Part shown: positions 1 to 64,000 of the stretch, in pieces
How positions within the stretch are numbered: the first letter of the stretch is position 1
How the letters are laid out: every line of letters starts with the position of its first letter
NCBI GenBank assembly: GCA_964016885.1
Contig: OZ024741.1
Coordinates: forward strand, 44,516,001 to 44,580,000
Length of the DNA stretch: 64,000 bases
Reading direction: 5' to 3'
Source: Eledone cirrhosa
Taxonomy: Eukaryota
Position numbers and translations under genes: made by a program
Notes under the pieces: generated by a model
Database searches by the model: none
The model's input: the letters and a program-made list of their open reading frames with translations, nothing else
What the model was told of the DNA's origin: nothing

Positions 1-2914
1 CGGCAAAAGAGGCTTACAGAGACCGGATTAGCAGATTAGTTAAGGAGAGGTTGACGGGTGCAATCGTCAACAACCGATGGTGGGTATCTCTCAAAAGAGA
101 GATTAGAACAGAATCAATAAGTTATAGCAAGATGTTAGCTGCCGATAGGAATAGGAACGAGAAAGAATTAACAGGTAAATTAGAAGAGGCAATCAAGAGC
201 GAAGATGTGGCCAGAGTGCTGGCAATAAGGACGGCCTTGAGCCAGTTTTTCGATGCAAAGCACGAAGGCTGCGTCATTCGAAGTAAAATACGTGCTCTAT
301 GTAATGAGGGGGCCAAAGCCATTGGCTGGGCCCGCGTGACAGAAGCTAAGAGTGGAAATCGATCCACCATCCGGTCGTTGCAAGACGAGGATGGACGGGT
401 GATCCGGGAGCCTAAGCAGATGTGCGAGGCCTTTCAAAGGCACTTTGCCCGATTATTCGGGGGAGGCGGGGGTCCGGGCGGGGACGTGGATTTCGGTCCA
501 TACCTCGACTGCCTGCCGCGTCTCTCGAGCGAAGAGGCAGAGTCCTGCGAGGGACCAATCTCGGCTGATGAGATCGGAGATGCGCTGAGCCAATGCAGCA
601 GACGCAAATCTCCAGGTCTCGATGGTATACCTTACGAACATTATTTAGCAATGCCGGTCTTCTTCTCCGAACTCCTCGAAGCGGTCTACTGCAATTGGCA
701 GCAGAAGGGGAGAATTCCTTGTTCTGTAGCCAAGGGCGTAGTCTCGCTGGTGAGGAAGGACGAGAACAAGGGGGATAGTATACATAATTTTCGGCCCATA
801 ACCCTGCTAAACACAGAATTAAAGATTTTGGCCAAGGTGTTAGCAAAGAGGTTGGCGCTTGTCGTGGGTAGCCTGGTGGGAGATGCGCAGACATGTGCTA
901 TCTCATCCAGGTCCATTCACGATAACCTCCACCTCATGCGATACATCATAGAGAGGGTTGGCAACAAACCCGGCTTCGGTGGGGCCCTGATCAACTTGGA
1001 TCAGTCTAAGGCCTTCGATAGGGTCGACCATGGTTACCTGGATGCGGTGCTAGCGGCGGCTGGGTTTGGTCCTGTTTTCAGAGGCTGGATCACTGCCTTA
1101 CATAGCAACCACATCTGTTCTAGGATCAAGGTGAACGGCTACCTTTCGAAGCCGTTCGAAATCACACGATCCATTCGACAGGGGTACCCTCTCTCCTCCC
1201 TTCTGTACGTATTGACACTTCGAGCCTTTACTGAGGAAGTTGGAGTTGTTGCAGGGTATCCCCCTGGAACCAGGATTGAGCAAAGCGGTGTCGGCCTACG
1301 CCGATGACGTAACAGTAATGGCATCGACCGACTCGGAGATCGAGGCGATCGGTACCTTACTGGAGGAATACGAAAGGTTGTCAGGAGAGAAACTGAACCG
1401 GGAAAAACCCATCGGCCTGCAACTCGGAACGTGGAGAGGCAGACCGATGCCTCCCGACGGTGTCGTCGGACACTGGACGGAGGGCCGGGTGAAGTTGCTA
1501 GGGGTCTGGTTTGGACCGGACCTCCAGGTGGTAAAGAACTGGGGCGAGATTACGAACAAGGTGTTTGCACTGACCCAGAAATAGGCCAAGTGTAAGCTGT
1601 CCCTAAAAGGTCGGGCGGAGGTGGCGAACATTTACATAGCCTCCGTCACCTACTAGCGCCTGACTGTCGTGCCTTGCCCTAAGGAAACACTCACCACCAT
1701 GGAACGCATGCTCTTTCAATTTCTTTGGAAGAAACGCCCTCCTATGGTGAGAAGAACCATCTGCTGCCAACAACCTTCGAAAGGAGGGCTGGGGATGTCG
1801 TGGTTGATGATGCGTAGTCACGCATTAAGGCTACGTCACCTACAGGTATTCCTCACTGGTCAACCGGTGTGGGCTCGGTTCGTGAGACGAGCCTTTCCGA
1901 GACTCGTCTCGCTCACCGAGCTGCAGTCCTGGGTCAAGCAAAGATCCTGAAAACTGGGCGACTGGCACACTGAGTGTGCCCAGGCGCTCAGGGCTCTCTG
2001 GCAAGCGGACCCGGCCATCAGTGGAGAATCCACCTCGTCATTCTATAGAGGGCTGGTGGCTAGCAGGGGCGATGACGCCCTTGGAGAGTCGCTGGACATG
2101 TAAAAGGACGAACTGACCAGCCTGTTCGGTAGGACTTTCGGCCCGGGACCAATGGACAACTTCCAGAAGTCACTGGCCTGGCAGTGCTACCGGGGGGCTC
2201 TACCCGTTCGAGAAAAGCTCTCCAGACACGGGCGCCCGGGCAGGGATCCCTCGAAAAAGATTTGCCCTAGATGCGTGCGTCACGAAGAAACCGTTGCGCA
2301 TGCATTGGTGCACTGTCCGAGCGTGGCTGATCTGTGGGGCTACGCCGAACGACTGCTGTCGCGGGTGGCGCCGATTCGATTGACCGCCGAGTCCGTGATA
2401 ACAATCAAGCCGCCGCCCCTCTTCACAAAAGAAGCAAATGCGGTTTTTCTGTGCGTAATAGCCATGTTGAAAGAGGTTGTTTGGTGGACACGATTGAAAG
2501 GTCTGAGGTCAGGCAACTTCCTCTCTGGCCATAGTCTGGTCTACTTCTTCCGATATCACTTCGGAAGAAGGATAAGAATGGAGAGAGAGGTGCTTGGCCA
2601 CAGGCAGTTTTATGAAAGGTGGGTGATAGTGGCGAGAATGGCTCGTGTAAATGGGCCTTCTCTGTATACCATCCTGTAGGTAAAGAAGTGAAGGAGAGGG
2701 GAGCACCTTCTCCATGTGCTCCCCGGGCAAAGGATTGCACACTTTTTCGGGGGTGTGTGCAACCCCCATCACGTCCCCTCCCTTTTGAGGTTGTTTTTGA
2801 TTATTTTCATTTTATACCCTTTTTACTCGATTTTATGTAAACTTCCCCTTTGCATTTGTCCCTTCTTTTTATACCTTTATGGTAAGTAAAGAAATATATC
2901 TATCTATCTATCTA
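1..2914 (+). mobile_element. Tx1/L1-clade non-LTR retrotransposon, 3' part, disrupted; ends in a (TATC)n tract
   Basis: ORF2 pieces carry RT motifs (KSPGLDG, NFRPITLLN, LDQSKAFDRVDH, RQGYPLS, AYADD) and a C-terminal CCHC knuckle (CPRC..ETVAHALVHC). The 3' UTR (2680-2896) is followed by (TATC)n at 2897-2914. Confidence 0.9.
51..2679 (+). pseudogene. LINE ORF2 (reverse transcriptase + zinc knuckle), broken by frameshifts and stops
   Basis: Consecutive ORFs 51-1307, 1240-1584, 1669-1950 and 2152-2679 give a collinear L1/Tx1 ORF2 sequence. Confidence 0.9.
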
Positions 2915-3582
2915 AGGGACCCTTCGAAAAAGATCTGTCCGAGAGGCGTGCGCGACGAGGAAACAGTCGCGCACGCATTTGTACACTGCCCGGGCGTTAC
3001 CGACCTGTTGGGCTATGTAGAACGACTTTTGTCGCGCGTGGGACCAATCCAGTTGACCACCGAGTTCATTGTCATGATCAAATCGCCACCCTCCTTCAAA
3101 AACGAATGAGAGGCGGTTTTCCTATGTGTTAAGGCTATGGTGAAAGAGGGTATATGGTGGACGAGGTTAAAATAGCTGAGGTCAGACACCTTTCTCTCCG
3201 GCGAACAACTGATCGTTTTTTCAAATATCATTTTGGAAGAAGAATCAGCATAGAGAGAGAGGTGCTGTACCCCAGCAAATTTTATAAAAGGTGGGTGAAT
3301 GTGGCAAAGATGGCCCGAGTGGTTGGGCCTTCTCTCTATATAAGCCTGTAGGTTGAGGAAAAAGAGCAAGAGAGGAAGGGAGTACTCACTCTTGGTGCTC
3401 CTGGAGATGAGGGTTATATTTTTTCGGGGTGTGTACAACCCCTGTGTAACGCCTCCCCCTATTAGGGATTTCAATTATTATTTGTTATTTTATTAATAGT
3501 TTTATTTTCATATACCTATATGTAAACTCCCCATTTGTATTCGTCCCCTTCTTTTGAGCCATTGTGGCTAATAAAGTAATTT
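2915..3582 (+). mobile_element. Second, 5'-truncated Tx1-type copy (related subfamily)
   Basis: Starts at RDPSKKICPR and is homologous to 2243-2890. It shares the 3'-UTR stem-loop ggggtgtgt(g/a)caacccc. AATAAA at 3570-3575 is followed by (TATC)n. Confidence 0.85.
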
Positions 3583-3607
3583 ATCTATCTATTTATATAT
3601 CTGTCTG

Positions 3608-3649
<42 letters not shown>

Positions 3650-3652
3650 AAT

Positions 3653-3736
<84 letters not shown>

Positions 3737-3740
3737 CCTC
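3583..3740. repeat. (TATC)n microsatellite
   Basis: Direct reading. Confidence 0.95.
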
Positions 3741-3792
3741 TCTATATATGTGAATTTTCATAAAAGTGTAGGTATCTCACCGCAAAAGTGTG

Positions 3793-3990
3793 TAACCATG
3801 AATGCACCAAAGTGTAAAAATATATAAAAATATATAATTTGTAGGCATGTAAACATCCCAGAATATACGTATTTATCTGTAAATTGAAAAAAAGATACAC
3901 ACCTTTAAACGATTTTCGGATTTTAATCAACGTTCATTAGAAGACTAGTATATTATTCAATCAACCAAAAGGAAGTGTGTATTTGATCGG

Positions 3991-4078
<88 letters not shown>

Positions 4079-4272
4079 GATCAAATACACACTTCCTTTT
4101 GGTTGATTGAATAATATACTAGTCTTCTAATGAACGTTGATTAAAATCCGAAAATCGTTTAAAGGTGTGTATCTTTTTTTCAATTTACAGATAAATACGT
4201 ATATTCTGGGATGTTTACATGCCTACAAATTAGATATTTTTATATATTTTTACACTTTGGTGCATTCATGGT

Positions 4273-4274
<2 letters not shown>
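3793..4274. repeat. ~200-bp inverted repeat pair around a (TA)n tract; arms contain a degenerate HHR
   Basis: 3793-3990 is the reverse complement of 4077-4274. The arm reads tctt-CTAATGA-...-GAAA-atcgt-TT-aaagg at ~4123-4165. Confidence 0.8.
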
Positions 4275-4308
<34 letters not shown>

Positions 4309-4782
4309 TATTGTTATACTTTGGGAGGGTCATGTTGAAAATAAGAAACACACGCACCAGCTGCTTTCACTTCAATTTATTATAAATTAAATTCATAAAT
4401 TAGGGAATTTATAATTTTCCGGTTGGTTCCACAACCAGACGATTGTTCATATATTTTTCAAAGTTCTTTCGTCACACATTCTGTGACCTATTCAGTGACT
4501 GGGGATTCTTTTCTTTGTTTTTGTGCCTCTCCTTTGTTCTGTCCTACGCCATCTTGTTTTTGTGTGTGTTGTGTGCTTAGTTTGCGCATGTGTTTCATCC
4601 GGGTGTCTGTGTGTGTTTATATTTGTTTATTTATTTGTTTATTTACATGTTACTGGTTGGTTGGTTGTTCTATGTGTGTGTGTGTTTTCATTTTGTCCTT
4701 AATTGTAAGTTGTGATGTTGCTATTCCATTCATGCTTTCTATTTAATTTTAGGACAATAGACTTAAACTTTCTATTTAAACT

Positions 4783-5985
4783 TTGGACAATCGACTTAAA
4801 CTTAAACTTAAAGAACAATTAGAAGACAGCAACCTCTTAACCCTGAAAATGTACTCCCGCTACGTTGATGATATAAACATCGTAGTAAAAACAGCCCCAC
4901 TAGAGAACAGTCAGGAATTAGAGAAAAACACCATGGAAAGCATCCAGCAAATAGCTAACTCCATCCACCAGAGCATCAAAGTTACTATAGACTACCCAAG
5001 CAAAGACCCCAACCATCGATCACCTGTACTAGATACAGAGCTCTGGTTAGATACTATCAATAACAAAAAACAGATCCTCCATTCCCATTATGCCAAACCC
5101 ATAACTTCCAAATATCTGATCCACCGAAACTCAGCTGTTTCGGAACACACCAAAATCAACATACTGATTGCGGATTTGGTACGGGTGATGAGAAACGTGT
5201 CCCGCATGTGCAACCCCAAAGAACTAGAGAGACACATACAACACTTCATCCACCGTATGCAGTTCTCTGGTTACAATCAGAGAGATACGATCATTGTATA
5301 TAGAGGAGCCAGAACCAATGGGAAAAAAATGATAAATAATGATACAAATGGGACCTGCCCCTTGTATAGGAGCAAATTTTAGAATAGAATAGAAAGAACT
5401 AGGAATAAGGTTAATAGAATAAACTCATGGTATGATAGCAATAAATACCAGAGTGCAATGTTCATCAATACAACCCCTAGAGGTGAATTAGCTTACAAAT
5501 TCAGAAGGGCCCTAGATAAACATACACTCAATATTAATATAGTACCTCAATATTAATATAGGATTAATGAGGTACCTCCATAAAAACACTTATTAGCAAT
5601 ATATACCCTTTTCAAATACCTCCCTGTATGGATAAGTAATGTATAACCTGTAAACTAAGCCCCCATATTAACTGTAAAACTAGAAGTGTAGTATATAGCA
5701 TAAGATGTACTGAAGGACAATGTAGAGATAAGAATATAGTGTACATAGGTGAGACAGCTCGTAGTATAGTAGAACGGATAAATGAACACTGGCGAGAGCT
5801 TCAAGATAGTAAAGAATCATCCGTACTCTACCAACATGGTAAAATAGAACATAAGGGTAAATTAAAGAACAGAAATAAAAATAGAATCTACACACAGAAA
5901 AGATGCAATGTTGAGACAAATCACAGAGGCAATAAACATAAATGAACTCCAACCAAAATTAAATAGAAAGCATGAATGGAATAGC
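4783..5985 (+). pseudogene. PLE RT + GIY-YIG endonuclease ORF, disrupted
   Basis: ORFs 4783-5382 and 5739-5945 plus frameshifted coding sequence between them. Confidence 0.85.
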
Positions 5986-6204
5986 AACATCACAACTTAC
6001 AATTAAGGACAACATGAAAACACACACACACACATAGAACAAACAACCAACCAGTAACATGTAAATAAACAAATAAATAAATGAACATAAACACACACAG
6101 ACACCCGGATGAAACACATGCGCAAACTAAGCACACAACACACACAAAAACAAGATGGCGTAGGACAGAACAAATGAGAGGCACAAAAATAAAGAAAATA
6201 ATCC

Positions 6205-6275
6205 CCAGTCACTGAAGAGGTCACAGAATGTGTGACGAAATAACTTTGACAATATATGAACAATCGTCTGGTTGT
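6205..6275 (+). ncRNA. Hammerhead-like core in the PLE pseudo-LTR
   Basis: CTGAAGA-g-gtcaca-gaatg-tgtgac-GAAA at 6212-6240. Stems I and III are not clearly resolved. Confidence 0.5.
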
Positions 6276-6459
6276 GGAACCAACCAACCAACGTGAAATT
6301 TATAAATTCCTAAATTTATAAATTTAATTTATAATAAATTGAAGTGAAAGTAATGGTGCGTGTGTTTCTTATTGGCAACATGACCCTCCCAAAATATAAC
6401 AATATCGGTTTCAACACACGTTTTCAGATAAAGAATCTTGCTAAACAAATTCAGAAACG

Positions 6460-6545
<86 letters not shown>

Positions 6546-6554
<9 letters not shown>

Positions 6555-7044
6555 TAAACAAATAATGAACAAACAATTCCTTATATTAAACAAAAAAAGG
6601 TTCACTATTTAACGATCGTTTCTAGGGTATATATGTGCTATAATTGGTATGCATATTTAACAGATCTATGTACAAAATTATACAAAATTATACAAATTAT
6701 CAAGATTAAATATACATACCTAACTCATACATGAGTTAGGTATGTATATTTAATCTTGATAATTTGTATAATTTTGTATAATTTTGTACATAGATCTGTT
6801 AAATATGCATACCAATTATAGCACATATATACCCTAGAAACGATCGTTAAATAGTGAACCTTTTTTTGTTTAATATAAGGAATTGTTTGTTCATTATTTG
6901 TTTAATATTTTATCTTGACTCTGTATACCGTTTATCTTTCACCGAAATTGGATTTTCATTACATCTCTTCTTTCCATGATATCCGGAATACATTGAGTTC
7001 TTCATACGGATTGGACACTACCGTAAACTCTTGGTAGATTTATC

Positions 7045-7047
<3 letters not shown>
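6546..7047. mobile_element. Fold-back element (~180-bp arms, 6546-6912) plus tail, inside (TA)n
   Basis: Near-perfect palindrome centred at ~6730. It contains GAAA-cgatcg-TT, which resembles an HHR 3' half. Confidence 0.7.
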
Positions 7048-7110
<63 letters not shown>

Positions 7111-7152
7111 CATATATATATATGTATGTATATATGTATATATATATATATA

Positions 7153-7340
7153 GTTAAAGAAAGAAGAGTAACATGGTTGGCTGTACAATAAGGGCTTTAT
7201 TTAAAGTAAAGTGCTGACAATTGTTTCGTTGATCTGGTGCGTCTAGAGTTCGCTAATCGCTTGATGCTGCGTCAATCGATCTCCAATACGTTGTTTACAA
7301 CCAGTCAGGATCACTTCTGACGATAACTTGGTATCCCATA
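7153..7340 (-). mobile_element. Short (TA)n-inserted element with a degenerate HHR
   Basis: The minus strand reads CTGACTG-gttg...caac-GAAA-caattg-TC-agcac, then AATAAA. Confidence 0.4.
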
Positions 7341-7349
7341 TATATATAT

Positions 7350-7410
7350 AAATTTGAAGGCTAAAATCCAAAGCAGCGATTCTTTGCTTAAACTTTAATC
7401 TGTTATTTTA

Positions 7411-7415
<5 letters not shown>
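7350..7415 (+). mobile_element. Family F 3' fragment
   Basis: aaagcagcgattctttgcttaaactttaatctgttattttaataaa, shared with 40015-40082, 41810-41895 and 63512-63600. Confidence 0.7.
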
Positions 7416-7484
<69 letters not shown>

Positions 7485-7494
7485 GTATGTATAT

Positions 7495-7544
<50 letters not shown>

Positions 7545-7689
7545 ATGTGTATGTATGTATATATATATGTATATGTCCATTTGTGAAGAGTTTTGACATG
7601 TGTATCAGGCCTGAAATGGTATCAAGAAAGGCAAAAGTAAGATCATTCGGCTGGAATTTTCTGACGCCATTGTATTACTTACCTCGTCA

Positions 7690-8372
7690 AAAGGTGATTT
7701 CCTGTATCCACTTCATTGATAGATTTGCTGCCGAGAGCGGCAAGAGAGGAATGAAAATCAGTGCTGCGAAGACTGAGATACACATCGTCTAAAGGAAGCC
7801 TACTTTGTGAACTATGCCTGTGAGTGGAGTTCCACTGAAGCAGGTCGAGATGTTCAGGTATCTCGTGGTCATGGTCAGGAATGATGGAAGGCAAGGGGCT
7901 GAATTATGTGCAAGATTTATAGTAATGCACCACCTTCAACATTAGGTAATCAGACAATAGGGAGGTACGTGTAAAGGCCAAACTCGCTAAATTGAATTCG
8001 GTATTTGTGCCAATCGTCTCCTATTCGTATGAATCTTGCATAATAAATGAAAATATACAATCGCGAATACATGAAATGAGGTTCCTGTGAAGGGTACTTG
8101 AAGCAACGCTCCTCGATAGAGTGCCTGCGTAGCTCGGATATCAGAAATTGATTTCAAATAGAAACGCTTCATCTCCGAATTGAGAGATCACAGCTCCGAT
8201 AATACGGACATACTGATAGAAAATCTCAGGAAAACATCGCTAGCAGATGTTATGGGCAAAAGATATCGACAAGAAAGGTTTCGTAGCATTAAAGCAAGAT
8301 GTTTGGCTGGTCACACTGGGGATCCAGCCGGATGAATTGGAGACGGTTACATGTGACAGAACCGCTTCCAGA
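7690..8372 (+). mobile_element. Decayed RTE-clade LINE 3' fragment with a (GAA)n tail
   Basis: GMKISAAKTE and ctccgaattgagagatcacagctccgat (LRIERSQLR). Homologous to 60600-61340 and 62450-63120. Confidence 0.75.
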
Positions 8373-8466
8373 GAAGAAGAAGAAGAAGAAGAAGAAGAAG
8401 AAGAAGAAGAAGAAGAAGAAGAAGAAGAAGAAGAAGAAGAAGAAGAAGAAGAAGAAGAAGAAGAAG

Positions 8467-8495
<29 letters not shown>
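8372..8495. repeat. (GAA)n microsatellite (LINE tail)
   Basis: Direct reading. The same terminus and tail appear on the minus strand at 37175-37214. Confidence 0.95.
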
Positions 8496-8497
<2 letters not shown>

Positions 8498-9664
8498 TTA
8501 TGTGTGTACCGTACCTGTGTGTGGATCTATATATAGTTTACTTAGCTGGAAAGCAGAGTATTAAAGTAAAACTCGATACACATCGATTATTGCTAATCTG
8601 TTGCTAATGGTCAGCTACTAATGAACTCTAAACAATGTAAAGGAGAAACATATTTAGACTTTAGCTAGCAAAAACAGAATTTCCCAAGCACTGTATTGGT
8701 TAAATCTTCAATATGTTGTTTAATACTACATTACACTCTTTCAATAGCCGGCAAAATGGCAGAGTCGCTACAACGTATGTTAGAATGCTTTCCGATATGC
8801 ATTTCGGCTCTCTGCTCACTGCGTTCAAAATTCACTGAGGCCTTCCATCCATTAGAGGTCGATCCAAAAGTACCAATCTTATATTGGTGTTGATTCTTCC
8901 TCTATATATTTTGCTCACTTCCATTCCCTCTATCCGTCTCTGGAAAATATGTTCTGTATTCAGACCTAGAGAGCATTGAGCTACACCAGGTTTTAAAATG
9001 CCCCAGAAACGACGTATATCAATACGGCGCCCACTACAGCTCCTTCAGGATATACAGGATCATACCATACATACTCTTTCAAACTTCAGAACATTGATCA
9101 TACTGTAATATATTGCTCTATAATTCAGTATATTACATGTAATCTATTCCTAAAAACCAAACATTTCTTCCTATTATCGATAACTACAACACAATACTTC
9201 AGGCACATTGCATCAGTATAAACTCGTCAACTAAATGTTCTTTTCTAGTAAATAACTCCCTGCCTATTTCAGATTTTCATTTCCTAGAGTTTATAAATCG
9301 TGCATGGTATTATTAGTTTTCTCTTCTCATTTCAGTTATTTCCACTTATTCTTGTTATTTTACTTTATATATCTGCTATTTGTGTGGCAATTTGCATTCC
9401 AAATTAAAATGTATTGATATAAACCTTTGTGACACTATATTTTATTTTCGAGCAACGAATGCAAGTTACATCTATTTTAAAATTGCATTTAATTTAAAAT
9501 TCAAATTTCATATATTGTTATAATTTTTATTAATTTCTTCTTCAATATTTCAGTGAAATTTCATGGTAGTGAATCTCTCAAATGAGTCTAAAGCAAATTG
9601 CTATTGCTGAAAATTTCATTTTACTTATATTGCGAATTCAAATGTTTCTAAGCAAAATATTCCA

Positions 9665-9708
<44 letters not shown>

Positions 9709-10231
9709 ATATGCCACAGAGAACACAGGAATATTTTTAAAGATTAATGTTTTACTGTGAAATATTTCGATGCGTCAGATGCAATAACTCTGCAGCAATT
9801 GAGTGACATGCTGCAGAGAAAGAAATATACAACAGTTATACTTCAAATGTACAATTATTTCCTTTGTAAAATCACAAATTCCACTGTAATCATAGTCGCC
9901 ATAAATGTTAAGCTCTACAAAAATGTGATTGATATATATGTATGCATATATATATTATTTATATATAGCCATGGTTGCTACAGTTAAAAGAGAATCCTGG
10001 TAGATGCCTACACCCATAGACTGATGAAGTCTATTGCTTTTATGCTCTTGTATTTCTGATAGTCTTATATATATATATATAAAAGAAATAGGATTTCGCT
10101 TCAAGCATGGCTTTATACAATATGTATAAATATTTCGTATCTCCAAAGAAATACGGTTATAGGAAGCCGTAGCTATGCAAACACCGGGAGCTAACGCTCT
10201 CTGGTGATGTCCAGCAGAAGCAAGGGGGAAA

Positions 10232-10275
10232 ACCGTCTATGTATTTCAGGCTTAACTGATTTTCGTCAGGACGGT
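10232..10275 (-). ncRNA. Type I hammerhead ribozyme (family C)
   Basis: accgtc-CTGACGA-aaatcagttaagcct-GAAA-taca-TA-gacggt. Stem I is 6 bp, the triplet is AUA and stem II is weak. Confidence 0.7.
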
Positions 10276-10317
10276 CCCTCCTACCGCTTGCGCGATTGGA
10301 CTAGAAGACAGGCGTGA

Positions 10318-10367
10318 ATATATAGATTTCTCGTCTGTGTAAATGAGGTGATTAATCTCATTTGCAT
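10318..10367 (-). promoter_or_regulatory. Octamer + TATA-like box (family C)
   Basis: ATGCAAAT (minus strand, 10367-10360), then TATATA ~35 nt downstream. Both lie upstream of the HHR. Confidence 0.4.
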
Positions 10368-10426
10368 ATGAAGCTGCATAAGTTGGCTTAACTTATAATA
10401 AAAAGAAATAGGATTTCGCTTCAAGC

Positions 10427-10469
<43 letters not shown>

Positions 10470-10620
10470 ACGAATTTAGAAAGGTAACACACGAGTTGAT
10501 ATATATAAAAACAAATAGTAGAAAGGATAAAAGATTTTTTCAGTAGTAAATGTTGAAGAGATATTTTTATAGAAATATCTCTCCATCATTTTCTCCTGAA
10601 AAAATCTTTTTCCTTTCTAA

Positions 10621-10710
<90 letters not shown>

Positions 10711-10910
10711 TATGTATACTTACATACATATCTGTATACAGACGTACAGTAGTATGTATATAAATGCATACATGCACACATATATATATGTACGTATGGG
10801 TTAACCGACCATTTATTATAATGTTAGGTTTGTTTGTAAACAAACAGCCCGAATTAAGCCGTACAGTGTTCGCCAACCATCGTTGCCCTTTGTTCAACAC
10901 TGACAAATGA

Positions 10911-10953
10911 ACGATGAACTAGTTTCTAGCTTATTAGCTGTCATCAGCACCGT
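10911..10953 (-). ncRNA. Type I hammerhead ribozyme (family A)
   Basis: acggtg-CTGATGA-c-agct-aata-agct-a-GAAA-ctag-TT-catcgt. Confidence 0.8.
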
Positions 10954-11130
10954 ATACCTTCCTGTAAATCGATTGAACGTTTGAAAGTATATACGGCCGG
11001 GCGTACCGAATACGATAAATGGAAAAAATGAAATTTCTATTCTCACTCTTAGTACGGCTGATACTTAAATATAAGTATGTATACGTACATACATATATGT
11101 ATACAGACGTACAGTAGTAAATCACTCGAT

Positions 11131-11180
11131 ATGCAAATTAGGCTGCTCAGCCGTTAATATGCATAAATAAAGTATATACT
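11131..11180 (+). promoter_or_regulatory. Octamer + TATA-like box (family A)
   Basis: ATGCAAAT at 11131-11138, hairpin ggctg-ct-cagcc, an inverted near-octamer, and GTATATAC at ~11172. Conserved at 14750-14800. Confidence 0.45.
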
Positions 11181-11212
11181 TTCAAACGTTCAATCGATTG
11201 ACAGGAAGGTAT

Positions 11213-11255
11213 ACGGTGCTGATGACAGCTAATAAGCTAGAAACTAGTTCATCGT
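11213..11255 (+). ncRNA. Type I hammerhead ribozyme (family A)
   Basis: Same fold as 10911-10953. Stem I can extend through gacaggaa/ttcctttgtc. Confidence 0.8.
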
Positions 11256-12179
11256 TCCTTTGTCAGTGCTGAACAAAAGGGCAACGATGGTTGCCGAACA
11301 TTGTACGGCTTAATTCGGGCTGTTTGTTTACAAACAAACCGAACATTATAATAAATGTTCGGTTAACCCATACGTACAAATATATATGTGTGCATGTATG
11401 TATGTATATACATACTACTGTACGTCTGTATACATATTTGTATGTACTTATACATACTTATATTTAAGTATCAGCCGTACTAATAGTGAGAAATGAAATT
11501 TCACTTTTTTCTATATTTATATATATATAATTAAACGGAATTTTGTATTATATGCCTTGAATTTGTGGAACACTCACACTGAGTAGACGAGATCTGTTAT
11601 ACAGTTACGTATTGCATAAAAAAACTGCTTACAGATAAACGAGTTTCATTCTATATAAGTTACATGACACCTGCAGTAACTACTTAAATATATGAGCAGC
11701 TCCCCTTTCCTGTTGCCTGCACATTTCCAAATATATCCTAAAAACTAAAAACATCGAAACTAAATATTTACCCACCATTACATTCACAGATCACAGGATT
11801 GACTCCATTGCACTTTCACTTCTCTTTAGAAATAATCAGCTCTTTAATATTAATATCCAGAAAGACATATAAGGCAGTGACCACGCTCCCATCGGTTTCT
11901 TGCACACCTACCTATTCGTTTCTCCGTGTATTAACTCTAATCCTATATAGGCTTCTAAATCATTTCCAAAAAATTTCACTCTAAAACCTACTTATATTTT
12001 AATCCACCTATGTTAAATCCCTTTGTCTATGAATGTACACAAAATGAACGGGAATAAGTGATTACCTCCCCGCCTGACACTCTGTTTACTACATGCTTAA
12101 AACCAACTTATTACCCTTTTCTCTAGTGCACTTTTACGATAAATGAGTGAGCGAGAAGAAACCTCCAAAGATGCCGGAC

Positions 12180-12335
12180 ACGCATGGATTGACACAAATA
12201 CCGATTTGATGATAGTGAGTTTGGCTTTATGCCTACCTCCCTTTTTCTAGTTACCGAATGCTGATGCTGGCGCATTACTGCACCAGCTCCTGCAATTCTT
12301 GTACTAATTTCAGCTGCCTGCCTTTCACCACTCTT
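12180..12335 (-). mobile_element. RTE-clade LINE fragment
   Basis: RQAAEISTRIAGAGAVMRQ..HS is homologous to 60795-60930. Confidence 0.6.
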
Positions 12336-12782
12336 AAACATGGCGCCGAGGTACTTGAATGTCTCTACCTTATTATCGTAATAAATACCTATCTAATATT
12401 ATTGTCGAGTGCCTCATGCTATAGCGACCGTAACAGAAATTAAAACCTTTAAATCTTTACATCCCTGAATGACGTACCACTACCGACCGAGGTAGGGGGA
12501 TTTTACCACACAACTAATCACGAAAACAGATTCTTTCATACGGAAAATGTACATACCACTTTGATAAGGGAGAAACTAAACACTAAATGACATAGAAACA
12601 CACATATCCTATAGTTATACAAACACTATCATCAGACTGTTGCCCGGGTATTGTAATGTAAACACCTCTTTAAGGGCAGGTATATCAGAAACGAAGCAAA
12701 CCTCATCTTTATTTCAGTTTGACCACTTGTCTGACGACAACGCGTTGAATAACTATTGAATAATGGCATTTCCATGACGTTT

Positions 12783-12910
<128 letters not shown>

Positions 12911-13732
12911 CATATACCATACATATCTAGTTATTAAAACAGACCACCAACTAATTTCGTATCTTTTGCATTGAAATTGTGTTATTGACCAATTCACAAA
13001 CAATGCAACGGAAGATCATCATGAACTAAAAGTGAATCGGTTAGCTTTGCGGGTTACCTCTAATGACTGATATGATACTTACACGATTTAATTACTAAAC
13101 ATACAGGTAATGCCTATTACAAGCATACCATACAATATATAAATTTGTCTATATTTCTGACCGGTTACCAAACCGTATCAATTACGTTACGTAGAGATAA
13201 TATAGCTTCTAAAAACGCGAGCCGATGGCTTCTGGTCTGTAACTAAGTTTCAAATAAACAGCAATTGAGCTTTGTTAGGAACAAGTTCGAAAACAATGTG
13301 ACAAAATTACTGACAGCACAAAATAAGTGTTAAATGTGATGCTGTTTTAACAGTTCATCATATACGTTTTAATCTTGAAATTATTTTTTAAGATATAATT
13401 GCAAAATATTTGTAATGATGTATGCATATTGTCGCCACAAAATTCAACACATGTATGCTTCGGAACAAAATGACTAAGGAATAAAATGTTTTAGAGGAAA
13501 AAAGCACGCTTAAAATTTGAAATGAAAGATACTAGTAAATTTTGCGTTAGATTATTTATGTGTATCATAATGGTTCCTATTAAAGAGAATCTATATATCA
13601 TCGTCATGAATTTATTAATTATTAATACAGAAACGTCACAGCCAGTTGTTTCTTGCTACGACAAGATTGATGGCATTTCAGTAACAAAATATTAAAAAAT
13701 TAATATATATTATATATCATATTATATCGTGT

Positions 13733-13774
<42 letters not shown>

Positions 13775-13789
13775 GGTGTGTGTGTGTGT

Positions 13790-13861
<72 letters not shown>

Positions 13862-14197
13862 CGATATAATATAATGTGACATTCATTTTATTTCAGGATC
13901 AAGGAATTATAGAAGATGGAGGTGAAATAAGTTACGAAATAAAGAGAGACGTTTCTAGGTTGCTGAGACAGCAGTGCCAAACATTGATGTCAGTGAATTG
14001 AAAGGCACAGCTACTTAAGGTAGTGCATTGGTGAATTTAAAACACCTACCTTATTTTGTGTCACATAAGAAAGTCAATGTTTCACCTGTCGGGATTTCAA
14101 AGCTCAACTCGTATATGAAGAATCACAAGGTAAAACACAGTTTTACGGTATCAATTTTTTTTTTCGTATGAGATGTTTACTTTGTGTACCTCTCCCT

Positions 14198-14432
<235 letters not shown>

Positions 14433-14519
14433 ATGCAATGAGAGCGTAGTAATATTCTCATATCAAACAATTCTAAAAGTTGTTTTTTAATTTCTGTCAA
14501 GGGGAGTGGTCAAACATTT

Positions 14520-14935
14520 TGTAAACACACCGAGCATTATAATAAATGTTCGGTGAATCCTTACGTACATATATATATGTGCATGTATGTATATACATAT
14601 ACATACTACTGTACGTCTGTATACATATATGTATGTACGTATACATACTTATATTTAAGTAACAGCCGTACTAAGAGTGAGAAATGAAATTTCGTTTCAT
14701 TTTTTCCGTTTATCGTTTTCGGTGCGCCCGGCAGATTAACTCACTCGATATGCAAATTAGGCTGCTCAGCCGTTAATATGCATAAGGAAAGTATATACTT
14801 TCAGACGTTCAATCATCTGGCAGGAAGGTATACGTTGCTGACGATAGCTAATAAGCTTGAAACTAGTACAGCGTTCCTTTGTCAGTGTTGAACAAATGAA
14901 CAACGATGGTTGCTAGACACTGTACGGCTTAATTC
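14520..14935 (+). mobile_element. Family A monomer, circularly permuted relative to 11121-11515
   Basis: The same blocks appear in rotated order. HHR at 14832-14874 and octamer at 14750. Confidence 0.8.
14832..14874 (+). ncRNA. Type I hammerhead ribozyme (family A, GUA triplet)
   Basis: acgttg-CTGACGA-t-agct-aata-agct-t-GAAA-ctag-TA-cagcgt. Stem I shows a G-U to U-G double change versus the 11213 copy. Confidence 0.85.
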
Positions 14936-15349
14936 AGAGTCAAATCTCTGAAGTAGAGTTTTAAATTACCAACCTTATAACTAATAGTTTGCTGACACGA
15001 ATCCAGTTCATTTCGCCACAGAAATGCGCAGTTTAACATCCACAGGTTCCTCAGTCAGCAAATGTGGATTCTGTTCACGACACATCTAACCTCATAGATA
15101 GAGAGAAAGCTAATATACACGCTGCCCAGAGTAGGGCGAAATCACGTGTTATTTGCATCAAATAACGGCTCTCATGGATTGGGGAAACTGCTAGAGGGAG
15201 CAGCCCAACCATTCGAGTTTATTAGCTCAAAGATTTGGAGCTCGTTAAGTATACGAGGATCGGAATTAAGAGTATTCCGCAGTTCACAGTAATAATAATA
15301 ATATTAGCTCAAAGAAGAATAGAGAATTTTCTTCTGAGCTCAAATACAA

Positions 15350-15477
15350 ATATATTACACAAAGAGAAGTGTGTTACACAGTGATATGTGTGTGAAGAAT
15401 TATTGTAACGGTTAAACTCACTTGTAATAATTCTTTACACACATCTCACTGTGTAACACACTTCTCTTTGTGTAATA

Positions 15478-15480
<3 letters not shown>
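15350..15480. repeat. Fold-back hairpin (~55-bp arms) next to (TA)n
   Basis: atattacacaaagagaagtgtgttacacagtga ... tcactgtgtaacacacttctctttgtgtaatat. Confidence 0.75.
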
Positions 15481-15509
<29 letters not shown>

Positions 15510-15621
15510 AAGAATTAGTATATCTACTAACATATATATACAGATGCAGACCTATGCCAGCAAATATATACGTTTTGTCTTAGTAACTTTGTGGTTCAAT
15601 GCAAGGGGATGCAGAACAATA

Positions 15622-15771
15622 ATATGAAAGACGTAAAATAAGAAAATTATAAAAATTAACTTACTTACTAAAATTTCACTCCAACTAATTAGTTTCTGAA
15701 AGGGAATAAGCAATGTTTCCGAAGAAATTTTAGTAAGTAAGTTAATTTTTATAATTTTCTTATTTTACGTC

Positions 15772-15779
<8 letters not shown>
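15622..15779. repeat. Fold-back hairpin with a degenerate HHR in the loop
   Basis: Arms of ~55 bp. The loop reads CTGAAAG-ggaa...ttcc-GAAG-aaattt. Confidence 0.6.
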
Positions 15780-15867
<88 letters not shown>

Positions 15868-16494
15868 CTAGGGCGGGTAAAATTCCCGAGATCCATGGAC
15901 GAGTTCGCTCCAGCGGTCTCTGCCCCTCATTATCGCTGCTATGTCCTGCGTTTCCAACAGACCAGTGACTGTCCCTAGGGCATCAACATACGCTAACCTT
16001 GGTCTTCCACTTCCAGTGTGTCCATGTAGCGGCTCCCACAGGAGCACTGAGTGCAATGTCAACTCTGGATGTCGGTAAGCATGTCCAGCTAACCTCAGTC
16101 TTCTCTGTGCCACTTTTGAGCTGACTCTTGGGAGTCTCCCAAGGAGCTCTGAGTTTTTCATCCTCAGTGTCTACTCTTTTTCTTGCACCACTGGAGAAAC
16201 ACCAGGACACTGGCTTTACTGTAGCATCGGCTCAGAGCAGGAGAGTTAAGGCGAAAAAGATATCAGATGCTGAATTTGCCGACGACGTAATTTTGGTGAC
16301 AAATACAGTGAAGGAGGCAAAGGATTTGATGCAGGAGGTTGAGACTGTGTCGATGAGTGTGGGGTTGAGAATGAATGAGACTAAAACAAAATATCTGGTA
16401 GAGAATGTTGTGAGGTTAGAGGGGATCAATAATGTAAGCGGGAAGCCGCTAGAATTGGTTGAGGACTTCCTGTATTTGGGAGCAAAGATTGGGA

Positions 16495-16497
<3 letters not shown>
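15868..16497 (-). mobile_element. RTE-like LINE insertion with an inverted 5' segment, inside (TA)n
   Basis: The 3' end is on minus at 15868-16161 (RRLRLAGHAYRH..LLWEP..GRPR). The RT core is on plus at ~16200-16497 ([25 protein letters not shown]). Confidence 0.75.
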
Positions 16498-16549
<52 letters not shown>

Positions 16550-16560
16550 TATATATATAT

Positions 16561-16630
<70 letters not shown>

Positions 16631-16902
16631 ATACACAAACATATACATACATATACATACATACATATACACACATACATACATACAAACACACACATAC
16701 ATATACATACACACACACACATACATATACACACATAAACACATACATACACATATATACAGATAGGTATATAAGTTCATGTATGTGTTTATGTGTGTAT
16801 ATGTATGTGTGTGTATATATGTATGTATAGGTATATGTATGTGTGTGTTTGTATGTATGGGTGTATGTGTATGTGTGTATACGTATGTATATGTTTGTGT
16901 AT

Positions 16903-16974
<72 letters not shown>

Positions 16975-17420
16975 AATCGAAATGTAATTGTAGAAATAGA
17001 TCAAATTGCCCTCTGCAAAATAATTGTCTGGATAGAAATTTGGTCTATAAATGCACCGTAAAAGCAAATAACATCAGATGCAACTATATTGGTGCAACTT
17101 CATCGACATTTAAATTAAGATTTTCGATTCATATATACTCTTTTTCGAATCTTAATAGAAAATCTTCGACTTCTTTTTCACAACTTATATGGTCGTTAAA
17201 AGACAAACATTTTAAAAACTCGATTTCTTGGTCGAAGCTGTATAATAGTCGAATATACTCGAATTCGTCAATAGCACCTAACTGCAACCTCTGTACTATG
17301 GAGACACTATTAATAATTAATAATTATGATAATCTAATTAACAAAAAAAGTGAAATTGCCTTCGTAAAGCTTCCTCTACATTCCAAGCCTCGCAAAAAGT
17401 CAGGAAAAAACACTAAATAA
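16975..17420 (+). pseudogene. PLE GIY-YIG endonuclease domain, 5'-truncated
   Basis: ORF 17040-17420 extends upstream in frame through a Cys-rich linker. Confidence 0.8.
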
Positions 17421-18833
17421 ATACGTTCTAATTTTTGACGTCTCGTATCAACTGAGTGCGTAAAATGTTATAATAATTTTTTTACTCATTTATGATATGA
17501 TTAATGTTAGATTAAGGGTTCTATATAAATATATTAACAGATAGATTGTTAACACGATCTCTTGATGAACATGCATATTTTTTGATTGTGTAGATACAAT
17601 TAATTTGATTGGGATTCTTGTATTTTTTAAATATATAGCTTATAGTGTTGAGAGTTGTAATGAACCGTAAACAATTCATGTTTTTATGTATTTATGTATT
17701 TATTCTTTTGGAGTATGTTAGTTTTAAGATTCAGGATGTTAGTTTTATATATTTTTTATTTGTTTATATATATTTATGGTATATACGTCGTACACGATCC
17801 TAGTCGACAAAACTTTTCCACTTAACTTGATGTTAAACTTCAATTATAACTTTACTAACAATCCTTTTATTATTTATTTATTATATGTATATGGATCGCT
17901 AATATCATCTTGAGTTCCCAACAGAATACTCTTTGGATAAATGTGAATATATGGTTTAATAACAGTCTTCTAGCTACATTTATAAGTACTTTAGATACTT
18001 AAGGACATTCTAGTGTTATAATTGTTAAATATTTTCTAAATTATATAACGAGAATTATTTTAATATAGGAAAATAATATACGATACTATAATTTAATATG
18101 GTTTACCTTCGTGTGGATGAAAATGCTAAGTTTCTTTCTCATGTTTGTAGATACTTTAAATATGATTTTATGAATTAAATATGTTAGTATACTTTAATAT
18201 TAATATAGACATTTATAAACTTTTATAGCCTGAAATATTATACCTTTAGATTAATCCATTATTCTGAACTAACATAAGGAATTCGGAATTTAACGGTCAG
18301 CCGGATAAGTTTGGATATATATACTGTATATAAATAATTGTTAGCATATTTCTAATTAATTGAGGACTCGAAATTAAACCCTCATATAATTACACCAGAT
18401 ATATTTAATATTTAGATAGATGGATAATTCAAGATAATTCAATGATTCGAGTTTACTCTTTCACAAAGCTATGCCCAAATGTATATTCATGTATTTATCT
18501 ATGCTTTATACTATAGAAAATATTCCCCTTTCTCTCTTTATCCTTGATCAATTCTCTTCTTCTTTCTATACTTCTAGTAACTATATTTTTTCCTCATCTG
18601 TTTCTCTCTGTCTTTCTTCTTTCTTCAATAATTTAAATTATTTGAATCTCTAAGAGTTATGTAAATTACTATGATGTATTTTTAAGCTTTCTCACACGCA
18701 CCCTCTGTATTATATGTAAATTTTGTCATGTCTCAATCTTAAGGTATATAAATATTGAGTCTTGTCATATCATATTCACTACCATGCCTGAATCTTAACC
18801 ATATACTGTGTCAGGGTATGTCATGCATCATCT

Positions 18834-18900
18834 TATTTTATCTGATGAGGACGTACTGTTGAAGATAGCTCAGTAGCTCTGAAATATGTATAATAAAATA
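18834..18900 (+). ncRNA. Type I hammerhead ribozyme (PLE 3' end)
   Basis: tattttat-CTGATGA-g...tactg...cagta...t-GAAA-tatgta-TA-ataaaata. Stem I is 8 bp and the triplet is AUA. Confidence 0.65.
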
Positions 18901-18983
18901 TACTTGATCACACGAATATCTATTTTTTTATATTTTTAATTAATATATATATATATGTATATATATATGTGTGTGTGTGTATA

Positions 18984-19017
<34 letters not shown>

Positions 19018-19018
19018 C

Positions 19019-19222
19019 AGTGGTGGAACACTGGAAGGTAATATCCATAGTGGTAGAGCACTCAGTCCAAGGGACGAGTTAGGTAGAAGTGGTTACACAA
19101 CAGTTTAGTTCACCATACCGAGAACAATTGTTTCACCTTAGCGGATCTTCCCGAGCTGAAAATCCGCTAAGTTGAAACAATTGTTCTCGGTATGGTGAAC
19201 TAACTGTTGTGTAACCACTTCT
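19019..19222. mobile_element. Family G fold-back element inside (TA)n
   Basis: Homologous to 31797-32046. HHR ccgag-CTGAAAA-tccgctaagtt-GAAA-caattg-TT-ctcgg at 19151-19190 has a mutated core. Confidence 0.75.
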
Positions 19223-19239
19223 ATATATATATATATGTG

Positions 19240-19294
<55 letters not shown>

Positions 19295-19524
19295 TTATAT
19301 ATATGTATAGATATGTATATATATATTAGTATGTAAATATATATGTATATATATGTATATATATGTGTATATATATATGCATGTGTATATGTATATGTGT
19401 GTGTATATATGCATATGTATGTGTGGATATGTGTATGTATGTGTGTATATGTGTGTATATGTGTATTGTGTATATATGTATATATATATATGTGTGTGTA
19501 CGCATGAATATGTATACACATATT

Positions 19525-19619
<95 letters not shown>

Positions 19620-19628
19620 GTGTATATA

Positions 19629-20713
19629 TCATTATCTATAAAAGGCAGATTGTTGTTGTTGTGTGTGTGTGTGCATGTTCCATGTTTATACATTTGCACA
19701 ACTTCAAACCGATTCGACTCAACGTCTGTAAGAATGTTGCAATGGTCTAACTTTGGTCAACGACTATTTATATCATTCAAACTCACCCACAATTATGGAA
19801 ATAATCGATAAAACTAAATACATGACGCTTTACCCTTCTAATAGAATCTGATTACCTCTGTCTACTCCCCTTAAAATTCGATAAAACTACATACATGCTT
19901 ACAAACCTTCTTTAGGAACGCCGAAGAGAGAGAGAGAGAACGTTTGGTTTTGAGTGTGGAACGGTCAAACATTTATTTACTTCTAATGACAAAGAGAACT
20001 TATTACATTTCATACGAAACAACAATTATTCAAAAGCAACGGATAAATTTATTCAACAACAAACAAAATAGCGATAAATATTTTTTAAAACCTCTCAACG
20101 AACGTGGAAGAAAGAAGTATCAGTTTATTTACTATACACAATAATATACTCTATGAGGTCACTAAACCTGCTAGAAACAGCAGCTAACTCTCCCCCATAT
20201 CACACCCCTCCCTACTGTCTTAAATTTAGAAAACATATCCTCTATGAGGTCACTAAACCTGCTAGAAACAGCAGCTAACTCTCCCCATATCACACCACTC
20301 CCTACTGTCTTAAATTTAGAAAACATATCCTCAATGAGGTCACTAAACCTGCTAGAAACAGCAGCTAACTCTCCCCCTATCACACCACTCCCTACTGTCT
20401 TAAATTTAGAAAACACACATTAGACAACCATACAGAACAAGTCCATCGCAGCACTGTTGTGCGGCTGGTATCGTGTACGCGCTTTTTGCGTAAGTACTGT
20501 GAAACAATACATTTCAACACTTCTTTGCACAGAGATAATATCCATAGGCGAAACTACAATTGTCACTGCTGGAGCAGCTCCTGCTTCGGCAGTCCAGGTT
20601 TGCAATTCATTCACCCAGTGCCTGACAGACAAAAAAGTGCTACCATAAAATGGGTGTTGCAACCTAACTTTGGTAACTTACTGACCCCGAGCATCGCCGG
20701 GGTTTAATGCTAG
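19629..20713 (+). mobile_element. Non-autonomous Helitron
   Basis: 5' TC (tcattatctataaaaggcag followed by a GT-rich repeat). 3' hairpin ccccg-agcatcgc-cgggg, then CTAG. Inserted between A and T, no TSD. Confidence 0.7.
20149..20415 (+). repeat. ~90-bp minisatellite, 3 copies, inside the Helitron
   Basis: Units start at 20149, 20240 and 20330. Confidence 0.9.
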
Positions 20714-20995
20714 TATATATATATACAGGTATGTGTATATGTGTATATATATATGTGTATATATATATATATATACATATATGTATGTGTGTGTATATAT
20801 ATGTATATATATATATATACATATGTGTGTGTATATGTATATATATGTATGTATGTATGTGTGTGTATATATAGGTATATATATATATATAGTTATATAT
20901 ATGTATATATATGTATATATATATATATATACATGTATGTATGTGTGTGTATATATATATGTATAAATATGTATATATGTGTATATATGTATATA

Positions 20996-21072
<77 letters not shown>

Positions 21073-21076
<4 letters not shown>

Positions 21077-21343
21077 TTTACGTATCGAGAAAGAGAAAAA
21101 AAGGGGGGATAGGTGATACATATAGTTATTTGCCAAGTAGCGTATGCCAAAGATGCTCGATACTAGTGCCGGCAGTATTAAATATTCGAAGTGTTAATAT
21201 TTAGTGGGCTAGAGAGTTAGCAGAGCGTAAGCACGTGGGAGAGTAAAAAATCAGAGAATAGACCGTTAAAACATGTTTATTTAAAATATCACCTACGTAC
21301 GTTTCGCCCAGTTGGGCTTCTCAAGGGCATAAATAATCACAAG
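21073..21343 (-). mobile_element. Family E pseudo-LTR-like element with a UUGAGAA hammerhead
   Basis: Close to 63698-63955. Its minus-strand 3' end abuts (TA)n. Confidence 0.75.
21288..21330 (-). ncRNA. Hammerhead ribozyme, U3-A8 core variant (family E)
   Basis: gccc-TTGAGAA-gccca-ac-tgggc-GAAA-cgtacg-TA-ggt. Stem III is palindromic and stem I is weak. Confidence 0.7.
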
Positions 21344-21566
21344 TGTTCCTTATATTGCTCGGAAAGAGTTTTGGGGGTTAAATCCACATCAAGGTTCATT
21401 GCTCACAAAAATATCTTGTTTTGATTTTGCAGCAGGTCACGGGAGGTAACTCTGGCCGGTGTTAGGGCAGTCTTTTCCGGACAAATTATATCGGCCTTAA
21501 CAACTCCCTGGCAGCATCCAATAGTGTTGGCAACGGATCCGCATCCGCAACCAGAATGACCGCGAA

Positions 21567-22160
21567 ATGACTGGGGAACATGCAGAACATGACGTGCGGA
21601 ATAACAATCGCACCACCCCGCGTGCTGTTGGTTGTAATTGTGCTAACGACAGCCGCGATAGCGTAGGTAACAACGTAGGCAGCAACAATGATAGCCTTAC
21701 CGTGGTAAATAGACGGAACCGCGACAGAAATTGCAACTGCCGCGACAGAGGATGCTGCCCCCTTAGAAGATACTGCTTGACTGATAGGGTTATATATAGA
21801 TGCACTATTACTAGCCACAATAGCGTTAAACATTATATAGGGGCCACCTCCGGCCCGTTCAAAATTAGGTTTCGAACACATCTCCACTCTTTCACAAATA
21901 GAAAACTAAGGCACTCGACTTCGCTCGCGGACTACATCACATCACTAAAGGACTTAAACATCAGCTTCTCCACGCACTGGGAGATTGTCCGCAGGGCTGC
22001 ACCGTACAACTTCAAGAGGAAATGCGATCTTTGCCTCATGGAGCTCTACCACATCATAACTGCACCCCACGAGCTCATCAACAGCAGAGCTGAAACAGCG
22101 ATGAGTTGTACACATCGCTTAATAATATCCTTCTTCAGATGGGTTAAGGATGAAGAGTGA
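21567..22160 (+). CDS. PLE-type GIY-YIG endonuclease ORF with Cys-rich linker; open frame, no RT upstream
   Basis: CNCRDRGCCPLRRYCL..VIYRC..HYIGATSGPFKIRF..H..SF..STSLADY..CDLCLME..LINSRAE..CTHR. Confidence 0.75.
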   Translation: MTGEHAEHDVRNNNRTTPRAVGCNCANDSRDSVGNNVGSNNDSLTVVNRRNRDRNCNCRDRGCCPLRRYCLTDRVIYRCTITSHNSVKHYIGATSGPFKIRFRTHLHSFTNRKLRHSTSLADYITSLKDLNISFSTHWEIVRRAAPYNFKRKCDLCLMELYHIITAPHELINSRAETAMSCTHRLIISFFRWVKDEE

Positions 22161-22194
22161 AATAGTACACTGAATCTCCCTGCAACAAGTCTTA

Positions 22195-22693
22195 GTGCCA
22201 ACTACAGCAGGGCAGGTGGTCAAGCAAATATACTAGGGAGGGGGAGGGGGGAGTCGAAACAATAAGTAAATCGACTTCCTCCCCCTCCCCCTCCCTAGTA
22301 TACTTGCTTGACCTCCTGCCCTGCTGTAGTTGGCACTATCAACGCACGACTGGGTTTCCTCCACTCCCTCTCCCTCTTTCTTCTACTGGCAGGTTCAGCT
22401 ACCTCTTCCTTCCACAAATTGCCATGATAGAATTATGTGTCTCAACAACAAACGTTTGACCAATCCTTGTGACAATCACTTTTACCATATATGGAATTAC
22501 CCCCTGAGAAGCTCGGCTATTCATATACCGGGATAAAAATGTTCATTTAGTTCAGAATTAGCCGTCGAAACGGCTTGAGCTCAGCCGTCGGGGTCCTACT
22601 CGTTCCTATTACCCACCCTACTACCCTAAGTATTGAGTACTTTGGTGCGTTATGGTCCAATGGTCCACCTGGGTTCTTACCACATTTCCTTCG

Positions 22694-22695
<2 letters not shown>
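22195..22695 (+). mobile_element. Family D 3' module with a 5' inversion (22195-22258 vs 22270-22337)
   Basis: Homologous to 41100-41492. HHR at 22499-22594. Ends in (TA)n. Confidence 0.8.
22499..22594 (+). ncRNA. Hammerhead ribozyme (family D, CUGAGAA core in this copy)
   Basis: acccc-CTGAGAA-gctcggcta...tagccgtc-GAAA-cggct-tgagctc-agccg-TC-ggggt. Confidence 0.65.
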
Positions 22696-22772
<77 letters not shown>

Positions 22773-22776
22773 TATA

Positions 22777-24060
22777 TAGGAACAAGTATGACCCCGACGG
22801 CAGAGCTCAAGCCGTTTCGACGGCTAATCCTGGACTAAATAAGAATGTTTAGCCTGGTTAATAAATAGCCGAACATCTCAGGGGATAATTCCTTATATGG
22901 GAAGATAGTAATTGTCCAAAGGGATTGGTCAAAAATGTGTTGCAAAGACAGATAAATCTATCGTGGCATTTGGTGGGAGGTAGGGGTGGCTGAACTAGCT
23001 GGTAAAAGAGGGAGTGGGAGAAACCCAGTGAAGCGTTGAAATTGAAATCTATACAGCAGATTCTAAGGATAGTGTATATAAGGTCGAAAAAATTGTGCTG
23101 GAGAAGAGGAAGGGTGGGGGAGTTGAAAGAATAGGTAAATCGAAAGGGAGTAAAAAAAAATATTTTTAAAATAAACAAATAAATATATAAAAACAATTTC
23201 TCATTGGTGTTGCTAAGCTATAGAAAATTTAATAGGTGGAGAATGGGAAAAATACTAAATACGAGATTGTAGTGAAAGAATTTTATAAAGCCGTCTTTAC
23301 AGGGGGTCTAACACCGCTGCTATATATAGTTAGTAATCAGCCAATGCTATCTTACAATGACAGGTTAATAAGTTGAGAACAAAAATACTAAAATACTACC
23401 ACAAAAATATTAATACAAAATATTAATACAAAAATACTAATACAAAAATACTAATACAAAATACTCATACAAAAATACCACTAAGAAATTTAGAAACCAT
23501 AGAAATGGAGCAGCAACCAGAAATAAAAAAATGTACACATCTGCTATAAAAAGCGTAATCGGCCAATTCTATCTTAAAATTAGGTTGGAGGGGGTACTGA
23601 GGCTACAGAGGACCGATGGGATGCATCGAGGTAGGTGAAAGGTGAAAAAAAGACGAGGAAGGAGATCTAGGGTGGAAGGACTAGGAAGAGATGGGGGGAA
23701 GAAGGAAACATAGAGGAAAAGATAAAAAAGTTGCGTCTACTTTTGTAAGCAGGGGTTACCTCTTATAAAATCGGCAAGTGGGGGTATCAGCCCTTGTCTA
23801 CCCCCGGGTCATTATGGGGTTTGAGGGCGAGGTAAGTCTTACGCAATCTGTGTTTGCATGCGGTTACCAGTACGTCTTTCTTGTTTAGGAGTTGGTCCTT
23901 CGAAAACAGCATTTGAAATGTTTCCTCCGAGCATAAGTTACACGGTCGGCGTCCTCCCGTGTAAGAGTTAGCTCTGGACAGTAAGCTCCAAGTTAGATTG
24001 TAGGTTATATTATTATCGTTGGGGTCCCATTTTATGTCTATGCCATCTTTCCTTGAAAAG
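22777..24060 (-). mobile_element. Family D PLE: GIY-YIG C-terminus, ~1-kb 3' UTR and HHR
   Basis: ORF 23787-24060 (YNLTWSLLSRANSYTGGRRPCNLCSEE..LLNKK..CKHR). The 3' UTR is homologous to 40340-41400. HHR at 22791-22885. Confidence 0.8.
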
Positions 24061-24372
24061 ATGGCGTAGTCATACAATACAACAGGAGGAAACAAAATAG
24101 CACTACTGACGATGTTGCAGATGAAAGAACTTTGTCGACTATATATATGTGTCTATATTATATCTGTAGTTTTGACCGTTGGTCAGTCATTGGTAAACAT
24201 TGAGGACCGAATAAATTAACTGATATAAAAGATACAGAAGCAAAAACCAACCAAAAAGTGAGTGTGCTCTGTTATTATTTCTGGAAATATTATTACAACT
24301 TTATGACCCTCCCCAAGTATAACAATATTTGTTTCGACACACGATTTCATATAAAAAACCTCGCAAAACAAA
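24061..24372 (+). mobile_element. Solo pseudo-LTR related to the 4308-6460 PLE
   Basis: Shares tgaccctccc..ataacaatat..tttcgacacacgatttcatata with 6380-6430 and 44580-45203. Truncated CTGACGA..GAAA core. Confidence 0.7.
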
Positions 24373-24450
24373 TATATATATATATATAATAAATATACTT
24401 AATTGCAACAACACAGCTCGCCATGTTTGATTCATATATATATATATATA

Positions 24451-25241
<791 letters not shown>

Positions 25242-25461
25242 GAAATGCTCGGATCTATTGATTGGAATCTTTGAGCTTATTCTACAGTGGATATGGCGCA
25301 TGTCCCTCAGACATGACAACCCTTAATTTAATTTTGGATGTATATATATATTTATACACGCACACAGTGTGCATTTCATGGATATTACCCATTGTCAACA
25401 GTCGTTTGCATCGCCCCGCACTCCTGAATGACAATATCTTCTTTCACCATTTTGTACTTTC

Positions 25462-25670
25462 ATTATTTTGGCTAAGTTTCATCCTTACGGGGTCGATAAA
25501 ATAAAGTACCAGTAATGCACTGGGTAATTGCTGGCCTTGTGCCTAAAGTAGAAACAATTATTTTGGCTAAGTTTAACGTTGAACACAGCGGGATTTAAAC
25601 TCGAAACTTTAAGACTCAGAGCATACAGGGCGAAAGAATTTCGCCTATGCTTTACCGTTTCTGCTAATCT
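25462..25670. mobile_element. 5'-truncated SINE (+, 25480-25560) with an 18-bp TSD, beside an older minus-strand SINE piece (25575-25670)
   Basis: attattttggctaagttt is duplicated at 25462-25479 and 25557-25574. Confidence 0.7.
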
Positions 25671-28600
25671 ACTTTCGTCATTTTCATGAAATTTCATAGA
25701 AACGTTGGTTTACAATGTTTAACAAGTTGAATCAGAAAATAATAATACCAAGATTTCCAATATAATATTGACCTAAGTACCAATAAAGAAATATTTATGA
25801 TCAACTTCGACAATTTTGTCTTGTTATCCTGCAGAGCTCTGAGACAGAGAATGTATTATCACAAACGATTACCAAAATAATGCGCTGACATATCTATGAT
25901 GTTCAAGACGCTTCAATAATCATTTTAAAAACATTTTTGTTTTGATTACAACTATAAAAATAAGCGCCGGTATAATGCCATATATGTCTAGAACTGACTA
26001 CGCTGCACAATATATGGCATTGTCGGGCATTTTATTGTTGTCGCCTATATGTTATTTTTAAATTCCAGGATAAAGGAGATCAAAGGCATTTCACCGTTGA
26101 ACATTCCTCTTCTTGTATATCTAGGACTATATTGTCCAGAGTCTCCTTCTTGCTAAAAGAGTAAGTAGCTTGATTTGAGCGTACAGTGCTGTTGTGCCAA
26201 ACGGGCGTTGTGACTAGGTAGAAGCTCCCTTGATTTTCACTAACAGTTATAGCCATTTAGTTAGTGACAATGGTGCAAAATAATTTTACGTTCAGAGGCA
26301 GTACATTTGAGAATAATGGATAGTACACTAATTATAATTTGGGATTTGCAACTGCATTGCTTATTACTAAATAGGAATTGGCTATGATTAATTATTCCTT
26401 TCTCACGCTATTCAATGTTCCTTATTATCAGTTTCATCAATGTGAAATGAAGCACTTAGGTGAGCATTCGCCAACACCGCTGTAACTAAAATTGTCATAA
26501 TTACGTTATTACACTAATCTAAAATGAAGCTGGAATATCAAAGGTCATATATGACGAAACGACTACAACTGCGTGTAGCATTGTTTGGGGACTATCACAT
26601 ATACACTTCGAGGTAAAAATAGAATTCAACAGGCAGCTTCATTAGGATATCGGATTACATGTTTCAATAACTTTTTGGGATTGTTCCAGAGTTCAAATTT
26701 GTCGAAGTCAATATTGCCATTCATCGCTTCGGAGTCGAAGAAAAAGCTAACAACCCAAGAGTGGTGAATATTAGCGATATTTTAAAGGAATAATATGAGT
26801 CTCTCAGTGGTATCTGATATGGGTCTTTACATTCTGAGTTTCAACCTGCCAATATATGTGACCAGCATATAGTATCGTCAATGAAAAGACGAAAAGACGC
26901 CTTATATACTTGACCCTAGTTGTTGATTGCCTACTTTCGTTTAGATTGCGAAATTTCCTTTTCAGTATTCGAACTGTAATAATATAGTTAAAACAATATT
27001 ACCTCTGTGATAAAGTGCAGACGTATGAACTTGTCATTTCTCTTTTAGGCTCTCCGTCAAAAGTTTCACTGTTTGATTCTAGGTCTGGGCGGCGTGTTGT
27101 GGTCAAGAGAAATATACTTTATTTACGTTGCATCAGTACACGCGGCTGAAAAAAATTAATACATACTGTAGCTAGTGGTGGGTTAACTGTGCGACGGGCA
27201 TACGACATGTCTCGTAGCGAGTTTTCTATTCAGTCAGGTAAAGTCACGGAATACCACATGCTCCGACCTGATACGCCAGTGTACTTCGGGCAGATTAATT
27301 AACTCATGCATGTGGTTTTGCTTCCACTAATGCCTTACCTTTTAATAATTATAAGTACATCCACGAGTGCAACTACCTGGAAACATCATCCATGTTAGAT
27401 CCTGGAATCGGTCATTGGATGTTTCAGTTTTTACAACAAACGCCTTCATTCACGTGATCCGAGTTGGCGGGAACCAGCCTCAGTTAATATGGAATAATTC
27501 TGATCACACCGCCTCCATTTCTTTAACCACAGCTGTCTGAATTGTGAATAACCTGAAAGAATATAATCAAACTCTCCATAATTTTCTGTAGCTGTTGTTT
27601 TTCGGGAGTTCGGACCGTATTAATTCTATGTTAGCCTTCAGGTAGAAATTATGAATTCATTATTGTGAGAAACTGAAAGAGATTATAATAGATTATCTAC
27701 GAATAATAGATCAGTTTACGTAGTGTGATCCTTAAGTGAATTTATGGGAAGCATACAAGTAATCAAGTTAATAGTGGAGATTGATGCAACGATAATTAGC
27801 TTGCTGCAATTAAAATGGGTTAAAGACGAGATGAAGATGTCACACCAATTACAAGATATGGTGAAGAATATTAACATGCTAGGTTTCCAATAATATAGCG
27901 ATGTCTCTTCGTTGGATATATGATAGTACACTTAAATAAATATATGAGCAGTAATAATCTGTATTATGCATCGTATGATAATAATAATTAGGATTACATA
28001 TTTTCGTTATCGATTAAACCTAGTATAGAATGGAACGAACATCCATCAGTTTCGTTAATGAAAACGATTGTCCGAGTAGTTTGATCACCTGAATGCCCTG
28101 CAGGTGGTTGAGCATTTCACAAGAACATGTAAATTAAAGTAATTCTGAAATAGATTCATCTTGACACAGAATGTGACAAGGCAGGCCTTATGAATTACCT
28201 GGGAGATTCCGAATTTTCTGTCAACTCGATTTTACTCACAACGCTTTGGTAAACCCGAGAATATTACAAATTGGACATGCCCAAAATGCGATACATTGGG
28301 ATAGATCCCGGCCATATATTTGGGATGCGGACGTGTCAGCCACTGAAACATTCCTGAATCCACAGATGCATAGGCAATGAACTAGCTGCTTGAGCAATTT
28401 TTTAGTTGTATATCAGTATAAACAAAACACGTAATACATAACATCTTACTCCATTGACCTGATCATATCTAATAGTAATGAGATATATGAGAAACATTGA
28501 CTAGTTAGCAAAGACTATGTTTAACGTAATATATCTCAGTGCGTGTTTATGAGTGTGATTTCGTGTATGTATTATCCGACAGTTTGTTTTTCTCTGTCTG

Positions 28601-29402
28601 TATATATACGGTTGGACCAGTATATTTGTGGATATGTGTGTCTGTGTGTGTGAGTGTGGTCACTTGAAGAATAATTTCAATGCGATGTGGCTGCTACAGG
28701 AAAGAAAACTACAGTCGCACGGAAATATAGGCTACAAGAATAATCTGTATCGAGGACTGTAAGCTATTAACATTGACACAAAATCCTATGTAAAAATTGC
28801 TCATTCACGGGACACCTTCGTTTATGAAAACCTGAAAACCTCGCCAAAGACTCACAACCAGATATTAGAAACGAAATGTGAGCTGCTGTATATTCAGAGC
28901 TCAGCTGACACACAGGAAGAAGTCACGGAACACATGCACCTGATGTACAGCCACAGCATCCGTAACATTCGGTTTTACATACTATCTACAGACAGATAAA
29001 ACATTCAACCAATCAATAGCCAATGACATGGTCTTCATCGACGAGCGATAGGTGCAAAACAAGATGTGCGTGTACGTATGTGTGTGTGTGTGTGAGTGTA
29101 TAGGTGTGTTTATGTGTTTATCTGTGTGACTGTGATTAGACGAACTGTTGTGTTACACAAACTTTCCATCACTAAATCAATAGGTTAAGCAAAAAGGTTG
29201 ACGAATAACTTGAAGCCTTCAGTAATTGACTGGACACGTCATTTAAGTAATAATTCGTCTTCGGTCAGATATCGATTCAAATAATGAACGTACCATGTAT
29301 AAAGCTGTTCATCAATCTATCATCTAACCTATTGATTAAGAAATGGATACTACATGACATACCATACAATCACACATGCACATATATATATATATATATA
29401 TA

Positions 29403-29461
29403 TAGGAAAAAGTATGACCCTACAGCAGAGATCAAGCCGTTTCGACGGCTATTTTCTTCGT

Positions 29462-29462
<1 letters not shown>
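29403..29462 (-). mobile_element. Family D fragment inside (TA)n
   Basis: gaccctacagcagagatcaagccgtttcgacggcta. Confidence 0.6.
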
Positions 29463-29493
<31 letters not shown>

Positions 29494-29639
29494 CATACAT
29501 ATAGGTACATATATATACATATATACTTTTATATATATAAATATACACTCACACACTCACACACACACACACTCATATATACATATATATGAGTGTGTGT
29601 GTGTGTGCGTGCGTGTGCGTGTGCGTGTGTGTTTTCTAG

Positions 29640-30136
29640 CAGTTGCGCCCACTCTGGTCGTCCTCATGCATCAGCACCAGGACCAAGCTGCGCCTGTACA
29701 AGAGTATCGAACTGCCGACACTGCTTTACGCGTATGAATCCTGGAAGAGCATGGCAAAGATAGAGAGACGGCTGAACACGTCTCCCCCAGCGGAGCCTGC
29801 GAATGATCCTTCGTGTGTCCTGGCATGACTGACTGCGAAACGAGGAAATCCTGAGGAGAGCCTAGTCGTGGGCGCTACAGAGGATGGTCGCGAGAGCCGT
29901 TGCTGCCTGGCTGGCCATATTCTGCGCCTGCCCGAAGAATGACACTCGAAAACAACGATGAACTGGACTCCACCTGGCGCAAACGGAGGCAGGGTTTCCC
30001 CAGGATCATCTTGTGAAGAACGTTCCGAAAAGACCTGATGGCAACCAACATCACTTGGCATGGACGAGAAAAAACCACCGCTGGCTAGTACTTACTGCTC
30101 GATGCGCCGAACGGCACGGACAAACCTAAGACTAAG
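29640..30136 (+). mobile_element. RTE-like LINE 3' fragment
   Basis: ISTRTKLRLYKSI.LPTLLYAYESW, and downstream LAGHILRLP..NWTPP. Confidence 0.75.
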
Positions 30137-30699
30137 ATGTATATATATATATATGTATATATATAATTATATATATATATATTAGTGGATTTAATAATAT
30201 TATTTAATATATTTACAAACATTTCTTTCAAATACAGAAGAAAGTACACTTTATTCCTATGTACTGAATTCCTCAGAATCATTAAATTATACAAAAAGCA
30301 TAATTATTTAATAACCGCATGACCGAAAATGTGAACAACTTTTAATATTGTCGGGAAAACGTTAAGATTTCGGGAGTACTAAACACAAATATCTAAATTC
30401 ATTAGTAATATATATACTGTGTAGTAATTAGTTTGACTCGAAAAATCTAATATAAGTATATTATACTCAAATAAACAATATAATAAATTTGATTATTAAT
30501 TAATGCTCGAGCAATTTTAAAACTAACATTAATATAGTATATTAAGAAAAGCAATACAAAAATTATGGAAGCTTAATTCAGTAATAATGTAGCAATCCAT
30601 AGGATGATTTCTAAATATTAAAGAACTAATTCCCTAAAAAGCAGTATTTATAGAATAAAGTCGTGAGTGTACAGCAAACAAAACAGTTTCACCTATACA

Positions 30700-30870
<171 letters not shown>

Positions 30871-30884
30871 TATATATTGCATAT

Positions 30885-31320
30885 GATTCAGGATTGTTAT
30901 AGGATATGTTAAGGCATTTTGAATTCGCCTTTAAAGAGTCTCTGTATCTCCTACTTGGCTTATTATTTAACCTTTTGCACAGCCTGAGGTCGCCATAAAA
31001 CATTTTCCTGTATCCGTCATCCATAGGAATCATAATTGTTTCCTAATAGGCATAGCTTGAGTATATATAATTCTTGCCCTAGTAAAAATCTGTGTCTCGA
31101 ACGAATGTGTTCCAGCATATTTTGTGTATATGCCGGAGGTATCTTTGGTGAAACTGTTCCAACATTCTAACATGCCGTGTGTGCAAGGTCCATGTCTCGG
31201 AGGAACACAATAGTATAGAGAGTGTGAATGAAACGTATACCGCAATTTCGGTCTCCAGTTTCAAGTGACATTGTTACCAGACTTTAGTTCCTCGTCCCCT
31301 AAAGGCTTCAAGATGTAATT
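30885..31320 (-). mobile_element. RTE-like LINE 3' fragment
   Basis: LSILLCSSETWTLHTRHVRMLEQFHQRYLRHI and MDDGYRKMFYGDL..KPSRRYRDSLK. Confidence 0.75.
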
Positions 31321-31605
31321 TAATATCCAATTTGCCACCAGCTTCTTTACTACTATTCAAAGGAGGTCACTGCCCTAAGCACTGTGCATTTGAGTAAAGT
31401 AAGCAAAAATGATATAAAATGAGCAAGGTGAATAAAACAAAATAATAATAATTTAAAGGGTGTTCACTTACATATACAATACAATATATATGTGTGTGTG
31501 TATGTGTGTGTATGTGTGTGTGTGTGTGTATCTGATGGTAGCTAAGATGCTTCCATAGGCGGTATGCCGGTTGAGCACTATATGCTCTTACAGAGCAGAG
31601 TATGA

Positions 31606-31781
31606 TAGAATAGAAAACGAAATATCAGTGACGCATCTGAACTCAATTTATTGTGTGTTACAATTGTTTCGCCGGCGGACAGCTCGAGGCGCGATCATCC
31701 GATCATGTCCGCCGGCGAAACAATTGTAACACACAATAAATTGAGATCAGATGCATCACTGATTTTTCGTTTTCTATTCTC
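31606..31781. mobile_element. Fold-back element with an HHR 3' half
   Basis: Arms of ~75 bp. gtccgccggc-GAAA-caattg-TA-acacac is followed by AATAAA. Confidence 0.65.
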
Positions 31782-31796
31782 TCTCTATATATATAT

Positions 31797-32042
31797 AAGT
31801 GGTTACACAACAGTTAGTTCACCAGACCGAGAACAATTGTTTCACCTTAGCGGATCCTCAGCTCGTAATGGACATGGTTATACGGGCCCGTATAACCATG
31901 TCCAATACGAGCTGAGGATCCGCTAAGGTGAAACAATTGTTCTGGGTATGGTGAACTAACTGTTGTGTAACCACTTCTACCTAACTCGTCCCATGGACTG
32001 AATGCTCTACCACTACGGATATTACCCCTTCCAGTGTTCTAC

Positions 32043-32046
<4 letters not shown>
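31797..32046. mobile_element. Family G near-perfect palindrome with an HHR on each strand
   Basis: Centre at tacgggcccgta (31881-31892). cgag-CTGAGGA-t-cc-gctaa-gg-t-GAAA-caattg-TT-ctcg at 31828-31865 (-) and, with one stem I mismatch, at 31908-31945 (+). Confidence 0.8.
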
Positions 32047-32090
<44 letters not shown>

Positions 32091-32392
32091 CATGTTTGAA
32101 CCCCAGTCTTCCTCCCAAACAAGAAAGATGAACAGACTTTCTCCAACATTTAAATTTTAATTTTTAATTTTTAATTCATTATTTAATTATTTTTAATTGT
32201 AATATTCAATATTTGATAAGATACATCAAAACCGATAATATTTTATATATTTTATAATTTATAAAACTCTTTTTTTTAAAAAAGATTGCTTGTCTCGTTT
32301 TTTTCAGTAATGTCACTTTGACGGATCAAACAAGGAAAAAGTGAAAAACAGATTCCTTAAATTTATTTTCCGGTCTGAATCCAATCCTACTT

Positions 32393-32491
<99 letters not shown>

Positions 32492-32502
32492 AAATATATA
32501 TC

Positions 32503-32600
<98 letters not shown>

Positions 32601-32613
32601 TATACGTATATAT

Positions 32614-32956
32614 ATATTAATAAAAGGAATTCCAACTTTGTCTTATTTGCTCGTTTTATTTACAATCCTTTAAAATTTATAATGTTATTAGAATTAAATA
32701 GTATGGTAGAATATTAAATTTTAAGTCTTAATTCAACTGTTGAAAATTGCAAACTTGACTGTCACTACACAATATGAACCTGAAGATTGCGAAAGCATGA
32801 AAGTACTTGTTCAATTAACACTTAAAATTTAATATTCTGCCATACTATTTCATTCTAATACCATTACAAATTTTAAAGGATTGTAAATAAAACGAGTAAA
32901 TCAGACAAAGTTGGAATTCCTTTTATTAATATACACAATCATACACACCCGTGTAT
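32614..32956 (+). mobile_element. Fold-back element (arms 32614-32733 and 32813-32932) with a minimal HHR
   Basis: Inverted arms read directly. Flanked by (TA)n. Confidence 0.75.
32775..32813 (+). ncRNA. Minimal type I hammerhead ribozyme
   Basis: tgaac-CTGAAGA-t-tgc-GAAA-gca-t-GAAA-gtac-TT-gttca. Confidence 0.8.
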
Positions 32957-32971
32957 ATTTATCTATATCTA

Positions 32972-33015
<44 letters not shown>

Positions 33016-33017
<2 letters not shown>

Positions 33018-33127
33018 GGAAAATGTTCAAGACCCTGACGGCAGAGCTCAAGCCGTTTCGACTACCCTAAGTATTGAGTACTCTGGTGCGTTATGGTCCA
33101 CCTTGTTCCTTACCAAACTTCCTTCGT

Positions 33128-33130
<3 letters not shown>
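33016..33130. mobile_element. Family D rearranged fragments
   Basis: A minus HHR 3' half (33030-33062) is joined to the plus tail (33061-33128). Confidence 0.65.
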
Positions 33131-33180
<50 letters not shown>

Positions 33181-33741
33181 GAAACAAAAGAGAAAGATTA
33201 TTACTAATGTAAGCTAAAATGTAATTTAAAAGTAAATAATCCTTCTTTTCTTGTAGAACATGAATTATATATTCTTATTGTGATAAGATTCGAGTTAATC
33301 TATCTAATGATTATTGTTCTTTAACAAAATATATCTGAAACTGGATTCTACTAATGGAAATAAATGTGGAAAAGTATTTCAGCTAATAATAGGTTGTGAA
33401 ATTATATTATTATGTAATACGATAAAATAAGAAATGCGTAACTATAGTAATATGGTTCACATGATCATAATGTTTTCACATGTCTTACATAATGCTTAAA
33501 GATGTTAAATCCAAATGCCTAATATATTTTGTCATTATCAAACTACTTTCAACCAAATATTGAGACGTATTTATCTTTAAATATCATAGTCAATAAAGCC
33601 ACGTATTCATTTGGTTTGATACTCTTTCAGTAAGATAGATTAATATGATATCCTGTCATGGGAACTAATATACAGTTGACTTCACTACAAAAGGATCTCT
33701 TGTAGCACTCATGCCTTTACACATTTTATTCGCAGAAATGA

Positions 33742-33924
33742 TTGTTTCTACCTTTGGCACAAGGCCAGCAATTATGCAGGTGCATTACTGGTGCTTTAAT
33801 TTTTTCGACCCCTAAAGGAATAAAGGCATAATTAACCTCGGCAGGATTTGAACTCAGAACGTACAGGGACGTAACTGTATGCTGCAAATCATGGCGTCCG
33901 ACCTACCGATTATGCCAATCCATC
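33742..33924 (-). mobile_element. tRNA-derived SINE
   Basis: Reverse complement of the 57720-57906 family. Confidence 0.75.
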
Positions 33925-35472
33925 ACAGAAATAATGGTTTCTTATATTAAGCAAAAAAAGAATTTCTGTGGATATATGGAGACATTACTGAATTGTTTTA
34001 TTCTTCATTTGAAACTTGTCTTAATTTTGTCCCTTCACTTGTGGTGTTTCACCTGCCTTCCATATTGAGTTAGAAATAGGAAAATTTAATGTGAAAACGG
34101 ATTCACAATAAATTAAATTATACAAAATTCATGACAATTCTTTGAGAAAGTTACCAATGACAAAAATGTTGGCAGAAAACGTGAGATATCTTAAGAAAAT
34201 ACATTGCTGTATGTTCATCAATGTTAACATTTGAGTTTAATTCAGGTCCAACGTTACAAATAAATGATTTTACCACCCATCAACACAGCATTCAAATCGC
34301 ATGATGTTTCGGAAACCGTGCTTTACCTCTATTTCCTCCAGGTTTTATTAAAGAAATAACATCCATATGCTTTGGAATCTTAAATATCTATTCTAAAACA
34401 GTGTGTAACACATTGGTGGAAATGGGTTAAATAGATACACCGTATATTGCCGCATACAATCTGATGCATAGGTCGACCCCTACAATTCTAAGGTGTAATA
34501 CAGGTTTGGGCCTATATCTCCCGGATAAGATGGCGTCAAAAAAAACCCAACCACCCACCAAGCCACTACAAATAATGGAGTTGAATGGGAAATAATCCAA
34601 AAAAGTTAGTGGCAACTAACGGCTAGGACACTTCTAAATCACTTCAGTCGCAAATGAGTTCTAACTCACCGAGTAAACCAGCCTAGTCTAAGCTTAAATA
34701 GACGAAAACTGCTTGGCCTACCACTGGATAGATGTTACCTATAATTCAAAGGACTTGTATTGGCACAAACTGTGTCATGCTGAATCCTGCTGAATACTGA
34801 GTTAATAGCACGTGAATGTCATCAACAGGCTTTTTATTTTAATAGAACATTTAGAACACTCCTCCTCCAAACTGATGGTCGCACTTTTCATTCCATTATA
34901 ATTAGTGCCAACCTGGCATAATATAAACAGTTACACTACCAAGAGCGTTCTTTTCTTAATAACATTAAGAAAAGGTCGGGACAGCGTGGTCATATACTGG
35001 GGAAAACGGACAATCTTGTTGGACATAATACTGCTCGATTAGTGTCGACAAAAGAATAAAAAAACGTGAAAATTCTGAAATTTATCCCCATTTTATCAGC
35101 CGTTTTGTACGTTTATCGAAAGTGGTATTTTAATAGTGCTTATGTGTAGATAGATATTCCGTAATATATCCCGGCAACAACCGTATTATCCCACATTACA
35201 CTTTGATATTGAATTTAATTAAGATATAGTAACGTTGCTAATAAACGGTAACGCCGCCAATAATTAAAAGTAAATATCAATACATATAGCCGACACAGTA
35301 AACCAGCCTTTAACTTGCTATCACAACTTACAAGTCCTTTCGACATATTTGTGTTATTAGATATAAAATAATATTGGAAACAAAGTAGGATTATATAATA
35401 TTAAGTGAACATTATTGGTAGTAAATTAACGTTTGTGACTTTATAGCAAAACAAAATTCAATATATAATAAT

Positions 35473-36057
35473 AATTGTTTCTACTTTTGGCACAAGGCCA
35501 TCAATAATCCAATGTATTAATGGTGCTTTATTTTATCGACCTCATAAGGATGAAAGGCAAAGTAAACCTCGACGGGATTTGAACTCAGATCATAAAGGGC
35601 CGTAACACTTAGCTGCAAAGCATGGCGTCAGACCCTCTAATGATACTACCAATCCACACACAAGGCCAACAGTATTGGAGGAGCGGAAATTCGATTGAAT
35701 CGACCCCAGTACGTTACTAGCATTTCATTTTATCGACCGCTATAAAATGAAAGACAAATCTAATCGCGGCGAGATTTGAACGCAGAAATTAAAGGACCGT
35801 AATTATACGCCGCAAATCATCTCTGACATTCTGCCAATACTCTACACTTTTTTACATTAGGCTTAAGGCAAGAAATTTGAATGGGAGGGGGGAATGTCGA
35901 TTAAATCGACTGTAGTCCATCACTGCTGCTTTATTTTATCGTTCCCGAAAGGTGAAAGGTAAGGCTAACCTCAGCAGGATTTTAACTCTGACCATAAAGG
36001 TTTATAACTCCATACTGTAAAGCATAGTATCCGACTCTCTACCGATACTGCCAATCC
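35473..36057 (-). mobile_element. Three adjacent SINE copies (35473-35655, ~35660-35840, ~35865-36057)
   Basis: Each has tttatcgacc..aaggcaaag..ggatttgaactcaga or a close variant. Confidence 0.75.
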
Positions 36058-37216
36058 AACGCTCTAACGTAATGGATAATAATATGAATAATTCATAGCA
36101 ATAATAAAGTGTTAACTAAGAACAGACGAATACTGAACTGTATGGTATTCGAGAACACAACCGCATCCAGTCGACTCACGAGTATCGAAAATGTTCTCTT
36201 CCGGTCTATATTGTCCGTTTTAAAAAGCATCGTTTTGTCTCGTTCATCTTGACAGTCTCCTTCATCTTTTATTAAACATACAACAAACTGTCTTCGTGAA
36301 ACTACGCTTATATTAGTGTCATTTTTTTTTATTGCCCAGGCCGACAGGAGACCCTCCCAATGAATCGGCTCAATCTAAGTAACGATTCGATTTTATAATA
36401 CTGTAGCCAGTTTGTTTTGTTTTTGTTTTTATAAGTGAGACATTGTAGCTAAAAGAAAAATGCAAGATATATAAACGTAATTGAGAACCACGTTTCTTCG
36501 CCATGAATAAAATATGGCTCCTAACCCCGTATAAAAATGCCAAAAAAGCGAGATTTATTCCAGTAGAATCACAGTAGCAGTTTTATCTCTGAAATCTTTG
36601 CATATATCGTTCACATCGAAATAAGATATTGGGTATATATTTGGAATGGTTATGAAGATATTTTCATTTCAATATATTGTCTCCAGCAATGCTGAATGTT
36701 GTTTTTGTACTAATATTGTATATTATATGTATTGTATCAATAATCCATTGCGTTAGACAATAGTTTTCTTCCCTCTGACTCAGTATAATCTAATTTATAT
36801 TCAATACTTAATGTTTAATTCGGAATAATTTGAAGGTACAGAGTAATTTGTAATAATTGGAAACAACTATGACATAAGAAAGATAAAATCACTAATTTTC
36901 TCGCAGTTTGCTCTGGAGTAATTCTTGCTTAATTTCAATGAATTAAGAATGACTTTTACAAAGTATGGCGGGTTTTAAAAGTAAACACACATTTTAATCT
37001 AGATATTGAAAACTTCCATCACATATTTACTTAAACCATGAGTGTAATTTCTAGTTATCTTTAAAATGAACACAAAACTGCCTAAATTACAAAAGAAACT
37101 GATCATTACTACCGTACCAGTGCAGTAGTCTGTACACAGCTGCTCATCTGTAAAAGATGATTAAACTAGATGCTTTCTTCTTCTTCTTCTTCTTGGGAAG
37201 CGGTCCTGTCACACGC

Positions 37217-37262
<46 letters not shown>

Positions 37263-37917
37263 GGAGAGAGAAAAGGACGGACAGAGAAAGAGAGACAGAC
37301 AGACAGGGGCTGAGACAGAGAAAGACTGAAAGGGAGGGAGAAAGAGCGTGAGAGAGAGAGAGAGAATGCCCGATGAAAGATTAACGGACACAATGAGTTA
37401 GAAAGAGGTAAGAATGTGATTTAACACTTATATAATGTAGTTTTAAACTTGATTTATACACAAGAAGAAACACACCCTGTACGCATAAACACAATGTATA
37501 CATTGAATATGATTTACGCAACAAAGGATTCCCCAAAAATGTGAATGTCAATGAGCAGAGTTGTTAGTCTGCGGATGTTAATTAGAAAATATGCATCTCA
37601 AGGGGGGTGCCCCAGCGCAGCCCAGCCGGATGGGTGGAACAGGTAAAAGAGTAATTATAATAAAGACAGATGGATAAATAAAATCTAAGCCAATGTGATA
37701 TACGAGCTTCGATCTCTCTTTATTTGTATATTGGGATGGATTTAATTCGATTTTTTGATATTATATAATGGGGTATATTTATATGGACATTTTTAGCTAG
37801 TTTAGCTTTGTTCTTTTTTATTGGTGGGTGTTATCCTGTCAGTAAAAATACATATATAATATCCTGCGTGTGATATTGTGTAGACTACGACCAATGGGGA
37901 AACATCTCTGCTACGAA

Positions 37918-38635
<718 letters not shown>

Positions 38636-38696
38636 GTAAAAAAATCTTTCATGGGTTCTGAGTATATCTATATATATCTATATCTATATATATATA

Positions 38697-38753
<57 letters not shown>

Positions 38754-38925
38754 ATATAGATATACTCAGAGCCCATGAAATATTACGGACACAGAATGTT
38801 TTGTTTCGACGATTTAGTACTTTGATTAAAATACAAACTATCGTTTGTGGTGATTATTATCACCTGCAAATGATTAAATATATGAATGTAATAGTATATT
38901 TCGATGACATTATACTATACTAGCA

Positions 38926-39107
38926 GGTGAATTGGCAGTATCGGTAGAGGGTAGGATATGCTTTCCAGCATAGTTACGTCCCTTTACGATCTGAGTTCAA
39001 TTCCCGCCGAGGTTTACTTTGCCTTTCCTCCTTACGGGGTCGATAAAATAAAGTACCAGTAATGTACTGGGATAATTGCTGGCCTTGTGCCAAAAGTAGA
39101 AACAATT
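38926..39107 (+). mobile_element. tRNA-derived SINE with an 18-bp TSD
   Basis: A box TGGCAGTATCGG and B box GAGTTCAATTCC. attatactatactagcag occurs at 38909 and 39105. Confidence 0.85.
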
Positions 39108-39879
39108 ATACTATACTAGCAGAAAAAGGACCCTTCGGGTGGTTTTTCTGCTTGCAGGTGTACTGTGTATTATTATACGCAAATATATATGCATGTAGAT
39201 ATGATACATCAAAGAAAATCGCGATTGACAATATACACAGAAATATTCAAAGTAATCCAACTTATTTTACTAATGGGATAAAAGATTATAAACCGTACGC
39301 AGCCCCGCGCTCCTCCCTTTATTATAGTTCAGATGTTCAGCATATAAGTTGAAAGGATATATATAATTTAATGAATTAATAACATTGGAGAAACAACTAT
39401 TTACAGGGAGAAATGTAGTGTCGGAAGCAATTTGTATGATATAGAAAAGGTACTGTGTGTATACGTTAAAAAGTTAACAGAAATATTTAATACGAAGTAT
39501 ACCTCTAGAAATGGCGTGTATGTATGTATGTTATGTCATGTGGCTCTTCAGCGATACTAGTATCATGTTACCCAGTATAACCTGTGCATGGTCGGGTCAT
39601 CTGTGATTTCGGACACCCCGCAGGATGAAAAACAATACTCATCAAAGGTCGGACGTACGCAGGAGAGTCATCGGCCTTCCAAAAAGATATTTTTTATTCT
39701 TTGACGGAGAGGTGGTAGTACATTATAAGCCTTCGCCCCCTCACCAGATGGCCATTAGCAGATCGAGTAGCCATCAATGTGAGGGCGATTCGCCGAGGTG
39801 AAGGCAGCTAGTTGGTCAGTCGTCCTCTCTGTCTCTGATTTTTCGGACCCATGGTTTTTACATATCCCTTTGTTATATT

Positions 39880-39992
39880 TCTAATACCTGATGATATCAC
39901 CGGATTCATATGGAACCCGGTCATTGAAAAGATCAAAGTATAATAAACCTTTCAAGGATTTACACCAGTCCAGCTTCCTGTTATTTTTATTT
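39880..39992 (+). mobile_element. Degenerate PLE-type 3' end with an HHR-like remnant
   Basis: CTGATGA...GAAC-ccgg-TC, then AATAAA and a tail into TA-rich sequence. Confidence 0.3.
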
Positions 39993-40014
39993 ATAAATAT
40001 ATGTATATAGTAAT

Positions 40015-40082
40015 AATAAATGCGAAGACTAAGGGTGAAAGCAGCGATACTTTGCTTAAACTTTAATCTGTTATTTTAACAT
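40015..40082 (+). mobile_element. Family F 3' fragment
   Basis: taagggtGAAAgcagcgatactttgcTTaaactttaatctg. Confidence 0.7.
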
Positions 40083-40106
40083 ATATATTAATATATATAT
40101 GCGTAT

Positions 40107-40224
<118 letters not shown>

Positions 40225-40339
40225 TTGAAAGTAACTTTTTTTACAAAATAAAAAAAACAAGGTGTCCTACACGAGTTAAAGTATAAGGAAAAAAGATGAA
40301 ATCGAAAATGCAACTGGAGTCTTTTTTTATTTAAAGATA

Positions 40340-41715
40340 TATTTATTTCGGCGTCTTTTCTCGCCCACCCGAGGCTGCCCTTTGGCCCCATGTAGCCTTA
40401 GTACCCCCACCACCCCCTCCCCTAGTCTATGATAGATTTGGCGGACTCCGCGCTTTATAGCAGTTGGCTTAGACCCCGGATACTTGCCCCCTTTTTCCGA
40501 CCGCTCCCACTATTCTCTGTGCCCTCTATATTTCTTAGTGGCACTTATGCCTTATTTTTTCGTTTCAGTATTTCTTGCTTCGCTTTTCTCCTGGGCGGGG
40601 TGGATTCTGAATTTATTCCTCCGTATTCTACCTTTATTTCGTACGAACTTTCATGTAGCTTGTTTTAGATCTTTTAGAGTTAGCACTAGTATATATTTTT
40701 CTCGGGACTCAGAATTATTATCTCGTACAAGTTCACTTTGCTGCACTGGGTCGTTGCTGGCCCGGGATGGAAACCTTTATCGTTTATTTCGTCGTAGTCT
40801 CTTTAGTATTTTGGCCCCTTTTGTTGACCCGTCACCGTATCATTTACGTACTTATACCTCTTAAAAGGGTCCTTGCCTATATCGTCCCACCTAGTTCTTT
40901 TACTTATTTCGTTATTTCTTTATTTATTTATTTCTTTACTTCTTTCTTTCTTTCTTTATTTTATTCTAGCCTAACAATAGCCTGAGACCTAGGTCGTAGA
41001 ATTTAATTTACTTTACTTTTTTCTTTACACTTATTTGCTTTTCTTCACTCTCAGTATTTTTTCCTTCCTATATATTTCTACCCCCTATTGTTCTACCTAC
41101 CGTTCCGACTTCCTCCCCCTCCCCCTCCCCTGTATCTTCTTTGACCTCATGCCCAGCTGTAGCTGGCACTACCAACGCTTGATTGGGTCTACTCCACCCC
41201 TCCCCTCTTTGTCCTACTGGCAGGTTTAGCCACCACCTCCCCTACTAATTTGCAACCACAGAATTACTACTGATTTTTGACAATCACTTTGACCATATAT
41301 GGAATTACCCCTTGAGAAGATCGGCTATTTAAATACCAGGATAAATTTTCATTTAGTCCAGAATTAGCCGTCGAAACGGCTTGAGCTCAGCTGTCGGGGT
41401 CTTACTGGTTCCTATTACCCACTCTACTACCTCAAGTATTGAGTACTTTGGTGCGTTATGGTCCACCTGGTTCCTTACCACATTTCCTTCGTTATATATA
41501 TATATATATATATATATAACGAAGGAAATGTGGTAAGGAACCAGGTGGACCATAACACAACAAAGTACTCAATACTTAGGGTAGTAGAGTGGGTAATAGG
41601 AACAAGTAAGACCCCGACGGCTGAGCTCAAGCCGTTTCGACGGCTAATGCTGTACTTTCAGTACAGAATTAGCCGTCGAAACGGCTTGAGCTCAGCCGTC
41701 GGGGTCTTACTTATT

Positions 41716-41720
<5 letters not shown>
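40340..41720 (+). mobile_element. Family D cluster: long 3' UTR copy (40340-41492), inverted copy (41519-41653), short plus copy (41662-41720)
   Basis: Homologous to 22777-23700 (-) and 22270-22695. The 3' ends lie in (TA)n. Confidence 0.8.
41307..41400 (+). ncRNA. Hammerhead ribozyme, U3-A8 core variant (family D)
   Basis: acccc-TTGAGAA-ga(t)cggcta-[~37 nt]-tagccgtc-GAAA-cggct-tgagctc-agctg-TC-ggggt. Confidence 0.8.
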
Positions 41721-41809
<89 letters not shown>

Positions 41810-41810
<1 letters not shown>

Positions 41811-41915
41811 TTATTAAAATAACAGATTAAAGTTTAAGCAAAGAATCGCTGCGTTCACCTTTAACGGGATCTTCTGAAATTAAAAATGTCAATCCGACTT
41901 TTTTAGTTTCAGAAG
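41810..41915 (-). mobile_element. Family F copy with CAGAAGA-core HHR-like motif and a short inversion
   Basis: Reverse complement of 63512-63600. Confidence 0.7.
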
Positions 41916-41919
41916 GCAG

Positions 41920-42630
41920 CCTTCAGGGACCTGTTCGTCCGCTACAAGTCCGCCCTCCCCAACAGTGCTAAAAGAGGATACATCACGAACGTGATCACGC
42001 CAATTAAAAACATATGCAGCGATCCCGCGAGTGGTGTCACTCATACCAAGCTATTTCTCGAAGTGCTGGAGACGAACGGGTACCTGCCTCACTCACAAAC
42101 AGAATAAGAGACACCAGACACAAGAGGCAGAGAAACACCCAAGGCAAGTGCTTCCTTAAAATACCAGACCTGGGCGAGAATACCACCAACGCTATCCGCA
42201 AGGCTATACGGAGGGAGGGCCTAGACATCCACCTGGCCCACTAGGGCTCCTCCCTGCGAAGATGCCTCTCCAGGAAACCGGGGAAATCAACTGACGCGTG
42301 CTCCCTCAGAAACTGCCCGATGCGCCATACGAACTGTTGCCTAGGCGATACGTCGTAGATAGAATGTAACAAGTGCAACCACTACTATATAGGTAGCAAA
42401 ATCCGCCCGCTACACATCCGGATCAAGATCACATTAACACCAGGGCCTCGTCTTTCCGGAAACACATAACCTAATGCGGAAACAAAGTCGGAAGGCCCAT
42501 TGTTACAATTCTAGCGAAAGAAAGAAACGTCGGCACATTACAAATTAAGGAAGCACTTTGGATCAAACGCCTAGGGCCACAAATAAATAACCGATCTGAG
42601 AGAAGCGAAATGAGGTGGTTGGGTTAAGTA
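41920..42630 (+). pseudogene. PLE RT-thumb/linker/GIY-YIG remnant (third PLE lineage)
   Basis: LFVRYKSALP..K..YITN, FLKIPDLG, CSLRNCP, CNKCNHYYIGS..RPLHIRI and IKEALWIK..PQINNRSE, with frameshifts and stops. The 3' region runs to ~43315. Confidence 0.75.
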
Positions 42631-43591
42631 AACAAACGATGCAGCAACACACACACACACACAAGCGAGACAGCAACACACGCACACGCACACACACAAA
42701 CATAGTAGCATTCCACCATACGAACATACTACAATGCTAATACGGACGAACGAGGCAACAACACACGCACACACACACACAAGCGAGATAACAACACACG
42801 CACACACACACAGTAACATTCACCAAACAGGCAGAGAATACTATCACAACCACACACTATTCAACAGGCCAGATAATACAATGGACTGACAGCTAACGCC
42901 AACCCACTCCCACAATTGAAAGAACTATTTCGACCGCCGACCTCTGCTTGACCGTCCTCATTTAACGCGCACGCGCGCTCTGCTGAATACCTCAGATATT
43001 CAAAACAACGAACCGCGGATGACACGTTTTGCACCTTTCCGACAGAACCCCCCCCCCCAGTTGATGGATGTGAATCTGAAATATATAGAGACAATTAAAT
43101 CTCTCCCAAGGTAACTCTATCTCGTGTTATTATTTTTATCCTTTACGCTCTTTCCTACATTCTTCTACACGCTACACATCTCAACCTACATTCACTTATA
43201 TCTCTCTCTCCACGACTTGTTACCGGATCTTGTTACCCGGAGATTTACCCATCTGCATTATTGAGGCTTCCAAAACGACCTAAAGAAATATACCTTATTA
43301 TTCCACAATGCTTCAAGCAAAATTCAATAGTCTCATATATATATATATATATGGACAGTCATCAACCAACCAAATTACTTCTCTAAAAACCTAGCATTTC
43401 GAGCCACTTTTTTTCCATATTACACAGAAGTATATATTAGAATTGCTGCTCTGAAATAGCGATGTATATATGAATGTATATATAGTGTATTTGGTAATAC
43501 ACCGTATGATTAATTAAAAGCATTTTGTAGACCTTATGCTATTGTTTTAATGTAGTGACACTTACTTCTTTTTTCAACAAACAAAGGGAGA

Positions 43592-43639
43592 TAAGCTGAC
43601 AGATCTCTGTTTCATACTATTGGTATTCCTCAGAGCTTA
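43592..43639 (-). ncRNA. Type I hammerhead ribozyme (family B)
   Basis: taagct-CTGAGGA-atac-caata-gtat-GAAA-cag-agat-ctg-TC-agctta. All three stems pair and the triplet is GUC. Confidence 0.9.
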
Positions 43640-44150
43640 GTACTCCCCTTGTCTGTTGAAAATCACGAATGTTGGATTCTTATAAAATTCCAGTAATAAT
43701 CAGGAACTGATTATACAGACCGGTTGCCGGTCCAGCAAAAATTGAAAAATTAGAATTGGTGCTCTGAAATAGCGATGTATATATGAATGTATATATAGTA
43801 TATTTGGTAATACACTGTATGCTTAATTAAAAGCATTTTGAAGACGTTACGCTATTGTTTTAAAGTAGTGTCTATGAAACTTACTTCTTTTTTCAACAAA
43901 CAAAAGGAGATAAGCTGACAGATCACTTTAAAACAATAGCGTAATGTCTTCAAAATGATTTTAATTAAGCATACAGTGTATTACTAAATACATTATATAT
44001 ACATTCATATATACATCGCTATTTCAGAGAACCAATTCTAATTTTCAATTTTTGCTGGACCGGCAACCGTTCTGTATAATGAGTTCCTGATTATTACGGG
44101 AATTCTATAAGAATCCAAGATTCGTGATTTTCAACAGACAAGGGGAGTGT

Positions 44151-44198
44151 TAAGCTCTGAGGAATACCAACAGTATGAAACAGAGATTTGTCAGATTA
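44151..44198 (+). ncRNA. Type I hammerhead ribozyme (family B)
   Basis: taagct-CTGAGGA-atac-caaca-gtat-GAAA-cagagatttg-TC-agatta. Confidence 0.8.
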
Positions 44199-44320
44199 TC
44201 TCCCTTTGTTTGTTGAAAAAAGAAGTAAGTGATATAGTCTTTAAAACAATAGCGTAAAGTCTTCAAAATGCTTTTAATTAAGCATAGTGTATTACCAAAT
44301 ACACTATATATATACAGATG

Positions 44321-44352
<32 letters not shown>

Positions 44353-44397
44353 CATAATAAACATATATATATATATGTATATGTATAAGTATATATG

Positions 44398-45203
<806 letters not shown>

Positions 45204-48200
45204 TATATATATATATATATATACATATATACATATATATAAGACGCTTTGTACCAGAGTGCATTTGAATTATCACTCACTCTTCAGTTTTTAGCATAAA
45301 AATTCATAATTACATCTTCAAAAATAAAAGAACCCTTTCTTTCACTTATGAAAATTCGAGAGCATATGATCTTCACATCAGGCGTTATTTGCTATTTCAA
45401 ATGGATATGTGTTGCATTTTGGAAAATGCTATGGAACAGATAAATGTATTATTTCGAGGTAAATACTAATTACATACTTTAAAAATATAACTGCTGTAAA
45501 GATATGCTCTCACTAAGATAAATAAAGAATATTAAATAATATGTTATATATTACGATAAATATCTAAAAATGCTTGATTTGATAAAATCTGAATTTCTAA
45601 GCTAACATATTTAGTAGCTACAGGATATTATTTCAAACATTGTATACATTACATCAATAACCATCTTATCAACCATTCATCGCTTGATACCATGTTAAAC
45701 GGAATGGAAGAAATACATTCATAAAATTGATTGTATCTTTCAAATGTTTCTTTCTTATCTTTCACTTTGGTAATATTTGGGAAGTTATACAGCAACACTC
45801 TAATATTTTAAAACCCCATCAGACTATTTTAGTTTAATATTTGTTTTTCCCCCTTTTCATTTCTCTTTTACGGTTATTCAATAAATCTACTCTTAAATTT
45901 TCCGTTTATTTGTCTTCATTTTTTTCCTATTTTTATTTATTTCTACTAATACTCCTACCGAATTATTCACTATCGGTCGTTATTTCAATTTATCTGACAC
46001 TGCATACAGACTTTTATGAGTTATCAATTTTTGCTTACAAATAGAGTATTATTTCTTTCCATTTGTTAGTGGCTAATATCATTTTTTATCTATCATCTCT
46101 TATTGGAGCTAAATATTTAGATCAAACATTTCAAAGGCTATTTCACTGATATAAGAGAGATGATGATTGACCCGAGTGATAGTTTTAGTTATTTCAGCTG
46201 AGTGTAGCATGAGATGGCAGCCTGCATTGGTATCAAAGGCTGGGTGAAAGCGAGAAGAATAATACATTGCCGTTAAGAGAGCAACTCATGTCTGTAATGT
46301 TTCATAGAACTAAGATAGCTACCGGAGTTTGACAATGGTGGTTTGACATTGTGGCCCTCATGGTATTTCAGTGGGCCTAGGAAAATGATTGGCAATCTTC
46401 TTCTCCCTTCTAAACATCCAGTTCATCCATTCTCCCAGAGACATATGAAGGAGATCGAAAGAGAGATGTACAACGAAAATGCATGGTCAACAAAATGAAC
46501 ACCTGAACAGGTTTCAACTCCGCAACCTTTATGAGTATAATGAAGAACAGATCAGTTTCTGTAGATCTATTGAGGCACATGAATGACTGGCTGCACAATG
46601 TACAAAAGAAAGATGACGACAAGAGTTCATGTGTAAATAATACTGCATAATAAATGAAATTTACATCTTCTGCAATCCGTAAAGTTGTTTCTAATAATAC
46701 TTTTGCACAATTTACTGATACAATACTGATGTTTCGTCGAATTCACAGTTATGCAAATAATAAATATGAAGTAGATTAAATAGATTCCCCATATATTTCT
46801 TACAATAGTTTTAATTTAGGCACAAGGCCAGAAATTTTGAGTGCAGTGAAGAGTCAATTCGTAGTTCCCAGTATTTGACTCGTTCTTTATTTTAACAACA
46901 CCACAAAGAGCGAAAATCAAACTTCTCCAATGTCCGATTTGATTTCAGAACGAAGAAAATCCCGCATGGATTTTTGTTCACCTCTTTAACATTTCATGGA
47001 ATAATGAGACGTAACATTATCGTTCTTAGTTAATTTAAATTAACGTGTATGTGGCTGAGTATTACACAGGCACGTGATCTTAACGTAATTAACTTGTAAG
47101 GTCGCCGTGGCAAAATACCTAACTAGACTGGTCCTTTTTATTGCATAGAGAGAGCATCTTATGTATAACAATGCATTCCACAAACAAATGTGCCCATAAC
47201 GTAATTCGCAAGGATATTCATCATCAAAGCAAACTAAATTACAATCCTTTCGGCAGGTTTCTAATCATATTCCGCCTATTCAATTTCACTCAAACGTTTG
47301 CATAAGATTGCTCGCGATCGAAATAACTGTACCTTCCATCGAAACGTCTACCGTCTGACTTACGATAAGGACCCTATCTGAATCTTGCTTAGACCTAACA
47401 AAACGATGTATTCAATAGGGAGAAAATATATTGTTGCACGGGTTATTAGGGACCATAACAGAGTATATGTCAATGTAAAGAGTGTAATATCTGGTTGTGT
47501 GAAAGTACATATTACTTAGCAACATGTCAGCAGGACAGGAACAAATATCTCTAACGACATTGATAATTGGCCTATTAATGACAGTAGACGTATAAACAAC
47601 AATCTATATCATCTACTGGTGTATTCATAAAATATATAAAGTCAGGGGGATACATAGAACCTCATATATAACAACAACGATTAGCTAGACACAGTCCATC
47701 CATCAAGAACTTTTGACAATGTCGTAAATTGTAAGAATCAGTAAGAAAGAGGCAAAATGTATGGAATAAGAGAAACATTGTCTGAACCCTGTATTTCTTT
47801 TCAAATATAATTAATGACGAAGAGGTGAGTTGAAACTATTTCGCAGTTTTAAAGCAGCGAAGTTGCCATTACTATTGTAGGTCATCGTTTATATATTTCT
47901 AAATAGCCATCATCATTTATTTTACATCAGTTGACACATTAATAGCGGTTAAATATTTTAATGACCATTACGTAAATTAAAACCCATTATATACTTGAGT
48001 AATAATTAGACACTATACGCACCATTACGTCCATTTAAACATTTTTGCTTCACAGCCATCTTTACAATCATGTTAGCCGAATTATTATAAAGCAAATAGT
48101 ATTAGTTACACATATCAAAATATTTGTTATTCACTCGTTCATAGATATGTTGCTGGTGATACATACATTTATTGCAATGTATTTCTGGGGTGATTGAAAT

Positions 48201-48689
48201 GTGATGGTTAACAACGGCGGATGTGTTTTAAGCCATCTAACATTATTTACTACATATTCACTTCCGACATTCGTTAAATATCGAAGGATTATAACCCTTT
48301 TCCGCTCTTCATAGCAACTGAATTCCTTAGTACCCAATACACTCACCTACATTTGTAAGTAACATTATTGCCAGGACTGAACAATATATTTATTGTATGC
48401 CGGATCCACCATTTACAGCCACAGATGTGCATTAAACTACGTGCTTCTTCTAGATAAGTTTTTAAATATAAACGTAACTATTAATATTTACTTCTCGGCA
48501 GATCTATTCTGCTAGAGAAGATTTCGCAGGTGGCGGATAGTGATACAGCCAGCAGATATGATGGTTACTTGCGATATAGGCGGAGCATTTCAGGAAGAAT
48601 AAGAAACACCTGACCAGTGGTGGTAAACTACTGAGGGAGATTGAGTAAATTGTGTCACGGTCAACTCCAAAGGGAACTCTCACAACTCA

Positions 48690-49075
48690 ATGATGTAGCT
48701 ATGACGAGCACAGTAAAAGCCGCTTCTATAATTCCCTAGTCTTCGCGTATCTGAGAAAAGTACCAAACTGGTGGCTGACGTGAATAAGACCATCAAAACA
48801 TTGCAATATGGCCAGAGACAACGAATAAAAGCGGCCGAAATGGGGTTCCTTTCAATGTAGTACGGGGTATCGTTACTCGGTAGAGTGTTTAGATCGGAGA
48901 CCTGAGAATCTCTCCGGGTAGAGCCGAATTGAGAAATCACAGCTTCAATACTACTACCGATATGTTGTTAGAATATCTCAGAAAAAAATCGTTGTTCAGA
49001 TTTAACCAGCAAAACTAACGAGCAAGAGATCCAGGAGTAGACACCAAGGAAAATGGTTAGAAAAAGGGAGAATTA
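48690..49075 (+). mobile_element. Decayed RTE-clade LINE 3' fragment
   Basis: Homologous to 60950-61230 (gcggccgaaatg.., gagaaatcacagct..). Confidence 0.65.
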
Positions 49076-50204
49076 CTATCCACTCTGAGCTGCTTATGTA
49101 GTTGTGCACATCGAGCATCTATTTATTCTAACATGCCTGTAAAAAATTCGTAAATTATCAGTGAAATATTTAGGAGAATTGCTCACTTGTGTTTGGAACA
49201 CGCATTACCCTCATATGTTAAATTCCTACAAATTATTTGATATTTGTTTTTACACGTGTTAACATGAAATTGTTTGTTGGCTATAGTTTTCACTGTAATT
49301 GTCAATTTTTATAACTGTCTTCCTTTTCCCTGTGCTGATATTACAGATAAATTTAATCATTGCAACCTTATGCCGGAAACATTTCCATCAAACTGCGTCC
49401 ATTACAACTGTTACAAAGATAATGGAGAAAATCTCATACCAACTGTAGCACCTCTGTCTAGTATTGAGAATAGCCCTACTAAGCATTCGCCAGCGTGTGG
49501 CGTCATAATTGTGAAACTTAACACTTAAGGGATTTTGAAAATGGCGTAGTTACATAACGCAATCGTCAAAGCAAGATTTCAAAAGGATTGTGGTAAGCGT
49601 ATTTAGAAACGTATGCACATAGTTCAGAAAGTATGTTATTACTTCACTTCCAAACAGTAATGATTTATAAATATAATTTGTCACACCGAAGGCTAGTTTG
49701 GATGATAATCATACGAAGATGTATATAAATACGCATATACATAAATAAATATGTGTGTGTCTGTGTGGGCGTGTTTGTGCATGTGGAATTTATATCTGTA
49801 CATAGTGTACCTTGTTAACCGGGACTGCATAAATGTATATATAAATATACACAATGAGTATATGTGCATGTTAACATGTCAAATTGATCTATATATTTGT
49901 AAATTGAAAACAAAAGGAATATCTTTAATCGATCTAAGAGAATATGTACATCTAATTATAAACTTGCGGTCTTCTAAATACTGCAATAATTACGGGAGGA
50001 CAATTAATCTGCTTAATTTTAGTGCCTCGGTCGATAATTAATTTCAATATATATTGAGTTGCGCACTAAGCAGCCGAGGTATACGTTAAATCTATATCTT
50101 ACTATAAACAGTCTTGTCATGTTCCCGCAACTGGTGCAACCAGTCGTTAGCGTGACAGTCCTGACTCTTTTGCTGTTAATAGTCGCCATTGGTTTCTATT
50201 CTCC

Positions 50205-50870
50205 ATCACACTTAGAGGGGTCTCGCTGTGGTGACAAGCCCAGTCTTTGATGTTGTCGGACCTGGATTGTCGTTGTCGGCCCCTTCTTCGCTCTCCCTCG
50301 ACTGTGCCATGAAGAATAGTTTTGAACTAGGAGTTGTGGCTTGATATATGACCATAACAGACAAGCTTCCGTCTTTTTACTATCGCAAGCAGTGGGTCCT
50401 GTCTGTCAGCATATTTTTTAACTTGCTACCTATAATGATCTGTTTGTTTTGTGCTACGTATATGGGATGTCTAGCAACATTCTAAAGCACTTGTGTTCAA
50501 ATGACTGGATTCTTCGTTCCATGGCAGCTGTCAAAGTCCAACTTTAACACCCATACAAAAGGATCGAGGTCACTAAAGACGAGTATAATTTGGGCTTCGT
50601 TGGAAATCTGATGGAGTTTCTTTTTCATATGACATTCAGCTTTACCATGGCAGACGTGATCAGGCTGAGTCTGGTCAGTATATCTTTTAGAATTCTGCCA
50701 TATTTGTTCAGAATCTATCCTAGGTACTTGAAGGTCTTCACAGCTTCAGGGCTCTCTCTGTTCAGTATGATATTGGTTGCTATATTCTGATTATTACTAT
50801 TAAACTTCCTCTTTTCTGAGCTGATCTCCATTCCGTATGCTCTTGATACTTTTTCCAGTCAGCAAAGGGA
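50205..50870 (-). mobile_element. RTE-like LINE fragment
   Basis: The minus strand gives YGMEISSEK, FKYLG, LVTSILLYGC.SWTLTA and KLV.YGH. Confidence 0.7.
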
Positions 50871-51109
50871 ATGTTCCAAATTAGCTATCCTGCCACAGAA
50901 ATTGAGGTTTGGAAATTCCTGAAGAGTCTCATGCAAGATATTTTCCAGGATGGTGTTGAAGGGTACTTGAGAAAGGAAACAGTATATACAATACAGAACT
51001 TAAAATCTATACATGTATATCAACACACACACACCCACACTCATACACACACATTTACATATATATATACATGTGGACAACTCTGGAATCAAAAGCTTAT
51101 CAGACTTCT

Positions 51110-51166
<57 letters not shown>

Positions 51167-51239
51167 TACGTTATTCCGGGTTGAATCGGAGGTAACCACA
51201 GTAAGTAAGGTACTCAATACTACATAGCAGAGTATAAAA

Positions 51240-51318
51240 GTTTTAATATAGATGAGATTCCCTGATGATTTCTAAAGGATGAAACAGTTCTAGTCCTGTA
51301 GAATCTCATCTATATTAA

Positions 51319-51321
<3 letters not shown>
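51240..51321 (+). ncRNA. Hammerhead ribozyme closed by a ~21-bp inverted repeat
   Basis: gttttaatatagatgagattc-c-CTGATGA-t-ttc-taaa-gga-t-GAAA-cag-ttctagtc-ctg-TA-gaatctcatctatattaaaac. Confidence 0.75.
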
Positions 51322-51372
<51 letters not shown>

Positions 51373-52218
51373 AGGGGGTGTAACTAGGAGATTACTGCAG
51401 GTTCACCCGGGAGAGCACTCGATGTTTAGGTTCACTTCTGTGATGAGGTGTAGAGCTATACAGAGTGTAATACATTGAAAGGATAACAAGGACGATTGAT
51501 TACTCCTTCATTGCATTTATTGATAGGTGATGCGCGTTGCGCCACTGATCAGCTCAAGGTTCGATCTGTATCAATCCTACCCGACTCAATAATCGGCAGC
51601 TGGACGGACCCTCTTAAAATGCTATAAGAAAATGAAATACATGCTATGTGGTAAAGTCAGTTTCAAGAGTTTGACAAAATGAGTTCTTTTGATTGGTGGG
51701 AAGGATCAAGGGTATGTACTGGCCTGTAGTGTATATGATGGTGAGATGTTGGTGACGGTTGGTGGATGAGATGGGCTGTGGTGTGGTGGTGGTGGGTTGG
51801 CCTTGGCGTGTAGAGTATATGGGGGTGGATGTGATGATATGATGGTGGTTATGGTCGCTTACTGGGGTAGGCTGTGGTATCAGGTTAGCGGATTGTCGGT
51901 AGACGGGTTGGCGTGTGTGAGGGTGTGGTAGTGGTGTTGTTGTTTATGGTAGTGGCGTTTGTGGTGGTGAGTGGATGTGTTGGTGGTGTCAAGTCCTTAC
52001 GGAGATACATAGCTAGACGCTCTTCTTCTGACAAATATGTTGCTTATATGTATACACACACACATGTATATATGCGCACATATATTGTTGTATAAACAGA
52101 CACAAAACACATTCGCACACCCTTGCGATTTTTATCTGCAGAATGACCCCAGAATAACAAACGATACGCTGATATATAGAAAACACTCCCCGATGACTAA
52201 TCTATGTATCATACATAG

Positions 52219-52334
52219 AAAATGTATCATACCTAAACTGTTCCTAAATTCCTCGACTACGTAGTTTCGTGGCATAAACAAAAACAATATATCAAAGATA
52301 TAGAGTCCTTGCGAGGTCTGCCGACTTATCAAGA
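52219..52334 (-). mobile_element. Inverted partial unit at the 5' end of the 591-bp array
   Basis: Reverse complement of the HHR-containing segment 52880-52995. Confidence 0.85.
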
Positions 52335-52876
52335 ATTGTTTTTGTTTATTCCACGAAACTACGTAGTCGAGGAATTTAGGAACAGTTTAGGTATGATACA
52401 TTTTATTACTAATTATATCTAAATGTTTCTTCTCTCTTCATAATGTATTTTTAACTCTGATACTGGTTCAGTCTGGTTCAAACTGAATTGGTCTGTCCCA
52501 GTCATTCATTGAGCAACATCGGTGAAGTTGGCACCCTTAACTCACAGTTGGGTGCGGATGCATTCATGTATATATGTGTGTGTCCGCATGTATCTGTGTG
52601 TTTCTAAATGTATTAATAACTCCCTCTGGTCGAGCAATCTTTGAAGTGTGGGGACAACTGGAAAGCTTCCATTACTCATACTTCTCGCCTTCTTCACTAC
52701 CTCTTCTGCGGCCTCGATATGAATACCCCCTCCGCCTCCGTGGTATTTTTTTCGTGGTTATAGGAGGCTTAGCTCTGTTTCTCGACCGTTATATCGCGTG
52801 ACTATCTCCCCCTCCGCCTTTTGGGATTCTTTCTCACGTCGTGTAGACGCGTTCTTGAGACTAGTAAAATGAGGTA

Positions 52877-52964
52877 TCCTCTTGATAAGTCGGCAGACCT
52901 CGCAAGGACTCTATATCTTTGATATATTGTTTTTGTTTATGCCACGAAACTACGTAGTCGAGGA
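52877..52964 (+). ncRNA. Hammerhead ribozyme, UUGAUAA core (array copy 1)
   Basis: tcctc-TTGATAA-gt(c)ggca-[44 nt]-tgccac-GAAA-ctacgtag-TC-gagga. Confidence 0.8.
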
Positions 52965-53467
52965 ATTTAGGAACAGTTTAGGTATGATACATTTTATTAC
53001 TAATTATATCTAAATGTTTCTTCTCTCTTCATAATGTATTTTTAACTCTGATACTGGTTCAGTCTGGTTCAAACTGAATTGGTCTGTCCCAGTCATTCAT
53101 TGAGCAACATCGGTGAAGTTGGCACCCTTAACTCACAGTTGGGTGCGGATGCATTCATGTATATATGTGTGTGTCCGCATGTATCTGTGTGTTTCTAAAT
53201 GTATTAATAACTCCCTCTGGTCGAGCAATCTTTGAAGTGTGGGGACAACTGGAAAGCTTCCATTACTCATACTTCTCGCCTTCTTCACTACCTCTTCTGC
53301 GGCCTCGATATGAATACCCCCTCCGCCTCCGTGGTATTTTTTTCGTGGTTATAGGAGGCTTAGCTCTGTTTCTCGACCGTTATATCGCATGACTATCTCC
53401 CCCTCCGCCTTTTGGGATTCTTTCTCACGTCGTGTAGACGCGTTCTTGAGACTAGTAAAATGAGGTA

Positions 53468-53555
53468 TCCTCTTGATAAGTCGGCAGACCTCGCAAGGAC
53501 TCTATATCTTTGATATATTGTTTTTGTTTATGCCACGAAACTACGTAGTCGAGGA
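53468..53555 (+). ncRNA. Hammerhead ribozyme (array copy 2)
   Basis: Same as copy 1. Confidence 0.8.
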
Positions 53556-54058
53556 ATTTAGGAACAGTTTAGGTATGATACATTTTATTACTAATTATAT
53601 CTAAATGTTTCTTCTCTCTTCATAATGTATTTTTAACTCTGATACTGGTTCAGTCTGGTTCAAACTGAATTGGTCTGTCCCAGTCATTCATTGAGCAACA
53701 TCGGTGAAGTTGGCACCCTTAACTCACAGTTGGGTGCGGATGCATTCATGTATATATGTGTGTGTCCGCATGTATCTGTGTGTTTCTAAATGTATTAATA
53801 ACTCCCTCTGGTCGAGCAATCTTTGAAGTGTGGGGACAACTGGAAAGCTTCCATTACTCATACTTCTCGCCTTCTTCACTACCTCTTCTGCGGCCTCGAT
53901 ATGAATACCCCCTCCGCCTCCGTGGTATTTTTTTCGTGGTTATAGGAGGCTTAGCTCTGTTTCTCGACCGTTATATCGCGTGACTATCTCCCCCTCCGCC
54001 TTTTGGGATTCTTTCTCACGTCGTGTAGACGCGTTCTTGAGACTAGTAAAATGAGGTA

Positions 54059-54146
54059 TCCTCTTGATAAGTCGGCAGACCTCGCAAGGACTCTATAACT
54101 TTGATATATTGTTTTTGTTTATGCCACGAAACTACGTAGTCGAGGA
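54059..54146 (+). ncRNA. Hammerhead ribozyme (array copy 3)
   Basis: Same as copy 1, with one substitution in the stem II insert. Confidence 0.8.
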
Positions 54147-54649
54147 ATTTAGGAACAGTTTAGGTATGATACATTTTATTACTAATTATATCTAAATGTT
54201 TCTTCTCTCTTCATAATGTATTTTTAACTCTGATACTGGTTCAGTCTGGTTCAAACTGAATTGGTCTGTCCCAGTCATTCATTGAGCAACATCGGTGAAG
54301 TTGGCACCCTTAACTCACAGTTGGGTGCGGATGCATTCATGTATATATGTGTGTGTCCGCATGTATCTGTGTGTTTCTAAATGTATTAATAACTCCCTCT
54401 GGTCGAGCAATCTTTGAAGTGTGGGGACAACTGGAAAGCTTCCATTACTCATACTTCTCGCCTTCTTCACTACCTCTTCTGCGGCCTCTATATGAATACC
54501 CCCTCCGCCTCCGTGGTATTTTTTCCGTGGTTATAGGAGGCTTAGCTCTGTTTCTCGACCGTTATATCGCGTGATTATCTCCCCCTCCGCCTTTTGGGAT
54601 TCTTTCTCACGTCGTGTAGACGCGTTCTTGAGACTAGTAAAATGAGGTA

Positions 54650-54737
54650 TCCTCTTGATAAGTCGGCAGACCTCGCAAGGACTCTATATCTTTGATATAT
54701 TGTTTTTGTTTATGCCACGAAACTACGTAGTCGAGGA
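54650..54737 (+). ncRNA. Hammerhead ribozyme (array copy 4)
   Basis: Same as copy 1. Confidence 0.8.
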
Positions 54738-55240
54738 ATTTAGGAACAGTTTAGGTATGATACATTTTATTACTAATTATATCTAAATGTTTCTTCTCTC
54801 TTCATAATGTATTTTTAACTCTGATACTGGTTCAGTCTGGTTCAAACTGAATTGGTCTGTCCCAGTCATTCATTGAGCAACATCGGTGAAGTTGGCACCC
54901 TTAACTCACAGTTGGGTGCGGATGCATTCATGTATATATGTGTGTGTCCGCATGTATCTGTGTGTTTCTAAATGTATTAATAACTCCCTCTGGTCGAGCA
55001 ATCTTTGAAGTGTGGGGACAACTGGAAAGCTTCCATTACTCATACTTCTCGCCTTCTTCACTACCTCTTCTGCGGCCTCGATATGAATACCCCCTCCGCC
55101 TCCGTGGTATTTTTTTCGTGGTTATAGGAGGCTTAGCTCTGTTTCTCGACCGTTATATCGCGTGACTATCTCCCCCTCCGCCTTTTGGGATTCTTTCTCA
55201 CGTCGTGTAGACGCGTTCTTGAGACTAGTAAAATGAGGTA

Positions 55241-55328
55241 TCCTCTTGATAAGTCGGCAGACCTCGCAAGGACTCTATATCTTTGATATATTGTTTTTGT
55301 TTATGCCACGAAACTACGTAGTCGAGGA
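55241..55328 (+). ncRNA. Hammerhead ribozyme (array copy 5)
   Basis: Same as copy 1. Confidence 0.8.
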
Positions 55329-55562
55329 ATTTAGGAACAGTTTAGGTATGATACATTTTATTACTAATTATATCTAAATGTTTCTTCTCTCTTCATAATG
55401 TATTTTTAACTCTGATACTGGTTCAGTCTGGTTCAAACTGAATTGGTCTGTCCCAGTCATTCATTGAGCAACATCGGTGAAGTTGGCACCCTTAACTCAC
55501 AGTTGGGTGCGGATGCATTCATGTATATATGTGTGTGTCCGCATGTATCTGTGTGTTTCTAA

Positions 55563-55623
<61 letters not shown>

Positions 55624-56049
55624 AAAAATAATAATAATAGTAATAATAAGTAAGAAATAGTGTACAAATACGTATAGAGTCATAGTATATGTCATATACT
55701 ATAAGACTCTCTAAATATACTATATGATGAGACACGTCTGTTGTTACATCTTTTACTATATGATGTGGAGCAGACAAACTGGTAATACAGACAATACCAG
55801 GAATATACACACAATCCTCGGAAAGATTTCTCTGTCACATAAGAGATTTTAGGGAAATGTCCAATTCAAAGATGAATAACACTAGAAACTTGGATCACTA
55901 ATGAGGAGTACCATAAACTCAGCATTAGAGACCTACACCTATTTTCCATTGATTTCTTTTTTTGCCTCTTTCAAAGACCATACTCAAAATCGGTTGTATA
56001 AATATACGTGTCCTTGATCGAAGTGGAAGCAGGGAAAACTGCTCAATTA

Positions 56050-57400
56050 CCTTACAACAAAATATTTGCGTATTGTAGATTTTAGCAAGACTAGGATGTC
56101 TGAGATGCTCTTGCTGGTCTTGCTAGAAACGACTAGAGATTCTTGCGATCGATCCGGTTCGAGTGAAATTGCAGTTCTTTTTCGGAGAGGCTGCTCCTGA
56201 TGATAATAAAGGTATTCCTGGATCAGAAATGTAGATCGTAAGATTTAACGTATATGCAACGAGGAGGAAAGTGGTGGTGCTTTCAACCTACTGGCAGTTA
56301 AATCCCCAACTGGAGATGGAAGTCCGGACTTCTTCAGACGCCTAGAAACTTTGCTGGGAACATCCTACTCACTAGTGGACAATTGAAACGACGTTTTGGT
56401 TGCACGAAGGGATGTGGAGATAGCTGAGAGGAAATGTCTGTCCAAAAGCATTATAAACCTACTCAAGATATAAAAGTCTTTGATAGGCATCATCTAGGTT
56501 TCTTGCACATGCTAATGTTGATTTGGACAAATCTCAGCAGTCCATCCTGATCGTAATTAGAGTTTTCAAGAGTACCTTAGAGAAGCAGCTTTAGATGTCA
56601 ACACCTTCATGTAGTATGGCATACGGATCATACAATTATGACCTGTACAGTTCCTATTTACTGGAAAGTGGACTCCTCTTTTCCTGCATGGACATCTTAC
56701 TTTGACTCGGTTACTGAACTAGCCAGACCGCATCAAGCGGAGGCTAACATATACAACAGGCGGTGGGTTTGTTTAAATAGAAGAAGAAGAGAACTATATC
56801 GATGTGTTTCACTAAAGAGTTAGCTATCAATAACCATAGCGCAGAGAGGAAAGTAATTATTCTCTTAGAAGAAACGTATAGAACAGGATTAGCAATTGTT
56901 TTGCGAACGGTAAGAATGCCTCGTTCCCATTACTTAGAAGTGAAACAGGAAAGATGTCTTATATGTGCTAGGACACAGGCACTAAACAAATAGCCTCAGG
57001 TGTTATTTAATGGCCCTGGGTCGTGGAATCACAACGCTACAACAAAGCCACAATATGATCTCTGATGGAATACAGAGGGTGCGTGCAATTTGGCCCCAAA
57101 CATGAGTACGGTTTTCAATTAGCACTTTGCCGATATTTTCGTGAAGAGCAGCGAACTTGAGTCAAGCAACTTCGATGCCTACTTCAACAGCCTGTTACCT
57201 GTCTCTACCAGGGAGGCAGAGTAGTATGAAAGTCGATCTCGGCAGGTAATGTGGCCGATGTGTTATAATAGCAACTCTGTGAGAGGCAAATCGCCGTAAC
57301 TATAATCTCTATCTTAAGAGTTGCAATTATACATAATGGACTTGTTTGCTACTGCCTTTGCGACCGTCTACTGCAGCTGCTAACAGATTGTAGCGTTCAG
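56050..57400 (+). mobile_element. Old Tx1/L1-type LINE remnant (endonuclease/tether region)
   Basis: FFRRLETLLGTS and YWK.DSS. 57040-57380 resembles 350-700 (agcactttgccgatattttc vs ggcactttgcccgattattc). Confidence 0.55.
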
Positions 57401-57719
57401 AGGGAGATAAGAAATGTACTGGGCATATTCAATGCACATGAAGCGACAGAATAATCCGGCATTTCGCGTACTGTCCCTTCAATTGGGGAACTGTTCCTGG
57501 ACATTTAGTATTGAATTGTATTATAATCATGCCCATACTGAATTGTTATCATGATTACTTTTATTCTTATATCTACTGGCTTTCGTTTATTGAGATTCCT
57601 TACAATTTATTCAATGTAAACCACATTCCGTGTTGTTTTTCGTCCTTATATTTTACATAATGTCTTGAGCCATAGTGACCAATAAACTGAATCATTATTA
57701 GACGTAGAATTCGATTATC

Positions 57720-57906
57720 GGTGGATTGGCAGTATCGGTAGAGGGTCGGACGCCATGCTTTCCAGCATAGTTACGTCCCTTTATGATCTGAGTTCAAATC
57801 CCGCCGAGGTTGACTTTGCCTTTCATCTTTACGGGGTCGATAAAATAAAGTACCAGTAATGCACTGGGTATTTGCTGGCTTTGTGCCTAAAGTAGAAACA
57901 ATTATT
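57720..57906 (+). mobile_element. tRNA-derived SINE with a Nin-like core and 17-bp TSD
   Basis: A box TGGCAGTATCGG, B box GAGTTCAAATCC, core gcctttcatctttacggggtcgataaaataaagtaccag. attatt(a/g)gacgtagaat occurs at 57694 and 57901. Confidence 0.85.
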
Positions 57907-59430
57907 GGACGTAGAATGGATAGTACTTGTGCACTTATTCCTGTTTGTATTGGATGCAGTAAGATGTGAAACATTGGAGTTAAATTAGTAGTAGCAACAA
58001 TTGCATCACCATCAGTAGCAGCCTAATTAGCTTGGTAGTTTATTGGAAAGTTTCACAATAAAGCCGAGACACATCCCGATAAAAGAGAACCGAGACACAT
58101 TTTGATAAACCTTTCAAATATATTATATTTCGTTTATTCAGTATCTTGATTGGTTCTATTCATGGATTTTACGAGGGCGGATATGTCCAGAAACATTTCT
58201 CGTATATTACATTTCCGCCATTTTAATATCTTTACATATACATTAACTGAAGGAGGCAAAACGTTATCACAACATTTCTAAAACCGCATATTACGTGAGG
58301 TTGTTAATATTTGGAAGCGTAGAAGGAGAAGTGAATAAATACACAGGGGGGAAATTAATGCATTAAGTTAGTCTGATATATTTACGGTGAAGTGATAATA
58401 TTCTGTGATATTGATGCCCAGAAAGTATACAAAAATGTTATCATTAACTATATACCACTATAGTATATTTTCTTTTCACAAATTAGATTTTTATCATGCT
58501 AAAGAAAGATAGCAATACTCAAGTGGATGGGATTTATGACTTTTGACTTATGAGACGCAAGTTCATGTTCTAACACTGGAACACTGGAACATCGGTAATC
58601 TACTAAAATCCCAGCACCATCATACACGATAGTCACGTATCAGAATTAACGAACACTTACCAATTATTGCTTAGATGTTTTATTCTGAAATAATTCTGAT
58701 TTCTTTTGACTAAGCACAAACACTCTATAATGTGAGGGAGGTCATTTTCATGAGAAAACGACCATCATAGATTTTGATATACAGGCGAACTACTGACGCA
58801 TGCATGACTTAGTGGTTAAGATAATCGAATAGCAACTACATAGATACCGGTTTAGTCCCACCGTGTGGCTGCTAGAGTAATTTTCTTCTTCTCTAGCTTC
58901 AGGTTGGCCAATGGCTTGTGAGATAAATGAGGTAGGTAGCAACTGTAGGACCCCGTTGTATATATATATATATATATGTGGGGGGGGGGGGTCTGTATGT
59001 GTGTGTGTGTGTGTGTTTGTGCGTATGTGTGTGTGTATGAGCCATTTGCAATACTCTCACAATTTCTCAAAGACTTCTCGCAGTTTTAACATTTGTGCTG
59101 CGTTTGGGATAACAACCACACTTTTCTCAGCAAGTTGGACGCGAAATTCTCATCATCTCTTTGCGAGATACTTAGCACACGTTTTACCAGGGAGACCTAT
59201 CAAGAAGTTCCCCCTATAATTGGAGTAATCTTTTTTTGTCGCCATTTTGGAAAGTTGGGATGAACAGAAAAGGCATATATATATAAATTAAATGAAGAAA
59301 TATATATATCTTTACACAAGTATAGATTCATATAAAGACATCCGACCGATATTACGTTTTGCTCTATGAAAGAATTAACAGAGATCAATTCATTCAGAGC
59401 GTTGAAAGGCAAAGTTAACCTCGACGGTAA

Positions 59431-59532
59431 ATTCGAAAGGAAATTCAAGACAAAAAATTCTCCTGAAAAAGTCTCAAATCACCAGTAGAGATTTTCAGGA
59501 GAATTTTTTTGTCTTGAATTTTCTTTCGAATT
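59431..59532. repeat. Hairpin (~38-bp arms) next to a SINE fragment
   Basis: ttcgaaaggaaattcaagacaaaaaattctcctgaaaa is inverted downstream. Confidence 0.7.
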
Positions 59533-59799
59533 TTTATAATACAAACCTAATTAAATTATTGGCTGAGTGAGCAAAATACCGAAGCTGTGGCCATCATATT
59601 CCATAAACTTTGTCCCATAATTATTTTAACTCCCAGTGGACTAAATAGCATTTAAATTATAAGTTGAACGTTCTCATTTTGTTTGTTAAACTTATTTATT
59701 GTTTGCTACCCTGGCTTTCCTTTCTATATGAAATCACCCTGGTAGAATTCCTCTGAAGCTGTGTTCATTCTATTCAAGAAACTCCGTCCATAATTATAT

Positions 59800-61345
59800 A
59801 TATAGGTACATCGTCACGAGGTGGAGAGAATACTTTGTTGCCCTCCTAAACCTGACCACACCACCATCTTCGGAGTCACGGGGTACATCTGGGAGCAACG
59901 ACTAATCTCTGAGGCTGATGTCCAATGAGCGGTTAAAGAGCTTAAATGTGGCAAGGCAACCGTGGAAGACGAAAGCCTTAAATAGACAAGGTATTCCAGG
60001 TGGCCTGGCTCTTTGGAAAGACGCCCAATTAATGGCAATTGGGAGTGCTAATCCTAATTTTCAAAAAGGGAGACAAGAGAGATTGTTCCAATTACAGAGG
60101 GATCTCCTTGTTATGCCTCCCTGGTAAAGCCTATGCGGAGTGTCTGGCAAAGAAATGCAGGGAGATTGTCGAGTTCCCGCTAGCTGATGAACAGTACGGT
60201 TTACGCTCCTGACGCAGCACAGCCTACAAAATATTCACACTGCGGCAGATATTTGAGAAATCATGGGAGTTTGCCAAGAAGTATATTCTTGTTTTGTCGA
60301 ACTTGAAAAGTCATAGGACCGCATTCCATGGGACCCGCTGTGGAAGTCTGCGCAGGAATATGGGATTGATGGTCAGTTTCTTACTGCCCTGTAGTTTTGT
60401 TCGGACAAATGGTGCTAAATCGAAAACATTTAAGGTGGGAGTCGTACTCCGCCAAGAGTCCGTTCTGTAACCTCTCCTATTCATTATTTACATGAATAGG
60501 ACTGATATGCGCAGCCTCGTTGGAAGTGGTACATTGACTGACAGGTGAAAAATCAGTCCGCTGAAAATTTAGTCGACATGGTATTACTTAACTCGACAGA
60601 ATTGGATCACAGACTTGCACTTGATAGGTTTGATTCCAAGTGCTGTATGAGTGGAATGAAAATCAGGGCTGCGAAAACTGATAAATTCGTCCACTGAGTT
60701 AAGCCTGTGCAATGCACTCTGCATGTGAATGCAGTTCTATTGAAGCAAGATGAGAAGTTCAAGTAATTTGATTTGGGACCATGTTCAGGAGTGATGGCAG
60801 GAGCCTGAATTAAGTACAAGAATTGCAGGAGTTGGTGCAGTAATGCGTCAGCTTCAGCATTCACTAATCTGAAGAAGGGAGGTAGGCGTAGAAGCCAAAC
60901 TCGCTATATTTAATGTGGTATTCGTGCCAACCCTTACCTATGGTCATGAATCTTGGGTAATGACCGAAAGAATACGATCGCGAATACAAACGGCCGAAAT
61001 GAGGTTTCCCGGAAGGGTCTTTCGAGTAACGTTACCCGATAGTGCGTAGCTCGGAGATCGTGAGAGTCACTCCACGTGGAGCCGCTACTTCTCCGAAATG
61101 AGAGATCACAGCTCCGATACTATGGGCATATGGTTAGAATCTCGGGGAAAAAATAGCCGAAAAGATTTCATGGGCAAAACGAACCGACAGGAAATCCAGA
61201 GGTAGACCCCGAGCAAGATAGTTGGATAACATCCATGAGCTTGCTGATCTTGCTTGGGGATTCAGTCGGATCAGTTACAGACGGGGCCTTCTGATAGAAC
61301 ACGTTGTTTGAGGACTCCACCCCAACGACCCTCTCGAGAATAAGT
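59800..61345 (+). mobile_element. Decayed RTE-clade LINE (RT to 3' end)
   Basis: YRGISLLCLP, EQYG.R, IFTLRQIFEKSWEF, LRQ.SVL.PLLFIIYM, LTYGHESWVMTERIRSRIQTAEMRF and RGRPR. Confidence 0.85.
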
Positions 61346-61420
61346 TGTCGAAGAATCAGAAGATATACCTACATACCTACATGCACACACACACACCACA
61401 AAAATATGTATATATATATA

Positions 61421-61492
<72 letters not shown>

Positions 61493-62194
61493 CATATATA
61501 TATTCACATGCCTCGTCTCCTGTCTTCTTTTTTTTGTTATATACTAGAAACAGGGAGGTATATGCGAGTATATATAGAACACCTACATAGAAAAGTACAT
61601 ACATACGTGCATACATACATACATACACACACACATACATACATACAAGTATACCATTTATGACTAAACATTTGATATTTGATATTACCGTTTATGTTTC
61701 CTGTTGCAATTTAGCAACCATCAAATGTTGAATTATTATTTTATAGTGGAGATATATTTTTGCAATCAATTTTATGAAAGAACAAATATTGAAAACATGA
61801 GAAATGTTCTCGTAAAATGACAGTAAATATCGTTACTTATATCAGACAACTCAGTATCCATTCATTGTCTTATTGGGTGTGCAGCGGGATGGTGGAGTAT
61901 AAAAAGTTTAAGAATGATATTAATGTAACGTGTTCATGCTCTCCACAACAACAATTGAAATTATCAGAAATAAATGTAGGATAGAGAGACAGAAAATATC
62001 TTATTACATTTCAAGTACGATATACATAAACATATTAGACGCAAGAAGGTTTACAGGAATAATAAAAATGATATAAAGCAATGTATGAAAAAACAAATAA
62101 AATAAGGATATGAGAAAAAATGTTATAAACACAATCATTGTTTAGCATTGTTTCTGAGATTCCTTAGAAAATACATTAATCACAGCCACTATAG

Positions 62195-63150
62195 GATCGA
62201 TGGACAGCTTCTTGTTGTCTTGAAATGCTCTCCTATTACTGTTCGTATAAACGGTGCTAAGTCGAAACCATTCAATGTGGGTGTCGTATAAGACCAAGGC
62301 TGCGTACTGTTACCTCACATTTTCATAATCTTCATGGGCAAGATGGAATGCGCAATGGATTGGAAGTGATGTAAAGCTGGCCGGTATAGGATCAGTTCGT
62401 TGGAATTTGCGGACAGCATAAAACGCCCAACTTGTCAGAAAGTGATCTCTGACATACACTTCATAGGTTGGATGCCGAGTGATTAAAAGGAGGAAGAAAA
62501 TAATTGCTACAAAGACTGAGACAGGTGTGCTCCTAAGGAAGCTTGCGCTGTGCACTCTATGTGGGAATAGAGTTTCCCTGAAGCAGATGGAGAAGTGCAC
62601 GTATTTCGGAGCCCTGTTCGCTAGTGATGGATGGCAGGAGGCTGAATTAAGTGTAATAATTGAAGGAGTGTTTGCAATAATGCGGGAAATTCAGCATTCG
62701 TCTATTAGAAGGCAGCTAGATGTAAAAGCCAAACTTGTTATCTTCAATACGGTATTCGTGGAAACCATTACCTTTACCATGGTTCTTGTGTAATGACCGA
62801 AAGAATACAGACGCTCGAAATAGGGTGCTTCCGAAGATTCTTTGGAGTAACGTTAATCGATAGAGTGCTTCACTCAGAGATCAGAGAGTCACTCCAGGTG
62901 GAGCCGCTACTTCTCCGAATTAATAGATCACAGCTCCGATACTAAGGATATTTGGTAGAATGTCTCAGGAAAGAATCACTCATCAGATTTTATGAGAAAA
63001 ACGAAGTAGCAGGAGACCGTAGGTAGACCCCGAGCAAGATGGTTAGATAACGTCTATAGGCCAGGGTTGGCTTAGCTTCTGGATCCAACCGGATCAATAG
63101 GACACGGCTGCTTCTGACAGGCCCCGCTGGAAGACGAACCTACCAGGAAT
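62195..63150 (+). mobile_element. Decayed RTE-clade LINE (same family)
   Basis: Collinear with 60360-61340 (RPRLRT/QGCVL, LKQMEK..YFG, VEPLLLRINRSQLRY). Confidence 0.8.
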
Positions 63151-63187
63151 AAACGAGCGAAGAAGTTAAATATATTTGTACAAACAG

Positions 63188-63270
<83 letters not shown>

Positions 63271-63525
63271 CGTATATATTGCCAGGGAACGTCTCCACGA
63301 ACCACCGAAACAGAATATTAGTCTACGACTTAATTTATACCATAAACCTGGTTTTGTCTTTGCGTATAATTGTCCTCACCGCTCCAAATAATGACGTATT
63401 ATCTTCGCTTTTTCCCGTTCATTGCCAGGGAACGTCTCCACGAACCAAAGTATCGTCTTCCTGTTTTCCTTCGGTTGCAACGTTTTTCGAAATATTTAAT
63501 TCTGCGTTCACAGATTGATTTTTTT

Positions 63526-63576
63526 AGTTTCAGAAGATCCCGTTAAGGGTGAAAGCAGCGATTCTTTGCTTAAACT
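63526..63576 (+). ncRNA. Hammerhead-like motif with a CAGAAGA core (family F)
   Basis: agttt-CAGAAGA-t-ccc-gttaa-ggg-t-GAAA-gcag-cgattct-ttgc-TT-aaact. All three stems pair. Confidence 0.6.
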
Positions 63577-63598
63577 TGAATCCGTTATTTTAATAAAA

Positions 63599-63690
<92 letters not shown>

Positions 63691-63697
63691 TATACAG

Positions 63698-64000
63698 TAT
63701 TTACGTATCGAGAGAGAAAAAAAAAGGGGGGGGGAGGATAGGTGATACATATAGTTATTTGCCAAGTAGTGCATGCCAAAGGTGCTCTATACTAGTGCCG
63801 GCAGTATTAAATATTCGAATTTAGTGGGCTAGATAGTTAGCAGAGCGTAAGCACGTGGGAAAGTAAGAAATCGGAGAATAGACGGTTAAACATGTTTATT
63901 TAAAACAGCACCTACGTACGTTTCGCCCAGATGGGCTTCTCAAGGGCATAAATAATGCATAAATAATTCTCAAGGGCATACAAAATATTTATGCCCTTGA
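63698..64000 (-). mobile_element. Family E element with a UUGAGAA hammerhead (63908-63950); inversion starts at the window end
   Basis: Homologous to 21073-21343. atgcccttga at 63991-64000 begins the inverted arm. Confidence 0.75.

What the first reader, a model, noticed from the sequence alone, without database searches (positions are those of the whole stretch)
52219..55568. Young 591-bp tandem array is a candidate retrozyme with a variant UUGAUAA hammerhead in each unit
Seen: ~5.5 nearly identical head-to-tail units. Each folds into a type I HHR with stem I tcctc/gagga, core TTGATAA, a bulged stem II holding a 44-nt insert, GAAA, a palindromic stem III (ctacgtag) and a GUC triplet. The array has an inverted partial unit at its 5' end, ends in (TA)n and has no credible ORF. 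Known: metazoan non-LTR retrozymes are tandem HHR repeats whose transcripts self-cleave into monomers, form circular RNAs and are thought to be mobilised by PLEs. Those I recall are mostly under ~400 nt with a CUGANGA core. Inference: this is one recent insertion copied from a circular or repeatedly re-primed 591-nt RNA.
Basis: partly seen in the sequence, partly recalled or inferred. Interest (0 to 1): 0.85.

Follow-up and report, generated by a model that had tools for sequence, protein, structure and literature searches.

The report
Hammerhead retrozyme with paired insertion ends
This is one young copy of a 591-base non-coding repeat that carries a predicted self-cutting hammerhead RNA and sits thousands of times in TA microsatellites of this animal genome; it is likely a new member of the known 'retrozyme' parasites, and its copies suggest that a borrowed Penelope-type enzyme copies one small, probably circular, RNA from two fixed start points.

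Summary
Observation confirmed: 5.47 head-to-tail 591-bp units (99.5-100% identical), a 116-bp inverted arm, and a type I hammerhead motif with U3:A8 core in each full unit. It is a dispersed family: 7,202 exact hammerhead-pattern hits. Across subfamilies 70-82% identical to this unit, the fold is kept by compensatory changes in stems I and III and a predicted pseudoknot. Insertions end at two fixed sites, A and B, 165 nt apart, joined to (TA)n. Of 68 inverted two-arm insertions, 63 have one A and one B end, none AA or BB, 5 atypical, including this one. Neptune-like Penelope elements here show the same footprint. Units within an insertion share one haplotype and unit-specific variants are not inherited, which points to a single-unit, probably circular template. 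Cleavage, expression, circle and partner enzyme are untested. Unit size, U3:A8 core and two start sites are each already in print. The scan noted this family and pattern before on other DNA. Verdict: new member of a known kind with a useful mechanistic footprint.

The parts
52219..52334 (-). Inverted arm, U267-382; holds core, stem II and stem III but only 2 nt of the 5' strand of stem I; its outer end is atypical (not site B, no TA run)
52335..55568 (+). Direct arm: partial unit U313-591 plus five full 591-bp units, ending at site A
52877..52964 (+). First complete type I hammerhead motif (U3:A8 core 52882-52888; GAAA 52946-52949; predicted cut 52959|52960); repeated at +591, +1182, +1773, +2364
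52896..52939 (+). 44-nt stem II insert: internal loop plus two-part hairpin kept mostly by wobble changes
   Evidence: helix 4, 94.6% of cells paired
52870..52902 (+). Predicted pseudoknot 52870-52875 with 52897-52902 (5' flank of stem I with the stem II loop)
   Evidence: helix 98.5% paired; outer pair UA 23, UG 8, CG 3, broken 0 of 34
52949..52958 (+). Self-complementary stem III (10 nt); predicted intermolecular helix -12.9 kcal/mol, as in dimer-acting hammerheads
   Evidence: palindrome kept with a double change in the oldest subfamily
53020..53039 (+). Site B (U426): one of two fixed 3' insertion ends of the family, 80 nt after the predicted cut; internal only in this copy
   Evidence: (2,843 B-(TA)n junctions), 66
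53135..53204 (+). Long conserved hairpin followed by site A (U591), the other fixed 3' end; used at 55568 in this copy
55566..55621 (+). (TA)n then (AG)n microsatellite at the 3' junction; inferred target site

Best explanation
The array is one recent insertion of a dispersed, non-coding 591-nt repeat family, likely a retrozyme mobilised by a Neptune-like Penelope element, whose predicted hammerhead would cut tandem transcripts into one-unit RNAs that probably circularise. Inferred cycle: (1) an array is transcribed; (2) hammerheads, likely acting as a dimer through the palindromic stem III and braced by a pseudoknot, release a monomer that is ligated; (3) a PLE RT-endonuclease, likely a dimer, cuts a (TA)n tract and primes cDNA internally at site A and/or site B, both of which end in AAUGUAU or AAUAUAU and can pair with a TA end; (4) RT rolls round the template and drops off at a roughly constant rate, giving tandem arms; (5) when both DNA ends prime, one uses A and the other B on the same RNA, and the two cDNAs join at their inner ends, mostly through a few shared bases, giving head-to-head arms. 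Shown: copy number, fixed ends, A/B pairing, shared haplotype, structure-preserving changes, coexisting PLEs with the same footprint. Inferred or untested: transcription, cleavage, ligation, the partner, the dimer. Odds: PLE-mobilised retrozyme about 0.9; circular monomer as template about 0.65.
For: 7,202 exact hammerhead-pattern matches, reversed control 0; 2,843 B-(TA)n junctions; 176 A-(TA)n junctions for the youngest variant alone. Of 117 parsed insertions 68 are two-armed: 63 AB, 0 AA, 0 BB, 5 atypical (one AB pair is a local duplicate); among loci not chosen by an end 39 of 43 AB, among A-chosen loci 24 of 24; 12 of 12 two-arm cases among 20 B-chosen loci, read by eye. Single arms end at A (13) or B (19) in the end-unbiased set, so both sites work alone. 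Arms share family variants in 327 of 356 comparisons against 800 of 21,675 for random pairs. In 75 young multi-piece insertions, 120 unit-specific variant events give only 3 alleles seen in more than one insertion (about 5 expected by a rough simulation), while 90 fixed events fall on 41 alleles. 293 of 299 crossings of the cut site are unchanged, with 1 indel in 2,392 covered bases. Arm lengths fit an exponential (KS p=0.29, n=64), up to 4,255 bp. Consensus differences between two subfamilies: 2 of 43 hammerhead positions against 95 of 537 elsewhere (p=0.03), and the two are one compensatory stem I pair; that pair is UA 48, CG 26, UG 20, GA 1 in 95 distinct sequences. Circular plus strand z=-5.2, minus strand z=-1.6 against 40 shuffles. 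RT + GIY-YIG ORFs with a CX4CxxC linker in 5 of 7 examined, U3:A8 cores in the 3' UTRs of four families and one near plus one far end in 5 of 5 two-arm PLE insertions where both ends were seen, read by eye.
Against: No cleavage, expression or circle data. No Rfam hammerhead match. No PLE with nucleotide similarity to the unit in 50 GIY-YIG loci, so donor and partner are unknown. 5' ends are not enriched at the cut site (5 of 175 within 5 nt, 3.3 expected), which fits a circle but equally an uncut RNA. In vitro, an anole PLE used uncut RNA and did not need its hammerhead (PMC11167929); 8 of 9 Xenopus retrozyme dimers did not cleave (10.64898/2026.07.22.740005). The sample is about 117 of some thousands of insertions and is enriched for long, hammerhead-intact copies, so parent-daughter pairs may be rare. 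Inner junctions are mirror-like more often than chance (6 of 63 within 10 nt, 2.2 expected), which leaves room for fold-back synthesis of some second arms. Covariation counts sequences, not independent events: three subfamilies only.
Confidence: 0.68

Rival explanations
1. Same PLE parasite, but the template is an uncut linear read-through transcript of a tandem array; the hammerhead acts later or not at all.
For: Uncut RNA was the main substrate for an anole PLE in vitro and no RNA-seq reads ended at its hammerhead site (PMC11167929). Clean junctions and no 5' pile-up at the cut fit this too.
Against: Unit-specific variants are not passed on while fixed variants are; 36 private variants are fixed in all units of 18 insertions, 24 across both arms; a multimer offers several A and several B sites, yet AA and BB are absent; arrays would only shorten over generations (inference).
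Confidence: 0.16
2. The template is a cut linear monomer that RT copies again and again by jumping from its 5' end to its 3' end.
For: Also gives a single-unit bottleneck; 4 of 175 5' ends lie within 3 nt of the cut, 2.1 expected.
Against: Junctions at the cut site are essentially free of indels, whereas end-to-end jumps usually leave scars (general knowledge of non-LTR RTs, recalled); sites A and B lie only 245 and 80 nt from the monomer's 5' end, yet no drop-off is seen there.
Confidence: 0.1
3. Short insertions were expanded afterwards into minisatellites by unequal crossing-over or slippage.
For: Proposed as a route in 10.64898/2026.07.22.740005; would also homogenise units.
Against: 78 of 117 sampled insertions have an arm longer than one unit, in both arm types; length decay shows no step at one unit; arrays are very young (0.18% within, 0.74% between).
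Confidence: 0.05
4. The array is an assembly duplication.
For: Units are near-identical; no long reads were laid.
Against: Units differ by private substitutions; dozens of other loci have the same build; contigs of run X1 show the head-to-tail joint and TA loose ends at 53039 and 53204 (X1 may be the source sample).
Confidence: 0.01

Closest known systems
Metazoan non-LTR retrozymes (PMC7229834, passages read; 10.64898/2026.07.22.740005, parts 1-3 of 5 read)
   Same: Non-coding tandem units, one type I hammerhead per unit, GC under 45%, thousands of dispersed copies, coexisting PLEs; 591 bp is inside the reported 51-972 bp range.
   Different: U3:A8 core, 44-nt stem II insert with a predicted pseudoknot, strict (TA)n targeting and paired A/B ends were not seen in the parts of these papers that I read; circular RNA is shown there and untested here; no homologous pLTR found here.
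Endonuclease-bearing PLEs, Neptune clade and the 'tail' signature (PMC8557442 and PMC3846280, passages; PMC11167929, parts 1-2 of 4)
   Same: Microsatellite targeting, tandem plus inverted 5'-truncated arms, a tail at one end only, two internal RT start sites downstream of the hammerhead.
   Different: No ORF; tail of 165 nt rather than 30-40; one-A-one-B use counted here as 63 of 63 canonical cases, whereas in vitro no strand difference in start site was seen.
PLE hammerhead variants (PMC4209133, parts 1-2 of 4) and pseudoknotted hammerheads (PMC3088659, passages)
   Same: U3-A8 covariation, short palindromic stem III read as dimer-acting, bulged stem II, G10.1-C11.1 pair; stem I-stem II pseudoknots are common in natural hammerheads.
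   Different: The combination of U3:A8, a 4-pair palindromic stem III, a long stem II extension and a pseudoknot in one motif; activity not measured.
Non-autonomous Chlamys elements such as MRC1 (PMC8557442, passage)
   Same: Non-autonomous PLE-type elements with multicopy head-to-tail insertions.
   Different: Those share 3'-end sequence with autonomous partners and mostly lack hammerheads; none such partner was found here.

Membership tests
Non-LTR retrozyme | Head-to-tail non-coding units, at least two with a complete type I hammerhead | tested here: met
   five complete motifs, longest frame 86 aa
Non-LTR retrozyme | Dispersed multi-copy family | tested here: met
   7,202 pattern hits; copies on many contigs
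Non-LTR retrozyme | Self-cleavage and circular RNA in vivo | not testable with these tools
   needs bench work; indirect support only
Non-LTR retrozyme | Sequence relationship to a PLE pLTR | tested here: inconclusive
   no similarity in 50 GIY-YIG loci, out of 150 scored matches and 10,597 candidates; same layout hammerhead-near end-far end
Type I hammerhead ribozyme | Core nucleotides with a 3:8 Watson-Crick pair, GAAA, UH cut site, three helices | tested here: met
   U3:A8 core, GUC; 96.3% of cells paired, 0 of 500 shuffles as high
Type I hammerhead ribozyme | Match to an Rfam hammerhead model | tested here: not met
   no hammerhead family at E<=1; the long insert and variant core may explain it (inference)
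Type I hammerhead ribozyme | Catalytic activity | not testable with these tools
   in vitro assay needed
PLE-mobilised element | Two fixed 3' ends, tail at one end only, inverted 5'-truncated arm | tested here: met
   63 AB, 0 AA, 0 BB of 68 two-arm insertions
PLE-mobilised element | Recently active RT + GIY-YIG partner with the same target | tested here: inconclusive
   Neptune-like families at 97-99% amino-acid identity, TA-targeted; specific partner not assigned
Autonomous PLE | RT-endonuclease ORF | tested here: not met
   no ORF over 86 aa; no tblastn hit of three PLE proteins in the window

The most novel reading that the evidence does not exclude
The family is a genome-scale record of how Penelope-type enzymes transpose: an RT-endonuclease dimer binds one monomeric RNA circle made by a pseudoknotted, dimer-acting U3:A8 hammerhead, primes from both ends of a cut (TA)n tract at two obligatorily different sites, and rolls round the circle twice over. 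This would explain the PLE tail, the inverted arms and the tandem arrays by one mechanism and give the hammerhead a required role in vivo.
Probability: 0.45. Interest if true: 0.75.

Novelty: new member of a known kind. Interest (0 to 1): 0.5.

Why it matters
How PLEs and retrozymes form tandem and inverted insertions, and whether the hammerhead and an RNA circle are needed, is open: one in vitro study found the ribozyme dispensable (PMC11167929), others propose circular templates (PMC4209133, PMC7229834). A 591-nt, very young, high-copy element with two mapped start sites, a one-A-one-B rule and a single-unit inheritance bottleneck is a compact substrate on which circle, linear monomer and multimer can be told apart, by computation on thousands of insertions and in a reconstituted reaction. 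Ribozyme searches that demand CUGANGA and a short stem II would miss the family.

Tried and rejected
Rfam scan: no hammerhead hit, only low-score microsatellite-driven matches. Donor search: short-stem II relatives by pattern gave only family copies; no unit similarity in 50 GIY-YIG loci beyond one nested copy; a GIY-YIG next to two old units (L277) is a nested insertion into another PLE's TA tail, not a donor; no PLE ORF continuous with the unit in 20 B-chosen loci. A possible AA insertion (L143) had no second arm of 40 bp or more. 5' ends at the cut site: no enrichment. Equal arm lengths: no correlation (rho 0.16, p 0.2). Sequencing runs: no RNA holder listed; 8 of 20 holders were laid; X1 is deep, X6 (same organism code) moderate, the six others depth about 2-13 outside the simple repeat, which cannot separate contamination, diet or true presence, so no claim of spread between species; a closed 591-nt contig in X4 and one X16 contig starting at 52960 are not evidence of a circle or of cleavage. 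Host taxon was not determined; a search for 'hammerhead ribozyme' + 'octopus', prompted by a recalled resemblance of flanking repeats, listed nothing relevant. Searches for a prior description of the paired-end rule in retrozymes listed none, but subscription papers and supplements were not seen; Lunse et al. (PMC5785218) is not held and only its title was seen. One pair in the structure given to (columns 28-85) was misplaced by a gap and carries no information.

Full report
OBSERVATION. The array is as described. With unit U = 52614-53204, the window holds an inverted arm at 52219-52334 (U267-382) and a direct arm at 52335-55568 (U313-591 plus five full units, 5.47 units, 99.5-100% identical), followed by (TA)n(AG)n. 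No frame exceeds 86 aa. Each full unit has stem I TCCTC/GAGGA, core TTGATAA (U3:A8 in place of C3:G8), a bulged stem II with a 44-nt insert, GAAA, a self-complementary stem III and GUC; the predicted cut is 52959|52960. Rfam finds no hammerhead here.

IS THE RIBOZYME FOLD REAL? Catalysis is untested, but the fold looks selected. The genome (3.0 Gb) holds at least three subfamilies: the young one, one about 81% identical and one 70-76% identical. Between the first two, consensus differences hit 2 of 43 core and stem positions against 95 of 537 elsewhere (p=0.03), and those two are the partners of one stem I pair, seen as UA 48, CG 26, UG 20, GA 1 in 95 distinct sequences. On 34 aligned copies 96.3% of cells pair, 0 of 500 shuffles reach that, and slid controls give 35-48% (relatedness inflates such tests). 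The insert's first bases pair with the 5' flank of stem I as a 6-bp pseudoknot whose outer pair is UA 23, UG 8, CG 3, never broken; stem I-II pseudoknots are known to speed natural hammerheads (PMC3088659, passages). The oldest subfamily keeps a palindromic stem III with a double change; it was first seen in a locus chosen by its end, then 53 times by pattern. The circularised plus strand folds far better than shuffles (z -5.2), the minus strand hardly (z -1.6); 3' of the cut, 4 of 55 predicted pairs show double changes and many show wobble changes.

FAMILY AND INSERTION FOOTPRINT. An exact hammerhead pattern matches 7,202 times (reversed control 0). I parsed 117 insertions: 50 regions from the first 100 listed hits, 10 regions and 14 non-redundant loci, 40 regions from the first 100 of 176 hits, and the window. 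This set favours long, hammerhead-intact copies. 3' ends fall at A (U591) or B (U426), both ending in AATGTAT or AATATAT, and 173 of 178 abut TA runs. B-(TA)n junctions number 2,843. Sixty-eight insertions are two-armed, head to head: 63 AB, 0 AA, 0 BB, 5 with an atypical end, the window's among them (two AB rows are one duplicated locus). The rule holds without end-based choice (39 of 43), in A-chosen loci (24 of 24), in B-chosen loci (12 of 12 by eye), and is visible in the older subfamilies (with a few atypical cases). Single arms use either site. Inner junctions mostly abut or overlap by a few bases; 5' ends are not enriched at the cut (5 of 175 within 5 nt, 3.3 expected). Contigs of run X1 show TA loose ends at exactly 53039 and 53204.

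TEMPLATE. Both arms carry the same haplotype (327 of 356 against 800 of 21,675). Young units differ by 0.19% within an arm, 0.17% across arms and 0.74% between insertions. Thirty-six private variants are fixed in all covering units of 18 insertions. In 75 young multi-piece insertions, unit-specific variants are not shared beyond chance (3 alleles, about 5 expected) while fixed ones recur (90 events, 41 alleles). So each array appears to start from one unit's sequence (inference). RT crosses the cut site cleanly (1 indel in 2,392 bases) and arm length decays roughly exponentially with no step at one unit. A ligated monomer explains all of this most simply, and has just one A and one B site, which would force the AB rule. 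Against: the circle is not observed; an anole PLE used uncut RNA in vitro (PMC11167929); a slight excess of mirror-like junctions allows fold-back for some arms; parent-daughter pairs may be rare in my sample.

PARTNER. GIY-YIG search gave 150 scored matches of 10,597 candidates. Twenty long-frame loci hold several RT + C-terminal GIY-YIG families, five of seven examined with the CX4CxxC linker that PMC8557442 (passages) ascribes to Neptune and Nematis. Four families have U3:A8 cores; they sit in TA runs and, in 5 of 5 two-arm cases with both ends seen, have one near and one far end (by eye). None resembles the unit in sequence, so the partner is unassigned.

COMPARISON. It works like, and by the testable features is, a non-LTR retrozyme (PMC7229834, passages; 10.64898/2026.07.22.740005, parts 1-3 of 5: units 51-972 bp, PLE origin proposed). 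U3-A8 cores, palindromic stem III and a circular template are in PMC4209133 (parts 1-2 of 4). The tail at one end and inverted arms are in PMC8557442 and PMC3846280 (passages), and two internal start sites with a predicted dimer in PMC11167929 (parts 1-2 of 4). I found no paper counting the one-A-one-B rule or the single-unit bottleneck; supplements and subscription papers were not seen. Earlier notes of this scan, seen after my reading was set, describe this family (e1-9530444) and the same pattern in other families; their caution that ends alone do not prove a circle prompted. They are not independent support.

VERDICT. The value lies in the insertion statistics, which make the PLE and retrozyme transposition mechanism directly testable.

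Noticed in passing
window 51371-52126 (-): 3' part of another abundant repeat (5,333 first-look candidates, 89-95% identity) whose copies also end at two points about 95 nt apart and form inverted pairs; ends in (TA)n at 51322-51370.
   Followed up: partly
window 51165-51321: Short fold-back piece of another TA-flanked element with a CTGATGA...GAAA core, present in many fetched loci.
   Followed up: no
window 52120-52218: Fragment of a further repeat (92% to L172) directly left of the array; its last bases repeat 11 nt of the inverted arm's end, suggesting a repair-type junction.
   Followed up: partly
window 6212 (+), 14838 (+), 18842 (+), 43633 (-), 30276 (-): Other hammerhead-like motifs from a relaxed scan of the window; some may be chance.
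   Followed up: no
window 57719-57906: High-copy 187-bp interspersed repeat matching dozens of fetched loci at 75-97%.
   Followed up: no
L123, L125, L126, L129, L140, L142: Several Neptune-like PLE families with long ORFs; four carry U3:A8 hammerhead cores with a palindromic stem III in the 3' UTR, and all seen ends join TA-rich microsatellites.
   Followed up: partly
L149: A private variant alternates between units (absent, present, absent, present, absent), as a dimeric template would give; one case only.
   Followed up: no
L277 (G000:C23): Old-subfamily array nested in the TA tail of a truncated Neptune-like PLE.
   Followed up: yes
unit positions U96-165 (52709-52778): 5' truncation points cluster here (43 of 175 in two 30-nt bins), in a GC-rich hairpin region; possible RT pause or TA-like microhomology.
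   Followed up: no
window 20144-20445: 90-bp tandem repeat, about 3 copies.
   Followed up: no
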